A stretch of DNA of 64,000 bases from a virus. The stretch spans positions 1 to 64,000 of the IMG/VR virus record IMGVR_UViG_3300046323_000360; one strand, written 5' to 3'. Both the position numbers and the translations under genes were made by a program. Below, one piece after another: positions 1 through 64,000 of the stretch; the stretch's first letter is position 1; every line of letters begins with the position of its first letter. The notes beneath the pieces are model-generated. The model was not told the origin of the DNA, ran no database searches, and saw only the letters and a list, made by a program, of their open reading frames with translations.

Positions 1-1649
1 GAACCCAGGGAACTACTGGACTTCAGGGTATTACTGGATTACAGGGTCTAACTGGTCTTCAGGGTATAACTGGTACACAGGGTACTACTGGACTTCAGGG
101 TATTACTGGATTACAGGGTCTAACTGGTCTTCAGGGTATAACTGGTACACAGGGTACTACTGGACTTCAGGGTATTCAAGGTACTCAGGGTTTACTAGGT
201 CTACAGGGTATAACTGGTAGGGATGGTAACTTCGGTGGAGCTACGTTTGACTATACGTTTGACTCTACGGTAACTGCTGCTGACCCAGGAACTGGAAAGC
301 TGCGCTTTAATAACGCAAACTTGACTCTTGGAACATCAATCTACATCGATGCATCTAATGATGCTGCAACTGATATCTCATCATATCTAAATACTATTGA
401 TGACAGTACATCAGTAATTAAGGGACACTTCCGTGTAGCTAAAAAGTTTGATGCTACTGCGTTTGTTCTCTATACAATCACATCGCTAACCAACAACACT
501 GGTTGGTTTACTGTAAATGGTTCGTATGTCTCGGGTAGCGTAACTGCACTAACAAACCTAGATGACATTATTATTACCTTTGTTCGCACAGGTGACAAGG
601 GCGATACTGGTACTCAGGGAACTACTGGTACTCAGGGAGCTACTGGTACGCAAGGCACTCAGGGTATCCAAGGAACAACTGGTATTCAGGGTACGACAGG
701 GCTTCAGGGTCTAACGGGACTCCAAGGTATCACTGGCACTCAGGGAACTACGGGAACTCAGGGTACAACTGGTACACAAGGAACTACGGGAACAACCGGT
801 ATTCAGGGTGCAACTGGAACTCAGGGCACAACTGGAACTCAGGGTGCAACTGGAACTCAAGGTATAACTGGTTTGCAGGGTATTACTGGAACTGCCGGAA
901 CTCAGGGTACGACTGGTACACAGGGCACCACTGGTACTGCAGGTGCCCAAGGAACCACTGGTACAACTGGTCTGCAGGGAACTACTGGAACTACTGGAAC
1001 TCAGGGAACTACTGGTACAACTGGTCTGCAGGGTACCACTGGAACTCAGGGAACTACTGGATTACAGGGTCTGACTGGTACACAGGGTGCCACCGGGCTA
1101 CAAGGACTAACTGGTCTTCAGGGTCTTCAGGGATATCAAGGTAAGTTCACGGTATCTGACACTGCACCATCTTCACCAGTTGCAGGAGATACATGGTTCA
1201 ACTCGACTACTGGTCGCTGGTATGTCTACTATGACCTCTACTGGGTAGAGACATCATCAAATGAAGCTGGTATTCAGGGACCTCTAGGTCTACAAGGTAT
1301 ACAGGGTTCAATTGGTAGCGATGCTGTTCTTACTCTTGGAATTCAGGGCGTCACAGCTGGAACCTATACCCTAGTTCTTACTGATAAAGACAAGGTAGTA
1401 ACAATACCGTCTGGTTCAGTGAAGATTCCAACAAATGCATCTGTTGCATTCCCAATTGGAACTCAAATTGTTGTAATCCTAACTGGAACATCTACTACTA
1501 CTTCAATTAGTGCTACAACTTCTGGAACAACTTCCGTACTATCTAATGGTGCAACAACTGCAAGTCCAATATTAAGAGCTCGGTATTCATCTGCATCGTT
1601 GATTAAAGCTGCAACAGATACTTGGTATGTTGTTGGAGATATTGTCTAA
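1..1649 (+). CDS. Collagen-like (Gly-X-Y) fibre/decoration protein, 5'-truncated by the window
   Basis: Frame 3 is open from position 3 (T-Q-G-T-T-G-L-Q-G...) and continues into the 321..1649 ORF. There are two Gly-X-Y tracts (GTTGLQGIT type) separated by a globular domain, then a SDTAPSSPVAGDTWFNSTTG motif and a C-terminal domain ending WYVVGDI. Confidence 0.85.
   Translation, partial: TQGTTGLQGITGLQGLTGLQGITGTQGTTGLQGITGLQGLTGLQGITGTQGTTGLQGIQGTQGLLGLQGITGRDGNFGGATFDYTFDSTVTAADPGTGKLRFNNANLTLGTSIYIDASNDAATDISSYLNTIDDSTSVIKGHFRVAKKFDATAFVLYTITSLTNNTGWFTVNGSYVSGSVTALTNLDDIIITFVRTGDKGDTGTQGTTGTQGATGTQGTQGIQGTTGIQGTTGLQGLTGLQGITGTQGTTGTQGTTGTQGTTGTTGIQGATGTQGTTGTQGATGTQGITGLQGITGTAGTQGTTGTQGTTGTAGAQGTTGTTGLQGTTGTTGTQGTTGTTGLQGTTGTQGTTGLQGLTGTQGATGLQGLTGLQGLQGYQGKFTVSDTAPSSPVAGDTWFNSTTGRWYVYYDLYWVETSSNEAGIQGPLGLQGIQGSIGSDAVLTLGIQGVTAGTYTLVLTDKDKVVTIPSGSVKIPTNASVAFPIGTQIVVILTGTSTTTSISATTSGTTSVLSNGATTASPILRARYSSASLIKAATDTWYVVGDIV
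12..176 (+). repeat. Perfect 72-bp tandem duplication (about 2.3 copies) within the collagen-coding tract
   Basis: ACTACTGGACTTCAGGGTATTACTGGATTACAGGGTCTAACTGGTCTTCAGGGTATAACTGGTACACAGGGT at 12-83 and 84-155, with a partial copy at 156-176. Confidence 0.9.
590..1143 (+). repeat. Degenerate 9/18-bp coding repeats (Gly-X-Gln/Gly-X-Thr collagen triplets)
   Basis: Long run of GGNACNCARGGNACNACN-like units encoding about 60 consecutive Gly-X-Y triplets. Confidence 0.9.
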
Positions 1650-2596
1650 TGTTTATTTCTACTGGTGTAGCATCCTCATCCAACTCGCTAACTGGTGGAG
1701 CAGGATATGTTTATGGAGGAAACCCTATTAGTGAAAAATTTTTATTCCTAAGAGAAATAATAACTGCGCGACCGCCTGCACTTTCTCAGTCTATCTCTAG
1801 AACTGGAGCGGCTGGAGTGTCAGATTCTGGAATAGCAGGATACGTTATTGCCGGCTCTAGCGACTCGGGAGCAGCGGAAATTACTTCAACATCTAAAGTA
1901 CTATTCTCCACAGACGCAACATCAACAATATCGTCAACGATATCTACAGCTGTATATCAATCGCATGGCTTTGAGAACAGCGGGACTGCAGGATATGTTG
2001 CTGGAGGATATACAGGAGGATATACAGCTGTAGTGTCTATAATAAATAAATTAAATTTTTCAACAACAGCTATTAGCACTTTAGCTACATCCCTAACTAC
2101 CGCTAAGGCAAAAGTTGTAGCAATTAGTAATAAAAATGCAAATGGCTATATGGGAACTGGTACAGATACTAGTCCAACATCATATTTAGATATAGATAAA
2201 TTATCTTTTTCTACAGAAACTAAGTCTAATCTAGGGAATGTTTTACACGCCTATTACTCTGGTGGAACTGGCTTGTCAAATTCAGGAACCTTTGGATATT
2301 TTGCAGGTGAGCTCAGTGCTACTTTAGCTGGTGGATTTAGCGTAGAGAAGATATCATATTCTACAGATGTGACTTCGCAACTTTATGCAATAATATCCAG
2401 TGGAAGAGGTGGATCGGCCGGGATGAGCAAGGTCGGTAAGGCTGGATATTTAGCTGGTGGCCAAAATACTTCAAGTGGTACCTTAAGTACAGTAGCTAAA
2501 ATATCATACTCCACTGACACCCATAGCGTACTCTCATCCGCCATGGGTACTGCAGGGTTTGCTATTACTGGTATATCAAATTCAGGTTCATTCTAA
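1649..2596 (+). CDS. Kelch-like beta-propeller repeat protein (putative virion or receptor-binding protein)
   Basis: True start is probably the ATG at 1649, overlapping the upstream TAA (TAATG). About 6 repeats of S-x-S-G-x-A-G-Y-x-A-G-G...K-I/L-x-F/Y-S-T-D/E-T. Confidence 0.7.
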   Translation: MFISTGVASSSNSLTGGAGYVYGGNPISEKFLFLREIITARPPALSQSISRTGAAGVSDSGIAGYVIAGSSDSGAAEITSTSKVLFSTDATSTISSTISTAVYQSHGFENSGTAGYVAGGYTGGYTAVVSIINKLNFSTTAISTLATSLTTAKAKVVAISNKNANGYMGTGTDTSPTSYLDIDKLSFSTETKSNLGNVLHAYYSGGTGLSNSGTFGYFAGELSATLAGGFSVEKISYSTDVTSQLYAIISSGRGGSAGMSKVGKAGYLAGGQNTSSGTLSTVAKISYSTDTHSVLSSAMGTAGFAITGISNSGSF

Positions 2597-2607
2597 AAAG
2601 GAAAATA

Positions 2608-3195
2608 ATGACAAACAACTTACCAGACGTAATAGTCAATAAAAACAGAGCAACAATTGCTGGAGAAATATTTTCTGCAATTGAAGAAGTTCAGCAGTCA
2701 AGATCAAGATTTCAATTAGAGTCTTTTGTTATACGGCAGCACGATACGCCTCAAATGCAATACTACCAGGCATGCATAGAGCTTCAGGATATGCTATATA
2801 AATATCAGCGTACCGTACTTGGAGTCAAAAAGACTCAAGTAGAGATTGCCAGACTGCGTGAGTCTGGAGATGAAGTTCAAGAGATTGAAGCCCAGATTAT
2901 GGAGCTTGACCTGCAGCAGACTCTAGTAGTTATGAATGGTGCAGAACGTGAAATAGAGCACCTAGTCGAGATATGGGACTCATTTCCTAAGTTTACTCGT
3001 GAAGAGATTGAAGCAGCAGAACCTCACTACTGGGAGCTACGACTGACTCGCCAAGTTGAGATGCAAGCACTAGGTCAAGGCCACGTGGATATGGCTCAGT
3101 TGGATGCTATGCGTCAGGCTGGATTTCTTGAGTCATTTCTAAGCAAGCAGACATCAGCAGCTAAGACAACTGAAGAATCTAAAAAAGTAGAATAA
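2608..3195 (+). CDS. Hypothetical helical/coiled-coil protein (possible fibre chaperone)
   Basis: 195-aa ORF with an AAGGA SD; Gln/Glu-rich helical composition unlike the flanking structural genes. Confidence 0.65.
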   Translation: MTNNLPDVIVNKNRATIAGEIFSAIEEVQQSRSRFQLESFVIRQHDTPQMQYYQACIELQDMLYKYQRTVLGVKKTQVEIARLRESGDEVQEIEAQIMELDLQQTLVVMNGAEREIEHLVEIWDSFPKFTREEIEAAEPHYWELRLTRQVEMQALGQGHVDMAQLDAMRQAGFLESFLSKQTSAAKTTEESKKVE

Positions 3196-3219
3196 GCCTA
3201 GAAAAGGTAAAATAGAGAT

Positions 3220-3648
3220 ATGGCTATAGACTTCCCAAACTCACCTGCAACAAACGATACGTTTACCGTATCTGGTAAGACCTGGATTTGGACCGGATCT
3301 GTTTGGAATACCGTAACCTCTTCCACTATTCAGGGTCCAACTGGTGCCACTGGTGCTCAGGGTACTGCCGGGTCTAATGGTGCTCAGGGTATAGCTGGTG
3401 CTCCTGCTATCACATATAGCGAAACTGCCCCATCGTCACCAGTAGTCGGAGACATGTGGGTAGACTCAAATACTGGAATTGAATATGTCTATGTAAATGA
3501 CGGAACATCCAGCCAATGGGTTAACCTATCTAGTCCTGGATACCAAACAATTCAAGGAACTAACGGGCTTCAGGGTATTCAAGGTCTTCAAGGAACCACA
3601 GCTTTGTCTTATACAGACTACGCATTTTTATCAGTCAACTACAAATAA
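3220..3648 (+). CDS. Short collagen-like fibre protein with MAIDFP N-terminal module
   Basis: MAIDFPNSPATND...TWIWTGSVW start, Gly-X-Y stretches, and a SETAPSSPVVGDMWVDSNTG motif shared with the 1..1649 protein. Confidence 0.75.
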   Translation: MAIDFPNSPATNDTFTVSGKTWIWTGSVWNTVTSSTIQGPTGATGAQGTAGSNGAQGIAGAPAITYSETAPSSPVVGDMWVDSNTGIEYVYVNDGTSSQWVNLSSPGYQTIQGTNGLQGIQGLQGTTALSYTDYAFLSVNYK

Positions 3649-3659
3649 GGAAATAAATA

Positions 3660-4130
3660 ATGGCATCAACACCTCAATTTGCCTCGACAGCGCAGACCTG
3701 GCTAGCATCAGGATGGCTTATCCTTGCTGGCGGTACTACTCAGTCATCAACAATTTCAGATGCCGCTATCGGTGGTGCCAACTCTCGAAGCGGTAAGTCA
3801 GCTACGCTACCAACTGGAGCAGTGCTTCTTGTTACAGCTGGAGCTAGCGGATCTAGAGTGGACGAAGTAACCTTTACAGCTCTAACTACATCATCAGCCA
3901 ACGTTGGTCGTATTTTTATTGCAGATGCGAGCTCTACTCGCGTATTTCTATATAAGGAAGTATCGATTCCAGCTGTGACTGCAGCTGCTGGTACTCCAGT
4001 TGCTTCGGTAACAACATCATTCAACAACCTAATCCTTGCGGCTGGATATAAACTATATGTTTCAGTAGCAACCATGGGTACAACAACTGATGGTGGTTAT
4101 TCTGTAACTGCATTTGGTGGAGACTTCTAA
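3660..4130 (+). CDS. Hypothetical virion beta-sandwich protein
   Basis: 156 aa, AAGGA SD, Ala/Thr/Ser-rich, ends AFGGDF; lies within the fibre cluster. Confidence 0.65.
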   Translation: MASTPQFASTAQTWLASGWLILAGGTTQSSTISDAAIGGANSRSGKSATLPTGAVLLVTAGASGSRVDEVTFTALTTSSANVGRIFIADASSTRVFLYKEVSIPAVTAAAGTPVASVTTSFNNLILAAGYKLYVSVATMGTTTDGGYSVTAFGGDF

Positions 4131-4132
4131 AA

Positions 4133-5056
4133 ATGAATAAAGGTACATTACGAGGATATGGATATATTCCACCTGACTTAGAGCTAAAGATGGTAGTTAC
4201 CAGCACAGGCTACGTAGACATTCCATCTAATGTATCTGTCGTTTTTGCTGTACTTGCTGGAGGCGGTGGCGGAGGCGGCGGTGGAACAACTACAACTAAC
4301 TCCGGAGCCGGTGGCGGAGGTGGTGGAGCTGTAGTCGCAGGCTGGGTTCCAGCCTCGAACTATGCAACTATCGGTGCTGGTGGTACTGGTGGTAACAACT
4401 CTATCGGTGGTACTGGTGGTACAACATATTACTCGACTCTATTTGCAGCCGGTGGTTCTGGTGGCGGAGTTGGTGCTACAGCTGGAGTAGCTTCTGCTAA
4501 CGGTGGTGGAGCTGGTGGTGGCGGTATTAACGCTGGTACAGCAACTGCAGGCGGAGCTCAGTCTATATTTGTATACCACTTAGGTGCAGCTGGCGGACTT
4601 GCACTAGCAAGCACATCTACAACAACTGCAACTGCTACTGCAGGTAGCAGCGGCGCGGCTGGTGGCGGTGGTGGAAGTCTATATGGAACATCTACAACAA
4701 CTGGAACTCTTGCTGGAGGTGCTGGTGGAGTAGGTCTAACTGGCGGTGGAGGCGGAGCCTGCGCAAACACCTCTACGGCATTTGACGGTACTTGCACTGG
4801 AGGTGCTGGCGGTAATGGTGAATTTCCTGGCGGTACAGGTGGTACTGCAACTGGAACAAACTTAGCTAAATACTGCGCAGGAGGTGGAGGCGGAGGTATA
4901 GTAGGGCCTGGAGCTGCAGGAGCTGGTAACACAACCGCGGTTGCAACCGCTGGTGGTAACGGTGGAGTTGGAGGCGGCGGCGGAGGCGGTGGCCTAGGAG
5001 CCGCGTCTCTTGTAGGTGGTGTAGGAGGAGTAGGCGCAGTCCTACTTTATTGGTAA
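4133..5056 (+). CDS. Glycine-rich fibre/spike protein (paralog 1)
   Basis: Poly-Gly runs, a VFAVLAGGGGGG start motif and a GGVGAVLLYW end, typical of phage Gly-rich (polyglycine II) tail proteins. Confidence 0.75.
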   Translation: MNKGTLRGYGYIPPDLELKMVVTSTGYVDIPSNVSVVFAVLAGGGGGGGGGTTTTNSGAGGGGGGAVVAGWVPASNYATIGAGGTGGNNSIGGTGGTTYYSTLFAAGGSGGGVGATAGVASANGGGAGGGGINAGTATAGGAQSIFVYHLGAAGGLALASTSTTTATATAGSSGAAGGGGGSLYGTSTTTGTLAGGAGGVGLTGGGGGACANTSTAFDGTCTGGAGGNGEFPGGTGGTATGTNLAKYCAGGGGGGIVGPGAAGAGNTTAVATAGGNGGVGGGGGGGGLGAASLVGGVGGVGAVLLYW

Positions 5057-5057
5057 C

Positions 5058-5900
5058 ATGACTGTAAATCATTTAGTACCAACTGGTTTAACTTTACGAT
5101 ATGCAATAACAGCTACTGGCTACGTAGATATTCCTTCTGAAATATCTACAGTATTTGTCATACTTGCTGGTGGTGGCGGTAGAGGTGGTAGCCTATCTGG
5201 CGCAGGAGCTAGTGGCGGCGGTGGTGGAGGTGCCGTAGTTGCAGGCTGGGTTCCAGCCAGTAATTCTGTAATAATTGGCGCTGGTGGTGCACCTGGCGGT
5301 ACAACAACATACAGTTCTTTGTTTGCATATGGTGGCGGTGCAGGTGGTGCTAACATAGGAAATGCTGGATCTGGCACAAATGGGTCTGCTGGAGGTGGCG
5401 GAGGAAGTTCAGGTTCAGCAGCTAATGCTTTAGGTGCTCAGTCTTCTCTGGTTTATCAGCTAGGAGGCGCTGGTGGTACAGCCTCTGCCACGTCAGGAAC
5501 TGCAGCTGGGACAGGAGCTTTTGGTTCTTCTGGCGGCGGTGGTGGAGGTGCTGCTTTCAACTCTATTGGAGTGACAGCGCTTGGAGGATTAGGCGGGAAC
5601 GGATTAGTTGGCGGCGGCGGCGGGGGAGCATATAACGCGGGAGCTAGCGCAACTATTGCCCAAGGTAGGGCTGGTGGTAGGGGACTTTTTTCAGGAGGAG
5701 CTGGATATACCAGTCCTTCAGGTACCACTCAAGGAGCTGGAGGTGGCGGCGGAGGTGGCCTACTAGGTCCTGGATTTGATACTTCAACTGTAAATGGTGG
5801 CGCTGGCGGTGCCGGCGGTGGCGGAGGCGGTGGAGCTGGAAACGGTGGTGGCGCGACTGGCGGTGCCGGTGGCGTAGGTTGTGTTTTAATTTATTGGTAA
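5058..5900 (+). CDS. Glycine-rich fibre/spike protein (paralog 2)
   Basis: Shares TGYVDIPS, LAGGGG, GAVVAGWVPASN and the terminal GGVGxVLxYW with 4133..5056. Confidence 0.75.
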   Translation: MTVNHLVPTGLTLRYAITATGYVDIPSEISTVFVILAGGGGRGGSLSGAGASGGGGGGAVVAGWVPASNSVIIGAGGAPGGTTTYSSLFAYGGGAGGANIGNAGSGTNGSAGGGGGSSGSAANALGAQSSLVYQLGGAGGTASATSGTAAGTGAFGSSGGGGGGAAFNSIGVTALGGLGGNGLVGGGGGGAYNAGASATIAQGRAGGRGLFSGGAGYTSPSGTTQGAGGGGGGGLLGPGFDTSTVNGGAGGAGGGGGGGAGNGGGATGGAGGVGCVLIYW

Positions 5901-5920
5901 TAAAGATATAAGGAGATAAA

Positions 5921-6106
5921 ATGGCAACATTTGCAGTAGTAAACCCTGATGGTGGGGCAGTAACTAATACCGTTGCAGGAGATAGTTTAGAGTCAGTCTC
6001 TCAGGTAGTAGGACCTTGCGTAGAAATTACCGAGGCTACTGGTGGAGCCAGTATTGGTGACACATGGGATGCCGAGACTCAGACCTTTATACGAGCCGTG
6101 GTATAA
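5921..6106 (+). CDS. Small hypothetical protein (fibre-associated)
   Basis: 61 aa with a strong AAGGAG SD; ASIGDTWD motif; follows the Gly-rich genes. Confidence 0.65.
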   Translation: MATFAVVNPDGGAVTNTVAGDSLESVSQVVGPCVEITEATGGASIGDTWDAETQTFIRAVV

Positions 6107-6113
6107 TTAACTC

Positions 6114-6653
6114 ATGGCTATTGACTTCCCTACATCACCTGCAACTAATGATATATATACATATAATGGTCGTACCTGGAAGTTTAACGGCTCCGCTTGG
6201 GACTTTACATCAGTAAACTACACGACTACATTCTCTAATGCTAATTTTGTAGCTGCGACCGAAACAGTAAATATAGTAGCTTCTTCTGCAACTGGAACAG
6301 TCAACATAGATGCTCTTACTGCCTCTGCTTGGTATTACACTTCTAATGCTTCAGCAAACTTTACTCTAAATTTTAGAGGTAATTCTGGTACAGCACTAAG
6401 CAGTATTCTTGCTGTCGGGGAATCTATGACTTTTAGTTTCTTAAATACAAATGGTACAACTGCGTATTATGCCAATGTAATTCAGATAGATGGATCTACA
6501 ACTAACGTAGTTACTGACTGGCAAAATGGAATAGCACCTGTAGGAGGTAATCCTTCAGGAACTGATGTTTACTCTTTTTCAGTTATAAAAACATCTTCTA
6601 GTACTACTCCACATACATACCTAATACTAGGCACTCAAGTAAAGTTCGCATAA
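6114..6653 (+). CDS. Virion protein with MAIDFP N-terminal module
   Basis: MAIDFPTSPATND...TWKFNGSAW start paralogous to 3220..3648; C-terminal beta domain (GTDVYSFSVIKT). Confidence 0.7.
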   Translation: MAIDFPTSPATNDIYTYNGRTWKFNGSAWDFTSVNYTTTFSNANFVAATETVNIVASSATGTVNIDALTASAWYYTSNASANFTLNFRGNSGTALSSILAVGESMTFSFLNTNGTTAYYANVIQIDGSTTNVVTDWQNGIAPVGGNPSGTDVYSFSVIKTSSSTTPHTYLILGTQVKFA

Positions 6654-7936
6654 TGCCTTTAGCAAGTTCTATCGGATCTCTCTCATCTAAAGCTTCTGGA
6701 CACTTATCTAGTGAGCAGAGTCCTTATTTTGCTATGAGGCAATCTGGAATAGGTTATGGATGTTTTATAAAAGGTAAAAATGGACCGCTATGGACAGTTG
6801 GATACCAAGATATAACTAAATATGATGGTTTAGGTAATATCGTGTGGTGTAAAACAATAAGCACTACTACCGAGAGTTATAGTTGCACTGTAGACCATTT
6901 AGACAACTTACTAGTGGGTCATTATAGATATTTTGCAGTATCAAAATTTGATACTAATGGGGATCTTTTATGGTATAAAAGATTTGATACTAACGTATCA
7001 TCAGCTATAAAATCAATAACTGTAGATAATTCTGGATGCATATATGTATCTGGACAACTATCTACAGCTGTGGGCGTAGTAATGAAGTTAGATCCCAATG
7101 GTACACTTCTCTGGAGCGTATCAAGCGCTGCAATATCACACGACAATATAACATACGAGTTTTATTCCGATACTGTTACAGTAGTTAGCACAATCGGAAC
7201 AGTCAGCCCATTCAGTGCAGCTATGATAAATTTTTCAGCAGCAACCGGAGTAGTTAACTGGGAAAGAACATTCACCCCTGCTGCTGGAACTACTGATATT
7301 GTTGCTGGTACAGTAAGTGCCGATGCAGCTGGAAATATATATGCAACATTTGGACAGAACTCATCAACCCTGGGCGGATATACATGCGCAGTATATAAAT
7401 ATAGTTCTGCTGGAACACTTTTATGGTCTAAATATTATGTAAATAGCGTAGCAATTTCTATATCCTTCGGGTATCCAACTATTACTACTCCAGACACTAA
7501 CACTACTGAAGCCTATCTATCTATCTATTCTTCAGCAGCTGGTGGAAGTGCTAGTGGATTCGTGAAAATAGATAGTGCAAATGGGAACATACTTACTAAT
7601 ATAAAAGTCACCCCTCAATCTGGAGGAAATACACTTCTATATTCGCATGTAGCTTCGGATGGGACTATAGCTCTTAGGAGTACTGGCACTCTTGGAATAA
7701 TTAAAATCCCTAGTGATGGCTCTATAACTGGTACTTTCAACTCAGAGGGACTTACACCGAGTAACTTTTTAACTATAGGTGCTGGAACGTTTACAACTGG
7801 AACTATAGCCAACATTACAGTTGGAACCACCAATACTCACGCGCATGCAGCTGCAGGTCTAGCACTTCAAGCCGGATCAATCCCACTATTGGCTGCAAGT
7901 ATAAGTAATAACCTTGCAGTTTGTTACATTAGATAG
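6653..7936 (+). CDS. Beta-propeller repeat protein (SBBP/PQQ-like; putative receptor-binding)
   Basis: Repeated K-Y/F/L-D-x-x-G-x-L-L-W and D-x-x-G-N-I-Y motifs; translationally coupled (TAATG). Confidence 0.7.
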   Translation: MPLASSIGSLSSKASGHLSSEQSPYFAMRQSGIGYGCFIKGKNGPLWTVGYQDITKYDGLGNIVWCKTISTTTESYSCTVDHLDNLLVGHYRYFAVSKFDTNGDLLWYKRFDTNVSSAIKSITVDNSGCIYVSGQLSTAVGVVMKLDPNGTLLWSVSSAAISHDNITYEFYSDTVTVVSTIGTVSPFSAAMINFSAATGVVNWERTFTPAAGTTDIVAGTVSADAAGNIYATFGQNSSTLGGYTCAVYKYSSAGTLLWSKYYVNSVAISISFGYPTITTPDTNTTEAYLSIYSSAAGGSASGFVKIDSANGNILTNIKVTPQSGGNTLLYSHVASDGTIALRSTGTLGIIKIPSDGSITGTFNSEGLTPSNFLTIGAGTFTTGTIANITVGTTNTHAHAAAGLALQAGSIPLLAASISNNLAVCYIR

Positions 7937-7938
7937 TT

Positions 7939-8607
7939 CTATCTAACCCAAATCATTCCAACATCTGCTGTTGGACGTAGATTAGCGCGTCTCCATCCAG
8001 AGGTAGTCCACCACTTCTCTCTTTTTTTACGAAGAGTGTCTAGTGATTCGCTACCAATAGAATGCCATACGGGGGTCTCTGGTTCCTGTAGGTGGTTTTC
8101 AATAAACTGGAACATAAACTCCGAGTACCCAATGCTCTTTAGATATTCCAGTTGAGCTTCATGCTCACCAAGGGTTTCCTGAGTCCACTCAAACACCAAG
8201 GTCCCGCAGTTCTGAGTAAGACCATGAAATACACTCCACTCAGCACCTTCAACATCAATCTTTACTAAGTCTGGTTTTCCATACTTCTCAATAAGGGCGT
8301 CCAGCGTAATTGTATTAACCTGAATGGTTCTAAACTCTTTACCGTTATAAGGCATAGTATCCGAAGTGAGCCAGTCTTTATTTAGAGTAGATAGACCATC
8401 TTCTACGGCCTCATAAAACTCTAGACGCTTTCCAGATTTTTCAGCTACAGCAACCTTGAGTGGAATTACATTTGGATTGTATATAAAGTTGTTCACTAAC
8501 TTAGCAAAAATCTTAGGAGCTGGTTCAAGTGCAACAACTGAATAACCTAGCTCAAGTCCCGCTAGTGTTGCATCACCTCGGTTAGCACCAATATCAAATA
8601 GAAGCAT
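7939..8607 (-). CDS. FkbM-family SAM-dependent methyltransferase
   Basis: FDIGANRG SAM-binding motif, ALEP, TLDAL and KIDVEGAE signature. Confidence 0.9.
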   Translation of the reverse strand: MLLFDIGANRGDATLAGLELGYSVVALEPAPKIFAKLVNNFIYNPNVIPLKVAVAEKSGKRLEFYEAVEDGLSTLNKDWLTSDTMPYNGKEFRTIQVNTITLDALIEKYGKPDLVKIDVEGAEWSVFHGLTQNCGTLVFEWTQETLGEHEAQLEYLKSIGYSEFMFQFIENHLQEPETPVWHSIGSESLDTLRKKREKWWTTSGWRRANLRPTADVGMIWVR

Positions 8608-9181
8608 ATGAGCTGCGCATCCTCTCTAGATTAGAAGTAATTGCCAAAGAATACTCTGGAGATATTTCTGGCATTGCTGAAAGTTTAGCCATAATTTCTA
8701 TGCTCTCATCGCGCCTACCAACCCACCAGGCAGCGACTGCTTTCTGAAATAGTAGAGAGTAGTCACCGGGATAATCTACGTGTATGGGTAAGGTATTTTC
8801 TTTATTAATGAACTCTAAACCTAGAGAGGCAAAAGTGTAAGCTTCCTGCCAATTACCAGAACGCTCGTGAAACCGAGACATTAGTAGATATGCCTCTGGC
8901 CGATTAGGGATATACGCCAATGCCTGAAGCAATACATTACTTACAGTTATTTGCCTATTTTTCTGACCTTCGATACATAAAGAAATTCTAAGCAAAGCTG
9001 AATAAACGGTTAAAGGTCTACTGTTGTAGCCATACTCAGCTGCTCGAAGATAGAAAGACACAGCAGAAGCTGTCTGACCAAGCTTCTCATACTCTGTTGC
9101 TATGACTAAATTCTTGTCAGGGTTTAGTGGATCAACAGAAGCATTAACAACTAATCTTTCAATAATTTCATTAGAACTCAT
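8594..9181 (-). CDS. TPR-like helical repeat protein
   Basis: A-x-S-F-Y-L-R-A-A-E and P-N-R-P-E-A-Y-L-L-M-S-R TPR-like motifs; overlaps both neighbouring genes. Confidence 0.7.
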   Translation of the reverse strand: MSSNEIIERLVVNASVDPLNPDKNLVIATEYEKLGQTASAVSFYLRAAEYGYNSRPLTVYSALLRISLCIEGQKNRQITVSNVLLQALAYIPNRPEAYLLMSRFHERSGNWQEAYTFASLGLEFINKENTLPIHVDYPGDYSLLFQKAVAAWWVGRRDESIEIMAKLSAMPEISPEYSLAITSNLERMRSSYASI

Positions 9182-10181
9182 AAGTCAGAGCCTCCATAAT
9201 CAAATCTTCAACTACAGCTTTTGGAGTGCGTAGAATAAACGCTGCGTTATCCTGGAAGCCAAAACTAATTAATAGATCATCGCCGTACTTAGCAGCTCCA
9301 GCAACAAACTCAATCTTGGCATCTAAAAAACTAAATGCTTTTGGAGATAGTCCAACCATATTGAACTGTTCATCCCACACAACTAAGCGGTGACGATATA
9401 GACCATCTTTCTGATCTAGGTAGTTCTTAGACAAGAATACCTCATGCGTGATGGCAATATATACATTCCCCCACTTAACTACCTGAGACCCACCCCTTTG
9501 ATCATTTGGAACCTGAGCAGTCTGTACAACTGATACCTGTTCGCAACGAGCAGGTAGATCCGGGTAAGTTCTAACTACTTCAGTTGGAGATGTCCACTTT
9601 ACAAAGTGATACGGCTGATCAAGAATAGGCATCCAGTTCTTCTCGCAATAAGAGCCATCTCCTAGAGGAGCAGGAATACGAATTCTTGATATTTCTTTTG
9701 CAGTTCCAGACACATTATCGAACTCAATCTCGCTGAGTTCCATACGACCTTCGCCGCTAGGTTTAGTGTCACGACGCACGCCAATAATGTAGTACTTATC
9801 TTCCCATTTTACTAGGCGGCAATCTTCTTCTCCAGTAAATTCCCACACTGGAGGGGTATCTAACTTAGAAGTATCAACTAGGGCGTAGTCCGTGATAGAA
9901 AGGTTCTCGTCTAGTCTGCAGATGTAGTTAGTTGTACGGAGAGCCTGGTCTTGCTCCGGGTGAAGATAAGAAAGCGGGCCCCAGCGACTAGGGAATCTTT
10001 GACTATTCTCTGAGTGATATAAGGTGTAATTTACGTGACGTAGGTTTACAAGAATTGAACCATCATCATCTACAAATACGGAAGGGTTCATCAACCCAGT
10101 ACCAGATGTAAGACCCTCGGAAAGAACTAGAGGTGCTAATTTACCGCCATATTGAACGGCTTTCTGAACAAGATTAACCAT
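9171..10181 (-). CDS. Glycosidase/phosphorylase-like 5-bladed beta-propeller (GH130/GH43-like)
   Basis: NPSV, GEEDCRL, EKNWMP, RGGSQ, EFVAG and ISFGFQD motifs typical of this propeller family. Confidence 0.7.
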   Translation of the reverse strand: MVNLVQKAVQYGGKLAPLVLSEGLTSGTGLMNPSVFVDDDGSILVNLRHVNYTLYHSENSQRFPSRWGPLSYLHPEQDQALRTTNYICRLDENLSITDYALVDTSKLDTPPVWEFTGEEDCRLVKWEDKYYIIGVRRDTKPSGEGRMELSEIEFDNVSGTAKEISRIRIPAPLGDGSYCEKNWMPILDQPYHFVKWTSPTEVVRTYPDLPARCEQVSVVQTAQVPNDQRGGSQVVKWGNVYIAITHEVFLSKNYLDQKDGLYRHRLVVWDEQFNMVGLSPKAFSFLDAKIEFVAGAAKYGDDLLISFGFQDNAAFILRTPKAVVEDLIMEALTYEF

Positions 10182-10368
10182 TCAATAAGTATACCAACTA
10201 CATACTATTTTTTGGTCAAACTATGAGTAGTCTCACACTCTCTAGCTAGCGATGGTACTACATAAAATATGTTACATGTACTGCAAGTATGACTGCTAGA
10301 GATTGTATTTTGCACTTATGACCTATCGATGTCTGTTTGGACTCCGTAGTCAATTATCCCACAGCTAT

Positions 10369-11127
10369 CTAGTCATTATTTTGAACTTTATTAGCTATTT
10401 CTTGCTTTAGCAGTAATGATGCAGCCATAGAACCAGCAAAAGTATAGTCGCCAATATGAGTAATACGAATCCATGGAGCTACCCAGATATCATTACCTAG
10501 TTTTCTCCACATATCGCAGAAGTTATAGTCTTCAGACAGTAAGACACTATATTTTTCATCAATTGAAGTTGTAAAGTACTCTACAATGTCAACACCCATT
10601 TGGTTACTATTAATAGTATTACCTTTATATGTTTTACATAGTGGCTTAAGTTTTTCAAAAACGTGACGTTTTATTGCAACTAATCCAGTACCTACTGCTC
10701 TAACTTTAAAAGGCTCGTTCAAACGAATATCAGCCGACTCTTCTAAAGTATTTATTGCATAAAATCCAGTATACAATTCTAGATTTTCTTTACCAGCTAA
10801 AGCAGCTTGGCGTACTTCTTCCCAGTTAATTGCTTTCATAGGGGGAATAGCACCAATAATATCTTTATCTGATTCAAGCATTTTAATGATATCTTCTGCT
10901 ACAAATCCATGATCAGCATCGATGAATAGGAGCACATCAAAATCGGTTTCAAGAAATGAATGTGTAAGCGTATTTCTTGCCCTAGTTATGAGGCTTTCAT
11001 TGGAAATAGTGCCTACAGTAGATTGATGTCCCAATCTAGCTAGCTCTAGTATTAAATTTTGTATACCTATCATGTAGGCAGATTTAGCATTTCCACCGTA
11101 CATCGGAGTGGCAATAAAAACTTTCAT
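10369..11127 (-). CDS. Glycosyltransferase (GT-A fold, GT2-like)
   Basis: Likely start is the ATG at 11127 (MKVFIATPMYGG). Motifs: ESLITRARN, FIDAD (DxD), GTGLVAIKR, LSEDYNFC, HIG. Confidence 0.85.
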   Translation of the reverse strand: MKVFIATPMYGGNAKSAYMIGIQNLILELARLGHQSTVGTISNESLITRARNTLTHSFLETDFDVLLFIDADHGFVAEDIIKMLESDKDIIGAIPPMKAINWEEVRQAALAGKENLELYTGFYAINTLEESADIRLNEPFKVRAVGTGLVAIKRHVFEKLKPLCKTYKGNTINSNQMGVDIVEYFTTSIDEKYSVLLSEDYNFCDMWRKLGNDIWVAPWIRITHIGDYTFAGSMAASLLLKQEIANKVQNND

Positions 11128-11140
11128 ACAAAAAAGTATA

Positions 11141-13741
11141 CTAGAAATTCCTAGCAAAACGGTTGATAGTGTTCCAATCAACTTCCGAACTCTCTACTGC
11201 GCGTGGCATCAAAGAGAACCCTTGAATAGTTGCACGTGAACCCTGACCATCAATTTGAAGACCACGGTCAGAGAGCTTACGCTGGAATGCAATCTGAGTC
11301 ATAGCACGCTCACCGCGTTCTTCACTCCAAGCACGATAGATAGAATATAGAGCCTTAACACTTAGGGCTGCACCCTCAGATTGATTGGTTTCTTCTTCTA
11401 GGAATGTTCCGATGCGGTCTTCATTCTTACGATAGATATCAGATGCTTCACGAACAGCAGAGCACCAACCAAGAGGATCACGAGCACTAGAGTTTAGATA
11501 CTTGATTGCACCTTCCACAGCCCACGCTAGAACAGCTGGAAGGCCACCCTCTGGGTCAACCAGATAAGCCTTCAAATCTGGGTCCGGCTTTTCAGCTACA
11601 TTAGACCAAGGAATTGGACGTAGACGACGCCACATAGCATCATCGTTAATGATAGGGCGGTGGTTTGTTGTAATCCAAAGCTTACCTTGAGCCCTAAAGC
11701 TAAATGGTTCTCCACCCGGATTACGTCCGTTTAGAGTGGATGAACCAGTAAGAGCCTTAACCTGATTTTCATTAATACGCTCAGATTCTGGAAGCTCGTC
11801 CACCCAGATCATACGCTTACCACGAAGCGAAGCCATGTAGTATTCACTTGAAGACTTTACAACTCCACTACTATTAGCAGCCAACTCCTGAGACGGCAAC
11901 GTTCCTGCATACTGTTCAGATCCGAGAGCTTCAAAGATAGTCTCAACAAATGTGTTCTTACCAGAACCTGCTGGACCATAGACAAGGAATAGGACATCCT
12001 GATTACTCAGACCAGTAAGTGTGTAGCCAACCGCACGCTGAATCCACTCTTGAAGTTCTTTATCTCCACCGGTAGCAAAGTCAATGAATTCAGACCAACG
12101 GATATTACGGACACCTGGACTATAGCTGACAGGGGTACGTTTTGTAATATATAGCTCTGGCTTACCTTGAAGAAGTTCTCCAGTGCGCAGATCAATCACA
12201 CCGTTATTCACGCCCAGAAGATGAGCATCCCCATCCCAACGTTCAATCGGTGCTTGGATGCGGGGATCCGAGTTAGCGCTCTTAATGGTATTGCCAATAC
12301 GAGTATTTGACTTAGCCTGGTTAGCCCATTTAATCAAATCAATCTTTACTTGCTGCTCATCTTCAGCGTAGTTAGCGACCTCACTTGCAATTACGGGAGC
12401 AATGCGCTTAGCAAGTTCCTGCATTTCCAGGCTCTCTTGGTCAGGCTTCCAATAAGTGCCGTCCCAGTGGAACCAACCTAGATTTGGGGTATAACGAATA
12501 GCAGAGCCATAAGTATCTACGAGGCGACGACCATTACCTACATCAGTAAGCGAACGACGACCTGGAGTTCCACCATCATCTTCGCTAACTGCGTCAACAT
12601 CTTTTGGTAGATCTAGATTTCCATTGCTAACTGCATTGGATATAGATACACCACTCTCAACGAGACGAGTAATTGCATTAGCGACTCGGCCACTCTGAGC
12701 TTGTTGCTGCATTGCAGCAGTGGTTTCTTCCTGAGATTGCTGAGCCCAACGCTGACCTTGCTCCCATTCGCTGAGACCGCCCCACATGCGATCAGTCTTA
12801 GGGTTTTCAGCAACAAAATCCAGAGCACGGGTAGTGTGCATCATCAGAGAGTTTGGACCTTCTACCTCCATAGGAGGGCGAACCATTTCGTGGTTGAAGC
12901 GAAGCATTAGAGACTCAACAGCTAGGCGACCCTTAGAGTCAGTACCAAACTTATTTGCTAGAGCACAGGCAAGCTGATAGATACCAACAGCTCGATTACC
13001 CTCTTCAATACCCTCGTCAAGAATTTTATCTACGTCTACTTTTTCACCAGCAAACTCTAGATCAGATAACCAATCCCATTCGCCATTAGATAAGCTTGCA
13101 GTCTTGCGAGAACGCTTGCGTAGGGCAGCAAGGAGTTCTTCTGGGGCTTCAGCCATCTCCATCTCCCATGGAGCATGCCCAGGCTTCCAGTCATAGGTAG
13201 TACCAGAGAAGTGGCGAGACGGAGCAATAAGCACATAACCGTTGTGCTTGATATCGATGCCCTTCATACCCTCGCTAGAGAGATTTCCGAGAAGCTTTTC
13301 TGAAGGATCTACTTTGTAATAGAGGTGGCGTCCGCGTGTTACCTTACCGCCAGAAGAGTACTCTCCGGTCTGGGCCTCAACTGTAGGAGGTAGTGCACCC
13401 TGTACACGCTCTTCAAATTTGATAAATGACTCGTCTCCACCAGAGCGAGGATCAATATCAATAACTAAAAATCCAGATGGCTGACAAAAAACACCAATGT
13501 TGTAGTCCGGGTTTTGAGTCCACCACTGCTCTACTTTGGAATCATCGCTAGTAGCTTCAGAGTTCCAAGCGTTTACCGCAGGGTGCTTACCAACATCTTT
13601 AGGTTCCTTGTGTGGACCATTGCAGGTACAGCGACCACCATCAATAATTCCCTGACAAGGCATGACTTTCCAGCCCTGATTGGCATACCACACGGCTGCC
13701 CTACCGAGCTTGCCATTTCCTGCTGTCTCCCAAGCTGCCAT
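11141..13741 (-). CDS. Bifunctional primase-polymerase fused to D5/P4-type SF3 helicase
   Basis: N-terminal Prim-Pol (CTC..H, GKHP, NIG, VIDIDPR, GRHLYY). C-terminal D5_N and helicase with Walker A GPAGSGKNT, Walker B WVDE, TNHRP and AMWRR. Confidence 0.9.
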   Translation of the reverse strand: MAAWETAGNGKLGRAAVWYANQGWKVMPCQGIIDGGRCTCNGPHKEPKDVGKHPAVNAWNSEATSDDSKVEQWWTQNPDYNIGVFCQPSGFLVIDIDPRSGGDESFIKFEERVQGALPPTVEAQTGEYSSGGKVTRGRHLYYKVDPSEKLLGNLSSEGMKGIDIKHNGYVLIAPSRHFSGTTYDWKPGHAPWEMEMAEAPEELLAALRKRSRKTASLSNGEWDWLSDLEFAGEKVDVDKILDEGIEEGNRAVGIYQLACALANKFGTDSKGRLAVESLMLRFNHEMVRPPMEVEGPNSLMMHTTRALDFVAENPKTDRMWGGLSEWEQGQRWAQQSQEETTAAMQQQAQSGRVANAITRLVESGVSISNAVSNGNLDLPKDVDAVSEDDGGTPGRRSLTDVGNGRRLVDTYGSAIRYTPNLGWFHWDGTYWKPDQESLEMQELAKRIAPVIASEVANYAEDEQQVKIDLIKWANQAKSNTRIGNTIKSANSDPRIQAPIERWDGDAHLLGVNNGVIDLRTGELLQGKPELYITKRTPVSYSPGVRNIRWSEFIDFATGGDKELQEWIQRAVGYTLTGLSNQDVLFLVYGPAGSGKNTFVETIFEALGSEQYAGTLPSQELAANSSGVVKSSSEYYMASLRGKRMIWVDELPESERINENQVKALTGSSTLNGRNPGGEPFSFRAQGKLWITTNHRPIINDDAMWRRLRPIPWSNVAEKPDPDLKAYLVDPEGGLPAVLAWAVEGAIKYLNSSARDPLGWCSAVREASDIYRKNEDRIGTFLEEETNQSEGAALSVKALYSIYRAWSEERGERAMTQIAFQRKLSDRGLQIDGQGSRATIQGFSLMPRAVESSEVDWNTINRFARNF

Positions 13742-13795
13742 TACGGGGTCACCTCAACGTCATTCATAAAACTCTCCACATGCCTATAGACGACC

Positions 13796-13824
13796 AGCAT
13801 ACATAAAAATGCCTGGACGTGCAA
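13796..13824 (-). promoter_or_regulatory. Sigma-A/70-like promoter upstream of the primase
   Basis: On the minus strand: TTGCAC-N17-TATGCT. Confidence 0.55.
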
Positions 13825-13952
13825 ATTTAACTCAAAATTTGAACTATTCATCCAAGCCAGAGCTAACGGCTAGTCACAATAGGATTCCCTATTTATAGGG
13901 TAAAATATTAGAAAGCAAACCTAACTACTTCCCGTAAAGAATATTATAGAGC

Positions 13953-14285
13953 ATGCCAGCAGACCTCATTCTCACAATCGCCGCAGTTATAACAGCAGTT
14001 GGCGTAATAATTGCAGCACTAGCTGCCATATATAGATTCGTAAAAAAAATTAGCGACTCTATTGGTGTAGATAGTAAGGGTAGAACTCTTGCAGAACGTC
14101 TTGACCGAGTAGAGCACCAGCTATGGGAAAACGGCGGAAGCTCGTTAGCGGATCGTGTAAACCTAATAAATGACCAAACCATAAAGACAGCAACTGAAGT
14201 AGACTTTATAAAGACAATACTAATAAATTCCAATACTTCACAGGTAGAAGTAGTCAAGAAAACAAGAGTGAGAAAAGCTAGCTAA
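13953..14285 (+). CDS. Single-pass membrane protein (holin-like/lysis-associated)
   Basis: N-terminal TM helix, NGGSSLADRV motif common in actinophage membrane proteins, basic C-terminus. Confidence 0.6.
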   Translation: MPADLILTIAAVITAVGVIIAALAAIYRFVKKISDSIGVDSKGRTLAERLDRVEHQLWENGGSSLADRVNLINDQTIKTATEVDFIKTILINSNTSQVEVVKKTRVRKAS

Positions 14286-14342
14286 CACTATAAATATGTA
14301 GTAGCATATTAAATGACGTATTGACATACTAAGGAGTTACCT

Positions 14343-14606
14343 ATGTCGCTCTCTGACAAATTGAAGTCCGCCCAGAGTGAAGCTGTAAACCAAGTCTGTG
14401 TACTAGGAAAGCTTCTATCAGGAAGTAAGCTGTCTAACTCAGATAAGCAAAACTTAATCAATATCTTAGACATCCCACTAGATAGCCCCTCTAGAGTCCC
14501 TAACGCCGAGCTAGGCAGGATTCTACGTGAAGAGGGGTATGATATTAGTAATAGCAGTATTGACCGTCATAGGCGCGGAGACTGCCGTTGTCGGGAGAGC
14601 AAATAA
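14343..14606 (+). CDS. Small hypothetical protein (HTH-like, C-terminal HRRGDCRC)
   Basis: AAGGAG SD; coupled to the downstream phosphoesterase. Confidence 0.7.
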   Translation: MSLSDKLKSAQSEAVNQVCVLGKLLSGSKLSNSDKQNLINILDIPLDSPSRVPNAELGRILREEGYDISNSSIDRHRRGDCRCRESK

Positions 14607-15805
14607 TGGGACTATCTGAAAAGCTAGAAAATCTAGCAAAAGCTGGAACTTCTGGTTCAGACATCAAGTCAATGAATATCCCGGAGGATTGGCGTCCTCG
14701 TATGGACGTTGATGATGCTAAAGGTGGCTTTGTAATATCTAAGCCACGTCCCTCTTCAGAAATCCCTGATGCTGCTGGTGTATTAGAGGAATTTGGACTA
14801 GACCCTCGCGAGTGGACCGTGGCTTCAATGCGTCGCGGTAAGTGGCAGAAATATGATGGCGAATTCCTAGAATCAGTACGAGTAAACCTTATACCAGCTG
14901 TAAATAACTATGGACAGCAGCTAGATGCCGAGAAGCTAATTGATGAAGTCAAGAAGTGGCGTCCAGAGCGTGGCATTAAGCAGCGTACCGGCAATGGGTC
15001 ATTTGTGGTCGCACCTAGCGATCAACAGATTGGTAAGAAGGCTCAGGGGCAGGGAACTCAGCAGACTACCAATAGGCTACTCTCTCTAACCGAGAAGGCA
15101 GTTCAGCGTTACGAAGGTCTATCCAAAATGGGGTTGAACCTGGGAACAATCACTCTTGCTCTCCCTGGTGACCACGTCGAGGGTAACGTCTCTCAGAATG
15201 GACGTCTACAGGGCCAAGCTGCATCTGATCTCGGAATTACAGAGCAAGTTCGTGTTGCTCGTCGTCTTTTGATGGCTCAGATTAAGTCTCTAGCTCCACT
15301 AGCCGAGAATATGATTGTTGCCGTTGTAAATGGAAACCACGATGAGGTAACTCGTCAGGTTGCTGCTGATCCAGCTGACGGTTGGAATGTTGAGATTGCT
15401 GCTGCAGTTCAAGATGCCTGTGCCGAGAACCCTGCTCTACAGCATGTTCAGTTTCGTTTTCCAGACAGTGGGCATCAGACTCTAGTAGTAAATGTGTGCG
15501 GAACCTACCTTGGACTATTCCACGGGCACCAGGGTGCAAAAGACCCTATGAAGTATTTGTCTGGTCAGGCTGCTGGACAGACTGCACTTGGTCTAGCAGA
15601 TGTTTGGTTATCCGGGCATTACCACAACTATCGTACAATGGATATTGGTAGTCGTTTCTGGGCACAGTGTCCAACAATTGACCCTGGCAGTGAGTGGTAC
15701 CGCGACTTTTCGGGTATGGAATCAAACCCTGGGCTATTGAATATGGTTATTGGTGCTGGATATGATCCACGCGAGTTTATTAGCGTATTGCCTGTAGATA
15801 AGTAA
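14606..15805 (+). CDS. Calcineurin-like metallophosphoesterase (Mre11/SbcD-like nuclease family)
   Basis: Start ATG at 14606 (TAATG). Motifs: SDQQIGK, GDHVEG, GNHDE, FHGH, GHYH. Confidence 0.85.
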   Translation: MGLSEKLENLAKAGTSGSDIKSMNIPEDWRPRMDVDDAKGGFVISKPRPSSEIPDAAGVLEEFGLDPREWTVASMRRGKWQKYDGEFLESVRVNLIPAVNNYGQQLDAEKLIDEVKKWRPERGIKQRTGNGSFVVAPSDQQIGKKAQGQGTQQTTNRLLSLTEKAVQRYEGLSKMGLNLGTITLALPGDHVEGNVSQNGRLQGQAASDLGITEQVRVARRLLMAQIKSLAPLAENMIVAVVNGNHDEVTRQVAADPADGWNVEIAAAVQDACAENPALQHVQFRFPDSGHQTLVVNVCGTYLGLFHGHQGAKDPMKYLSGQAAGQTALGLADVWLSGHYHNYRTMDIGSRFWAQCPTIDPGSEWYRDFSGMESNPGLLNMVIGAGYDPREFISVLPVDK

Positions 15806-15807
15806 AA

Positions 15808-16254
15808 TTATTTTTTACTCTGCTGAGCATGGTAGGCATCTACTGCATTTGCACTAGTTCTACTCTGCCAACTAAAGTTGCAGTCCAGACACTCTACAAC
15901 TCTCATGGTCGCCCATCTGCCTACAACTGGACGCTCTACGGTTTTTGTAACTAATTTACTAGTCTTGGCTCTACAGTACGGGCATAGAGGAAATCTTTTA
16001 TGCCGCATCTCCTGACCCTCCCAGTTTATTGAGAGAGTCCTACGTATCTTCTTATAGCTAAGCCCACCCCATACTCCCCAGGTTTGCTTGGACTCTAATG
16101 CCCACTTTAGACATTCTGCTCTAACAGGACATTCTTCGCATATGCTCAGTACTTTATTAACTTTTGAAGCTTTATTAGCAAAAAAGTCATTTATATGTTC
16201 AGAATTTTCTGGTTTACTGCACTCAGCGTCTTCGTGCCAATCTAGATTATCCAT
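15808..16254 (-). CDS. whiB: WhiB-family Fe-S transcription factor with extra C-terminal Zn ribbon
   Basis: C-x(n)-CEEC-x5-C plus GVWGG; followed by CPYC...CLDC. Confidence 0.9.
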   Translation of the reverse strand: MDNLDWHEDAECSKPENSEHINDFFANKASKVNKVLSICEECPVRAECLKWALESKQTWGVWGGLSYKKIRRTLSINWEGQEMRHKRFPLCPYCRAKTSKLVTKTVERPVVGRWATMRVVECLDCNFSWQSRTSANAVDAYHAQQSKK

Positions 16255-16607
16255 TAAAAATCAGATACCTCTACAAAAGTAACTGGTCTAACTAGATTAA
16301 GCTCTACTTCATCACTGTTAAAACCACTACCATCAGATATCTCTGGATTTATTTCTTCCGGATCATCAAAATGTACTCCAATATATCCAGTAGTAATATT
16401 ACTATGACTAATCATTTGAAATCCCTGAGCCAGAGACAAGGCAATACCATCTCTCTGTAGTGAAGATGCTAGAGCTCTTCTGACTGTCTCATTTTCAAGA
16501 TCTACGTGTTCCTCTGTGTAATAAATAGCTACACTTCCACGCTCAAAGCTAGAGGTATCGCCTTCCCAGGTATACCAAAGTGACTCGCCAATTCTTGAAT
16601 CTTTCAT
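16254..16607 (-). CDS. Hypothetical protein
   Basis: 117-aa ORF, leaderless promoter upstream, coupled to whiB. Confidence 0.7.
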   Translation of the reverse strand: MKDSRIGESLWYTWEGDTSSFERGSVAIYYTEEHVDLENETVRRALASSLQRDGIALSLAQGFQMISHSNITTGYIGVHFDDPEEINPEISDGSGFNSDEVELNLVRPVTFVEVSDF

Positions 16608-16665
16608 ATAAAGATTCTATATTGTAGTGTAGAAAAATTATTACTATATACCGTAAATTACAAAT

Positions 16666-17154
16666 TTACACGGGCCATACATAATCATACGTTTCTGGGC
16701 ATTTTCCAGAGTCCTCAGGCCATTTAAACTGCGAGTACCATTCGTAATCTTTATTAAGAAGTGCCATACGATGACTAGAAGCAATATTTTTAAAAGTTCC
16801 AGAGTTAGACATCCAAGCAGGTAACACGGCTGGGCCTGTAACTAAATCTAACTCATAGGCACGCATAATAGTTGCCTTAGCTTTATCACCAATAGTGGAC
16901 TTATAGCCGCGGCGCTTCCATTCGGTTACCATAGCTTGAATGTAGTTGTATAAGGTGACTTCGTGACCACGCCACATCTTTACAGCTGGATGATTTACCC
17001 AGCCTTTAGGAGTACGGTGCTCACCCTGAGGATCTAGCTCAAGTAGGGTCATTAGGATCTGCCAGCCTTCTAGGGCTTGCTTGTTGAGACGGGCACGATC
17101 TAGCGTGCGAGCAATGTCGTCAAAAGACGAAGTAAGCGGTACAAATGTTTGCAT
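16666..17154 (-). CDS. Pyrimidine-dimer DNA glycosylase / MSMEG_6728-like protein
   Basis: MQTFVP...LDRARLNKQALE, HPAVKMWRG, SHRMALL and YVWP motifs. Confidence 0.8.
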   Translation of the reverse strand: MQTFVPLTSSFDDIARTLDRARLNKQALEGWQILMTLLELDPQGEHRTPKGWVNHPAVKMWRGHEVTLYNYIQAMVTEWKRRGYKSTIGDKAKATIMRAYELDLVTGPAVLPAWMSNSGTFKNIASSHRMALLNKDYEWYSQFKWPEDSGKCPETYDYVWPV

Positions 17155-17160
17155 ATAAAC

Positions 17161-17189
17161 ACTGTACCGCTTACTTATGAATCTGTCAA
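17161..17189 (-). promoter_or_regulatory. Near-consensus sigma-A promoter driving a leaderless transcript
   Basis: TTGACA-N17-TACAGT-N6-ATG(17154). Confidence 0.8.
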
Positions 17190-17192
17190 ATA

Positions 17193-17450
17193 TTAAAGAG
17201 AATATGTTGTAGTGGTTGAAGGTGGACGTACAACCGAGTTCTTAAGATTAGCCTGAGCAGTAATCTCATAGAGATTATCTCCGCTAGCAGCTGTTTCTTC
17301 AAACTTATTATTTACTGACAGCTCTAGATCAAGCATAGCCTTGCAATCTTCTACAGATACATCTAGAAACTTTGCAGCCTCTACGTAAACAGATTCCTTA
17401 GCTTCACCTAAATTATTTGCATAAGTTGTCAACTTGAAATGTACACGCAT
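17193..17450 (-). CDS. Hypothetical protein
   Basis: 85-aa ORF coupled (TAATG) to the upstream gene. Confidence 0.65.
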   Translation of the reverse strand: MRVHFKLTTYANNLGEAKESVYVEAAKFLDVSVEDCKAMLDLELSVNNKFEETAASGDNLYEITAQANLKNSVVRPPSTTTTYSL

Positions 17451-17878
17451 TACCTAATCCTCTTTTCTAGCTTATACGGGGAGTAGTGGACGCCGTTAAG
17501 CTCTGGACTCTTACCATCAGTTGATTTAAAGATTACATCTCCATAGCGAACAGCAATAACCTTTCCACGACGTCCGTTATGCATAATTCCAGCTTTATCT
17601 GAGAAGGCATCGAACAGCACACGTACTTCATCGCCAACTGTGATATTTCCAGGCTGCAAAGGAATCCACACTTCATTGATTGGACTAGCTGGAGCTACTG
17701 CAGGCTTACCTAGTGCAAGTTTGCTAAATAGTTCTATAGCTTCCTCAGCCATCTTAGGGCTAAGCTTAGACATCTGCTCCCATGTTTCGAGTAGCTTTAG
17801 TACTGCTGTGCCAGAACCTACTTTTGCTTTTGCTTCCTCTAGTTGCTGCCTAACCCATTCATAATTAACTTCAGGCAT
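17450..17878 (-). CDS. Hypothetical protein with C-terminal SH3/KOW-like region
   Basis: ITVGDEVRV...HNGRRGKVIAVRYGDV motif. Confidence 0.65.
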   Translation of the reverse strand: MPEVNYEWVRQQLEEAKAKVGSGTAVLKLLETWEQMSKLSPKMAEEAIELFSKLALGKPAVAPASPINEVWIPLQPGNITVGDEVRVLFDAFSDKAGIMHNGRRGKVIAVRYGDVIFKSTDGKSPELNGVHYSPYKLEKRIR

Positions 17879-17884
17879 TAGCTA

Positions 17885-18898
17885 CTACTCTCCATTCTTT
17901 GTGTATAATTTTTTCATTTGTGAAATCACGTCTTCTTTAGTTCCGATAGATTCTAAATATAGATTCTTTTGCTCTACTGCCAATTCTAGCCTAGCAATAG
18001 GAGACATATCTTCAATCTGATATGGGAGTAAACCCCAAGCATCACCTAGAACGCTTGACTCACGCCATTCTGTAGCTACTGGAGTTCCAGCCAATAAAGA
18101 TTGAACATATCGATGAGACCACCAAGTACCAGAATTCCTATCATTTGGCGGGATTAAAGATCCAATAGACCTAGAAATAAGTTCAAAGACACAAATATCA
18201 TCTGACTTTTTACTAGTCTTCATTAATACAGAAGAATATTTCTGAGACTTAACTGCTGACTTAGCCCATGAATTATTCATACTTAATGCCCATAAATTAT
18301 TTCGATAGTCAGAATCTAAATTCTCATATTTTGCAGCTGAGTATTGATCTAGGTTTAGCCCGGTTAGTGTTGAAATACGTAACCTGCTGCTATCAACTAC
18401 ATCAGTAGCATCCCTCCAGGGTAGCGATGGGTAGATTACATTGCCCCAGTCTTCATTTAGTAGGTAATCTGCTGTACCAGATAGAAGTCCTAGAAATTTA
18501 GAAGCTTTATCGTATTCTTTACGTTTTACGTAGAAATCAGATGATAGATAGTCAGCATTTTTAGCAATAGATGCAAATGCCGTCTTATATTGCCACAGCT
18601 CATGGTGGTCTAGTACGGTGACAAGTTTTGAGGAGCCTTTTAGTAGGCTAATAACCTTAAGTGCACCATAGATGTGGTTAGCACTGATTGCAGTAGGTGG
18701 AACTACACCAACAAAAACCCTGTCATATTGCTCTAGATCATTTTTCTCCCATAGCACGCTTGGCTGAGACCAAACTATTGTCGCATCAGGAAATGAGTCT
18801 TTAAGAGCTAGTTCTAGATTTCCAAAAAAACTTAGATTATTTAGGTGAATAGAACTAGATGAATGCTTAGAAGTCATTCCAGTAAGTAGGAACTTCAT
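17885..18898 (-). CDS. Putative GT-B fold glycosyltransferase
   Basis: N-terminal MKFLLTG Rossmann-like strand and a C-terminal R-Y-V-Q-S-L-x-A-G-T-P-V motif resembling the GT-B C-domain; GAAAGG SD. Confidence 0.5.
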   Translation of the reverse strand: MKFLLTGMTSKHSSSSIHLNNLSFFGNLELALKDSFPDATIVWSQPSVLWEKNDLEQYDRVFVGVVPPTAISANHIYGALKVISLLKGSSKLVTVLDHHELWQYKTAFASIAKNADYLSSDFYVKRKEYDKASKFLGLLSGTADYLLNEDWGNVIYPSLPWRDATDVVDSSRLRISTLTGLNLDQYSAAKYENLDSDYRNNLWALSMNNSWAKSAVKSQKYSSVLMKTSKKSDDICVFELISRSIGSLIPPNDRNSGTWWSHRYVQSLLAGTPVATEWRESSVLGDAWGLLPYQIEDMSPIARLELAVEQKNLYLESIGTKEDVISQMKKLYTKNGE

Positions 18899-18909
18899 AA
18901 GTACCTTTC

Positions 18910-18951
18910 AAAAAAGTAGAGGGGCACCACAAATAGTGATGCCCCTCGTAC
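18910..18951 (-). terminator. Intrinsic terminator after ssb
   Basis: Minus strand GAGGGGCATCAC-TATTT-GTGGTGCCCCTC followed by TACTTTTTT. Confidence 0.8.
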
Positions 18952-18964
18952 TGTTTATTGTTAT

Positions 18965-19528
18965 TTAGAACGGCTCGTCAGAGCTAGTGATTGGAGCAGC
19001 AGGTGCTGGAGCCGGAGCTGGAGCAGGTGCTGGAGCCGGAGCTGCAGCTACAGGGGCTGGTGCTGGTGCTGGCATCTCGAAAGGAGTTGCAGGCTGAGCA
19101 GCAGCTACGGTAGGAGTAGCAGTTGCAACGCGGTGGTAGTTCTTGATTTCGTTGCTTACGTTACCGTTGTAGGTACGCTTGCCAAGAGTTCCACGGAAAG
19201 TACGACCGAGAAGAGCCTGCTCAATCTGAGCATTGGTTGGGTTCTGGTCAAAGTACTCGCGAGGGAGTCCAAGAGCAGTCATCTTCACAAGGAACATGGT
19301 GATTGCCTTAGGGTTCTCAGGAGATACCGTGAGGTTATCCCAGACGCGACGCTTAGCAAAAGGACCACCCTGAACTTCGGTAGTGATCTTAAACATGGTC
19401 TTGCCAGTCTGAGTGTTGGTAGCCTTAGATTCGATAACCTTTAGCTCGTAGTCGCCATCGGGCAATGGCTCGAAGTTGCTGGTATCGCCAGCATCCTTCA
19501 TAATATCTGCCCAGTTAAGTGAACTCAT
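18965..19528 (-). CDS. Single-stranded DNA-binding protein (DUF669-like)
   Basis: FEPLPDGDY start, PA-repeat linker and acidic DEPF C-terminus. Confidence 0.8.
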   Translation of the reverse strand: MSSLNWADIMKDAGDTSNFEPLPDGDYELKVIESKATNTQTGKTMFKITTEVQGGPFAKRRVWDNLTVSPENPKAITMFLVKMTALGLPREYFDQNPTNAQIEQALLGRTFRGTLGKRTYNGNVSNEIKNYHRVATATPTVAAAQPATPFEMPAPAPAPVAAAPAPAPAPAPAPAPAAPITSSDEPF

Positions 19529-19541
19529 AGTTCAGTATCTC

Positions 19542-20306
19542 CTAGTTTGTTTTCTTTGTGGTTTTTACAGTCTTCTCTCCGAAGACCATGTCTAGCATGC
19601 GTTCTACTCCTAGATCGCCCTGCTCTACAACTTTTCCAAGACGTCCTTGAACACGCTCTCCAGCTTCCCACTCAGGCGTGCGTTCAACGTACATACGCCG
19701 CACCTTGTATGGTGGCTGCATTGGATCAGGGTTTGGAACCTGCTCCACTGTGATTGCCCCAAGAACATCATAGAAGTATGGTGCCTGAATTGCAAGCTGA
19801 CCTTGTAGGTAAGGACGGTATACGCCATCCTGACCCTTACGTGCCATTGCAGTCAGAACAACAGCCTCTAGAGGCTGGGTCGGGTGCATCGTTAGGTCAC
19901 GAAGATCACGAAGTAGTGCACCCATGTGGCGAAGTAGTTCGCCCCACTGCTGCATCTTCATCTGCTCTGTACCAGCGATGTTGTCCATGCACTTGACTTG
20001 GAGCTCCGAGATGGAGTCAATAATCAAGCTCTTGAACTGGTGCTTGCCGCTCTGAAGCCACTGAAATGCCTTCATAACAACGTCATAATCGCGAACCTGG
20101 ACAACAACTGTGTCCCAGGTACCGTCCGCCTGAGGCGGCTCTTCACGAATTGGATCCCAGTACTTGACATTGATTGGGAGGAAACGGTGTCCACCCTCAA
20201 CATCGAGCATTAGGCGTGGGTAAGGAGCTGTGACGGCAAATGTAGACTTACCGACTTTAGATTCGCCATAAACCATCAATGTTAAACTGCGATCAACTTC
20301 AGACAT
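19542..20306 (-). CDS. AAA_24/Sak4-like recombinase ATPase
   Basis: YGESKVGKST Walker A, LDVEGG, IIDSISE; lies between the exonuclease and SSB genes. Confidence 0.85.
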   Translation of the reverse strand: MSEVDRSLTLMVYGESKVGKSTFAVTAPYPRLMLDVEGGHRFLPINVKYWDPIREEPPQADGTWDTVVVQVRDYDVVMKAFQWLQSGKHQFKSLIIDSISELQVKCMDNIAGTEQMKMQQWGELLRHMGALLRDLRDLTMHPTQPLEAVVLTAMARKGQDGVYRPYLQGQLAIQAPYFYDVLGAITVEQVPNPDPMQPPYKVRRMYVERTPEWEAGERVQGRLGKVVEQGDLGVERMLDMVFGEKTVKTTKKTN

Positions 20307-20308
20307 AC

Positions 20309-21253
20309 TTACTCATTTCCTTTCTTCTCTTCGGTGATTCCATAATATCCGTATGGGTCTTTTGACTCAAACGCATCGCTAATCGCTGCTTCAGCTGCCG
20401 AACCATCGTCAACTAGCGGGCAAATAGCGAAGAATTGGCACTTCCACTTGCAGTCACGAGAAGGCTTAGGGTAGGTGAGCTTGTAGTGGCTCTCACCTGC
20501 ATCTAATCCTTCGCGTACCCGCATAATGTCTTCCAGTACACCCTCTAGGCGCTGGTAGAACGAGCGTAGTGCAAACTTATTGTGACGGACCTCAATCTGT
20601 CCGTAGAAAGGTGGCTTAGCATATGCTCCACGCTTAACCTTACGGAGCATTGTAAAGATACCACCCTCTGAACGTTCTCCCTCTTTGTTCTGAGCTTCCT
20701 CAAGAACCATATAGGTAAGAACCTGTTCATTCATATGAGCAGTGGAGCCAAAGTCGGCAAACGAGCCACCAACAGTTTTGAAGTCACGGAACATACGAAC
20801 GCCATCAATCTTACGACGAACACGCATGTCAATTTTACCCTGTAGGGTAACTTTTCCATCGAGCATTGGACGCTCAATAATTTCTTCAGTAGAGATCATA
20901 TCAATCTCAGCATCGATACCTTCAAGCTCAACCCACTCTAAGTAACCCTCAAGCATGACACGCCCGAGTTCTGCCTCAGTCTCAAGGTCAGTGGTGTCAC
21001 GGTATTGGTCATTGAGAGTCTTCATATCCGCAGCTACCAGCTGAGAATGAATCTCTAGCAGGTCACGATCCATGTTAGAGGTGTAGTACTGATCTAGAGC
21101 CTCGTGAATACGTGAACCAAGTGCCAAAGCTCCGGTGTAGTTCTGAACCTTTGGCTGTAGACGACGGTAGTAAGTGAACCACCAACGGCGACGGCAATCT
21201 TTAAATGTTTGAATCTCTGAGTTAGAGATCCTAATCGGTGTCTTTTCTGTCAT
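20309..21253 (-). CDS. Cas4-like PD-(D/E)XK exonuclease
   Basis: ISNSEIQTFKDCRRRW, GSRIH, GKID...DFKT, Q..Y, C-terminal C..KC.F..IC. Confidence 0.85.
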   Translation of the reverse strand: MTEKTPIRISNSEIQTFKDCRRRWWFTYYRRLQPKVQNYTGALALGSRIHEALDQYYTSNMDRDLLEIHSQLVAADMKTLNDQYRDTTDLETEAELGRVMLEGYLEWVELEGIDAEIDMISTEEIIERPMLDGKVTLQGKIDMRVRRKIDGVRMFRDFKTVGGSFADFGSTAHMNEQVLTYMVLEEAQNKEGERSEGGIFTMLRKVKRGAYAKPPFYGQIEVRHNKFALRSFYQRLEGVLEDIMRVREGLDAGESHYKLTYPKPSRDCKWKCQFFAICPLVDDGSAAEAAISDAFESKDPYGYYGITEEKKGNE

Positions 21254-23049
21254 TATGCTTTTACCTTATCATCTTTTAGCATTTCTAGCAACTTAGCTTT
21301 GTCACGAACAATCTGCTCAAAGTTATCTGCCTTGGTATCTAGAGCTTGAATAACACGCTCTTCGATAGTCCCCTCGGTCACGTAGTCAGTAATAATAACC
21401 GAGTCGTGAATTTCGGAACCGATACGGTGCACACGGTCAAGAGCCTGCTTGTAGTCAACTAAAGACCATGGCCTTTGAAGCATAACAAGACGACGAGCCG
21501 TTGTCAAGGTGACACCGACACCGCCAGCCTGAGCAGTGAAAAGAATCCACTTAGTTTTACCAGACTGGAAATCATCAATTGCTTGTTGACGCTGGTCCCC
21601 ATCCTGAGCACCGGTAATTAGACCATGAGGAATATCCTCCTTAGTCAAGCGAGCACTCAGCAACTCGATTAGCTGGCGAGATACTGCACATACCGCTACA
21701 GAGTCATCTCCAAAGTCGCCACTCTTAATATCATCCATCAGAGCATCAACCTTACAGGATGGGTCCGACAAAAGAATCTTTTCTGCACCAGAATCATCTA
21801 CAGAAATTTCAGAATAAGAGCTTGCAAACTGAAGTAGACGCAACGTCTGAGTAAGCGGGTTAGGTGCAACTACAGCTTCTCCGCCTTCAATCTCAGCAAT
21901 CATGTGCTCGCGCATCTGCTTATAAGCTTTAGCTTGTTTTGCACCCATCTCGACATCACGACGGTCTGTAATTACTTCAGGAAGCCAAGGAAGAACCCTC
22001 TGCTTCAACATACGACGCATACGCGGATTAATTGCAGCGTAGAACTCCTCAGACATATGAGGCTTAACACCAATAACCATCATTCCACCAAAGGCGTTAA
22101 TCATGGTATCAACCATGCGATCAATCCACTTAGTCTTACTAGGCCATTCTTCTGGAGAAATCCAGTGCAAAATTGCCCAGAGGTCAAGAACGTTATTAGC
22201 AATAGGAGTACCAGTCATCGCAAAACGAATGTCAGCATCTCCGGTAGCAGCCCAAAGTGCACGGCTCTGTTTAGACTTAGGATCTTTCGAGCGGTGCATC
22301 TCGTCGGCTACAACAGCTTTAAAATCAATAGCATTTAGCTCACGAGGGTGTACTTCACAGCGAGCTGGAGTTACGCCACTGTCATGACCGCCACAAGAAA
22401 TACAACGAGCCAGTGCAATCGAACCATAAGAAGAAAGGCGAGAGTGGCTACGTAGAGATTCCCAGTTAATAATGTAGATATTAGCCTCGTGCTCAAACTG
22501 AGCTTTACGCTGAGCAGAAGAACCCTTAATAACCTGAACATCAACTCCAGGCCACCACTTTTCAAACTCACGCTTCCAGTTATTTTTTAGTGTATTAGGG
22601 CAAACAATGAGAGCTGGAAATACATCTTCACCAGTATCATGCAGACGCTTTAGCGAGCGAATTGCCTGAGCAGTCTTACCTAGTCCAGGCTCATCGGCTA
22701 GTAGCGCACGACGAGCAGTAGCTAGGAAATCAACACCAGCACGCTGGTGAGGAAATAAATCTTCATCCCCGGCATCAGATACCTCCAGCTCACGTAGAGC
22801 ATTGGACGGGTCTACACGCTTAGTTTTTTCTTGAGCAGCCCAAGCTTTCAGCTTTGGTCCAAGTTCTAGCTCAGTTTTAAAAGTCGAGCGGAGAGCTAGA
22901 CAACCAGCCCATGAAGTTGGGATACGCCAAATCTGCTCTTTAGCAGACCACGAGGCTCCAGGAATACTCTTACAGAGTTCTTTTAGACGCCACTCAGCAA
23001 GAATCACGATGTGCTTCCCAGAGTCGTCTAGTTCTACATTTACAGGCAC
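21253..23049 (-). CDS. SNF2-family (SF2) DNA helicase
   Basis: ADEPGLGKT, DEMH, MTGTP, GVGVTLT and QALDRVHRIG motifs. Confidence 0.92.
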   Translation of the reverse strand: MPVNVELDDSGKHIVILAEWRLKELCKSIPGASWSAKEQIWRIPTSWAGCLALRSTFKTELELGPKLKAWAAQEKTKRVDPSNALRELEVSDAGDEDLFPHQRAGVDFLATARRALLADEPGLGKTAQAIRSLKRLHDTGEDVFPALIVCPNTLKNNWKREFEKWWPGVDVQVIKGSSAQRKAQFEHEANIYIINWESLRSHSRLSSYGSIALARCISCGGHDSGVTPARCEVHPRELNAIDFKAVVADEMHRSKDPKSKQSRALWAATGDADIRFAMTGTPIANNVLDLWAILHWISPEEWPSKTKWIDRMVDTMINAFGGMMVIGVKPHMSEEFYAAINPRMRRMLKQRVLPWLPEVITDRRDVEMGAKQAKAYKQMREHMIAEIEGGEAVVAPNPLTQTLRLLQFASSYSEISVDDSGAEKILLSDPSCKVDALMDDIKSGDFGDDSVAVCAVSRQLIELLSARLTKEDIPHGLITGAQDGDQRQQAIDDFQSGKTKWILFTAQAGGVGVTLTTARRLVMLQRPWSLVDYKQALDRVHRIGSEIHDSVIITDYVTEGTIEERVIQALDTKADNFEQIVRDKAKLLEMLKDDKVKA

Positions 23050-23128
23050 GGTTTTACCTCTTATCTTTACCTATATACATATTAGCATAAAAAAAGTACG
23101 AGAGATACGTTTTTTGCTAATATCTTTT

Positions 23129-23593
23129 TTAATTCAACAAACTAAGTGGTTTCCATCCACTTTTAACTAACCTTAGCAGACCATGACGAATCGCGTCAAG
23201 TGCATGTCCTTCGCCACCACGGTGCCAGTATTCAAGCTTCTTCAGCTTTTCATTGGTAAACATAGCTTTAGCATCTGCTGGTGATTGAAAATAGATATCA
23301 TCAGCTGGACGACCAGCATCCATTAGGCATTGCTTGAGGATCCCGATCTGCTCTAGGGAGAACGGAGCCTGAGAATTCTTTACGGTCTGAGCATTGATAG
23401 TAAACCGCTCGCATACAATATCTAACTCGGAACCAAGTAAGCCCAGCTCCAGTAGAGTCCTACGAATAGGGGCAGCATACTCATGCTGTTGAACCTCTAT
23501 AGACCAGAGTAGAACAGGGTCTTTTCCAGATTCCATACTGAATAGTGCCATTCCAGTTGCTTTTCCTGGATCTACTGATAATACGTAACGCAT
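23129..23593 (-). CDS. RuvC-like/RNase H-fold nuclease (Holliday junction resolvase)
   Basis: VLSVDPGKATG, IVCE and HALDAIRH motifs. Confidence 0.75.
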   Translation of the reverse strand: MRYVLSVDPGKATGMALFSMESGKDPVLLWSIEVQQHEYAAPIRRTLLELGLLGSELDIVCERFTINAQTVKNSQAPFSLEQIGILKQCLMDAGRPADDIYFQSPADAKAMFTNEKLKKLEYWHRGGEGHALDAIRHGLLRLVKSGWKPLSLLN

Positions 23594-25413
23594 TAGTACT
23601 TTTCTCCCCAGTTTTCAAGCGGGCCATCTGAATCAGCAGTAAGAGGTACTGCCCAACCATCACGAGTGGTCATACACTCACGAACAATTTTCTGAATCTC
23701 TTTTGCGTCCTTGCGAGGCGCATTGAGAACAATTTCATCGTGTACAGGAACAATAAGAAGCTCAGTGAGGTCAGCTTGGTCTAGCTTGACTAGATTTGAC
23801 TTGAATACCTCGGCTGCACCACCTTGAATTAGATAGTTAGTAAGTGTATATACGCGGTCAGAGTCGCAAGGTAGGCGACGTCCAGTCCATGTGTTCACAT
23901 AACCCTGACCCTCATTACGAAGACGACGCATGCCAATATCTTCAACCTTTTTTTGAAAGAAAGCCATGCCAGGGTAGTTACGGTCAAAAGCATCAGAAAC
24001 AGCACGCATCTGCTCCTCTGGTACGCCTGCAGTTAGTGCCTGTTTAGCCACTCCAGCCCCGTAGAGACGTCCGTAGACCACTCCCTTGATAAGTCCTCGG
24101 CGCTTGTCTGACTTGACCATATGTGGGTCATTATAGACTTCTCGACCAATCTCAGTGAAAGGGTCAGAGCCAGTGGCATCTGCATTGTTGAACAAGTTGA
24201 TGAGGTTCTCATCGCGCGACAGAGAGGCAAACATACGAAACTCAACCTGGTCAAGGTCTGAGGTAATAATTACGTGGTCGTCATCCTTTGGCAAGAATGC
24301 ACGACGAACAGTATCATCACCCTTTGGAAGAGTCTGTAATGCCGGGTTCTGAATAGACATACGTCCAGTACGAGCACCTAGAGTCTTCACCGATGGGTGA
24401 ACAAATCCGTCAACATTGTCGTTGATGAAGTTTAAGAAGTAAGTATTAGCAATCTTGTCAGCCTTACGTTGCTTAAGTAGGGTGTCTGCTAGTTGCTTTA
24501 CAGGCTCTGTACCATGAATAGTGAACCACTTGAGCTGATCTTTAGATAGTGACTTCTGCCCAGACGGAGTAGTCTCGGTAATATAGGCACCGAGCTGTTG
24601 CTCAAAAACCTTAACCATTTGCACGTTACTTGTTGCAGACGCATTGTATGTATTGTAGACCCAGAGCTTCACTTGCTCGGTATAGTTCATAAGCTCTTCA
24701 TACTTTTTCTTGGAGTAGTCCAAATCAAGACGAGCGCCATTTAGTTCCATACGAGTTACGATACGGCGAGTATTCATCTCCAGTTCGTAAGCCTGAGAAT
24801 ACGGACGCCCAGGAGCACACTTCTCCCAGAACTGCTCGAATAGACGCATTGTCAGAATTGTATCTAGAGCTCCATAAGACCAGTACGGGGCAAAGTTAGT
24901 AGGCACAGTTCCCCAGGTCCAGCCATTTTTATGCAAGCCGTCATCTAGGTTTGCCTGTAGAGCCGCAGCCTTTGGGTCAACATAGTCTGCAGTCAACTTT
25001 TTAAGGGCACCAGAGCCAAGAGGGTCAATAAGGTGAGCCATAATCATAGTGTCGTGAGAACGGTGCCAAGGCATTTTCCAGCGTGATTGGATATCAAACC
25101 AGCGGGCTTCAAAAGCAATATTGTGGCAGACAATTGGACCCTCAAACTTATCCATTGACTCGTAGAAGACACCCTTCCACTCATCCCAAGGAATAGACCA
25201 GCCAGTCATACCATCGCCAACCTGAACTAGACGTAGACGTCCGTGCCAAGGTGAGAGCGCGTGGTCGCGCGGATTTCCTGGAAGTTCTCCAGTTTCAGTA
25301 TCAATTGCAATTGCCTCTAGTGGGCGGCGCTCGCCGAGCCAGCGCATAAACTTCTGAGCCTGATCAACACTGTCAATCAGTTCTAGTTGTACTCCGTCTA
25401 ATCCAGCCATCAT
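23593..25413 (-). CDS. polA: DNA polymerase I (family A) with 3'-5' exonuclease
   Basis: Exo motifs IDTET, HNIAFE and YGALD; TGRMS; motif A DLDQVEFR; motif B KGVVYGRLYG; motif C VHDE. Confidence 0.95.
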   Translation of the reverse strand: MMAGLDGVQLELIDSVDQAQKFMRWLGERRPLEAIAIDTETGELPGNPRDHALSPWHGRLRLVQVGDGMTGWSIPWDEWKGVFYESMDKFEGPIVCHNIAFEARWFDIQSRWKMPWHRSHDTMIMAHLIDPLGSGALKKLTADYVDPKAAALQANLDDGLHKNGWTWGTVPTNFAPYWSYGALDTILTMRLFEQFWEKCAPGRPYSQAYELEMNTRRIVTRMELNGARLDLDYSKKKYEELMNYTEQVKLWVYNTYNASATSNVQMVKVFEQQLGAYITETTPSGQKSLSKDQLKWFTIHGTEPVKQLADTLLKQRKADKIANTYFLNFINDNVDGFVHPSVKTLGARTGRMSIQNPALQTLPKGDDTVRRAFLPKDDDHVIITSDLDQVEFRMFASLSRDENLINLFNNADATGSDPFTEIGREVYNDPHMVKSDKRRGLIKGVVYGRLYGAGVAKQALTAGVPEEQMRAVSDAFDRNYPGMAFFQKKVEDIGMRRLRNEGQGYVNTWTGRRLPCDSDRVYTLTNYLIQGGAAEVFKSNLVKLDQADLTELLIVPVHDEIVLNAPRKDAKEIQKIVRECMTTRDGWAVPLTADSDGPLENWGEKY

Positions 25414-25876
25414 TGTCCTTAATCGTCTCTATAGATATACCACACTTTTCGAGATAATCCAAGACTACCTCGGGATTTCGATGGGCGTCGGAATCCTTTA
25501 CTACTGCAACAACGCGGGAAAGACCCGAATTGGAAATTAGCTTAGCACACTGCATGCATGGAGCGCCAGTCACATATATAGTTCCGCCCTCAACAGCGGA
25601 ACGGTCTACGTATAGGAGTGCGTTTGCCTCAGCATGAATTGATGGGCAACCCTCGTAAGAAGAGCTCAAGTCAGTTTTCCCCTGAGCACGCTCGCACCAG
25701 TTGGTGCAAAGACCTTCAGTTGGGTAGTTAGCTGCAGCACCATTATATCCTGTAGCAGAAATACGTTGGTTCTTATCTACAATTACTGCACCAATTCGAG
25801 CACGAGAACAGCGAGATCTAGACGCCACTACTGTTGCAACTTGCATCCAGATGGAGTCCCAAGAAGGGATATTCAT
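25373..25876 (-). CDS. dCMP deaminase (ComEB-like)
   Basis: TGYNG, HAEANAL and PCMQC zinc-binding motifs. Confidence 0.92.
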   Translation of the reverse strand: MNIPSWDSIWMQVATVVASRSRCSRARIGAVIVDKNQRISATGYNGAAANYPTEGLCTNWCERAQGKTDLSSSYEGCPSIHAEANALLYVDRSAVEGGTIYVTGAPCMQCAKLISNSGLSRVVAVVKDSDAHRNPEVVLDYLEKCGISIETIKDNDGWIRRSTTRTD

Positions 25877-26346
25877 TATGGAATAATCTCAATCTTGTAT
25901 ACCGAGGCAATTTCATCATCTAGTTCCGAGGATTTTTCTAATAACCGCTGAGCAACGTTAGTGAGGTAGCGAGCTCCGCCCTCATCATATTTATATAAGG
26001 CATCTAAAACAGCTGTAGCTTCTTCTGAGACCTGAGCCCAATAGCGGTATTTCTCTGGGAAAACTAGCTCAGCTGATTCATCTGGAGAGCACTGTTCGCA
26101 AGGAATAGCAGCAATAGTTAAGTTACTGTAATCAACTTCTTGAAGTCCATATCTACGAACTAAAGGACATGCTGCACCGTGAAATACTAGTGATACTCCA
26201 ACCCTAGAAAGAATAAAAGATCCGCTATCAGTCTTATATAGCTCGAACTCGATCCAGCGTGTAGAGCCCTTTCTCCATGATGTAGATTTACCAAGTAATC
26301 TTCCATTAAATTGGAGTGTTCTAGCTCCGTCTTTTACTTCAAACAT
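25876..26346 (-). CDS. Hypothetical protein
   Basis: 156 aa, GGAG SD, H..C and CEQC possible metal site; coupled to the dCMP deaminase gene. Confidence 0.7.
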   Translation of the reverse strand: MFEVKDGARTLQFNGRLLGKSTSWRKGSTRWIEFELYKTDSGSFILSRVGVSLVFHGAACPLVRRYGLQEVDYSNLTIAAIPCEQCSPDESAELVFPEKYRYWAQVSEEATAVLDALYKYDEGGARYLTNVAQRLLEKSSELDDEIASVYKIEIIP

Positions 26347-26398
26347 GTCATTCTCCAGTATGCGTATTAGATATTAGTCTAACATATTCAGGTATCAG

Positions 26399-26737
26399 CT
26401 ACCCTAGTAGTGTCATCCCGGATGCAAGAGCTTTGTGCATCTCCATGCCAAGTGTTATTGCTCTAGAAGGTCCAGATATGTTGTAATTAGGATTACCTGA
26501 GTAATTAAATAATGTAGATACCTGATCAACAAATATTTGCTTAGCAGTATCAAAAAATTCTACTAAAAAGTCAGGTCCAGCGTTTTGTTTTGCATCATCT
26601 ATGTCAGTATCTACCTTAACTACCAGCTGATTTGAGTCATCATATAGAGTCTTAGTTATTTTAATACCATATGGATAGTAGTCACCATTTGCATCAGCAA
26701 CCATATTTGCCACTTCTACGTTATAATCCCAGCGCAT
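26399..26737 (-). CDS. Hypothetical protein downstream of the tail fibre
   Basis: 112 aa with an AAGGA SD. Confidence 0.6.
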   Translation of the reverse strand: MRWDYNVEVANMVADANGDYYPYGIKITKTLYDDSNQLVVKVDTDIDDAKQNAGPDFLVEFFDTAKQIFVDQVSTLFNYSGNPNYNISGPSRAITLGMEMHKALASGMTLLG

Positions 26738-26751
26738 GCGTTTTCCTTATT

Positions 26752-29673
26752 TTAGTTTGTGCCATTGTTAAGTTTAGCTTCTAAGGCAGCTACACGAGCC
26801 TCTAATGATTTTATCTTGTCTGCCTGGATATTAACCGCCCAGTGAGTGACGGCAGATAGCTCAAAGAAAGCTACTGACTCCGGTATAAGTTTTTTATTTT
26901 TCTTGTCTTCTATGTAGACAACTAATTTTTCAAAACCATCTGCTTCCAGTTCTTCAGCGATATACCCGTAGTTTAGGGTAGCATTTTCACCAAGTTCAGC
27001 GTACTCTTCTTTATTATAAAATGATCTAATTTTAATGCTAGTAAATTTATCATAGTCTAGTTCTAAATCTTTTACTTCAGTTTTGTACCTAATACTTGAA
27101 GTATTGCGATAAACCTGATTAGTAGTCGTACTCCACTGCAACGGTTGACCAGCAGTACTAGATCCAGTAAGACCAGACGCATAAAGTTTACTACTTATAG
27201 TGGTATTAGCACCAACATCGCCAATCTGTACATCAGTTCCTCCGACATAGTTAGTGATGTTACCATAACTAAATATAGTATCAGCAAGAGTTGCTATTTG
27301 TTTTGTAGATTTAGTGAGGTCAATGTAGCATGCTGAAAAATCAGCACCTAGCTCGATACTTCCACCTCCCCAGCCGCCGAACCATCCGCTAGGTACTGTA
27401 CTGGACACCGTTAAATCATAGATAGCTAGTCCAGGAGTCCCAGAAACAGACGGGATAGAGTTTGCACCTAGCTTTGCTGACTCTGTATTAATGGTATTTT
27501 GATATGTAAATGTATCCGTAGCAAGAATTTTAGCTGCAGTAACAGCACCAGCATCAATCTTTACTGCAGTGACAGCACCAGCATTTATTTTGTCAGCCTC
27601 TACAGCGTTCGTGTTAATGTGGACTGCATTGATAGCTAAGGCATCAATTTTAGCTGCAGTAATTGAGTTAGCTAGAATTTTTCCAGCAACAACGGCTCCA
27701 GCTGCAATCTGATCTGCACCAATAGCATTGGCTGCAATAGCAGTTTGAACAATTACATTTGCACCAAATAAGTTGCTTGAATTTAGAGCACCTGAAGCTA
27801 GAGCACCGGGAGTAACAGCAGCATTAGCAAAAGGCCAGTTACTTAGCGGAGCATTTAGTTTTGCTGCTATGAGATCAGCATCAACTAGAGGTTTGATAGT
27901 AGTTGTTGCCTGGGCAGAAGCAGCAGTAGCGTTTCCACTAACATCTATGGATATGAATTTAAAGTAGTAGGCAACGTTATAGGAGAGATCTGAAACAATA
28001 ATAGAATCAGTATTTGAATATATTTTACCTTTCAGTGTTCCAGTCCTAGCAAGACCAGTCTGTCCAGTAATTGTCGTTCCGACAGAGGCCGCAGCATTGG
28101 TTACAGTAAAAGTAGTGCTCCCAGTAACAAGAGCAATAACCACGTTGGTCAGGTTATATTGAGCAGTAGATAGTCCAGTTATGGTGATAGTCTGCCCGGC
28201 TGTAAATCCATGAGCAGAAGATGTATTATATGTCATGGTTGTAGTACCGTTACCAGATGCTGTCGTAACAGTAGCTGTTGCTGCACCGCTTACAGGAGTA
28301 AATCCAGAAGTAGTTGATGCATGGACTTCAAGATAGTTAAGTTTACTTAGTGTTGTAGTTGTTCCATCAGCATTATTACCGTCCCAAGTAACAGTTACTG
28401 TTCCAAGTCTTGGAGCACTTAGGATAGGAGCAGACGGGACACCAACACCACCATCTAGGGCAGCAGTGCCAGTGGTAATATTTCCAGCAAGGTGCGTAGA
28501 TTCCATACCAGAGCTATCAAAGGCAAGAACTTCAAAATAGTAAGTGATACCAGGAACTAGATTCTCTATAGTTTGGGTAGTCTCGGAACCATAGCTAAGC
28601 TTTATCCAGTCCGCGCTAGGACTATCTCTATACCAAATTCGATACCCAACTAGGTCATCTAGCGGTTTAGTGTTCACATTTGTAGTTGGTGCAGTCCAGC
28701 TAAGAGTTACCCTAGACCTAGCACCAGATGCTCCGCCTTGAAGATTATATCCAGCTGTCGATAGGTTTAGCGAGGTAGGCGGCGATGGTGCGACACCATC
28801 ACTAGCTAGAGCACCCTCAGTCCAAAGAACATATCGAATACCATTCCAGTAGTAAGTAAGCCCATCCGTAGTATTTACCCAAGTAGCACCTACACGGACT
28901 TCCTTCTGAGCAACACCATAAGCATATTTACTGGTAACAGTTGTTAGCGACTGCGAAGCAGATAGTGCGGTATCAAAAGCGTACGTAAGCTGAGTAGAGC
29001 TAGGAACGCTAGCTACCTTAAATATTCCATCAATGCCATAGTACGGAGATGCTGGACCTAGATCACTCACAGAGATTATGTCGCCAGCATTAAAATGATG
29101 ACCGCCAGAAAAGTTTAAGGTGGCAACAGTAGTAGTTGCTTGAGTACTAGTTATTGCAGCTCTAGTTTTTAAAGTTGCATTAGTACTATATCCATATAAG
29201 TACGGAAAATTTGTAGTTGTAGATCCAGTTGTGTAGTATCCAGTGTGCGTAATAGTGTTACCAGGGGCTACCATCCAGCTTTTTCTAGCTGTACCTGCTG
29301 GAGCGTCGTCTCCCATTACGCTATAGGTGCCAGAAGGGTTGGCATAGCTGCCAGTTACATCTACACCACTTACAGTTATTCCTAAGCCCTTTTCAATTAG
29401 TGGATCAGCTTCAAACCATAGTTCTACTCGGTCAAGACCGCTAGCTGCACCAGTTGTCTGAGCCGGGTACCAATAGCCACCAGCAACCTTAATCCAAGGG
29501 TTAGGGCTGTTACTATTAGTAGCACCTGGCGGTGGCTCGATTATATTGCTATTAGGATTAGCAACTACAGTTGTAGTAGATCCCTTGCTATTCTTGAGCT
29601 CAACATTTTTTAGTCTCCTATCGACCGAGGATAGTAAACTAGTAAGTTTTTTACGTCTTCTTCTAAGTGCCAT
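26752..29673 (-). CDS. Central tail fibre/minor tail protein with Fn3 domains and C-terminal S74-type autocleaving chaperone
   Basis: Fn3 (LSWTAP...GYRIWY...NLVPGITYYFEVLAFD), AGAVTAxKI repeats, SSIRYK...YGYIAEEL and a terminal coiled coil. Confidence 0.85.
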   Translation of the reverse strand: MALRRRRKKLTSLLSSVDRRLKNVELKNSKGSTTTVVANPNSNIIEPPPGATNSNSPNPWIKVAGGYWYPAQTTGAASGLDRVELWFEADPLIEKGLGITVSGVDVTGSYANPSGTYSVMGDDAPAGTARKSWMVAPGNTITHTGYYTTGSTTTNFPYLYGYSTNATLKTRAAITSTQATTTVATLNFSGGHHFNAGDIISVSDLGPASPYYGIDGIFKVASVPSSTQLTYAFDTALSASQSLTTVTSKYAYGVAQKEVRVGATWVNTTDGLTYYWNGIRYVLWTEGALASDGVAPSPPTSLNLSTAGYNLQGGASGARSRVTLSWTAPTTNVNTKPLDDLVGYRIWYRDSPSADWIKLSYGSETTQTIENLVPGITYYFEVLAFDSSGMESTHLAGNITTGTAALDGGVGVPSAPILSAPRLGTVTVTWDGNNADGTTTTLSKLNYLEVHASTTSGFTPVSGAATATVTTASGNGTTTMTYNTSSAHGFTAGQTITITGLSTAQYNLTNVVIALVTGSTTFTVTNAAASVGTTITGQTGLARTGTLKGKIYSNTDSIIVSDLSYNVAYYFKFISIDVSGNATAASAQATTTIKPLVDADLIAAKLNAPLSNWPFANAAVTPGALASGALNSSNLFGANVIVQTAIAANAIGADQIAAGAVVAGKILANSITAAKIDALAINAVHINTNAVEADKINAGAVTAVKIDAGAVTAAKILATDTFTYQNTINTESAKLGANSIPSVSGTPGLAIYDLTVSSTVPSGWFGGWGGGSIELGADFSACYIDLTKSTKQIATLADTIFSYGNITNYVGGTDVQIGDVGANTTISSKLYASGLTGSSTAGQPLQWSTTTNQVYRNTSSIRYKTEVKDLELDYDKFTSIKIRSFYNKEEYAELGENATLNYGYIAEELEADGFEKLVVYIEDKKNKKLIPESVAFFELSAVTHWAVNIQADKIKSLEARVAALEAKLNNGTN

Positions 29674-29674
29674 T

Positions 29675-31993
29675 TTATACGTTAGTCCTTATATATTGAT
29701 ATGCTTTTGCTCCGTTGTAGCCATTTAAAACAAAACTATAGCTAGTATCTGAAGTAAGACCAGTAGCAGTATATGTAGTCTGAACAACACCACCAGAAGC
29801 AACTGACCATGTATTAATGGTTGTACCGTCCTTTGTCAATGTTGCAGATAGTGTAGTAGGGTTTTCCTGAAGAATTAGAACACTAAACGTCGCTGATGTG
29901 CTGGTAACTTCAGTTACTACTAGGTCAAGCCTAGCTACTCCAACAGTATCTATAGCTCTTTCTAGAACTAGCTGAAGAGTAACCTGCTCAGGGAAACTAG
30001 GGTTATCCGGAACAGTTACCTCATAAGAATCTATTTTTCGTAGTAACATGCCCTGTCTATCCCCCTGAGTGGAGCCAGGTTCTAGGTCACTCTGCAATCT
30101 TAGTGACACAAAGTCATCATTATTTATGATCACCGAACACCAGTCACCAGGAGAATATGAGCCAACTTCTGGTCTTACAGAGCCATTGACTACTACCGAA
30201 AAATGAGAAACAGGCGGTAAAGACTCACTTAGGTAGCGAGCAGCATAGTTATAAAGTGTGTCCTCGTCGCTAACACCATTAACTTTTTCAACTTGATCAA
30301 GTATAGGCCATCCAGCATCAATATACTCTATTGAACTCTCTCCAGCATAAGGAAGACTGGCATCCGAGTTACCAGTATCATCCTCGCCTTGAACCCAGAA
30401 GCGAGTGGCTGCATCTTCAGCAGTCTCTTCCATACTCGCCCCTAGAATGCTTCCAGGGTGCTCAAAAACTACTTGATCCGCTCCGAATGCGCTAGGAGGT
30501 GCGTATTGACCTACTGGTAATACATCCCCCGGAAGTGTGTTCAAATAGGTAACTAAAGAATCTGGTTTTAGAGGTAAGAAAACAAATGTCTTATCAAATT
30601 TTCCAGTTGTAGCGTTATAAGCGCAGTCAATTCTATATTCAAAACCATCAGGAACATTAGAGTAATCGTCTAAAATGTCACCAACAGTCCTAAGCTCTGA
30701 ACCCCTAAATAGTGGATTTACTCTAGGATTCTGGGAGCTTAGAGCACTGGCTGGATCGTAAGAGATATCTAAACCAGAATTTAACGTGTACTCACCGTAA
30801 CTAGCGAATCTTGCGGAAGGGCTTCTAGTGACTGTTGCTCCAGAACCTACAGCACTAGTTACAATTTCTATAGCAAAAGGAGTACTGTACGAGAATGTTG
30901 TAGTGGTTGGCACCGAAGTAACTGTCCACTCCCCATCTACGGCTCCATGGACATTATTTACAGTCACAATATCGCCTACTGAAATACCGTGAGTTGTCGA
31001 TGTAGTCAGCGTGACAGTACCGTCAATACCTCTAGCAATGTAGGTAATAGTGCTAACAGAAGGCGATAGTGCAGTAGATCCGCTATTAGATCCAGTGTTA
31101 GCAAATGTTACGCTATTACTAGAAGGAGTGCTGATAACTATATGGCGACCATTTGACTCTCCTAGGGAGTTTGTCATATAGCTCGTAGGGACATTTCTAA
31201 GTGTAAACCGCTGACCAGGAATTAGATAGTGATCTTCATTAAAGACTAAGGTAGCAACGTTGCTACTTCTAGAAATAGAAGAAATAGCTTGATCAAAGTT
31301 ACTTGCTGGCTCTATCTCGGTATTGGGAAATTTCATAGAGTACAGATCAAGCTTTAGAGACTCTAACAGGTCGCGCATATATTCGTAGCTATCTTGACGA
31401 ACTGTAACGGTACAAGCATCATCAGTAAAACTACCAGCAATAGTACCAAAAGAGAATGTAGTAGTGTTAGTTACTCCAGTTATTGTGTAGTAGCCATTCT
31501 TACCGTAGTTAACATCGGACCCGAAACTAATAAAAATCGGGGAGTTTACAGTAAAAGTATGAGTATCATACGTTAGTACAGCTGTAGCTGTACCAGAGCC
31601 ATTCAAAGTAATTGTAGCTTCATACTCATTTTTCCAAGTTTTCCATAGAACTCGGTGATATAGGTAGCTTGTAAATTCTGCACCAGAAATATTCAAAGTT
31701 TTAGATGCAAGGTCATAACTTCTTGCCCACAATATCCCGCCCCATACGCATATATTGTCTCTAACTATAAACAGTGCAGTTTTACCAGGAAGAGTATTCG
31801 CATACAGTTCCATATTAAAAGTTCCATCGATAACTGGAATATCACCACTAAATGATCCAGCTTCTTTCAAAGAACGAGTATATTTTACGTTCTGAAAAGG
31901 AATCTCATTTAAGATATTCCCTGTAACTAGGTCAGCAACTATGTATTTATAGTTGGAAACTAGATCCTGTTTTGCTGTAGATATCGCTACCAT
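29675..31993 (-). CDS. Minor tail (baseplate hub-like) protein
   Basis: YKYIVADLVTG...WGGILWAR N-terminus typical of actinophage minor tail proteins; follows the distal tail gene. Confidence 0.8.
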   Translation of the reverse strand: MVAISTAKQDLVSNYKYIVADLVTGNILNEIPFQNVKYTRSLKEAGSFSGDIPVIDGTFNMELYANTLPGKTALFIVRDNICVWGGILWARSYDLASKTLNISGAEFTSYLYHRVLWKTWKNEYEATITLNGSGTATAVLTYDTHTFTVNSPIFISFGSDVNYGKNGYYTITGVTNTTTFSFGTIAGSFTDDACTVTVRQDSYEYMRDLLESLKLDLYSMKFPNTEIEPASNFDQAISSISRSSNVATLVFNEDHYLIPGQRFTLRNVPTSYMTNSLGESNGRHIVISTPSSNSVTFANTGSNSGSTALSPSVSTITYIARGIDGTVTLTTSTTHGISVGDIVTVNNVHGAVDGEWTVTSVPTTTTFSYSTPFAIEIVTSAVGSGATVTRSPSARFASYGEYTLNSGLDISYDPASALSSQNPRVNPLFRGSELRTVGDILDDYSNVPDGFEYRIDCAYNATTGKFDKTFVFLPLKPDSLVTYLNTLPGDVLPVGQYAPPSAFGADQVVFEHPGSILGASMEETAEDAATRFWVQGEDDTGNSDASLPYAGESSIEYIDAGWPILDQVEKVNGVSDEDTLYNYAARYLSESLPPVSHFSVVVNGSVRPEVGSYSPGDWCSVIINNDDFVSLRLQSDLEPGSTQGDRQGMLLRKIDSYEVTVPDNPSFPEQVTLQLVLERAIDTVGVARLDLVVTEVTSTSATFSVLILQENPTTLSATLTKDGTTINTWSVASGGVVQTTYTATGLTSDTSYSFVLNGYNGAKAYQYIRTNV

Positions 31994-32039
31994 TTACACT
32001 CGCATCGTTTGTCTAATTGTCTTTTAATAAGTATAACAG

Positions 32040-32951
32040 CTAGCCAATCCAGCCAGAACGATAGTACATTTTACATGTGAGACCAGTACCACCAGTAAAT
32101 GTAAGGGTATTACTACCTGGTTCTAGATAAATCCAGTCAATCAAAGTTTTTACTTTAGTTCGTCCGCTCTCTATAGTAGATCCGTTTACAGTTATAACGT
32201 CCCGATTGTGGGTATCTATTTCTAGGGTTCCAGTAAAATTCTTATTTATACCGGTTATTGTTTCAGTAGTATATCCGGTAGCAGTTTTAGTAATAGTTGC
32301 AGTACCAGAAGAGTAAGTACCTGATATTTCAAAGATAATTGGGGTTCTCACATTGCCAGAATTAGTTACAGTTACTCCGCTACTAATCACATTAGCGGTC
32401 TTATAGCCGCCATCGGTAGCTACATACTCGTATTTAATGGGGTCAGCTGCACGAAGTCCGATAGAGAACTCTGTTCTACCTCTAGCAGTGACAGTTGCAA
32501 TATCTGGACGACCGTTTAGCCGCACAAAGGTAGTTTTAGGGGTAGATTCATTTACAGTAAGCCAATCACCCTCATATACAAGGCTAGTTGCTGATATAAG
32601 TGTATTCCTAGCTGCCTCAACCTTAGACGGGTCAGGTGTTAAAAATACACCACTAAGCGTGATATCACGAGCTGCCCAGCGACCTCTGGCATCATATGAT
32701 CCATCACCCCACCCGCGAGCTAGTTCTGGCATCTGAGGGTCTGGATGCTCCCACCAGCCCTGTATGTCTGTACAAACCCATACAACGCCATTGGCATCCA
32801 CCGTATTGAGAGTTAAACTACCTAGAGATATGTCAGCATTGAGCTGCATACCGGTAACGTATGGATACGGATACTTAGTAAGAGCAATATTTACTTGCTT
32901 ATTTTCAGCAGCCTGAGTACCCGGATTAGTAGTTAAGCTTGGATCTACCAT
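32040..32951 (-). CDS. Distal tail protein (Dit)
   Basis: Immediately after the tape measure; GW...DG, ADPIKY, LEPGSN and YRSGW motifs. Confidence 0.8.
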   Translation of the reverse strand: MVDPSLTTNPGTQAAENKQVNIALTKYPYPYVTGMQLNADISLGSLTLNTVDANGVVWVCTDIQGWWEHPDPQMPELARGWGDGSYDARGRWAARDITLSGVFLTPDPSKVEAARNTLISATSLVYEGDWLTVNESTPKTTFVRLNGRPDIATVTARGRTEFSIGLRAADPIKYEYVATDGGYKTANVISSGVTVTNSGNVRTPIIFEISGTYSSGTATITKTATGYTTETITGINKNFTGTLEIDTHNRDVITVNGSTIESGRTKVKTLIDWIYLEPGSNTLTFTGGTGLTCKMYYRSGWIG

Positions 32952-35900
32952 TAGATTGTTCCCTTACGAATCTCGAATGCAATTCTTCTAGATACCATTT
33001 CTGCTAGTGAACGTTCATCCATACCAGGAGATGGATTTATGACCATGTTTATGGTAGGGGCTGTTTTAACTGATTGGTTGTTATTAATTCTATCTAGTAG
33101 CTCCCTATTCTCAGAGGTTGCCCTAGCATTGATTATATATTCACCATTTGAAAGCATCGCTGGTATCGAGTCAGAGCGGGATGTTCCAGCACCAGATACA
33201 TAACCACCAGGAGCTAGACGCTTAACATATCCACCATTGGCAAATCCGACAAATCCACCATCTTTTTTCTTAGGACCTGTAAGCCATCCAAAGATGTTAT
33301 CCCAAAAACCAGAACCCTTACCGTAATTCTTTTTTATACTCTCTAGTTTTTCAGTAGCTTTACCAGTATTCGCATCTACAGAAATTTGAATATCTTTAGG
33401 GGTACCTAGAAGTGTATCTGCTAAAGTTTTTGCTTTATCTTTTGTTAGTCCCATTTTTTCGGCTGCCTTGACAAGGGATTCTCTACCCTTATCCATTGAT
33501 TTGGTGAGCTCATCGGTATTTCCAGTAGCCTTATAGATAGCAGTAGCTTGGTTAACTGCTGATCTAGCTAGGTCATCAAGTGCTGACTGGTTACTTCTAC
33601 CAGCAGCTGTAGTGATATCTAGATTTTTACCATTAGTTTTTACTGACTCAGTTACGCTATCTACTGCAGCTTCAAATCTTCTGACTGCATCTCTAGTGTC
33701 AAGATTGGTCTTACCAAATCCTAAAATCTTGTCAGAAAGCCACTGAACTTTTTTAGATGCATTATCTGCAGCAGTATCGACGCCACCTAAACCACTAGCC
33801 ATAATATTTGAATAATCACCACCGCGCTGCATAGCAATATTTAGAAGCGTAGTATCATCTGTAGCCATTCCTGCATTTCTAGCAGTCTCCGCCAACTGGG
33901 TCTTCAGTTCTGGCATAGCTTCTAAGAATCGACGTGCATCAGCGTCAGTCATCTGGTATGCCTTGGTAAGCTCTAAAAATTTAGAAGAAGCATCAGGAAT
34001 AGAGCTACCAGCAAGCTGAGCCAGTGCAGATCCAGTATTTCCAATAGCGGTCTCAACTTTTGTCCAGTCAGACTCTTTATCAAACCAGTCCTGAGTACCA
34101 CCTATACTCTTACCAAATCCAGTATTTTCTTTACTTAGTGCAGCCAATACTAGTTTCATTTTATCGCCACTAGTAGCTAAGTCATCCATACTGGTTATAT
34201 AGGTATTTAGATGTACAATTGGGGTATCTCCAATCATACCGCTTATCTCTCTCTTAACATACATGATGTTTCCACCAGTATCTTTGAGAGCCTCTTTCAT
34301 GACATCTACACCAGATTTACCTGATAAAAATGCATTTCTAATTTTTTCGCCTGAAGTTACAGAATCTTTTTTAGCCTGCTCTAGTTGGTCATTTAGAGCT
34401 ATAACTCCAGCAACAACAGCGCCAATAATGCCTACTACACCAAAAGCACCTTTAAGGACCACACCAAACTTACCAACAGCAGTGGTTGCGGTGGTAAAAG
34501 CACCTGGAAGCCCCTTAATCATATTGTAGGGGCCTAGTATGACACCAGCAATAATCTTAAATCCAAAGCTAAATGCTTTGTGTAGAGTACCAACTGCTAG
34601 AGCTACACCTGAAATCTGAGTAACTATATTGACTAAACTCTTGAAAGTCTCATTATTAAGCGCATCCGCTGCAAATTTAGCGACATTTCTAAGAGTGCCA
34701 AAGTATACATTTATTTGCCCACTATCTGCAAAAATAGAAGCAATTTTAGTAATTTGAACTATCAAATCAGCAAGGATAGGTCCTGCTTTGGCTCCCTCGC
34801 GCAACATGCTACCTAGGTAAGGAGCACCTAGAGCTAAGGTATCAAAAGTTTTTTTAATTTCTGGCATATCAGCAAGCTTGCCAATTTCAGAAACTAAAGA
34901 ACCAACTGACTGAAGAATAGCTTTAGAGTTTTTAGAGGCACCTAGAAAATAACCCTGAAGGTTTGCTTTGCCCATGTTCTCTGAGAGTTCTGCCCACTTT
35001 TTAGTGGCACCCTTAAGCCAGTTAAGCATATACTGACCACCACCAACAGTACCAAAGTTGGCTTTTATAATGTCACCTAAGAAGTTGAAACTATTGCCAA
35101 AAACCTTGCCAAAATCAGCAGCTAGTTCTCCAGATCTATTAAAGAACTTTTCCAACTCCCCGGATGCTGCTTTAGTATCTAAGAAGTTACTGAAGGTTTC
35201 GCTTTGCTTCTCTAGATAGCCTACAAAACGACGAGTCAAGGGGTCAGCAGCTTTGATTATTGTTAGTAGACTGCTATAAACATTTCCTGCAATATTCCCA
35301 AAAGAAGGTAGCAATCTTGCCATATTATCTAGAACATCTTGTAGATTAGCTAGATTCTTTGGAGATAGTAGTTTATCCGTGAAGTTGGCAGCAGCTAGTC
35401 CCATTGCCTGACCTATCCTATAAAATCCAGTCTGTAGGATTTTAGGGAGCGGAGATGCAACAATTCTTTCTAGCTGATCCTGCAAGATAGGTAGAAATCC
35501 TTTAGCAGCTGCTTCTTTTAGATCATCTAGGAGCGGTTTGAGACTAGCTAAATACTGCGCAAACTTTTTTTGACTAGGTGTTAGACCTGCATAAGGGTCT
35601 GCACCACCACCTGAAGCATCTTTATTAGCATCTTTAGCTGATTTAGCTTTACGAAGTGCTAGTTCTGCTTCATTGTATGCTAGCTGCGCTTCCCTACGAG
35701 CTACGCTATTCCCAGGTAGATCCTGGGTCCTTAGCAGTGCCTCTCTAGCTTTTTCTAAATTAAGTGCAGCCCTGTCAACAGTGAGCGCTGCCTCTTCTGC
35801 ATCAAATCCTATTTGCTTTAGTGATTTGCCGTACCCACCGTTGGCTTTAGTAGCAGCTTGCACTGCTTTCATTATACCACCTAGTGCTAGCTTTGCAACT

Positions 35901-36247
35901 CCAAAGCCAACTTTCAAGGTAATCATTGCACTACCTAAAGCTGCTATAGACCCAGCGGCCCCTCCAGCAGCTCCAACTATAGCACCTAGACCTCCGACTA
36001 GGTCAGATACTCCAGCAGCTAAAGTTCCTACAGCTGTCTGAAGTTTGAAACTTGCTTTAGCTAGAGATGTCCATTTATCTTTAGCTGCCTCAGCCTCTCT
36101 TGCAAAGTCAGACTTAAAAGTCTTAGCTATACTTTGACCAGTTTTTTTAATGGTATCTTCGGCACCATCAAAACCACGCCTAATGTCATCTTTAACACTA
36201 GTAGTTATAGCACGAACGACAATATGAGCCTCGCCTACTACAGCCAT
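32951..36247 (-). CDS. Tape measure protein
   Basis: 1098 aa, Ala/Gly-rich helical, MAVVGEAHIVV start, C-terminal GTSRSDSIPAMLSNGEYI; follows the chaperones. Confidence 0.92.
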   Translation of the reverse strand: MAVVGEAHIVVRAITTSVKDDIRRGFDGAEDTIKKTGQSIAKTFKSDFAREAEAAKDKWTSLAKASFKLQTAVGTLAAGVSDLVGGLGAIVGAAGGAAGSIAALGSAMITLKVGFGVAKLALGGIMKAVQAATKANGGYGKSLKQIGFDAEEAALTVDRAALNLEKAREALLRTQDLPGNSVARREAQLAYNEAELALRKAKSAKDANKDASGGGADPYAGLTPSQKKFAQYLASLKPLLDDLKEAAAKGFLPILQDQLERIVASPLPKILQTGFYRIGQAMGLAAANFTDKLLSPKNLANLQDVLDNMARLLPSFGNIAGNVYSSLLTIIKAADPLTRRFVGYLEKQSETFSNFLDTKAASGELEKFFNRSGELAADFGKVFGNSFNFLGDIIKANFGTVGGGQYMLNWLKGATKKWAELSENMGKANLQGYFLGASKNSKAILQSVGSLVSEIGKLADMPEIKKTFDTLALGAPYLGSMLREGAKAGPILADLIVQITKIASIFADSGQINVYFGTLRNVAKFAADALNNETFKSLVNIVTQISGVALAVGTLHKAFSFGFKIIAGVILGPYNMIKGLPGAFTTATTAVGKFGVVLKGAFGVVGIIGAVVAGVIALNDQLEQAKKDSVTSGEKIRNAFLSGKSGVDVMKEALKDTGGNIMYVKREISGMIGDTPIVHLNTYITSMDDLATSGDKMKLVLAALSKENTGFGKSIGGTQDWFDKESDWTKVETAIGNTGSALAQLAGSSIPDASSKFLELTKAYQMTDADARRFLEAMPELKTQLAETARNAGMATDDTTLLNIAMQRGGDYSNIMASGLGGVDTAADNASKKVQWLSDKILGFGKTNLDTRDAVRRFEAAVDSVTESVKTNGKNLDITTAAGRSNQSALDDLARSAVNQATAIYKATGNTDELTKSMDKGRESLVKAAEKMGLTKDKAKTLADTLLGTPKDIQISVDANTGKATEKLESIKKNYGKGSGFWDNIFGWLTGPKKKDGGFVGFANGGYVKRLAPGGYVSGAGTSRSDSIPAMLSNGEYIINARATSENRELLDRINNNQSVKTAPTINMVINPSPGMDERSLAEMVSRRIAFEIRKGTI

Positions 36248-36280
36248 TTAACTACTCCTACTCTCTATTAAAGACGGCAA

Positions 36281-36963
36281 CTATCCAATTGGTGCGTCTA
36301 GAACATCTCCAAATGGATTCATAGAATCTGGATTGAATTCCGTTGGTTCTATATATGGTTTTAGTTCAATACCATCTTCTGATTTTGTAGGTTCAGGTTT
36401 CTCTATTACTGCATATGCATAATCTTTTTCATACATTGCTTTATATAGCCTGATTCTACGTCTTTCAGTTATGATGGCATGTTCCTGGGAGATAAAACTA
36501 TTGTCTTCTTCAAAGAAATAATGAATAACATCTAACATGTCTGATGCTTCCATCTGTAGTAGATGTATATCGTTCACTATTGCCTTTCCGTTAACGTAGT
36601 GCCAGAGGTCTATTGCCCAGTCGATTAGTCCTCTGGCTGCTGATTTGGGCGGTTAGTATACTCTGACATTAGCCACGATACAATCTCGCTTAGGGTCTCA
36701 ACAGGAACTACTTTGTCCTTATCTTTAACTAGAGCATCAAAACGCTCGAAGCTCTCATTAATAAGTACATGAGAGAAAAAATCATTGATCATGCGCAAAG
36801 ATCCGACGGAATCACTCTCATCATTTGCAGCCGAGATAAGTTCAATAAGGAATCTGCCTTGAATAGCCTTTACACAAAAAAACTCTTCACCATGTATCTT
36901 GAAGGAGATAGGCTCTACGTTTTCTTGATCTGGTCCAGAACCAAAGTCTTTGAATCTAGTCAT
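36281..36963 (-). CDS. Tail assembly chaperones G (36963-36625) and GT (-1 frameshift into 36577-36281)
   Basis: Slippery C_CCA_AAT at 36649-36643. The -1 frame (PKSAARGLIDWAIDLWHYVNGKAIVNDIH...) is open into the 98-aa ORF. Position is upstream of the tape measure. Confidence 0.85.
36601..36649 (-). promoter_or_regulatory. -1 programmed ribosomal frameshift signal (tail chaperone)
   Basis: CCCAAAT, then a 5-nt spacer, then a stem GCCAGAGG...CCTCTGGC (36637-36601). Confidence 0.85.
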
Positions 36964-37039
36964 TTTTTTCTTTCTTGTTATTTGTATTTGTATTTAGGTA
37001 TTTACCTGATATAAGTTTATCAAAATAAAAAACTGTCTA

Positions 37040-37582
37040 TTAGTACTTAAAGTGTCTAAGTTGACGGCTTAGGTATGGATTAGGTCTAGTTCCAGGGTGT
37101 AAAACTCTCTGACTTCTAATAATTTTAGATCCAGATCTAAATACCAAAACTCCACCTTCATCCTTAGGAGCGATAAAATGAGGTTTAGATCCGTTATGAT
37201 GTAGCAGGGCATAACTCAGGTTGGATCCCATTATTACGGTCTGCCCCCTGGAGTCAGCAGTGTGAGTTTTATATAAAGACTTTCTAAGTGCTCCAGTTCT
37301 AACACCAACTTGAGCCTTAGCACCATACATAGCCATAGTGCTACGTCGCTCTAGGTCTTTCCAAAGCCCTCCGGCTGGAGTATGTAGTTCCAGATTTAGT
37401 GCCCATTCGTAGAACTTAATATCCTTATAACTCAGTGTCATAGTTATGTTTGTAGTTCTAAAAGCTACACCAGTTGCTTGTCTAGTTGATCTTCCAGATC
37501 TTCTAGATCTAGTAGATTTTCTAAGTGCCTTACCTACATAGTAGCCACCTATGCTATCTCCGATTAGCCCGTATGCTGGCAT
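37040..37582 (-). CDS. HK97 gp10-like tail completion/neck protein
   Basis: VGVRTGALRKS, YALLHHNGSKPH, HPGTRPNPYL motifs. Confidence 0.75.
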   Translation of the reverse strand: MPAYGLIGDSIGGYYVGKALRKSTRSRRSGRSTRQATGVAFRTTNITMTLSYKDIKFYEWALNLELHTPAGGLWKDLERRSTMAMYGAKAQVGVRTGALRKSLYKTHTADSRGQTVIMGSNLSYALLHHNGSKPHFIAPKDEGGVLVFRSGSKIIRSQRVLHPGTRPNPYLSRQLRHFKY

Positions 37583-37583
37583 T

Positions 37584-38090
37584 TTATGGTACCGCCATGG
37601 TTATAGTCATATTGGTAGTTTGGAATCCACCCTCGGGACCAGAAGTCTCTAGAGTAGCTATCACACCTATTCCATAACCAGTTTCATCCCATTGGTCAAG
37701 TAGGTTTATAGATTCCATCAAAATCCAAGAATCTATAGCCACCATCTCAGAGGCTATCTGTATTTTTTCTGGAGAAGGTGGTCTACCATTTTGACCAACT
37801 ATGGGAGTTGCTCTAGATATAGAAATATTCAAAGTAGCACTACGAGGGACATGGCAACGCTGTGGCTCATTTACCTGAGCTCCAGGGGTACCTAAAAACA
37901 TCTGAGCAAATGAGACAACCAACTGCTCGCAGTCGATAGCTGGTTGACCCATCGTCCAGTAGCAACGGTTAGGGAGACTAACGTTATAAGACTGGAATAC
38001 TGTCTGGATGCGCTCTAAGACGCCTTCCATCATATCTCTTAGATTTGTGGCGTCTTCTGCAGCACCGCTTATATCAATAGCGGTTGCCAT
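37584..38090 (-). CDS. Putative tail terminator/neck protein
   Basis: Position in the head-tail block; C-terminal GPEGG motif. Confidence 0.6.
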   Translation of the reverse strand: MATAIDISGAAEDATNLRDMMEGVLERIQTVFQSYNVSLPNRCYWTMGQPAIDCEQLVVSFAQMFLGTPGAQVNEPQRCHVPRSATLNISISRATPIVGQNGRPPSPEKIQIASEMVAIDSWILMESINLLDQWDETGYGIGVIATLETSGPEGGFQTTNMTITMAVP

Positions 38091-38093
38091 TTA

Positions 38094-38306
38094 TTAGCCC
38101 TCTACTACTGGCTCTTCAGCTGCAACAACTACTTCTTCAATTACGGCAACTACCTCTTCAACTACAGCAACTGGCTCTTCTACAACTGGAGCAGCCTTAG
38201 CAGCTTTGGTACCCTTCAGAGCTGGAGCTGGCTTAGCAACTACTACCTCTGGCTTAGCGGTACCGAGCATGTCTTCCGCACGGAAGTTTGTCTGGATTCC
38301 TGACAT
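38094..38306 (-). CDS. Small Val/Glu/Ala-rich hypothetical protein
   Basis: 70 aa, AGGA SD, low-complexity VVEE repeats. Confidence 0.6.
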   Translation of the reverse strand: MSGIQTNFRAEDMLGTAKPEVVVAKPAPALKGTKAAKAAPVVEEPVAVVEEVVAVIEEVVVAAEEPVVEG

Positions 38307-38314
38307 TTTTATTC

Positions 38315-39433
38315 CTAACTATACATCTTGATCTGGAGGTTTCCAGATGCTACTGTTACAATATTTTCCACGCCATCGATTGTTTTGGTGGCATATAGAG
38401 TCCATGTACCCGGATCTATCATACCTAGAGCTGAAACAGCCTTACTGTAAGGTACAGTAAATGAAACTGTATCAGTTCCCTGATCGACAGTGATGCTACT
38501 TGAATCTAAATCAACAGATACAGATTCACCGTAGTTTTGTAGTGTAACTTCTGCAGCCCATCCGTCTTCAGGGAAGAAGTTACTCAAATCTAGTCCAAGG
38601 CCAGTTGATGACCACCCAGCTGAGTCATCACTAGTAGGCTGTACAACTATGTCATAGTCGACACCAGAAGCAAGTTTAAGTGGTTTTGGCGAGTAGCGAC
38701 GTGCTCTAGGAGTGTCCACAGAGAATACTTTTGCCTTTTTACGAGCATTATCTGGGTTTACTGTCTTAAGGAAAAGGTCAACAACTAGAAGACCAGTACG
38801 AAGTTCAGCAATAAATTCTTGATTGTCTAGGATTGTATATGAAACACCCTGACGAGAAACCGAAGTAACACGCTGTGGCAGCTGGCATGTGTCATCATCT
38901 GACCAGAGTTTAATAAATTCTGTAGCTAGAGTTCTGGCAGCCATTTTTCCTGCTACTGGAACAGGAGTACCGTAGGAATAAGTAACTTCGGTATTACAAG
39001 GTGTCCAAGCAGTTCCAGCTTTAACGTGAATAGTTGAGTGATCAACTAGGTAATAGTTACTAGGGTTGATAATCGCACCAACACGGTTGCGCATCGAGTG
39101 AATCTTAGTTACTGGACGCCCGCGCAATTTAATGCGAGAGTCAGGAGACATACCGTCAGCAGTTAGCTCTGAGTATTCATCGTAATCCCCCGAAGGAATA
39201 TTGTAGACGTCTCCACCAAAAAGGATTGGGCTGGTGGTCTTTCTAGATGGACCTAATCTATTGTTTCTCAAGGTACATGTGTAACGCTCGGTTACAGTAG
39301 TCTCACCAGTATATTTTCTACCTGACATAGCCCAGAGTAGGTACGAAGCCATCTTAATTGCTTCAGTAGTGAACTCGGTATAGGCGTAGTTATCTCCCAG
39401 CTCTTCGGCTGTGATCCATAGATTGTTACCCAT
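38315..39433 (-). CDS. Head-to-tail adaptor with C-terminal extension
   Basis: ASYLLWAMSGRKY, CQLPQRVTSVSRQGVS and RTGL..VDLFL..VNP motifs of actinophage adaptors. Confidence 0.75.
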   Translation of the reverse strand: MGNNLWITAEELGDNYAYTEFTTEAIKMASYLLWAMSGRKYTGETTVTERYTCTLRNNRLGPSRKTTSPILFGGDVYNIPSGDYDEYSELTADGMSPDSRIKLRGRPVTKIHSMRNRVGAIINPSNYYLVDHSTIHVKAGTAWTPCNTEVTYSYGTPVPVAGKMAARTLATEFIKLWSDDDTCQLPQRVTSVSRQGVSYTILDNQEFIAELRTGLLVVDLFLKTVNPDNARKKAKVFSVDTPRARRYSPKPLKLASGVDYDIVVQPTSDDSAGWSSTGLGLDLSNFFPEDGWAAEVTLQNYGESVSVDLDSSSITVDQGTDTVSFTVPYSKAVSALGMIDPGTWTLYATKTIDGVENIVTVASGNLQIKMYS

Positions 39434-39455
39434 AATATACCTCTTATATAAGTTT

Positions 39456-39498
39456 AAACGGGTGACAGACTAGTGATTAGACCAGTCCGCCACCCGTT
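39456..39498 (-). terminator. Intrinsic terminator/hairpin after major tail gene
   Basis: AACGGGTGGCGGACTGGT-CTAATC-ACTAGTCTGTCACCCGTT followed by a short T tract. Confidence 0.7.
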
Positions 39499-39510
39499 AA
39501 CTGTTATGAC

Positions 39511-40635
39511 TTACGCGCCGGTTTCGTTACCGATGATGATGCGGTCTACAGTAGCATCAGCGTTGTAGTTGATGTTACCTGGAACGTTATATGCACCAGC
39601 AGCCACTGGGTCAGTAAGTGTAGTAACTGCAATAGGAGCTGGGTGGCTCTCGGTAGTAGCATTGGTTACAGTTACACGAGCACCAGAGGTTACTATGAAC
39701 GAAGCAACGTTAGCTGTAATCGAGCTGTTAACAAAGTTAACTGTGTTAGCGACAACGTTAGCAACTGTACGAGTACCGTTGAATAGTTCTCCAACATTCT
39801 GAATGTATAGAGTGTCGCCAGCTTCAATTGCAGGAGCAGCACTAAATACAAGGCTAGCAACAGTGTTAGCAAGTGCAGCAGATGCACTGTTAATCGAAAT
39901 CGTGTTAGCGACGTAGTTAGTTGCTGTGTTAGCGAGGAATACGACCTGGTCAGTCGAGTTATCGGTCCAGGTGTAGAAGCCCTTAAGACCAGTAGGTGCC
40001 CATGAAGTACGTGCATATGCGTATGGACGCTCTGCAGCAACTGGGAACTCCCAGCGACCATCAATTCCACCCTGGAAGCTAGCATTCCCAAGACCGAAGC
40101 CTTCGAAGGTGTTAGCCATCAGACCGTTTTCAATAACGCGGTCACCAGACTGACGCATCTTCACGTATGGGAATACCCAGTGGTAGTAAGGAAGAGTGCT
40201 TGAGCGCTTTCCATCCTTTACAGCATATGACCAAGCTTCGATTGAAACACCGTTACCAGCAGGGTCATCGCCAACACCAGGAGAAGCCCAACCAACAGAT
40301 TTAGTGTTTGGGTCTTCGGCTGATCCAATGTTCTTGCGAAGAAGGAGACCACCAGAGATTAGAGCTGAAAGCTCAGGATCTGGCTCACAAATAGCGAGCT
40401 CCATGGTGATTCTCTTAAGAGTGTCCGGGGCTTTGTATGTCACACATACAACACCATTTGCACCCTTTTCAGTGATCTCGTCGCCCTCTTCATATTCAGG
40501 GGTAAACGAAATACGCATGAAGGCAGAAGTGGTGTACGAGTCACCAGGTCCTGTCAACAGGTTTCCTGCAGCATCCAAGCGGGTGACACGGATTGACACA
40601 CCCTGGATGCTAGCAGCATATTCTTGAGTAGCCAT
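39511..40635 (-). CDS. Major tail (tube) protein with C-terminal accessory domain
   Basis: IRVTRLDAAG, PEYEEGDEI...NGVVCV, ICEPDP and YYHWVFP motifs of actinophage tail-tube proteins. Confidence 0.85.
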   Translation of the reverse strand: MATQEYAASIQGVSIRVTRLDAAGNLLTGPGDSYTTSAFMRISFTPEYEEGDEITEKGANGVVCVTYKAPDTLKRITMELAICEPDPELSALISGGLLLRKNIGSAEDPNTKSVGWASPGVGDDPAGNGVSIEAWSYAVKDGKRSSTLPYYHWVFPYVKMRQSGDRVIENGLMANTFEGFGLGNASFQGGIDGRWEFPVAAERPYAYARTSWAPTGLKGFYTWTDNSTDQVVFLANTATNYVANTISINSASAALANTVASLVFSAAPAIEAGDTLYIQNVGELFNGTRTVANVVANTVNFVNSSITANVASFIVTSGARVTVTNATTESHPAPIAVTTLTDPVAAGAYNVPGNINYNADATVDRIIIGNETGA

Positions 40636-40661
40636 AAGCTATTTCTCCTTGGTTATCTTGT

Positions 40662-41540
40662 TTAAGCTGCGGTCAGGTCGACGCGAACAGCTAGGTGTAT
40701 CGAGGTGTCAAAGTAAACCGCAGCTGGGCGGATTGCCTTGAGTCTCATGTCATTCTGGTTTCCTGCGACATCATAGGCTTGACCTAGATTATCGTTTACG
40801 ACATCGACATCTCCGATATACACTCGGACAGTTCCTGTTCCGTAAATCCATTTATTAGATACAGAAGCAGTAGCCCCTGTAGCACCATCAGGACCAGTTC
40901 CTGTATATCCTGATCCGGTCACAACTGGAGTACCGCCCATCGTCTGTAGGTGGTCTTTCTCCTTGTTGTGGAAAAGCATTTGGCTATTACTTGAAAGAAT
41001 AGCAACAACATCGCGAGTGGCGTGAATAATTCCTTGCTCACCGGCATGAGAAGCTTCAGCAATTCCCTGCTCTAAAATAGATAAAGCACGTTTGGCAGAA
41101 ACAGCAGTTCCACCATTAAGAACTACAACTCCAGTAGAGGTAAGAGCTTTATTAGGGTGACTAGTAGCTTTACGAATAGCTCCATCCCAGAGCTCTTGCT
41201 CGATGGCACGCTGAGTAGTGGCTTCAAGCTGACGCTTAATACGAGCAACCCGGTCAATTCCTCTAAAACCTAGAGCTGAGCGGTCTTCCTGAACTTCGAT
41301 GAAGAAAGGTTTGATTTCATCATAATAATTTACTGATCCAGCGCCAGCAATTTGAGTCTCATTAGCATTGGTGTCATCTACGTTGTAGAGAGCATAAAGG
41401 TCGGTTTCCCACTCCTGTGAAAATCCACGTACCCAGTGGTCTTCGTTAGGGTCAGTGACAGCATCTACTACAGCAAGTAGGCCAAAAGCGGAGGGCACAA
41501 TCTTTGGTGCCTCTACAACGCCATTCTTTGGGAAAGCCAT
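40662..41540 (-). CDS. Second capsid protein (putative capsid pentamer protein)
   Basis: Directly after the major capsid gene; FGLL, LE..T..AIE..LW.G, GIIH and GTPVV.GSGY motifs. Confidence 0.6.
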   Translation of the reverse strand: MAFPKNGVVEAPKIVPSAFGLLAVVDAVTDPNEDHWVRGFSQEWETDLYALYNVDDTNANETQIAGAGSVNYYDEIKPFFIEVQEDRSALGFRGIDRVARIKRQLEATTQRAIEQELWDGAIRKATSHPNKALTSTGVVVLNGGTAVSAKRALSILEQGIAEASHAGEQGIIHATRDVVAILSSNSQMLFHNKEKDHLQTMGGTPVVTGSGYTGTGPDGATGATASVSNKWIYGTGTVRVYIGDVDVVNDNLGQAYDVAGNQNDMRLKAIRPAAVYFDTSIHLAVRVDLTAA

Positions 41541-41578
41541 TTCAATCCTTAATATAAATCTGTTTGTGTTTTGTATCG

Positions 41579-41602
41579 GGGGAGCCAGTTTCCTGGCTCC
41601 CC
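41579..41602 (-). terminator. GC-rich GAAA-tetraloop hairpin between the two capsid genes
   Basis: GGGGAGCCAG-GAAA-CTGGCTCCCC; no U-tract on the sense strand. Confidence 0.6.
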
Positions 41603-41626
41603 TTCAACATTTACTTCAATCGAGTA

Positions 41627-43600
41627 TTAGAGCTCGATGGTTGCAGCAGCGGTGCCACCAGTGGTGTCGCGTAGTGCAGCAGCTACACCGTTGATGCTGA
41701 TGGTCGAGGTGATCTTAAGAGCCTCAACACCAACCTTGGCTACGTTCTCGAAGGTTTCAACGAACATCTTGTAGTCGTTAGTACCAACAAGTGACGAGTC
41801 ACGGATGATACCAAGGTCAAGAGTTCCACCATCAAGGAACAAGAAGGTTCCTTCAGCAAACAAGAACCAGTCGAAGCTGTCTGGGAACTCAAGAAGTGCA
41901 GCTGAGCCACTCTGAGTACCGAATACAGTTGCATCGAGCGAAGCTACTAGGTCAACGTTAGCGGTTGCTAGGTAGCCATCGATCTCTGACTTCGATAGTG
42001 ATAGGGTTCCATCACCAGGCATCGACAAGGTTAGGTCTGCAGCCATAGCGTCATATACCCAAGCTGGGATGATTGCCTTCAGAGTGGTCTGAGGGTCAAT
42101 GCGGTGACGTGAACGGTAAGCAGTAGCCGCACGACGGATCTGAACTAGGAAGTCGCGACCAAAACCAATTAGGTTAGTGGTAGTAACAGCAGTCGAAAGT
42201 GATCCGATGTTGGTAAGCAAGTTCTGCTCAGCCTCACGAGCGTGCTGTACAAGAGCAAGCTCGTTGTGACGAGCGATTAGCTCTGGGTAAGCGCGGCTCA
42301 TTAGGTTACCAAACTGTAGCTGTAGAGTTACGGCGTCAGTCGAAACAGTGGTTTCGGTTGCAGCTGAAACAGACAAGCTAGTCTTGGTTGCGGTACCTGG
42401 AGAAGCATCTACAGCATTGGTCCATACACCAACAGCATTGGCATAGTCGCCAGTGTGGAAGGTAGGTGGAACGATGAAGCGGATACCGCCACGGTCAGCC
42501 TGGAAGCGAGGCAATGCATCGCGAACTGGGCGAACTGAGGTAGCTCCCTGAGAGAAGATGTCGTACTTAACCTCGAATGGAGCCGAGTGACCACCAGAAG
42601 CGGTAATCGCCTCAGGGCCTGAAACAGCCTGAATCTTGGTCCAGTTTGACTCTGCGTCTGTGGTTAGAACGCGCTCTTCTGGGAATGAAGTGGTTACAGA
42701 GGCAACAATGTGCTGCTCTCCATCTCCACCGTTTACACGGCGAAGAGAGTGAATTCTCTTCTCCATTGCCTGAGCTACTTCGCTCATGCTGTTGATTGTG
42801 CTTCCGGCTGTGTAACCAGGGATGTCAGCGCCCGCAGTGATTGCCACTGGAGCTGCTTCCGATACCTCGATTACAGGGAGACGGTCAGCTGGAGCCTCAA
42901 AGGTTCCTTCTGCTGCGGCGGTCACGGTTGCCTGCTCTTCCTGCTCTTCTGGAGCAATAGGTGTTGTTTCTTCTGATGTTGCTGGGGTTTCATCTGTTGA
43001 CGCTTCAGAGCCTTCAACTGCTTCAATAGCAGTGTCAGATACTTCTTCGGTGTCTTCAGGTTCGCTGGTCGAAAGTTCCGATCCATCTTCTGAGATTGTT
43101 GACGCTTCAGAGTCAATGTCAGCAGAAGCCTTTACAGGCTCCTTCTTCTCTTCCTCTTCAGTTTCCTTGGCTTCTTCTTCAGCGGTTCCTTCTTCAACCT
43201 GTCCAGGCTCCTCTTCAGGAGTTGGAGCAGTCTCTGTTGGTTCCTCTGCAGCTGGAGTTTCCTCCACTGGAGCTTCCTCTGCTGGGACTACGTCCTCAAC
43301 TGGGGCATCTTCATTCATAGCCATTTCTTCTCCCGACATCTCTGCCTCTCCCTTAACGCGCGAGGTTGCTTCCGCAGCCTTAGCAGCAAGCTCTTCAGCC
43401 TGTGCCTCTCGGCGAGAAAGCTCACCGCGAACGATGTCAAGTGAGTCAGCAAGTGACGTCATAGCATCAACTATCTCAGGAGTAGGGTCTGATCCCTCAA
43501 CCGATTCAAACTGCGAGACGATCTCACCCTGTAGCTCGGCGACCTGTTCGTCGCTAAGCTCAGCGATGGTGTCTAGCTGAGTTTTAATCTGGTCGTACAC
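41627..43600 (-). CDS. Major capsid (hexamer) protein with acidic N-terminal scaffold-like region
   Basis: GGAGG SD with GTG start; long Glu-rich N-terminus; ITASGG..AP...YD, RPVRDALPRFQADRGG and GTLDLGIIRDS.LV.TNDY motifs. Confidence 0.85.
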   Translation of the reverse strand: MYDQIKTQLDTIAELSDEQVAELQGEIVSQFESVEGSDPTPEIVDAMTSLADSLDIVRGELSRREAQAEELAAKAAEATSRVKGEAEMSGEEMAMNEDAPVEDVVPAEEAPVEETPAAEEPTETAPTPEEEPGQVEEGTAEEEAKETEEEEKKEPVKASADIDSEASTISEDGSELSTSEPEDTEEVSDTAIEAVEGSEASTDETPATSEETTPIAPEEQEEQATVTAAAEGTFEAPADRLPVIEVSEAAPVAITAGADIPGYTAGSTINSMSEVAQAMEKRIHSLRRVNGGDGEQHIVASVTTSFPEERVLTTDAESNWTKIQAVSGPEAITASGGHSAPFEVKYDIFSQGATSVRPVRDALPRFQADRGGIRFIVPPTFHTGDYANAVGVWTNAVDASPGTATKTSLSVSAATETTVSTDAVTLQLQFGNLMSRAYPELIARHNELALVQHAREAEQNLLTNIGSLSTAVTTTNLIGFGRDFLVQIRRAATAYRSRHRIDPQTTLKAIIPAWVYDAMAADLTLSMPGDGTLSLSKSEIDGYLATANVDLVASLDATVFGTQSGSAALLEFPDSFDWFLFAEGTFLFLDGGTLDLGIIRDSSLVGTNDYKMFVETFENVAKVGVEALKITSTISINGVAAALRDTTGGTAAATIEL

Positions 43601-43724
43601 TGTACCTCCTAGGCCAGTTTGTTGGATAACTGTTATTTTGACAGTTATGGTGAACAGTCAAGGCCGAGGGACTCTACGCATGATACGCGAGGCGCTCTAC
43701 CTATCACTAATTGTACCTTACTTT

Positions 43725-46700
43725 TTAGGTAAGGAGTCGGAGTAGCGTGCTCATCTCAGACTGAACTTCACCCTGAGAGTACACATCTGCACCCGACATA
43801 TAGGACTTAAGACTTGCAGTTGCAATGTCCGCATCCTTTTTACCGATCTTGTCTTCGACTCGGGAAATCATGCCTTTGATGAGATCCTTAAGTCCAGCAG
43901 GAAGATCGCTAAACCTTAGTTTGTCTGCGTCTTTTCCAAATGGAAGAGGCAGGTTAGAGATAACAGTTCCAAGTTCCTTGGCTGTAGCTCTTACATTTTC
44001 TAGAGATCTAGGGTTGAGAGCCTTAGAGTCAAGACGATCAATCATTTCTAGAAGCTTTCCGCTAGCCTTAGCTGAGTCCACGTAGTTACCAGCAAACTCT
44101 AGATTCTCTGCTGTCTGAACTTTATTCAGTGCATCCTGAAGACCTGCAACACCTAGATCTTGTCTTAGGCGAGCAAGAACCTTACGGTATTTACCGCGAG
44201 CATCACGAGGCTGAGTTACAGGTGTGTACTTAGTACGACCATTCTTATCATAAGCATCCTGAGCAGTAGTCTTACCAGCTTTGATATCTTCAGCTAGCTT
44301 AATCTCGTCTGCGGTCTGCTTATCTGCCTCAGCCTTAGCGTCTGCAAGTTTCTTTAGTTCTTCCTCAGAAATGGTCCCCTTAGCATCAGCAGAGTTGGCG
44401 AATTCACTGATTGATGCAATAATTGCACGCATCTCGTCTAGTGCAGAAGAAGCTTCCATAGATGAAGCAGACTTCCATTCTTCAGGAACTAGTACAGCAA
44501 GCTTTAGTGCACGAGCACGCTTACGTATGTGAGCGCGAACCTTTGCACGATCTTTAGGGTTAGAACGTCCATATGCCTTAATAGCATTCTTCAAGTCCTT
44601 CTCGTTACGGATTGGGTAAGAGCCATCTGGAAGCGCCGCACCTTCCTCGGCAAGAGCTTTACGCTCTTGCTCGGAGATAGTAGCTAGTTCAGCAATAGCT
44701 GATGCAACTAGAGCACGCTCACGAAGAGACTCTACCTGAGCAGATGCAGCAACAGTCTTTGGCTTCTTCCACTCTTCTGGAATTAAGTCAGCAACTTTGA
44801 GGGCACGAGCACGCTTTACAATGTGCTTACGAGCAGCTTCTTTATCCTTTGCACGTCCATAAGCGTGGATTGCAGCCTTTATATCATCCTTGGTCTTAAT
44901 AGGGAAAGAACCATCTGGAAGAGCCCAGCCCTTAGAGGCATACTCTTCACGCTTTGCACGTGGGATGTAGCCAAACTCGGCTTCTGCACGCTGTAGAGCA
45001 GCTTCGGTAATTGCACCGAGTTCACTCATTTTCTGAGCCTTTAGAGATAGAGACATAACTGCTTCGCTCTTAAGAACTGCCATATCGTAGGCACCAGCTG
45101 CAACAAGAGCCATAACCTTACCAGAAGCTACCATTGCACGGGCAATCGGGAATCCTGGAACGTTAACCTGGCAAACTGCAACTAGCTCGAGTGAGCCACC
45201 GATTGGACGCCAGTCACCTGAAGGAGCAGATGCACGAAGTGCACGAATCTGAGCCTCAGTTACGTCTGGGCGTAGCGAGCCTGCTACCCAAATACCGTAG
45301 TCATCTTCACCAGCGTGAACATCAGCAATTGCAGATGCGGTATCGTCGTAGTGCTTTGCTGCCTGCTCGGCTGAAGCGTGTAGGGAAGCGTGACCACCAG
45401 CAAGAGTCAGCTGACCTACTGGAACATCCTTACCTTCTGCAGTACGAACAACACCAGTGTGGAAGTAAGCGTACTTGCTCTTTGAGCGAGGTGGGCGGGT
45501 TGCACGAGGCATACCAATGTGGTTAACGTGCCAAGCAGCAATGTGACCAAAGATGTATCCATTAGTGTCAATGGTTAGCGGGGTAGCCTTGGTTAAAGCT
45601 GGCTTCTGGAACCACTCGCTAGGAGGAGTTACAGGGATTTCTGACTCTAAAAATCCAGAAGCAGTTAGAGCTTCGGCTGCTACGAACGAGTCAACAGACT
45701 CTTCGTAAATTCCATCTTGCGGAATCAATTCTTCCTCCTGATTAGCCGACTCCCCGTCGATAAAAATAGTGCATTCCTGGAATGCAGGCTTAGCTACAAT
45801 TGTAGCAGCCATTACACGGGCATGATTTATGATGAGCTTCTGTTTACTGATTTCATCAGACTTTTCAGATGCTTCTGGTTCATATTCTTTGGCTTCAAAC
45901 TGATCTAGGTCAGCAGATACTCCACGAATAAACCCGTTTCGTACTAGACGCTCTGCCTCTCGACCGTAAGGTCCAGTATCAAATACACCATAAGCATTTC
46001 CGATACCATCTTCAGTACGCTCCATGTGGTCAATTCGACCAACAACTACAGAACCATTGTGACCTTCACCAGTTTTGATCTGCCATAGCAGAGGAAGTGG
46101 TAGATCACGAACTTCAATAGCATCCTTCTTGAACTTACGTCCATCCCCAGATTCCATTGTCTCGGGTATTAGAAGAGGAATTTTGAAACTAGCTCCATTA
46201 GAGTTTCCAGATGCTACTATTCCTAGTACACGCTCGCGTGCAAAATCTGCCTTAGCAGTAAGTGCTGCTGCAGCAATCATTGCAGTATCCATCTCTTCTT
46301 CAGAGTTAAATAGGGAGAAGTATGCTTTGTTATTGTTTTTCCCCGGGTTAAATTTACTACCAGTGTAGACACCAGTAACTTCTTTATGGCGCAACTGACA
46401 ATATCCCTTAGCGCGAACTCCCATGTATTTCGTTAGGTGTCGCACGCAACGAGTCCAATCTCCTGGAGTGCCCCAGCGGATCTTTAGTGCGCCTTCGCCT
46501 CTAGTCCAGTAGTGGCGAAGCTCTTCAGCATTACCCTTGTTACGATCTAAACCACCAGCAGCAATGAGTGCAATGAACTCATCATCCGCGCACTGAGAGA
46601 TTTCTTCCATTGCTTCGATAATCTCAAAGTCTGGCTCCCACTCGTTATCGTAGATATCATCGTGCTCTGCTTGAATATCTTCTACAGGAGTAAGTAGATG

Positions 46701-48899
46701 CTTGTCCTCTATGTAGCCAGGAACTCCAGTATCTTCTGCCCATACTTCTTCCATGATGTATTCATCATTAGAGAAGTTACCGCGGTCGCGCTTTGCGTGA
46801 GTAGCAGTGTAGTAGCCGAGAGCATCCTTGTGGCGAAGCTGGCAATATCCCTTGGCACGTGGGCCCATATATTTGGCTAGGTGCTTAACGCAACGCTTCC
46901 AGTCGCCAGGGGTTCCCCAGCGAATCTTAGCAGCTCCCTCTCCACGTACCCAGTAGCGGCGAAGTTTCTCTGCATTTCCACGGTTACGGTCTAGACCACC
47001 GGCAGCTGTTAAAGCTTCGATAGGGTCTACCTCTAGAAATGAAAGGAATACCTGAGCAAACAGACTTGCAGCGATAGGGGTCTTAATTCCATCTACCTGC
47101 TTCAGTATGTCGTCAAGAATCTCATTAGTAATCATGACTACAGGAGGTGGAGTGGCAGACTGCATATCTCTAGCAATCTGAGGATCCTCTACCCATTTCT
47201 TATCTTGTCTCTTGAAAGTTGCAGGAGCAGTGCTGGTAGCACTAGCAGGAATAAGAGCGACCAAATCCATAACTGCAGCAGGGTCTTCAGGAGATACGAT
47301 AGCAAAATACTTTGGCGGGACATCAGTAGTTTCTGGGGTCAGAGCAGTATCTGACCCGGCAGCAATAATTGAAAAATTACCTTTAAACTTGGTAATTCCC
47401 CAGCGAGAAGTAGCTTTAGCAGCATCGGCGGCACTACTAGGCTTATAAGACTTACGCATGTCTGAAACATACTTAGTCCAGTCGGTAAGCATGGTATGAA
47501 TTTGCTTAGCATCCATCGGAGGAAGAGTTCCAGGAATATGTGCTTTTGGCTGATTAATTGGAGTGCGAGGTTCTCCAATAATTCCAGAAAGATCTATAAC
47601 GTTTGGCTCATTAGACACCTGAGTAGCATTGGGTCTAGATGCATTGGTATTTCCCTCTGGATAAAGAAATTTACCATCAACATTGACTTCATTACCAGAA
47701 TCTAGTTTTACCTTTACGGTCCCATCTGGATTGGTGCCTACTACAGTACCCTTGCCTTTAGTTTGGTCGTTTCCAACAGCAACTCGATCGTTACTCTTGA
47801 TCCACCAGCCTTTAGCATTTCTAGACTGCTTCTGTACGTTCTGAGATCTCTCGTCTGGCGTGTAGCCATCAGACGGAGCAGCATTAGGGTCGGAACCAGT
47901 AGAAGTAGGGTTAGCAAACTCGTTTGCCGATGCCATAAGAACTAGGTCTAGGATATCTATATCTTCAGAGATAATCCCCTGAGCCATAAGCTCGGCTTCA
48001 TCAGCATCAATGGTGTCGATGCTTACAGCCGAGTAAGGGTCTGAAGCAAGTCTTCCAGCAATGATTACAGCAGATTCAGGGTCAATGATGAAATAGTCAT
48101 AATCTATCTGCTGATCTGAGTCAGCATCAAGAGCAGCATCTAGTGACCAGATATTGGAGTCAATGTCACCTAGGTTGTCCCAGGCATTGTCATCCCAAAG
48201 GGCAACAGCTCCGTTTATGTCTACCTTATATAGTCGATCAATTCGACCATCGTTAAGTCTAACTCTGGCTACAAACTCTGGACCGTAGGTCTCATCAAGT
48301 TCATATGCCTCATCAAATGCTCTAAGTGCATCTATGTTAGGTCCGCTAGCATCGGCAGTTAGTGCGTTCTCACGCTCTACTATCTTCTTAGCCCAACGCC
48401 ATCCAGCATCTCCACCCCAAAGTGCCCAAGCGATACGCCCGTTAGATGGGAAGTTATCTTCTCCAGGCTCCCAGCCTTTACCCTTCTTGTCAACTTCGTG
48501 ACGAGGGAAATACTTAGCAACATGTCTAAGCTTTTCAATACCAATCTGCCCGCCTTTAGCAAGAGTGCGAGCAGTATTCATACCTACCGGGGTTCCGCCG
48601 CGGTGGTGCTCCTTGTGCCACTCCAAAGCCTTCTTTGCTTCAGCCTGGACGCCACTAGGAATGGTATACATTCTGCTACCAGAAGCAGAAATAGGAGTGA
48701 GAGCATTGAATGATTTCTCGACTAGCTCCATAGTAGAGGTAGAGAACTCGATTGCAGCCTGAGACCATGTTCTCTTGCTAGAAAGGTGCTCTAGGTCACC
48801 AGTCTCGACTATTAGGTTGAGATTGATGTCTACAACAATCCCCTGACCGTCTAGCCCAAAAAGGGCAAGGTTGCTGGAGTGTCCAGAGTATTCAAACAT
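43725..48899 (-). CDS. Giant multidomain capsid maturation protease fusion (1724 aa)
   Basis: Protease-like core (ESGDGR.F...LPLPLLWQ...GHNGSVVVGRID; GVSADLD; IFGHIAAW; SGDWR) upstream of the capsid gene, flanked by two pairs of internal repeats. Confidence 0.8.
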   Translation of the reverse strand: MFEYSGHSSNLALFGLDGQGIVVDINLNLIVETGDLEHLSSKRTWSQAAIEFSTSTMELVEKSFNALTPISASGSRMYTIPSGVQAEAKKALEWHKEHHRGGTPVGMNTARTLAKGGQIGIEKLRHVAKYFPRHEVDKKGKGWEPGEDNFPSNGRIAWALWGGDAGWRWAKKIVERENALTADASGPNIDALRAFDEAYELDETYGPEFVARVRLNDGRIDRLYKVDINGAVALWDDNAWDNLGDIDSNIWSLDAALDADSDQQIDYDYFIIDPESAVIIAGRLASDPYSAVSIDTIDADEAELMAQGIISEDIDILDLVLMASANEFANPTSTGSDPNAAPSDGYTPDERSQNVQKQSRNAKGWWIKSNDRVAVGNDQTKGKGTVVGTNPDGTVKVKLDSGNEVNVDGKFLYPEGNTNASRPNATQVSNEPNVIDLSGIIGEPRTPINQPKAHIPGTLPPMDAKQIHTMLTDWTKYVSDMRKSYKPSSAADAAKATSRWGITKFKGNFSIIAAGSDTALTPETTDVPPKYFAIVSPEDPAAVMDLVALIPASATSTAPATFKRQDKKWVEDPQIARDMQSATPPPVVMITNEILDDILKQVDGIKTPIAASLFAQVFLSFLEVDPIEALTAAGGLDRNRGNAEKLRRYWVRGEGAAKIRWGTPGDWKRCVKHLAKYMGPRAKGYCQLRHKDALGYYTATHAKRDRGNFSNDEYIMEEVWAEDTGVPGYIEDKHLLTPVEDIQAEHDDIYDNEWEPDFEIIEAMEEISQCADDEFIALIAAGGLDRNKGNAEELRHYWTRGEGALKIRWGTPGDWTRCVRHLTKYMGVRAKGYCQLRHKEVTGVYTGSKFNPGKNNNKAYFSLFNSEEEMDTAMIAAAALTAKADFARERVLGIVASGNSNGASFKIPLLIPETMESGDGRKFKKDAIEVRDLPLPLLWQIKTGEGHNGSVVVGRIDHMERTEDGIGNAYGVFDTGPYGREAERLVRNGFIRGVSADLDQFEAKEYEPEASEKSDEISKQKLIINHARVMAATIVAKPAFQECTIFIDGESANQEEELIPQDGIYEESVDSFVAAEALTASGFLESEIPVTPPSEWFQKPALTKATPLTIDTNGYIFGHIAAWHVNHIGMPRATRPPRSKSKYAYFHTGVVRTAEGKDVPVGQLTLAGGHASLHASAEQAAKHYDDTASAIADVHAGEDDYGIWVAGSLRPDVTEAQIRALRASAPSGDWRPIGGSLELVAVCQVNVPGFPIARAMVASGKVMALVAAGAYDMAVLKSEAVMSLSLKAQKMSELGAITEAALQRAEAEFGYIPRAKREEYASKGWALPDGSFPIKTKDDIKAAIHAYGRAKDKEAARKHIVKRARALKVADLIPEEWKKPKTVAASAQVESLRERALVASAIAELATISEQERKALAEEGAALPDGSYPIRNEKDLKNAIKAYGRSNPKDRAKVRAHIRKRARALKLAVLVPEEWKSASSMEASSALDEMRAIIASISEFANSADAKGTISEEELKKLADAKAEADKQTADEIKLAEDIKAGKTTAQDAYDKNGRTKYTPVTQPRDARGKYRKVLARLRQDLGVAGLQDALNKVQTAENLEFAGNYVDSAKASGKLLEMIDRLDSKALNPRSLENVRATAKELGTVISNLPLPFGKDADKLRFSDLPAGLKDLIKGMISRVEDKIGKKDADIATASLKSYMSGADVYSQGEVQSEMSTLLRLLT

Positions 48900-48907
48900 A
48901 AGTGGGG

Positions 48908-49273
48908 TTACTCCTGGGTAGGAACGCTAATGATGTCCTTGTGGTCAATAATCTTGACTGCATACTTCTCTAGCTCACTGACATCTAGCTCGCCATTGTC
49001 GTACATTTTTACAGCAACGTGGTCACCATCAAAATCTTCAGATAGGAGAGAATCATCAACTACACCATTATCCTCGTCCGAGGACCAGTCGAGCTGATAG
49101 ATATCATCCTGAGCTAGGTCAGTATCGATACGACTTTCTTCGCGAGTGACAAGATCCCAGGTACCGCCAGTGCGAATGAACATACCCATAGGAAAGAAGG
49201 CAAATAAGCCCTCAATGGAATCATCCTGAGGGTTCACATAGAACCAAACTGTTACTATATCGTCCATTGCCAT
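48908..49273 (-). CDS. Acidic hypothetical protein
   Basis: 121-aa ORF; extended -10 TGGTAAAAT upstream. Confidence 0.7.
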   Translation of the reverse strand: MAMDDIVTVWFYVNPQDDSIEGLFAFFPMGMFIRTGGTWDLVTREESRIDTDLAQDDIYQLDWSSDEDNGVVDDSLLSEDFDGDHVAVKMYDNGELDVSELEKYAVKIIDHKDIISVPTQE

Positions 49274-49341
49274 TGGCTTAACTCTCTCTGTTGCTGAGGG
49301 AAATATCTCTATACATAGAGTATAGTCTTATTTTACCATCA

Positions 49342-49818
49342 TTATTGATTATTGTTATTATTGACAGTTATATTATTGATATCCCTAAAAACAATTTCTT
49401 TGGCAGCCTCTGGGACCGTTCCAAGCATTAGTTTTAGATCAGAATCAGATGCTGTCTTTAGATCTAGATATTTCTTTATATGCTTACCAGACTCTAAATC
49501 ATCATATGAATATGAAATCATAGTCTTATAGCTACGAATATTTCGATTAGCTACCCTAGCTTTTAGTCGATCTTCTATTCTAGATATGAATTTAATAAAC
49601 TCGTCTGAAAACTGCAGCTCTTCAGCAGAATTCTTAAATTCTATTTGCTTTGCTTCATCTGTAATTAAGTCTTTAAACTTATCTGATGTGCCATAGAAGT
49701 AGAAATTGTCTGCATGCTTGTCCCAGGTTGCGCCGTCAGAGCTGTAGTAGTCAGACTGGTCAGCATTTAGCAGGGCACTACTGACTCTGGCTACGCTTAT
49801 TACTTTTGATGTGCTCAT
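49342..49818 (-). CDS. Hypothetical protein; candidate immunity/antitoxin for the upstream effector
   Basis: Starts 2 nt after the stop of the ART-ending ORF; AT-rich. The functional call is positional only. Confidence 0.55.
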   Translation of the reverse strand: MSTSKVISVARVSSALLNADQSDYYSSDGATWDKHADNFYFYGTSDKFKDLITDEAKQIEFKNSAEELQFSDEFIKFISRIEDRLKARVANRNIRSYKTMISYSYDDLESGKHIKKYLDLKTASDSDLKLMLGTVPEAAKEIVFRDINNITVNNNNNQ

Positions 49819-49819
49819 G

Positions 49820-52609
49820 TTATAAGATGTCTTTCTTTCTAACTTGAAGAATACCTCTATTTAATACTACAAAATAGCTTACTCCACCGCTGCCGCCATC
49901 TACTTCTATTGCATCGTATCCGGCTAGTGCATAGTAACTAGATGCTTTATTTATAGGTAGATCCGAGACTAACCCTCTAGCTCTGGAAATAACATCTGAA
50001 CTAGCTTCATCCGTGCCTGGATCTAATTCATTAGCGATCAATGATCGCATCATCTGATCTAGGGCATCCCTAAGTACAGATTCATTAGGCATATTTGAAT
50101 CTTTAGAAAACCCTAATCTTCCTCTACCTAGAACTGCGACTTTAGCCTTAGGATCTATTGCCATCTCTAGTATTACGCTTCCGTATCCTCTAGCTTCTGC
50201 AGATGTGCCGGCAGTATAAGTACCATCACCGTACGCAGTGGTAGTCGAGTAGTATGATGGAGTTGATCCAGTTGCAAATGCCCTGTGTAGATCTTTCCCG
50301 GAATAGTGAGTACCGTCAGTTGTAGCTGCATTTACTCCACGGAATACCGTAGACCATCCTGGAGTAAAATCATCCACTAGCTGAGGCTTATTACTACCAA
50401 ATCCAAGAATTCTTCCGAGCCTTTGAGCTGTTCTAGATCCGAATATAGTGCCTGGTCCATATTTAGTTCTATCCATTTCAGGATAGTTAGCCGAGTTATT
50501 CTCTGCTAGAACTGTGTCTATCAATGACAATGCAGCTTGACCAAAGGCATCCTTGAACTTCTGTCTCCAAGCAGTACTTTTCTTACCCTTAGCATATCCA
50601 TAAGACTCTAGTAGATTCTCAAACCAAGCTGCTCCATTTCCGGATGCAACCATCTGAGCAAATAACTCCGCAAAATTCTCTGCAGGGCTAGCTGCTCCTC
50701 TAGTGCTTACATCTGGAACAGGATTATCAGTTGCTGATTTATCACTAGAGGTACTAGCCTTGGCCTGCACCTGATCACCTGTTAGACCGTATCTTCCAAG
50801 AATATAATCTCTTCTTTTTTGAAGAGTACCCTTTAGAGAACTAGCTACTGTAGGGTCAGTAATTATCGAGTCAACTATTGTAGAGATATCAGAATCAGCT
50901 AGTTTTAGAAGACGCTTAGCACTGTCAGTCTGGTCCTGCTGAGACATCGAGCTAAATAAGCGTACTGCGCCAGAGTTTGTACCGCCGCTAGTGAATGTAC
51001 CTAGCTCGGTTACTGAGTCTCCAAAACTACTACCCTTTGCATCTCCCCTAGCTCGGTAGAGTAGTGCTCCTCCAACATCAATTCTAACAGGGTTTCCATT
51101 TGCGTCGGTGACAATATTATTGTTATACGGAGCGTCCCAGTTGCCTAGGAATGCATCTACAGCAAAACCCTCCTGAACTTTCTTCAGGTAGGCTGCATCA
51201 TTATTTACCTTGGCATCAAAGTTTTCTTGGACTCCTGCAACATACTCTGCATATGTTGCAGCTCTTCCATTTATATTTGCAGGAAGTATATCTGCAGTAT
51301 CTATACCAAGAAACTTATATAGAGCTGATGCAAGTCTCTCATTTTGACCATGAAGCTCTGTCTTTTGGAATTTTGCATATACTTTAGTTCCAGTAGTAGG
51401 GTCTTGCCATGTTCCACCTGGGTTTGATCCCTGAGCACCTCCAACATTATTCCATGAAGATAGGTCAGTCGGTGTTGACTGGGCAGCCGCTATATTATTA
51501 GCATCATCACTAGGTCCAGCTGTATTTAGAGTAGAGTCTGCTACAGATGTAGATGAAGATTCTGGTGCAGCATTGTAGAATTTGTGAAGATCTGAACCAA
51601 TCCTCTTTGAATTCTGAGAGCCATAGAGCTTCTCGGATAGTTGATGACCTACCTCGTGAGCTATGAAATGTTTATAAGCCTCTTGCTTATTGCTAAAGGA
51701 TGTAGACCAATATCCAGGATGCCCCTTTGCAATTGATATCTGGTCAGATACCTTATCCACATATATGTGAATTGCATCTGCGTTATCGTAGGTGAATCCA
51801 ATGGTATTGCCATCTACACCAGAAATTCCAGCAGGTAAGGCGCTACTATTGTCGAGAAGGTGTACTCGTACTTTTTCTTTGTAAAGCCCGCCTTCTCTTA
51901 GAGCGCCAAGAGCAGCAGAGGTGGCAGCAAAGTCTTCATGAGAAGCTTTAGGACTTAGTTTTCCAGTTCCATCTACAGCCATATGAACAACAACAATGTT
52001 GCCCGTATTTGCATCAGTTACTTCGATGTGAGCCGTTTTTTGGTCTGATACTTTACTCTTAAGGCTATCTATAGTGGTTAGCTGAGCTTTATATAAGGCT
52101 TCTGGGCGTGATACACCATTATTTGTGAAAGCATCGAATATGTCATTCTTTATGGAATCAGCATGAGCCTTAGCACCCTTAATATCCCATGATCCGGAAA
52201 CTCCAGCATAGAGAGGTCTAAGATCGGGAAGAGCATCTCTGTAGTCTATAATAGCAGCGTCATATGATTGAGATATATTTACTGGGGTAGTTCCAGTTCT
52301 AGCCTTATTACGGAACCTAGCGTTAATCATAGCTACACTCTTAGGATCTAGAAATCCATCTGAAACGTAGTTATGAGGTGTATAAGAATTAGCTGGATCC
52401 AAACTATCTAGCTGGAAATTCATCAAATCAATGATGGCATTCTTATATGCTTCGGTATCGTTATTTTGTCTAGCAAGGCGGGTAGCCTGTATTAGTTCAC
52501 TTAGCTTAGCGCTATCGTGCCCTGCAGGAATATTACTGTATACATTATCTTCTAAATCAGACAAAGATTTCCAAGAAGAATCTAGCTCAACTCTAGATGG
52601 GGCTGACAC
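49820..52609 (-). CDS. Polyvalent effector segment: zincin metallopeptidase + HipA/PI3-4K-like kinase + ADP-ribosyltransferase-like domain (probably expressed as a -1 frameshift extension)
   Basis: Peptidase HEVGH ... ENFAELF; kinase GSNPGG/YAKF/NERLAS/GNWD/RIDVGG; ART VFRGV/YGDGTY/GYDAI/YFVVLNR. Frame is open up to the slip site at 52747, and there is no good SD before the GTG at 52609. Confidence 0.75.
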   Translation of the reverse strand: MSAPSRVELDSSWKSLSDLEDNVYSNIPAGHDSAKLSELIQATRLARQNNDTEAYKNAIIDLMNFQLDSLDPANSYTPHNYVSDGFLDPKSVAMINARFRNKARTGTTPVNISQSYDAAIIDYRDALPDLRPLYAGVSGSWDIKGAKAHADSIKNDIFDAFTNNGVSRPEALYKAQLTTIDSLKSKVSDQKTAHIEVTDANTGNIVVVHMAVDGTGKLSPKASHEDFAATSAALGALREGGLYKEKVRVHLLDNSSALPAGISGVDGNTIGFTYDNADAIHIYVDKVSDQISIAKGHPGYWSTSFSNKQEAYKHFIAHEVGHQLSEKLYGSQNSKRIGSDLHKFYNAAPESSSTSVADSTLNTAGPSDDANNIAAAQSTPTDLSSWNNVGGAQGSNPGGTWQDPTTGTKVYAKFQKTELHGQNERLASALYKFLGIDTADILPANINGRAATYAEYVAGVQENFDAKVNNDAAYLKKVQEGFAVDAFLGNWDAPYNNNIVTDANGNPVRIDVGGALLYRARGDAKGSSFGDSVTELGTFTSGGTNSGAVRLFSSMSQQDQTDSAKRLLKLADSDISTIVDSIITDPTVASSLKGTLQKRRDYILGRYGLTGDQVQAKASTSSDKSATDNPVPDVSTRGAASPAENFAELFAQMVASGNGAAWFENLLESYGYAKGKKSTAWRQKFKDAFGQAALSLIDTVLAENNSANYPEMDRTKYGPGTIFGSRTAQRLGRILGFGSNKPQLVDDFTPGWSTVFRGVNAATTDGTHYSGKDLHRAFATGSTPSYYSTTTAYGDGTYTAGTSAEARGYGSVILEMAIDPKAKVAVLGRGRLGFSKDSNMPNESVLRDALDQMMRSLIANELDPGTDEASSDVISRARGLVSDLPINKASSYYALAGYDAIEVDGGSGGVSYFVVLNRGILQVRKKDIL

Positions 52610-52695
52610 AGTAGTTGCACTAGAGCCGTCAGATCCCTTAACCTTGAGCTGACGCAGTCCAGATAAGTCGAACTGTCTTCCAGGTGGCGTGCTCG

Positions 52696-52747
52696 GGGCT
52701 GGAGACCCTGGGGTAGCCCCAGGACCCGCAGCCCTATTTATTTTGGG
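52696..52747 (-). promoter_or_regulatory. -1 programmed ribosomal frameshift signal in head-module gene
   Basis: C_CCA_AAA (52747-52741), then TAAATA, then the hairpin GGGCTGCGGGTCCTGGGG-CTA-CCCCAGGGTCTCCAGCCC. Confidence 0.85.
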
Positions 52748-55650
52748 CTGCGGTTCTCGCTCTTCTCTACAACTTCAACCTGCTCATTACCATTTTCATC
52801 GATATAGAAGACAGCTAATCCAGGGGCTCCACCATCAGCAGCAGGCACCTCTTGAGTCTCAACTACGACTCCTAGGTAGTCTCCATTTGAGCCATAAAAA
52901 CTATCATTAGGCTGCAACTGGGTAACGTTTCCATCTACAGGAGCTGCTGGAGTAGCATCTGCAGCAGGAGTATTATCCACTGCTGGAGTAGCATCTGCAG
53001 CAGGGGTACCTGTATTTACTACAGGAGTTGCAGTGCTGCTATCACTAGTCTGAGTGCCACTAGAGTTAGCTGGCTTACCATTGCTTCCAAGGTATGGCTG
53101 GCTAGCATTAGGGTTAGCTGCATTAGGGTCAATAGGAGTGGTATCAGATGGCTTCTGCTCAGCAGGGGTTTCACCAGAACGCTTCTGGTTGAAGACATCT
53201 AGTGCTGGACCTAGCAGTGCTTTTCTTAGGGCTAGCTTCTCGTCCAGTTTTGCATTTGCAGTGTAGTTAGTTAGGTCTGGATTCCCGAACTCTGAGGTTG
53301 GACCAGCAGGGAACATATTACGAGTCTGTAGTAGATCTACAGAAGTACCATCAGCAAACTGCACACGAACTGTGTCGTGATACTGACCATTCTTACCGCT
53401 ACCAGCATTGAATGCAATAATCTGACCTACAGAGTGGTCTTTCTCATTAGGGAAGTAGACTACCTTATCGCCAAGCTTGGCAACAGTATTTCCATCTCCA
53501 TAGACATACGGGGTTCTGTTCACATCGCGAAGATCAACTTTGTTGCTCTTCATATACATGTCTAGAAGGTTTGCATAGGTGTGGAATCCCTTAGCATTAC
53601 TCTGACCAGCAAATCTAGATACAATACCCTTACGTAAGGTGTCAGTCAGAAGTTTACGTGAATCAGGGCTATCTGGCATTCTTCCAAGCAGCTGAGTAAT
53701 TCGCCACTTCATATCTTCGTAGTTCTTAGACTCTAGAGCATCCCAGAATGGTGATACCTGACCACGAAGTACGTTACCGAACTGGTAGCGTGGCTCACCG
53801 TCTGGACCAATACCAGTCTGCACCATGCTCATGTTAAGCTTACGGTCTGTTCCTTCTAGGAACTTACTAATATTTTCTTCAGGTGTTAGGAATGCCCAAC
53901 CGAACTTGTCGCTTCCCTTGCGGAAATACTTTAGACGTTGATTTAGGTCTTTATTAGGGCCAAAGTAAGTAGAGATTTCACGAGTAATCTTAGTTCCAGG
54001 TCTAGTCTCACCTAGAAGATGACCGCGCATCGTAAGAAGACCATTTCTCTTAGCAAAGATGCCAGCAAATGAGTCCTTATAGTCAGCTAGTTGGAAGTCC
54101 TTAACTTCACCAGTGGCTGCATCAGTAAATTTGTAGTGCTGTACAAACTGGTTTCCGTAAGTCCTAGATAGTCCCATCTCGAAGGCATACTTCTTACCAG
54201 TTACAGGGTCAGTCCACTCACTGCGCTCAAGGATGATCTTGTTGTTATCTCCCTGAACCTTAGCATCAGGGAACTTCTCTAGAATTGCGTTTACAATCGC
54301 ATTAGGATCCTGAATAATCTTCTTAGGGTTATTAGGGTCGCGAACTGGTTTACCGTTCTCGTCTAGTAGGGGGGTGTTTAGTTCTAGGTCGCGGAGAGCA
54401 TTATCATCTAGACCATTGGTGTTTAGGGCTACATCTCCACCGTCATCAATGCGACCCTTAGCCTTAGCAATCTCTGCTGCACTCTTCTTCTCTACTGGAG
54501 GGATAGTAGGGGCGGCCTTCTTAGGTGCAACAACAGTAGGGGTCTTCTTAGGGCTAGTTGACTTACCAAAGTGAGCCTTAACCTGGTCAAGAACTGCCTT
54601 AGCGTCATCTGAAGAAACATCTTCACCGTTGTCTAGTCTAGAGACTAGATCATCGAAGCTCTGCTTAACAGCAGGGTCAATGTTAGGGTCATTTGCAACC
54701 TGGTCAGCAAAGTTGTCAATCTGATCAACCTGAACCTTAGTAACTGACTTGGCTGCAGGAGTTGAAGCTGGAGCAGGAGCAGCCTTCTTAGGAGCAACAT
54801 TAAAGTTAGTGTTTGATGCAGCAATAGTCTTTGCTGTTGTACCATCTGCCTTAGTGAAGGTGATCTCAGAGCGACCGTTTCCTGCATCTTTGCTGGTTAC
54901 ATAAGTAACTATGTTGCCATTCTTGTCAACAATCTGGTCACCAGGATTAAGGTCAATAAGCTTCTTTGTCTTGGCTCCGCCATCGCTCGGCCCCTGCGCT
55001 GCATTGATTACTATATCAACGGTAGGAGTTCCACCGTTCATAGCGTCGTTCCATGCATTGGCTATTGCCTGATCATGGGAGTCACCTGGTGCAGCTGGTG
55101 TAGCTGGTGCAGGAGAACCATTAGCATCTGCAGCATCTCTAGCTTTACCTTCTGCAGAGTCTTTGTACTGAGACATCTCTTTACCCTCAGGGGTAGCAGT
55201 CCCGCCATCAGCTAGGTTTAGGTCACCAGGTGTGATGTCAGCAGTCTCTGTAGTTGCAAGATCCTGAGGCACAAGACCTCCAACATCATTACCAAACTTA
55301 TCTGCATTAGGGTCAATACCCTGAGACTTTAGATATTCAGCCGATAGCTGAGCCTTGATGGATTCCAAGCTATCAGAGTTAACGGCATAGACGCCATCTT
55401 TGAGATTAGGATTACCCTTAATGAGGATACGAGCCTGGTCTGCGCTACCAGTTGAACCAACAACCTTACCAATCGCGCTGAACTCTTCAACGGTTCCATC
55501 GGCACGGAGCTTCTTGAATAGAGCACGGGCTTCGGCACCCATCTCCATCCAACGCTTCTTGTGGTCACGAGGCTGGTGACGCCAGAAGCCCTTGTTAGCA
55601 CCATCGTTAAATCCGATACCCGCTACGATTGGGTCAAGTTCGTTGGACAT
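52738..55650 (-). CDS. Large putative internal virion/head protein (carrier of the frameshift effector)
   Basis: 970 aa between the portal/dps genes and the protease; GAGG SD; N-terminal QPRDHKKRWMEMG motif; Pro/Ala-rich linkers and SH3/KOW-like modules. Confidence 0.7.
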   Translation of the reverse strand: MSNELDPIVAGIGFNDGANKGFWRHQPRDHKKRWMEMGAEARALFKKLRADGTVEEFSAIGKVVGSTGSADQARILIKGNPNLKDGVYAVNSDSLESIKAQLSAEYLKSQGIDPNADKFGNDVGGLVPQDLATTETADITPGDLNLADGGTATPEGKEMSQYKDSAEGKARDAADANGSPAPATPAAPGDSHDQAIANAWNDAMNGGTPTVDIVINAAQGPSDGGAKTKKLIDLNPGDQIVDKNGNIVTYVTSKDAGNGRSEITFTKADGTTAKTIAASNTNFNVAPKKAAPAPASTPAAKSVTKVQVDQIDNFADQVANDPNIDPAVKQSFDDLVSRLDNGEDVSSDDAKAVLDQVKAHFGKSTSPKKTPTVVAPKKAAPTIPPVEKKSAAEIAKAKGRIDDGGDVALNTNGLDDNALRDLELNTPLLDENGKPVRDPNNPKKIIQDPNAIVNAILEKFPDAKVQGDNNKIILERSEWTDPVTGKKYAFEMGLSRTYGNQFVQHYKFTDAATGEVKDFQLADYKDSFAGIFAKRNGLLTMRGHLLGETRPGTKITREISTYFGPNKDLNQRLKYFRKGSDKFGWAFLTPEENISKFLEGTDRKLNMSMVQTGIGPDGEPRYQFGNVLRGQVSPFWDALESKNYEDMKWRITQLLGRMPDSPDSRKLLTDTLRKGIVSRFAGQSNAKGFHTYANLLDMYMKSNKVDLRDVNRTPYVYGDGNTVAKLGDKVVYFPNEKDHSVGQIIAFNAGSGKNGQYHDTVRVQFADGTSVDLLQTRNMFPAGPTSEFGNPDLTNYTANAKLDEKLALRKALLGPALDVFNQKRSGETPAEQKPSDTTPIDPNAANPNASQPYLGSNGKPANSSGTQTSDSSTATPVVNTGTPAADATPAVDNTPAADATPAAPVDGNVTQLQPNDSFYGSNGDYLGVVVETQEVPAADGGAPGLAVFYIDENGNEQVEVVEKSENRSPK

Positions 55651-55742
55651 ATGTATCCTCTACGTGATAATAGTAAATGAGTGCTAATAAAGCACTATCT
55701 CAATTTTATAGAATAATTTGAATGTTGATTTGAGTGAAGCAG

Positions 55743-55777
55743 AAAAAACTGCCCTGCTTGGTGTAAACAGGGCAGTT
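55743..55777 (-). terminator. Intrinsic terminator after dps
   Basis: AACTGCCCTGTTT-ACACC-AAGCAGGGCAGTT followed by TTTT. Confidence 0.8.
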
Positions 55778-55784
55778 AATTTAA

Positions 55785-56321
55785 CTACTTAAGACCTAGC
55801 GTAGCCTTTAGCTGCCAGTTCCACTTTTGGTGCATGTCGATGCGCTCTGCAAGGAAATTTGCAATACCCTGCTCATTGATTCCGTTAGCTACACTGAATG
55901 CGCTCTTTGCACAGCCAATTAGGTGACCATTCAGTTCGAATAATGACTCAATCATTTCCTTGGCGTAGCCGTCTTCAATACGTGCAATATCCTTGATACA
56001 GCTTAGAGCTTCAAAATCTCCTAGGAAATATGGAGCGTCATATCCGAGCTTAACTATGTTTTCTGCTAGAGGGTCAATAGCACCGTCCAGGTCTCCATAG
56101 ATCTCTGAGAAGAAAGCGTGCATCTCCTTGAAGTCTGGTCCAGTGACATTCCAGTGGTATCCCTGCGCAATGTGGCTGAGGGCTACAGTGTCAGCCAGTA
56201 GGTGCGCAAGACTTTCTGCAAGCTCAGCTTTAGGGCTAACCTCTGGAACAACTGATTCTTCTGTTTCATACTCCTGAATAGCATCTATATCAAACTCTGG
56301 AGCGTTTACTTCTTCATACAT
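55785..56321 (-). CDS. dps: Dps (DNA-binding ferritin-like protein)
   Basis: HWNVTGPDFKEMHAFF, D.LAE and HQKWNWQL Dps signatures. Confidence 0.92.
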   Translation of the reverse strand: MYEEVNAPEFDIDAIQEYETEESVVPEVSPKAELAESLAHLLADTVALSHIAQGYHWNVTGPDFKEMHAFFSEIYGDLDGAIDPLAENIVKLGYDAPYFLGDFEALSCIKDIARIEDGYAKEMIESLFELNGHLIGCAKSAFSVANGINEQGIANFLAERIDMHQKWNWQLKATLGLK

Positions 56322-56322
56322 A

Positions 56323-58092
56323 TTATGCCTTTGGTTCTGCTAGAGCAGGGGCTTGCCCTGCGGGTGGGGTTGTGGATTGTCCTTCTGGAGCAGCAGCTGG
56401 CTGACCTTGTAGAGCCTGTGCAAGCTCTGGTGGAATCGGCGCTACTGAGTTCTGTTGCTGAATACTCTTAGTCATGTCCATAATCTCTGGAGCCACGGCG
56501 CTAAGCATTGCTTCTGTTAGGTCCGGGGTAATTGTCCCCTTATTGATAATCAAACGAAGAGCCAGTTCCTGAGGGGTTGGGGCATCTTGGTCTGAGAATC
56601 CGTGAGCACGTCTCCAGGTCTCGTAACTGACTGCAAGCTTGTCAAATCCAGCATCTGCATCAGCAGCGCGGTCATTACGAGTTGCTACAAGGCTTGGGTC
56701 ATACCAGATGTGGAGGCGGTTTACGCTCTCCTCTGGGTATCCGAGAGACTTAAGATATGGACGCAGGTATACAACTGTTAGAGCGTCAACAATCAAAAGC
56801 ATTAGAGGCTCGATGTGAGCCTTGTATAGACTCTCGTCAATCTGCATAGCATTTGAGTACTTAACATTGGCAAGTCCAGTAACGATGTCTTTTGGAACAT
56901 CAAGACCCTGCATAATGCGCTCAAGAACTCGATCAGCACGAGCAACTAGGTTCTCATCGAATGAACGCTCGAACTTGAACTGCTTAATCTTGTCACCAAG
57001 TTCTGCAGGTCCACGAATAATAAGTGGAACTACGGCGCTTGCTGAGTCTTCATCCTTAATCGGAGTGGTCATTGCATCGATAAGCTGGTCTTCAAAGTCA
57101 TCAGCGGCTTCTTCAGTATTGTAGACCTCGTTGTAATTACCCTCTTCATCGTAAGGGTAGTCAGGGTCAGGAGAAGATGCAACGCTTAGACCGTCCGGAA
57201 GGTAAAGAGCTCCAGCGTTGAGGCGTGAACGTGCAGTGGCACGGAAGGTGCGGTTAAGTAGAAGTAGTTCAGCGCAGAGGTCTAGTAGACCGCGTAGCGA
57301 GCTGTCAGCCTCCTGGCTGTAGCGTGGGTGCGCCTTCCAGACGCGACCAATAAATGCGTCTTTAGGGAGTCGAATTGATCCAATAGATCCACTTCCCAGA
57401 CCGGAAGTTCCAGAAGATACTTCACGGCGAGGAACAATAACATAGTTACCTTTAGAGTCGATCTGAAGTTCATCAGTTGATCTCATGTCCCAGGTTTCTG
57501 GGAGCTGAGAGCCAATACGCTCTGGAATCTGAACTAGGTAGCATTCACCAGTAACCTGCAGGTTTAGTGCAGCATCCTTAAGAAGACCTGGCTGACCACC
57601 GTAAGCACTGCTAAGACGGTTTAGTGCACGCTCTGCAGCAGCTCCTAGGTCTGAATCAATAACTGTTGACTTATCAACTGGAATAGGTGCTTCAGCTGAA
57701 CTCTCTACAACAGCAGTGTAAAGACGAATGCGTGAGACAACGCTGGCAACTAGGTTGAAGGCGTATTTGATTTCACCAATTGCGTCGTAGTATTCCCACG
57801 CCTCTGACTGCCAGCTAGATGCAGCTGACTGACGACGTGCCTTGAAAAGCTGAGCTTCCTGAGGGTCACCAATTTTAATTTGAACTGCAGCAGCTGTCAG
57901 TGGACGTGGTGCGTTAAAAGCTTGAGGTTCTGCATATACGATTCCGAAAGAATCTACAGATACACCAGGAGCAACCTGAGTGCGGTTAGTTCCAGCAGAT
58001 GCAGCACTGGCACGGAGTCTACCGTTTCCGTTAGAAACGTTACGGTTGTTGTTACCGTTTCCGTTATTAGAGTTACGTCTAAAGATACCCAA
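56323..58092 (-). CDS. Portal protein
   Basis: WQSEAWEYYDAIGEIKYA, NLQVTGECYL and SASAVVPLII motifs of actinophage portals; downstream of the terminase. Confidence 0.88.
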   Translation of the reverse strand: MGIFRRNSNNGNGNNNRNVSNGNGRLRASAASAGTNRTQVAPGVSVDSFGIVYAEPQAFNAPRPLTAAAVQIKIGDPQEAQLFKARRQSAASSWQSEAWEYYDAIGEIKYAFNLVASVVSRIRLYTAVVESSAEAPIPVDKSTVIDSDLGAAAERALNRLSSAYGGQPGLLKDAALNLQVTGECYLVQIPERIGSQLPETWDMRSTDELQIDSKGNYVIVPRREVSSGTSGLGSGSIGSIRLPKDAFIGRVWKAHPRYSQEADSSLRGLLDLCAELLLLNRTFRATARSRLNAGALYLPDGLSVASSPDPDYPYDEEGNYNEVYNTEEAADDFEDQLIDAMTTPIKDEDSASAVVPLIIRGPAELGDKIKQFKFERSFDENLVARADRVLERIMQGLDVPKDIVTGLANVKYSNAMQIDESLYKAHIEPLMLLIVDALTVVYLRPYLKSLGYPEESVNRLHIWYDPSLVATRNDRAADADAGFDKLAVSYETWRRAHGFSDQDAPTPQELALRLIINKGTITPDLTEAMLSAVAPEIMDMTKSIQQQNSVAPIPPELAQALQGQPAAAPEGQSTTPPAGQAPALAEPKA

Positions 58093-58123
58093 GGGTATTC
58101 GTTCTCCCTGCTTGCGAGGCGGG

Positions 58124-58417
58124 CTAGTCTAACTTATTAGAAATTAGCCCTATAACCGCTGATATGGACAGTACTAATGATACCACATACATTACTGCTG
58201 GTACTAAGAAATACCCTACAGCAAACAATATGGATACATACATTCCAAAGCACCAGTTACAGGTAATCAGATAGCCGAGGAAGGTATTTGGAGGGAACTT
58301 AGACCAGATCTTCTGGCGTAGAGGTTCTGTAATAGCGTCGGTTGTTATTAAACGCGTTAGTCTAAACGCCCCTAAGGATAGAAGCAGAAAAAGAAAAGGG
58401 TCTATTACGGGAAGCAT
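58124..58417 (-). CDS. DUF1360-like membrane protein
   Basis: FRLTRLITTD.ITEPLR and LITCNWC motifs with TM helices. Confidence 0.8.
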   Translation of the reverse strand: MLPVIDPFLFLLLSLGAFRLTRLITTDAITEPLRQKIWSKFPPNTFLGYLITCNWCFGMYVSILFAVGYFLVPAVMYVVSLVLSISAVIGLISNKLD

Positions 58418-58426
58418 CTTTACAGT

Positions 58427-58792
58427 CTACCCCTTTATGGAGGTTACAGTCTTGTATGGATTCCATCCGCGTAGACGTGAACCGCAACCGCAGTTTTCAT
58501 CTTTTTTGAAAGCTACCATTTTTCCAGTGTCCGTAATGACTCGGTGGTCATCTGCCTTTGAGACTGGCTGGTAATAGTTCTCTCTTGTGTAAGTTTCCAT
58601 GAACGCAATTACTGGACCTTGAGGACTATCGATAGCAATGAAGATATCTGTTTCGGTCATAACAACGCGAGCTGTTTGAACGTAGGTTGCACCTTTAGTA
58701 GGTGGGTCGGATTTGAGTAGGTCAATAGTCTCTAGTTCTCCGGGAGCAATGATTGCAACGTGTGCAGGGAAAACATCTACAGTGATTCGCAT
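58427..58792 (-). CDS. Hypothetical protein (C-terminal CGCGSRL..WNP)
   Basis: Coupled to the terminase stop (TAATG). Confidence 0.7.
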   Translation of the reverse strand: MRITVDVFPAHVAIIAPGELETIDLLKSDPPTKGATYVQTARVVMTETDIFIAIDSPQGPVIAFMETYTRENYYQPVSKADDHRVITDTGKMVAFKKDENCGCGSRLRGWNPYKTVTSIKG

Positions 58793-61239
58793 TATCGTAC
58801 TCGGAAGATTCCGCCACCGCGGTTTGGATTCTGAATTCCAATCTTGCGGTCTGACATAGACTTGGCTCTTATTTTTCCTCCGCTAAATCCGGCAGGTGGT
58901 TTGATGAGCAGAGCTGTGAGTGCGTGAACAAGTGCATCAACTCGGTCAGGAGATTTTCCTTCTCCTGGAACCCAGCTGATCATCTGAGACTCTAGATCAG
59001 CAATGTGTCCAACATGGTGAACGCGTCCCTGCTCGTAGGCAAGAGTGATAGGTTCTGCACGCAGTGCCTTACCTTGCTTTGAGTGGACTTCAAGAACCTT
59101 AATGGTCGGGTCAATAGTGTTGATTGCATTGCGAACCAGGGCTCCACCCTGGTTAACCTCGGCAACAACCGGGCAGCCCCACTTGCGTGCCATCTTTACA
59201 ACCTGCTCTGCCCAGACAGTCGGGGAGCCTAGAATCGACGCGTCTTCTAGCACCCAGGCGTTTCGCTTATATAAGTCGTGCTCTGCGGTAGACGCAACTA
59301 CAACAATTCCGCATTCGTCACGTGGGTTTTCAGCAACCGAAGGGTCAACGCCGATAACTCGTAGAGGTGTGGAGAATGGGTACATAGACTCTCGTCCAGC
59401 TTCAATCATCTCTTCAGTCCAGAGAGCGCCTTCCATGGCTTCAAGCATTTCTCCGTAGAGCTCCTGGCGAGCTAGAGAGGTTCCTTGGTAGACACCAAGC
59501 ATGGTATCCATATAGGCACCAGATAGGTTACCTGCGTTGTCCATCGTAGAACCGCGAGTAATAACAACTCGGTCTGTGCGGGACTCTTCAATAAGTTTGT
59601 AGAGAAGCGGAGTACGCTTCGGGGTAGTAGTTACCAGAATCTTTGGGTGAGCTCCAAGACGAGTACCAACACGCAAGTTATCAAATGCGGTCATACCTGC
59701 GGCATCAGGGGTCTGACGCCAGGCTGCAATTTCGTCCCCCCATGCGTGGGTGTTAGATGTAGGAATCATACCTTCACCTGCTAAGTATAGGTGGCTCTCG
59801 GAGTCAACGGTGATACAGCGCATAAGAACTGGAGAGATAGGATCAATTGAAATAATCGAGTGCTCAGTCGCTTGATAAGTCCAAGTATATCTAGCCTTAG
59901 CAACCTTACGTGGATTCCTAGCAAGCGGAATAGTAGAATTTACCTGAACATACCAAGACTGCTTATCATCTTGGACTCCACGTCGGCTACGAGGTTTTCT
60001 CTTATAAATCTTAGGAACCAGACCGAGACTTCTAGCTATCTCAGCGTAGCCGTCGATAAGATTTTTATTAGTGTTATAGAACCTAAATGCCCCGCTAGGC
60101 TCGACTCCGCCATCTGAATCTGTCATACCTTGCAGCAATGCAAGTCTTTCTTCTGGTGTTGATTTTAGGTATAAGTCAGGGATGTGCTTATTACCGTAGA
60201 GTCCCATCTTGCGCCACGCGCCGATAAGCCCTGGTGCCCAGACATGGTCTTTATTCTTATCCTCGCCAGAAATACCAGCGGCTGCTAATTCAGAGAATAA
60301 CCACTCTTTATCTTCAGAACTAGTTGCAATATAGCTAGGGGCCTTGCTTGCACCGTCGCCTAGAATGATTCCAAGAACCCAAGGGTCAATTGGTAGAGGG
60401 ACGTCATTTGGTGAATATTGAATAGCCCCTGTTGAAGGAATGTAAAGGCGTCTACCTAGATTTGCTAATAGTTGATTTGTATCTTTAACCTGGTGATTCT
60501 TAGACTCTCTACCGAAAGGCTGCGTGGCCCAAGTGTCGGGAATGTTTCCGCCAAAGTGAGTAGTCACATAACGAAGGTCAGTCTGTGTAAGGACCTTCCA
60601 GCGATGCTTGCCATCAGCATCAATGTGAGTCCCATTTGAAAAGTTAAGTCGGTAGCTATCAACTGCAAGGTCAATCTCATGCACCGCTGTTACTGTGCAA
60701 GGATTTCCAAGTTCATCAAAAACTTTATCGCCAACCTTTAAATCGCCCATGGTAGTCCAACCCGAGGGGGTAGGGATAGGAGTTGCAATATCTAAACGAA
60801 ACTGCGGACCACGGAGCGAGTCTGGCTCGTCAGCAGTGAATAGGGTGGCAGTATTTCCATTAGGCCAGGTTAGACGTCTCTTAGAGGGCTCGTATAGAGG
60901 TTTCTCTGATGGAGGCGTGACATTCATAATGCCAGATTCACCTTCAACGATAACGTCACGGACGTCTGCAGCAGTACGGGCAACAAGTGCGAAACGGCGT
61001 TGGCCCGTATTGGTGTACTTAGCCTGCTCTCTAACCCATTCCGAGGCTAGACGAGTTTTACCAAAACCACGTCCCGCAAGGACGAGCCAGATATTCCAGT
61101 CGCCTGCAGGAGCTTGCTGCTCTGGACGCCCCCAGATACTCCAGTCCCAGAGTAGATGTTCTGGATCCATTTCAGAAAGAGCAATAGCCCGCTCCTCCGG
61201 TGAGAGAAGAGCGAGTTGCTCCATAATACTTTTTCCCAT
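58792..61239 (-). CDS. terL: Terminase large subunit, interrupted by an intein
   Basis: Walker A AGRGFGKT; LRGPQF|THAWGDE (Walker B split by the intein); TTTP; nuclease motifs GVDP and SPDRVDA. Confidence 0.95.
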   Translation of the reverse strand: MGKSIMEQLALLSPEERAIALSEMDPEHLLWDWSIWGRPEQQAPAGDWNIWLVLAGRGFGKTRLASEWVREQAKYTNTGQRRFALVARTAADVRDVIVEGESGIMNVTPPSEKPLYEPSKRRLTWPNGNTATLFTADEPDSLRGPQFRLDIATPIPTPSGWTTMGDLKVGDKVFDELGNPCTVTAVHEIDLAVDSYRLNFSNGTHIDADGKHRWKVLTQTDLRYVTTHFGGNIPDTWATQPFGRESKNHQVKDTNQLLANLGRRLYIPSTGAIQYSPNDVPLPIDPWVLGIILGDGASKAPSYIATSSEDKEWLFSELAAAGISGEDKNKDHVWAPGLIGAWRKMGLYGNKHIPDLYLKSTPEERLALLQGMTDSDGGVEPSGAFRFYNTNKNLIDGYAEIARSLGLVPKIYKRKPRSRRGVQDDKQSWYVQVNSTIPLARNPRKVAKARYTWTYQATEHSIISIDPISPVLMRCITVDSESHLYLAGEGMIPTSNTHAWGDEIAAWRQTPDAAGMTAFDNLRVGTRLGAHPKILVTTTPKRTPLLYKLIEESRTDRVVITRGSTMDNAGNLSGAYMDTMLGVYQGTSLARQELYGEMLEAMEGALWTEEMIEAGRESMYPFSTPLRVIGVDPSVAENPRDECGIVVVASTAEHDLYKRNAWVLEDASILGSPTVWAEQVVKMARKWGCPVVAEVNQGGALVRNAINTIDPTIKVLEVHSKQGKALRAEPITLAYEQGRVHHVGHIADLESQMISWVPGEGKSPDRVDALVHALTALLIKPPAGFSGGKIRAKSMSDRKIGIQNPNRGGGIFRVR
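59752..60798 (-). mobile_element. 349-aa intein with LAGLIDADG homing endonuclease (class-3 WCT signature)
   Basis: Block A RLDIATPIPTPSGWTTMGDLKVGD; block B DGKHRW; LGIILGDG and LQGMTDSDG; block F MRCITVD; block G IPTSN|T. Excision restores GPQF-THAWGDE. Confidence 0.9.
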
Positions 61240-61248
61240 ATAACTATT

Positions 61249-61428
61249 CTACCTCTTGCTCTTGGAGAGCTCATAAATTTTGGTTCCCGCGTAGAGGTCT
61301 ATGGTAGTGGTGCCGTTTGCTTTATTATTCAGCACCACTCCATATCGACTCATACCTTGAAAACTGGATATACGTCCGTAGGGGAACTTAACTAGCGTGA
61401 TCCCTACGCAACGTAATAAACGCCGCAT
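61249..61428 (-). CDS. Small hypothetical protein (59 aa, below the ORF-track cutoff)
   Basis: ATG overlaps the upstream TAA (TAATG); reads MRRLLRCVGITLVKFPYGRISSFQGMSRYGVVLNNKANGTTTIDLYAGTKIYELSKSKR*; fills the gap exactly. Confidence 0.5.
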   Translation of the reverse strand: MRRLLRCVGITLVKFPYGRISSFQGMSRYGVVLNNKANGTTTIDLYAGTKIYELSKSKR

Positions 61429-62012
61429 TATTTAGTGGCGCGGTTCTCTGGGTTGATAGGTGTGTAAACCTTCGAGGTTGCAGTTAGAGGTTGCTTGTAG
61501 CCGTAGCGTACAAGACGGAAGCGTAGTGCTCCGTGGGTAACGCCAAGGCGCTTTGCTAAACGGTAAAGCGTGACGCCTTCAACAACGTGAGCGTGATTTA
61601 GCAGTGCTGTATATTCTTCCGCCTCTTCGCGGTACTTGGCTCCGTTTGAACGCACCTGCTGAGCATAAGGCTGAAGTTCCAGTAGACGTGCAAGGGTTTC
61701 TGGAGTTGGCTCGATATAAGAAGGAGCAGCCTTTACTGGCTTTAGAGGTGGGCTTGGAAGTTCAACCTTGATTTCGATTGGAAACGGAGCTTCCTTAAGT
61801 GAAATTTGACGGACGCGCTCGCGGGTTAGATCTGTAGCCGAGGCAATGGACTCTAGCGTCCAGCCATTGGTACGGAGCTGACGAATGAGCTGGTCTCGAA
61901 TCTCTGAATCAACAATGTGATCGAACTCGTCTTTGATGTATTCGGGAAGCTGCTGGTTCTTTTTGATGTAATCGGTTGGCATTTCTGTTCTCCTGTTTTC
62001 TGTATGCGTCAC
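61428..62012 (-). CDS. Double HTH DNA-binding protein (sigma region-4-like HTH)
   Basis: WTLESIASATDLTRERVRQI and VTLYRLAKRLGVTHGAL. Confidence 0.75.
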   Translation of the reverse strand: MTHTENRRTEMPTDYIKKNQQLPEYIKDEFDHIVDSEIRDQLIRQLRTNGWTLESIASATDLTRERVRQISLKEAPFPIEIKVELPSPPLKPVKAAPSYIEPTPETLARLLELQPYAQQVRSNGAKYREEAEEYTALLNHAHVVEGVTLYRLAKRLGVTHGALRFRLVRYGYKQPLTATSKVYTPINPENRATK

Positions 62013-62045
62013 TTTGTTACGGTACTACGTTGTGTTGTAAGTTTA

Positions 62046-62309
62046 CTACTTTACTCGGCCTTCTGCAACCTGCAGAGGAACATCTTCAATCTTAACATGA
62101 AAGAAGGAGATGTCAATAATGAATGTAACCGTGATGTTGGTTACGTTAATAATCGAGTTGATCATCGTAATCATTTTTTCGATATCAGCTTCATCTGCAT
62201 CGCCTGGAGCATCAATCTGAACTTTACAATCTGTCATTTCAAAGACGCCTGATTGTGGAAGTGCATCTCGTAATTCGTCTGGACTACTTACCTGCAGTTT
62301 TACGCTCAT
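62046..62309 (-). CDS. Hypothetical protein
   Basis: 87 aa with a GAGGAG SD. Confidence 0.55.
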   Translation of the reverse strand: MSVKLQVSSPDELRDALPQSGVFEMTDCKVQIDAPGDADEADIEKMITMINSIINVTNITVTFIIDISFFHVKIEDVPLQVAEGRVK

Positions 62310-62466
62310 TTAGGTGGTTCTCCTCTTCTGGCTCGAAATAGTAATCGAGTCGGTCTGGTGCATTTAGCACAATAGTAATGAAAGTGTAAGCGATTAGCAA
62401 AAACGCCCCTATTGATAGCAACAGAAGAAACGCCGCTATGGCTAGAAAGATTACTAGAGGTGTCAT
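62284..62466 (-). CDS. Small membrane protein
   Basis: One long hydrophobic helix followed by an acidic tail. Confidence 0.55.
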   Translation of the reverse strand: MTPLVIFLAIAAFLLLLSIGAFLLIAYTFITIVLNAPDRLDYYFEPEEENHLNERKTAGK

Positions 62467-62715
62467 CTATCCGAGCTTTGAGTTGATGGAGAGGACTGCA
62501 AGGGTAATTGAGGCGGTAGAGAGGGAGAGAATGGTTGGGAGCCCTTCTAGACCCGTAAAGATAGAGAGAATGGTCGCTGCAAGGGCAGTAAGGACTGCAA
62601 ATACCGGCGTCCACGCAATTTGACTGAGAAACAGTAGGAAGTTGGTCATTATTGTGTCTTTCTGGGTGGGTGGTTGTACAACTCCGAGTAGGGGAGCTGG
62701 GGATTTCTTTGTCAT
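62467..62715 (-). CDS. Small two-TM membrane protein
   Basis: Two hydrophobic segments; TACTAT-N6-ATG upstream. Confidence 0.55.
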   Translation of the reverse strand: MTKKSPAPLLGVVQPPTQKDTIMTNFLLFLSQIAWTPVFAVLTALAATILSIFTGLEGLPTILSLSTASITLAVLSINSKLG

Positions 62716-62733
62716 GTTGCTATAGTAGCACAG

Positions 62734-62769
62734 AAAAAATTAAATGGAGCAGTTTTTAGTCATGCTCCA
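62734..62769 (-). terminator. Probable terminator after the NlpC/P60 gene
   Basis: TGGAGCA...TGCTCCA followed by TTTAATTTTTT. Confidence 0.5.
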
Positions 62770-62786
62770 GGACTTGTTTTTGTAAC

Positions 62787-63428
62787 TTATTGGGTAAGAA
62801 CCCGAGTGTATGTTACTTTACTGTATTTTCCGCCAAACTTACTGATGGAAACAATCGAGGTTTGGAATCCTCGTCGATTTCCAGCATGAATCATTTTGTC
62901 GGGGCCAAGGTAAATCCCAACATGATATGCCGAGTTAGTACCTTTGTAGGTAAAAGCAACAATGTCTCCTAGTTTTGGGTTCTTAACTAGAATTCCTGAA
63001 TGCTTTTGAATAGACGCCCTGTGCTCAAGGGTGACGCCCATTTGCTCGTAGGCCCAGCGAACTAGACCTGAGCAGTCCCAGCCTGAGGGGCTGGCACCAG
63101 AAAATACGTACCAAGTGTGGTTCACATATTTCTTGAGCGTGTGAACCGTGGTGTGGATTTTCTTTGTATTGCTTAATTTCAGTTTAACAAGGGCATCGTG
63201 CTTCGCAATAGTTGCCGGACTGGCAACTCCTGGACGCATTAGCTTACTTGTTACGTCTGTATGTGTCTCACTCTGGATAGTAAGGGCGTCTACTACTTTT
63301 AGTTGAGCCTTAGCTGGTCCAGCATATACAAACTGTGCAGATCCTGCTGCGTTAGCCTCAGAGGATGTGATGCATCCAGTGATTCCTAGCAACGTTACTG
63401 CAGTGACTATTCCAATTAGCCATTTCAT
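62787..63428 (-). CDS. NlpC/P60 cell-wall peptidase, secreted/lipoprotein
   Basis: Signal peptide with an ITGC lipobox-like site; catalytic DCSGLV, HVGIY and IHAG (Cys-His-His). Confidence 0.9.
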   Translation of the reverse strand: MKWLIGIVTAVTLLGITGCITSSEANAAGSAQFVYAGPAKAQLKVVDALTIQSETHTDVTSKLMRPGVASPATIAKHDALVKLKLSNTKKIHTTVHTLKKYVNHTWYVFSGASPSGWDCSGLVRWAYEQMGVTLEHRASIQKHSGILVKNPKLGDIVAFTYKGTNSAYHVGIYLGPDKMIHAGNRRGFQTSIVSISKFGGKYSKVTYTRVLTQ

Positions 63429-63432
63429 TTAG

Positions 63433-63573
63433 CGACCTACCTTTCTATGGGTTAGTTCAGTCGTTTATTGTCTTGGGGTTTTAGACATTATCCTTTTCAG
63501 TTGTATTGTTTCTTTGGTGCCGAGTGTACAAAAGAGCACTCCCTACTTTTATTGTAAGAAGCGCTCTCCGTAC
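63433..63573 (-). promoter_or_regulatory. Structured 5' leader of the NlpC/P60 gene (candidate cis-regulatory RNA)
   Basis: About 20-bp G-U-rich hairpin at 63573-63526, a small TGTCT/AGACA stem, and a CGAC...GTCG stem enclosing the GAAAGGTAGG SD. Promoter-like TTGACA...TGATAATAT just upstream. Confidence 0.5.
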
Positions 63574-64000
63574 ATCAATATTATCACTGCATGAAGCGGG
63601 GGATGTCAAATCGGGAAATAGGGGCGTCTATTTGAACGTATTTTTTGAAAATTTGTGGAGCGGGATTTTAAAAAGAGGGGGTCAAAAGGTACAGAAGTTT
63701 TTGACGAATTGGACGAATACCGTATACTAGACGATGAACTGCTTTTGGGATGCGAGAGGGCAGTTGTTGTTTTTCGGGCAATTCAAAATCGTTTCCGGGC
63801 GGGTCGGGATTGACCAGTAAAGCCCCCCTTTACAGGCATAGTGCCCTCATTATTTTTCTGATGAGTCAGGTGATAACACTTGTTCAAAAGTATTTTGAAA
63901 ATCTATAAGAAAATCTCTGAAGCCTATTTAATTGTGCCTAGAACCCGTCAAACCCCGCCTAGCGAGTTATTGCCTATAGAGCTATAGAAAGCGTCAAAAT

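Follow-up and report, generated by a model that had tools for sequence, protein, structure and literature searches.

The head module of the uncultured, actinophage-like virus represented by IMG/VR record IMGVR_UViG_3300046323_000360 (the window analysed here comprises 64,000 nt, positions 1 to 64,000 of that record) contains a 970-codon gene, here called A, which stops immediately before a long open frame, here called B, that has no evident start of its own. This raises two questions: whether A and B are a single gene joined by -1 programmed ribosomal frameshifting (PRF), and what the joined product would do for the phage.

The junction between gene A and the following frame

The gene order at the locus is terminase, portal, a Dps-like gene, A, B, a 158-aa gene, a 121-aa gene, a 1724-aa protease-containing gene and the major capsid protein, which places the predicted A-B product among the portal/terminase head genes. 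The elements of the junction are:

52738..55650, minus strand: gene A, the 'carrier', 970 aa, with the C-terminal end R-S-P-K
52741..52747, minus strand: 0-frame slippery heptamer C_CCA_AAA, with CCA moving to CCC in the P site and AAA to AAA in the A site
52738..52740, minus strand: 0-frame stop codon TAA, directly 3' of the heptamer and within the 6-nt spacer
52696..52734, minus strand: predicted stimulatory hairpin, outer stem GGGCUG/CAGCCC, inner stem CCUGGGG/CCCCAGG
49820..52741, minus strand: extension B in the -1 frame, with 973 codons and a stop, which under the PRF model is made only as an A-B fusion

Gene A ends in CGC AGC CCA AAA TAA, with the heptamer in the X_XXY_YYZ register, and GGGCTG (52734-52729) pairs with CAGCCC (52701-52696) to enclose the CCTGGGG/CCCCAGG inner stem. 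The predicted fold of this hairpin has a dG of -30.5 kcal/mol (z -3.4 versus shuffles, spacer 6 nt) and is also the centroid structure at the junction, where Rfam gave no family. From 52741 to 49823 the -1 frame is free of stops for 973 residues, predicting an A-B fusion of 970 + 973 = 1943 aa, and its earliest ATG, GTG or TTG is a GTG at 52609, 44 codons past the slip. A previous sequence-only reading of this DNA had given the same gene A end, CCCAAAA heptamer, 6-nt gap and hairpin coordinates, all of which match the sequence, and its claim that the -1 frame runs open into a 929-aa ORF is likewise borne out; there is no start near the junction.

The heptamer by itself is not diagnostic, because in-frame CCCAAAN is also present at six other sites in the long ORFs of the window (seven in total in ORFs of at least 150 aa), of which the gene A heptamer alone adjoins a stop. 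The same reading had pointed to a near-identical signal for the tail chaperone, and this was found:

36643..36649, minus strand: second -1 slip site, C_CCA_AAT, belonging to the tail assembly chaperone pair, which precedes the tape measure gene

Here a GCCAGAGG/CCTCTGGC stem, read by eye, lies 5 nt downstream, and the -1 frame runs on into a 98-aa ORF that precedes the tape measure gene.

Conservation of the frameshift signal among relatives

Loci containing gene A were collected from IMG/VR contigs, and the 46 with a visible gene A stop were counted. An in-frame CCCAAAA or AAAAAAA, 0 or 3 nt ahead of the stop, is present in 34 of these, each with a -1 ORF of 386-1638 aa, and folding placed the first stem 4-8 nt past the heptamer in 25/26 unique junctions (z -1.0 to -5.4). 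The sequence and length of the inner stem vary across the relatives with pairing kept, and in 12 aligned loci the CCCAAAATA(A/G)AT(A/C)GGGCTG block and its CAGCCC partner are invariant. The codon ahead of CCA is AGC, GGC, GTC or CTC, always with C as third base, and R-x-P-K forms the C-terminus in 14/14 compared gene A protein homologues with 33-82% identity to A. The alignment of related contigs, which had been put forward as a check on the initial reading, therefore has a conserved heptamer and stem with variable accessory domains downstream.

As the window is a metagenomic IMG/VR contig with a CheckV completeness of 57%, it might be suspected that A and B are one ordinary ORF interrupted by an assembly or sequencing indel, or that B is the pseudogene remnant of a decaying gene. 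However, 33 further loci, drawn from many samples and with protein identities as low as about 30%, have the same frame change at the same heptamer, and B is under purifying selection with its catalytic motifs intact. A local indel error is very unlikely because the same signal is conserved across many independent assemblies, and we give this explanation practically no weight.

The stretch between the slip and the first possible start is coding as well. In the signal-bearing loci the earliest ATG, GTG or TTG of the -1 frame is 16-130 codons past the slip, and this start-free stretch has an excess of third-codon-position substitutions, with 22/18/50 substitutions per codon position between L004 and L014 (83 codons) and 28/21/50 between L014 and L067 (84 codons), and with peptide motifs kept. 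The linker peptide FDLSGLR, upstream of the first canonical start, is conserved in 12 loci, and RQFDLSGLRQ ahead of the GTG position of the window is kept in one homologue (P0005). Every B homologue in the protein databases has been called from an internal start codon.

The slip signal is missing from the remaining 12/46 loci, and gene A is longer there. In ten of these 12, the C-terminal part of the longer gene A is homologous to the B extensions (E 1e-13 to 1e-24), while the C-terminus of the other two has a weak likeness to them (E about 1e-5), suggesting that in lineages lacking the signal this protein is encoded directly, as a simple in-frame A-B fusion.

These comparisons bear on two other routes to B. 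It could be a separate protein made by termination-reinitiation or from a non-canonical start near the junction, with the hairpin serving the coupling; the gene A stop does overlap the beginning of the open -1 frame, and the geometry would allow a start near the junction, as that frame is open upstream of the slip, though only for 3-51 codons. We consider this improbable, as the first canonical start comes well past the slip in all signal-bearing loci, no SD-like sequence lies ahead of the A/B junction in the window, synonymous-site conservation falls on the in-register X_XXY_YYZ heptamer and on the hairpin at the canonical 4-8 nt distance, and natural in-frame A-B fusions exist. Alternatively, the frame could already change in the transcript if the RNA polymerase slipped on the A run, and the runs of seven A (CCAAAAAAA) in the subgroup of L024, L032, L039 and L061 do approach slippage-prone lengths. 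Most loci, the window included, have only four A, a run too short for efficient RNA polymerase slippage, and the 6-nt hairpin distance and strict codon register are traits of ribosomal -1 PRF, making this route more improbable still.

The heptamer register, downstream structure, start-free coding -1 ORF and synonymous-site conservation by which canonical -1 PRF signals are recognised are all present. As judged from the sequence, gene A and the following frame are one recoded gene in which B is without an independent start, and a -1 frameshift at the A/B junction very probably occurs.

Domains of the extension and of the carrier

The predicted parts of B, and the gene following it, are:

52595..52741, minus strand: post-slip linker, B residues 1-49, Pro/Ala/Ser-rich and predicted disordered (pLDDT <50)
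51572..52279, minus strand: N-terminal part of a zincin metallopeptidase, B residues about 155-390, with HEVGH at 51658-51644
50777..51529, minus strand: atypical protein-kinase-like domain from structure search, B residues about 405-655
50666..50680, minus strand: ENFAE, third zinc-ligand helix of the split zincin (E688, F690, A691 and E692 invariant)
49823..50389, minus strand: C-terminal ART-superfamily-like domain, B residues about 785-973
49342..49818, minus strand: 158-aa gene, a conserved neighbour directly past B, no family match

Pfam and PHROGs contained no family for B (P0002), and no PolyVal model matched it; the B alignment had no meaningful match in a sequence-profile search of the PDB, and no match in a locus search of metagenome contigs. 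Structure searches did identify a lethal-factor/PPEP-like zincin and a CtkA/HipA/PI4K-like kinase, in agreement with the zincin and HipA/PI3-4K-like kinase proposed previously. The kinase module lies between the HExxH helix (HEVGH, B residues 362-366) and the Glu helix (ENFAE, B residues 688-692) of the zincin, with zincin structure matches reaching model residue about 717, and has a protein-kinase-like fold with conserved Lys, catalytic Asp/Asn and metal-binding Asp (motif residues K457, E468, D536, N542 and D555). For the proposed ART-like domain the FRG, YGDGTY and VVLNR motifs are present, and R801, G838, G840, Y842, E905, Y956 and R962 are invariant; the family assignment is weaker, coming from ESM Atlas features (24/30 named matches are PF18760 ART-PolyVal, score 0.93) and from weak matches of PF00644 PARP to 3/13 B homologues (best E 3.4e-4, none on the window protein). 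The domain probably belongs to the ART superfamily. Most of the zincin, kinase and ART-like motif residues in B are invariant among homologues, and from sequence and comparison B is a phage-type polyvalent module, consisting of a zincin with an inserted kinase followed by an ART-superfamily-like domain.

The HExxH zincin is present in every complete extension and only the accessory domains vary, these being HipA/CtkA-like kinase, ART-like, PF03496 ART and RNase T exonuclease domains; the kinase module also occurs in portal-, MuF- and ART-fused phage proteins. With a constant zincin, the post-slip cassette proposed earlier as a swappable unit is not freely swappable. The 158-aa gene had been regarded as a candidate immunity gene of this cassette, which is not supported by its distribution: the C-terminal half of its product follows other extension types (L005 1e-15, L066 2e-15, L033 1e-13, L032 5e-5), it occurs both with and without the kinase in the extension, it is represented by two separate ORFs in several relatives, and Pfam and PHROGs have no family for the protein. 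Its behaviour is not that expected of an immunity gene specific to the cassette, although a small opening for a partner role is left by the N-terminal half of the protein, which is restricted to the ART-like clade.

The product of gene A is made up of an N-terminal domain conserved over about residues 1-170 (GANKGFW..QPRD), a number of small beta-barrels of KOW/Tudor/SH3-like type, helical segments and disordered linkers rich in Pro, Ala and Thr. The N-terminal domain begins many proteins of 900-4068 aa, including the product of a 2235-aa gene two ORFs past the portal in Microbacterium phage Pumpernickel, and when compared with cultured phages by tblastn it was the only part of A to match, in Microbacterium phages, with no match for whole A or its central domain. 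Neither Pfam nor PHROGs has a family for A (P0001), Pfam found no match on six long A-family homologues, and a locus search in viral contigs with the single A sequence gave no match. The view of A as a MuF-type carrier did not hold up, as there was no PF04233 match and hhalign gave a probability of 0.1% for the A profile versus the MuF-bearing P0012. BLASTP found nothing significant that could be a loading motif common to A and the 1724-aa protein. Two further candidate frameshift sites were rejected: the end of Pumpernickel gp82 is an ordinary ATGA-type overlap, and the gene following the 989-aa gene of L002 has its own AGGAG and GTG.

Known systems and a possible role of the fusion

Phage-type polyvalent proteins combine disparate enzymatic domains in one polypeptide encoded among portal/terminase late genes, and have as their hub a zincin metallopeptidase (HExxH plus downstream Glu helix) with variable inserts between both helices (PMC5512222). 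The predicted A-B product shares with these the multi-enzyme polypeptide, the zincin with HExxH and Glu helix, the kinase and the head-gene setting, and probably an ART domain. Iyer, Burroughs, Anand, de Souza and Aravind (2017) described a kinase clade without C-terminal subdomain, and the word frameshift is absent from their paper (PMC5512222). In contrast, the window kinase is CtkA/HipA/PI4K-like and keeps a helical C-lobe, and the window enzymes have a separate carrier ORF, from which a conserved -1 frameshift is the only way into them. Pairs of MuF-like and VIP2 ART genes are among the predicted frameshifts considered possibly real in the PRFect paper (PMC10885494). As with MuF toxins and the MuF-VIP2 ART proteins of actinophages, the window combines a carrier in the head module with a toxin-like domain at the C-terminus, but A is not MuF and the small neighbouring gene is not a cassette-specific immunity gene. 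A frameshift-joined carrier and enzyme arrangement was not found described in the literature for phage effector proteins.

With regard to recoding, the tail assembly chaperone pair G/GT of tailed phages is reportedly made by -1 PRF, as attributed to Xu, Hendrix and Duda in 2004, and PRF also extends capsid or tail proteins, as with T7 10A/10B and the major head protein of phage A2; to our knowledge, conserved recoding in tailed phages essentially consists of tail chaperones and a few capsid/tail decorations. Like these, the A-B signal ends a late structural-module gene and would give a short major and a long minor product, but A-B sits past the portal and not ahead of the tape measure gene, and it gains about 1000 aa of enzymes where those proteins gain a small structural domain.

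At the C_CCA_AAA heptamer, with the stop next to it and the hairpin downstream, a fraction of ribosomes would slip into the -1 frame and read 973 more codons, giving A (970 aa) and A-B (1943 aa) as two products. A may be an abundant internal head-module protein, with its N-terminal domain as the handle for capsid incorporation, and the A-B form, presumably the minor product, would be co-incorporated by means of the A portion, in the manner of Gag-Pol and Gag. A fixed small amount of the enzymes would then go into the capsid and enter the host along with the DNA, where it would modify host proteins, and the zincin, as sole constant module, would probably process the fusion or act on host targets. 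The earlier picture, in which most copies would be unarmed and a constant minority would be armed for packaging and injection, likewise draws on gene position and analogy. In retroviral and totiviral Gag-Pol a minority trans-frame fusion carries the enzymes, protease included, and is thought to join the particle via the shared N-terminal part. The likeness is that the carrier ends at a slippery heptamer and stimulatory RNA structure and that the trans-frame fusion carries enzymes including a protease, while there is no homology, and A-B is from a dsDNA tailed phage and would carry host-directed effector-type enzymes in place of replication enzymes. The model for a head-packaged ART injected with the DNA is T4 Alt, which is targeted by an N-terminal capsid-targeting part; it differs in belonging to the R-S-E Alt/VIP2 clade and in being a single ORF, whereas the window domain weakly resembles ART-PolyVal/PARP-like families.

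Even with PRF being real, A and A-B could act in the infected cell or the assembling prohead, with a scaffold-like or assembly role in which the minor enzyme-bearing form processes head components, and be absent or cleaved from the mature virion. This fits with a peptidase being the sole module constant in all extensions, the position of the genes between the portal and the protease-containing giant gene, the resemblance of the small barrels and long disordered linkers of A to many scaffolding and decoration proteins, and the conservation of the small gene past B whatever the extension type, as expected of an assembly partner. On the other hand, kinase, ART-like, PF03496 ART and RNase T exonuclease domains typify host-directed polyvalent effectors and not head assembly (PMC5512222), and a prohead-protease-like region is already supplied by the 1724-aa gene. 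We regard the assembly role as rather unlikely, though it deserves more weight than the other alternatives. The preferred account as a whole, with A-B made by PRF, B as a polyvalent module and A-B as packaged cargo, has in our estimate a probability of roughly two in three; taken separately, the packaged-cargo role stands at about even odds. The wider proposal of a Gag/Gag-Pol-like strategy in a clade of uncultured actinophage-like tailed phages, in which PRF sets the copy number of the zincin and variable host-directed enzymes carried in the capsid for injection, as a third conserved class of phage PRF and a mechanism of effector dosage, is more tentative and falls slightly short of that.

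About 30 relatives of this virus share the conserved slip signal, and a large enzyme arsenal is apparently coupled to a head-module protein by recoding in dozens of independent viral contigs, with the kinase inside the zincin as an architecture added to the polyvalent protein repertoire. If the wider proposal is true, phage PRF would gain a third conserved class in addition to tail chaperones and capsid/tail extensions, and there would be a dosage mechanism for packaged effectors that may harm the cell producing them. Packaging of the fusion, if it takes place, would account for the way in which phages dose effectors that are potentially toxic and would reveal that such proteins are split by gene callers, and the PRF, in-frame-fused, kinase-containing and kinase-lacking lineages would form a natural series for studying the benefit of the frameshift.

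Head module and probable frameshift site

The window is the opening 64 kb of a viral IMG/VR contig of 96 kb (CheckV completeness 57%), and carries its head module on the minus strand. Judging from the portal, which shares 70% identity with its counterpart in Actinomycetia phage DSL-LC01 and 65% with the one in Microbacterium phage Pumpernickel, the virus is a relative of actinophages; a low-GC actinobacterial host would suit its G+C content of ~45%.

Features of the head module and the probable frameshift site
61239-58792, minus strand: large terminase with a LAGLIDADG intein-like insert
58092-56323, minus strand: portal
56321-55785, minus strand: Dps/ferritin-like gene (PF00210, E 1e-16)
55650-52738, minus strand: gene A, the 970-aa putative carrier
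52747-52741, minus strand: heptamer C_CCA_AAA in the X_XXY_YYZ register, stop codon directly after
52741-49820, minus strand: B frame, the -1 frame extension of gene A
52734-52696, minus strand: hairpin, beginning six nucleotides past the heptamer
49342-49818, minus strand: 158-aa gene after B, followed by a 121-aa gene (minus strand)
43725-48899, minus strand: 1724-aa gene with prohead-protease-like regions
After the 1724-aa gene, minus strand: major capsid protein

The Dps/ferritin-like gene is in an unusual location between portal and gene A, a position held by a 150-aa ORF in the related locus L002. An intein would fit the terminase insert, with residues 364-423 matching Pfam LAGLIDADG_3. 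In relatives, at least two separate genes stand in place of the 1724-aa ORF: a 905-aa gene, TAA-ATG and the next gene in L033, a 989-aa gene in L002, where the gene behind it starts with GTG and has an AGGAG to itself, and a split into 891 and 194 aa in L019. The signal of the tail assembly chaperone pair (36625-36649, minus strand) is the slip site C_CCA_AAT, followed after 5 nt by a GCCAGAGG/CCTCTGGC stem, and the -1 frame there continues into a 98-aa ORF preceding the tape measure gene.

Conservation of the slip signal

The coordinates, lengths and motifs reported in the sequence-only reading were all correct when the window was read again. Gene A ends in CGC AGC CCA AAA TAA, and the hairpin, with a folding energy of -30.5 kcal/mol (z -3.4) when folded alone, is also the centroid structure of a larger fold. 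The -1 frame begins K-I-N-R-A-A-G-P-G and is open for 973 codons; its first ATG, GTG or TTG lies 44 codons past the slip, and no SD-like sequence precedes this start in the window. The MFE fold contains an alternative 9-bp pairing, CCGCAGCCC/GGGCTGCGG (52729-52756, minus strand), which encloses the heptamer and the stop codon; this was rejected as it is not conserved in relatives, and since its upstream arm changes there to CCGCGGCCC, CCGCGTCCC and CCGCCTCCC without compensating changes, it appears peculiar to this contig.

A search of the representative library with A gave 116 homologues, and all 14 that were aligned (33-82% identity to A) end in R-x-P-K. In IMG/VR, a protein-guided scan located 68 loci, of which 46, the window included, have the stop codon of gene A on the contig. 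The sequence-only reading had asked whether heptamer and stem are conserved in related contigs, and this was borne out: an in-frame CCCAAAA or AAAAAAA abuts the stop codon or lies one codon earlier in 34/46 loci, in all of which (34/34) there follows a -1 ORF that spans 386-1638 aa or is cut by the contig end, and all but one of the 26 unique junctions have the first stem of the fold 4-8 nt past the heptamer, with varying strength (z -1.0 to -5.4). Throughout the window's clade the outer stem GGGCUG/CAGCCC is invariant, and the inner stem differs wholly in sequence and length with pairing kept. Ahead of CCA stands a codon for Ser, Gly, Val or Leu, always with C as third base, and the exact 19-nt signature was found on 14 viral contigs, 12 of them loci already known via gene A.

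Two codons ahead of the heptamer, the 12 aligned loci all have the Arg codon CGC (52751-52753, minus strand) without any nucleotide change, and the Arg of R-x-P-K is likewise constant in 14/14 proteins; upstream stimulation, an effect of the nascent peptide or a structural role of the residue could each account for this.

Coding beyond the slip signal and natural fusions

Across the IMG/VR loci the -1 frame lacks a canonical start for 16-130 codons past the slip. Substitutions at codon positions 1/2/3 of this stretch number 22/18/50 and 28/21/50 in two locus pairs, the peptide motifs FDLSxLR and GPGRPRTTPIDPSW are conserved, and P0005, the closest protein homologue, keeps RQFDLSGLRQ upstream of the window's GTG; on this comparative evidence the start-free stretch codes for protein. 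FDLSxLR, together with GPGRPRTTPIDPSW in relatives, sits in an otherwise disordered post-slip linker (52595-52741, minus strand; also L004, L006, L012, L014 and L067), where the motifs might mark a processing or docking site.

Gene A is longer (735-1486 aa) in the 12/46 loci without the signal, and its C-terminal part is homologous to B extensions in 10 of the 12 (E 1e-13 to 1e-24; for example L020_A 1106-1444 with L033_B 133-446, and L051_A 1182-1481 with L032_B 59-378), with a weak match of about 1e-5 in two more. These natural in-frame fusions show A and B as parts of one predicted polypeptide. Taken together, the conserved signal, the coding start-free stretch and the fusions make -1 programmed ribosomal frameshifting (PRF) by far the best reading, with a probability of roughly 90%; that a sequencing error is the source of the frame change, that B is initiated independently, or that the slippage is transcriptional instead of ribosomal, are each poorly compatible with this combined evidence.

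Predicted products of the recoded gene

No family assignment was found for A, and it is not MuF. In its model (pLDDT 64.6), helical segments and long disordered linkers of Pro/Ala/Thr accompany several small barrels that are KOW/Tudor/SH3-like. The N-terminal ~170 residues stand at the head of many proteins of 900-4068 aa, including Pumpernickel gp82 (2235 aa, two ORFs past the portal), which has a weak PI3/PI4-kinase match close to its C-terminus. A conserved N-terminal domain with variable enzymatic tails is the pattern expected for a capsid-loading domain, and we infer such a role here. The cultured relatives have giant single ORFs after the portal, annotated as hypothetical (DSL-LC01, 3289 aa, L071 18357-28226; Pumpernickel, 2235 aa, L072 15966-22673), and the DSL-LC01 protein holds the closest cultured match to the kinase module (42% identity).

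For B, an AF2 model from 13 aligned homologues reaches a mean pLDDT of 75, with residues 1-49 disordered. By protein-language-model features the C-terminal ~190 residues are similar to ART-PolyVal (24/30 named matches, score 0.93), and 3/13 B homologues reach Pfam PARP (E down to 3.4e-4); Pfam gave no match on the window's own B protein, and the domain is putatively ART-superfamily-like. Since HExxH is found in every complete extension, 307-440 residues past the slip save in L035 (925), and a second time at 1426 in L058, the predicted zincin is the constant module and the other enzymes are add-ons. Domains matched in the extensions of other loci are PF03496 ART together with RNase T in L025, RNase T in L035 and Peptidase_Mx1/ATLF in L032.

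The 158-aa gene had been proposed to confer immunity. An immunity protein is expected to track its toxin domain, whereas this gene, by its distribution, tracks the locus: throughout the window's clade a homologue lies downstream of B, kinase present or absent, and a profile of the C-terminal half matches a small ORF behind unrelated extension types (L005 1e-15, L066 2e-15, L033 1e-13, L032 5e-5), which leaves the immunity idea unsupported, at a small remaining probability. The gene joins two units that exist as separate ORFs of ~95 and ~62 aa in L004, L006, L008, L010, L014, L036 and L067. A motif, D-L-S..SDEEL..PEA..E-I-V-Y-R-E, is conserved in the C-terminal unit, and only the N-terminal half is limited to the clade that has the ART-like domain, which is also a phylogenetic group.

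No description of the A/A-B recoding was found: frameshifting is nowhere mentioned in the polyvalent-protein paper (PMC5512222), full-text searches on frameshifting in polyvalent proteins, in MuF toxins or in virion ARTs gave nothing relevant, and the nearest hint is the MuF-like/VIP2-ART gene pairs among the unconfirmed predictions of the PRFect paper (PMC10885494).

The recoding is well supported at the sequence level, as a single gene predicted to give two products, and so is the domain content of the longer one. A would be the major and A-B the minor product, with the A part taking A-B into the prohead; the zincin may either process the fusion or attack host proteins, and the kinase and ART-like domain would act on host targets once injected. 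The main rival accepts PRF, but has the proteins serve head assembly, not injection. Phage-type polyvalent proteins are the closest family, and Gag/Gag-Pol is the closest functional analogy.
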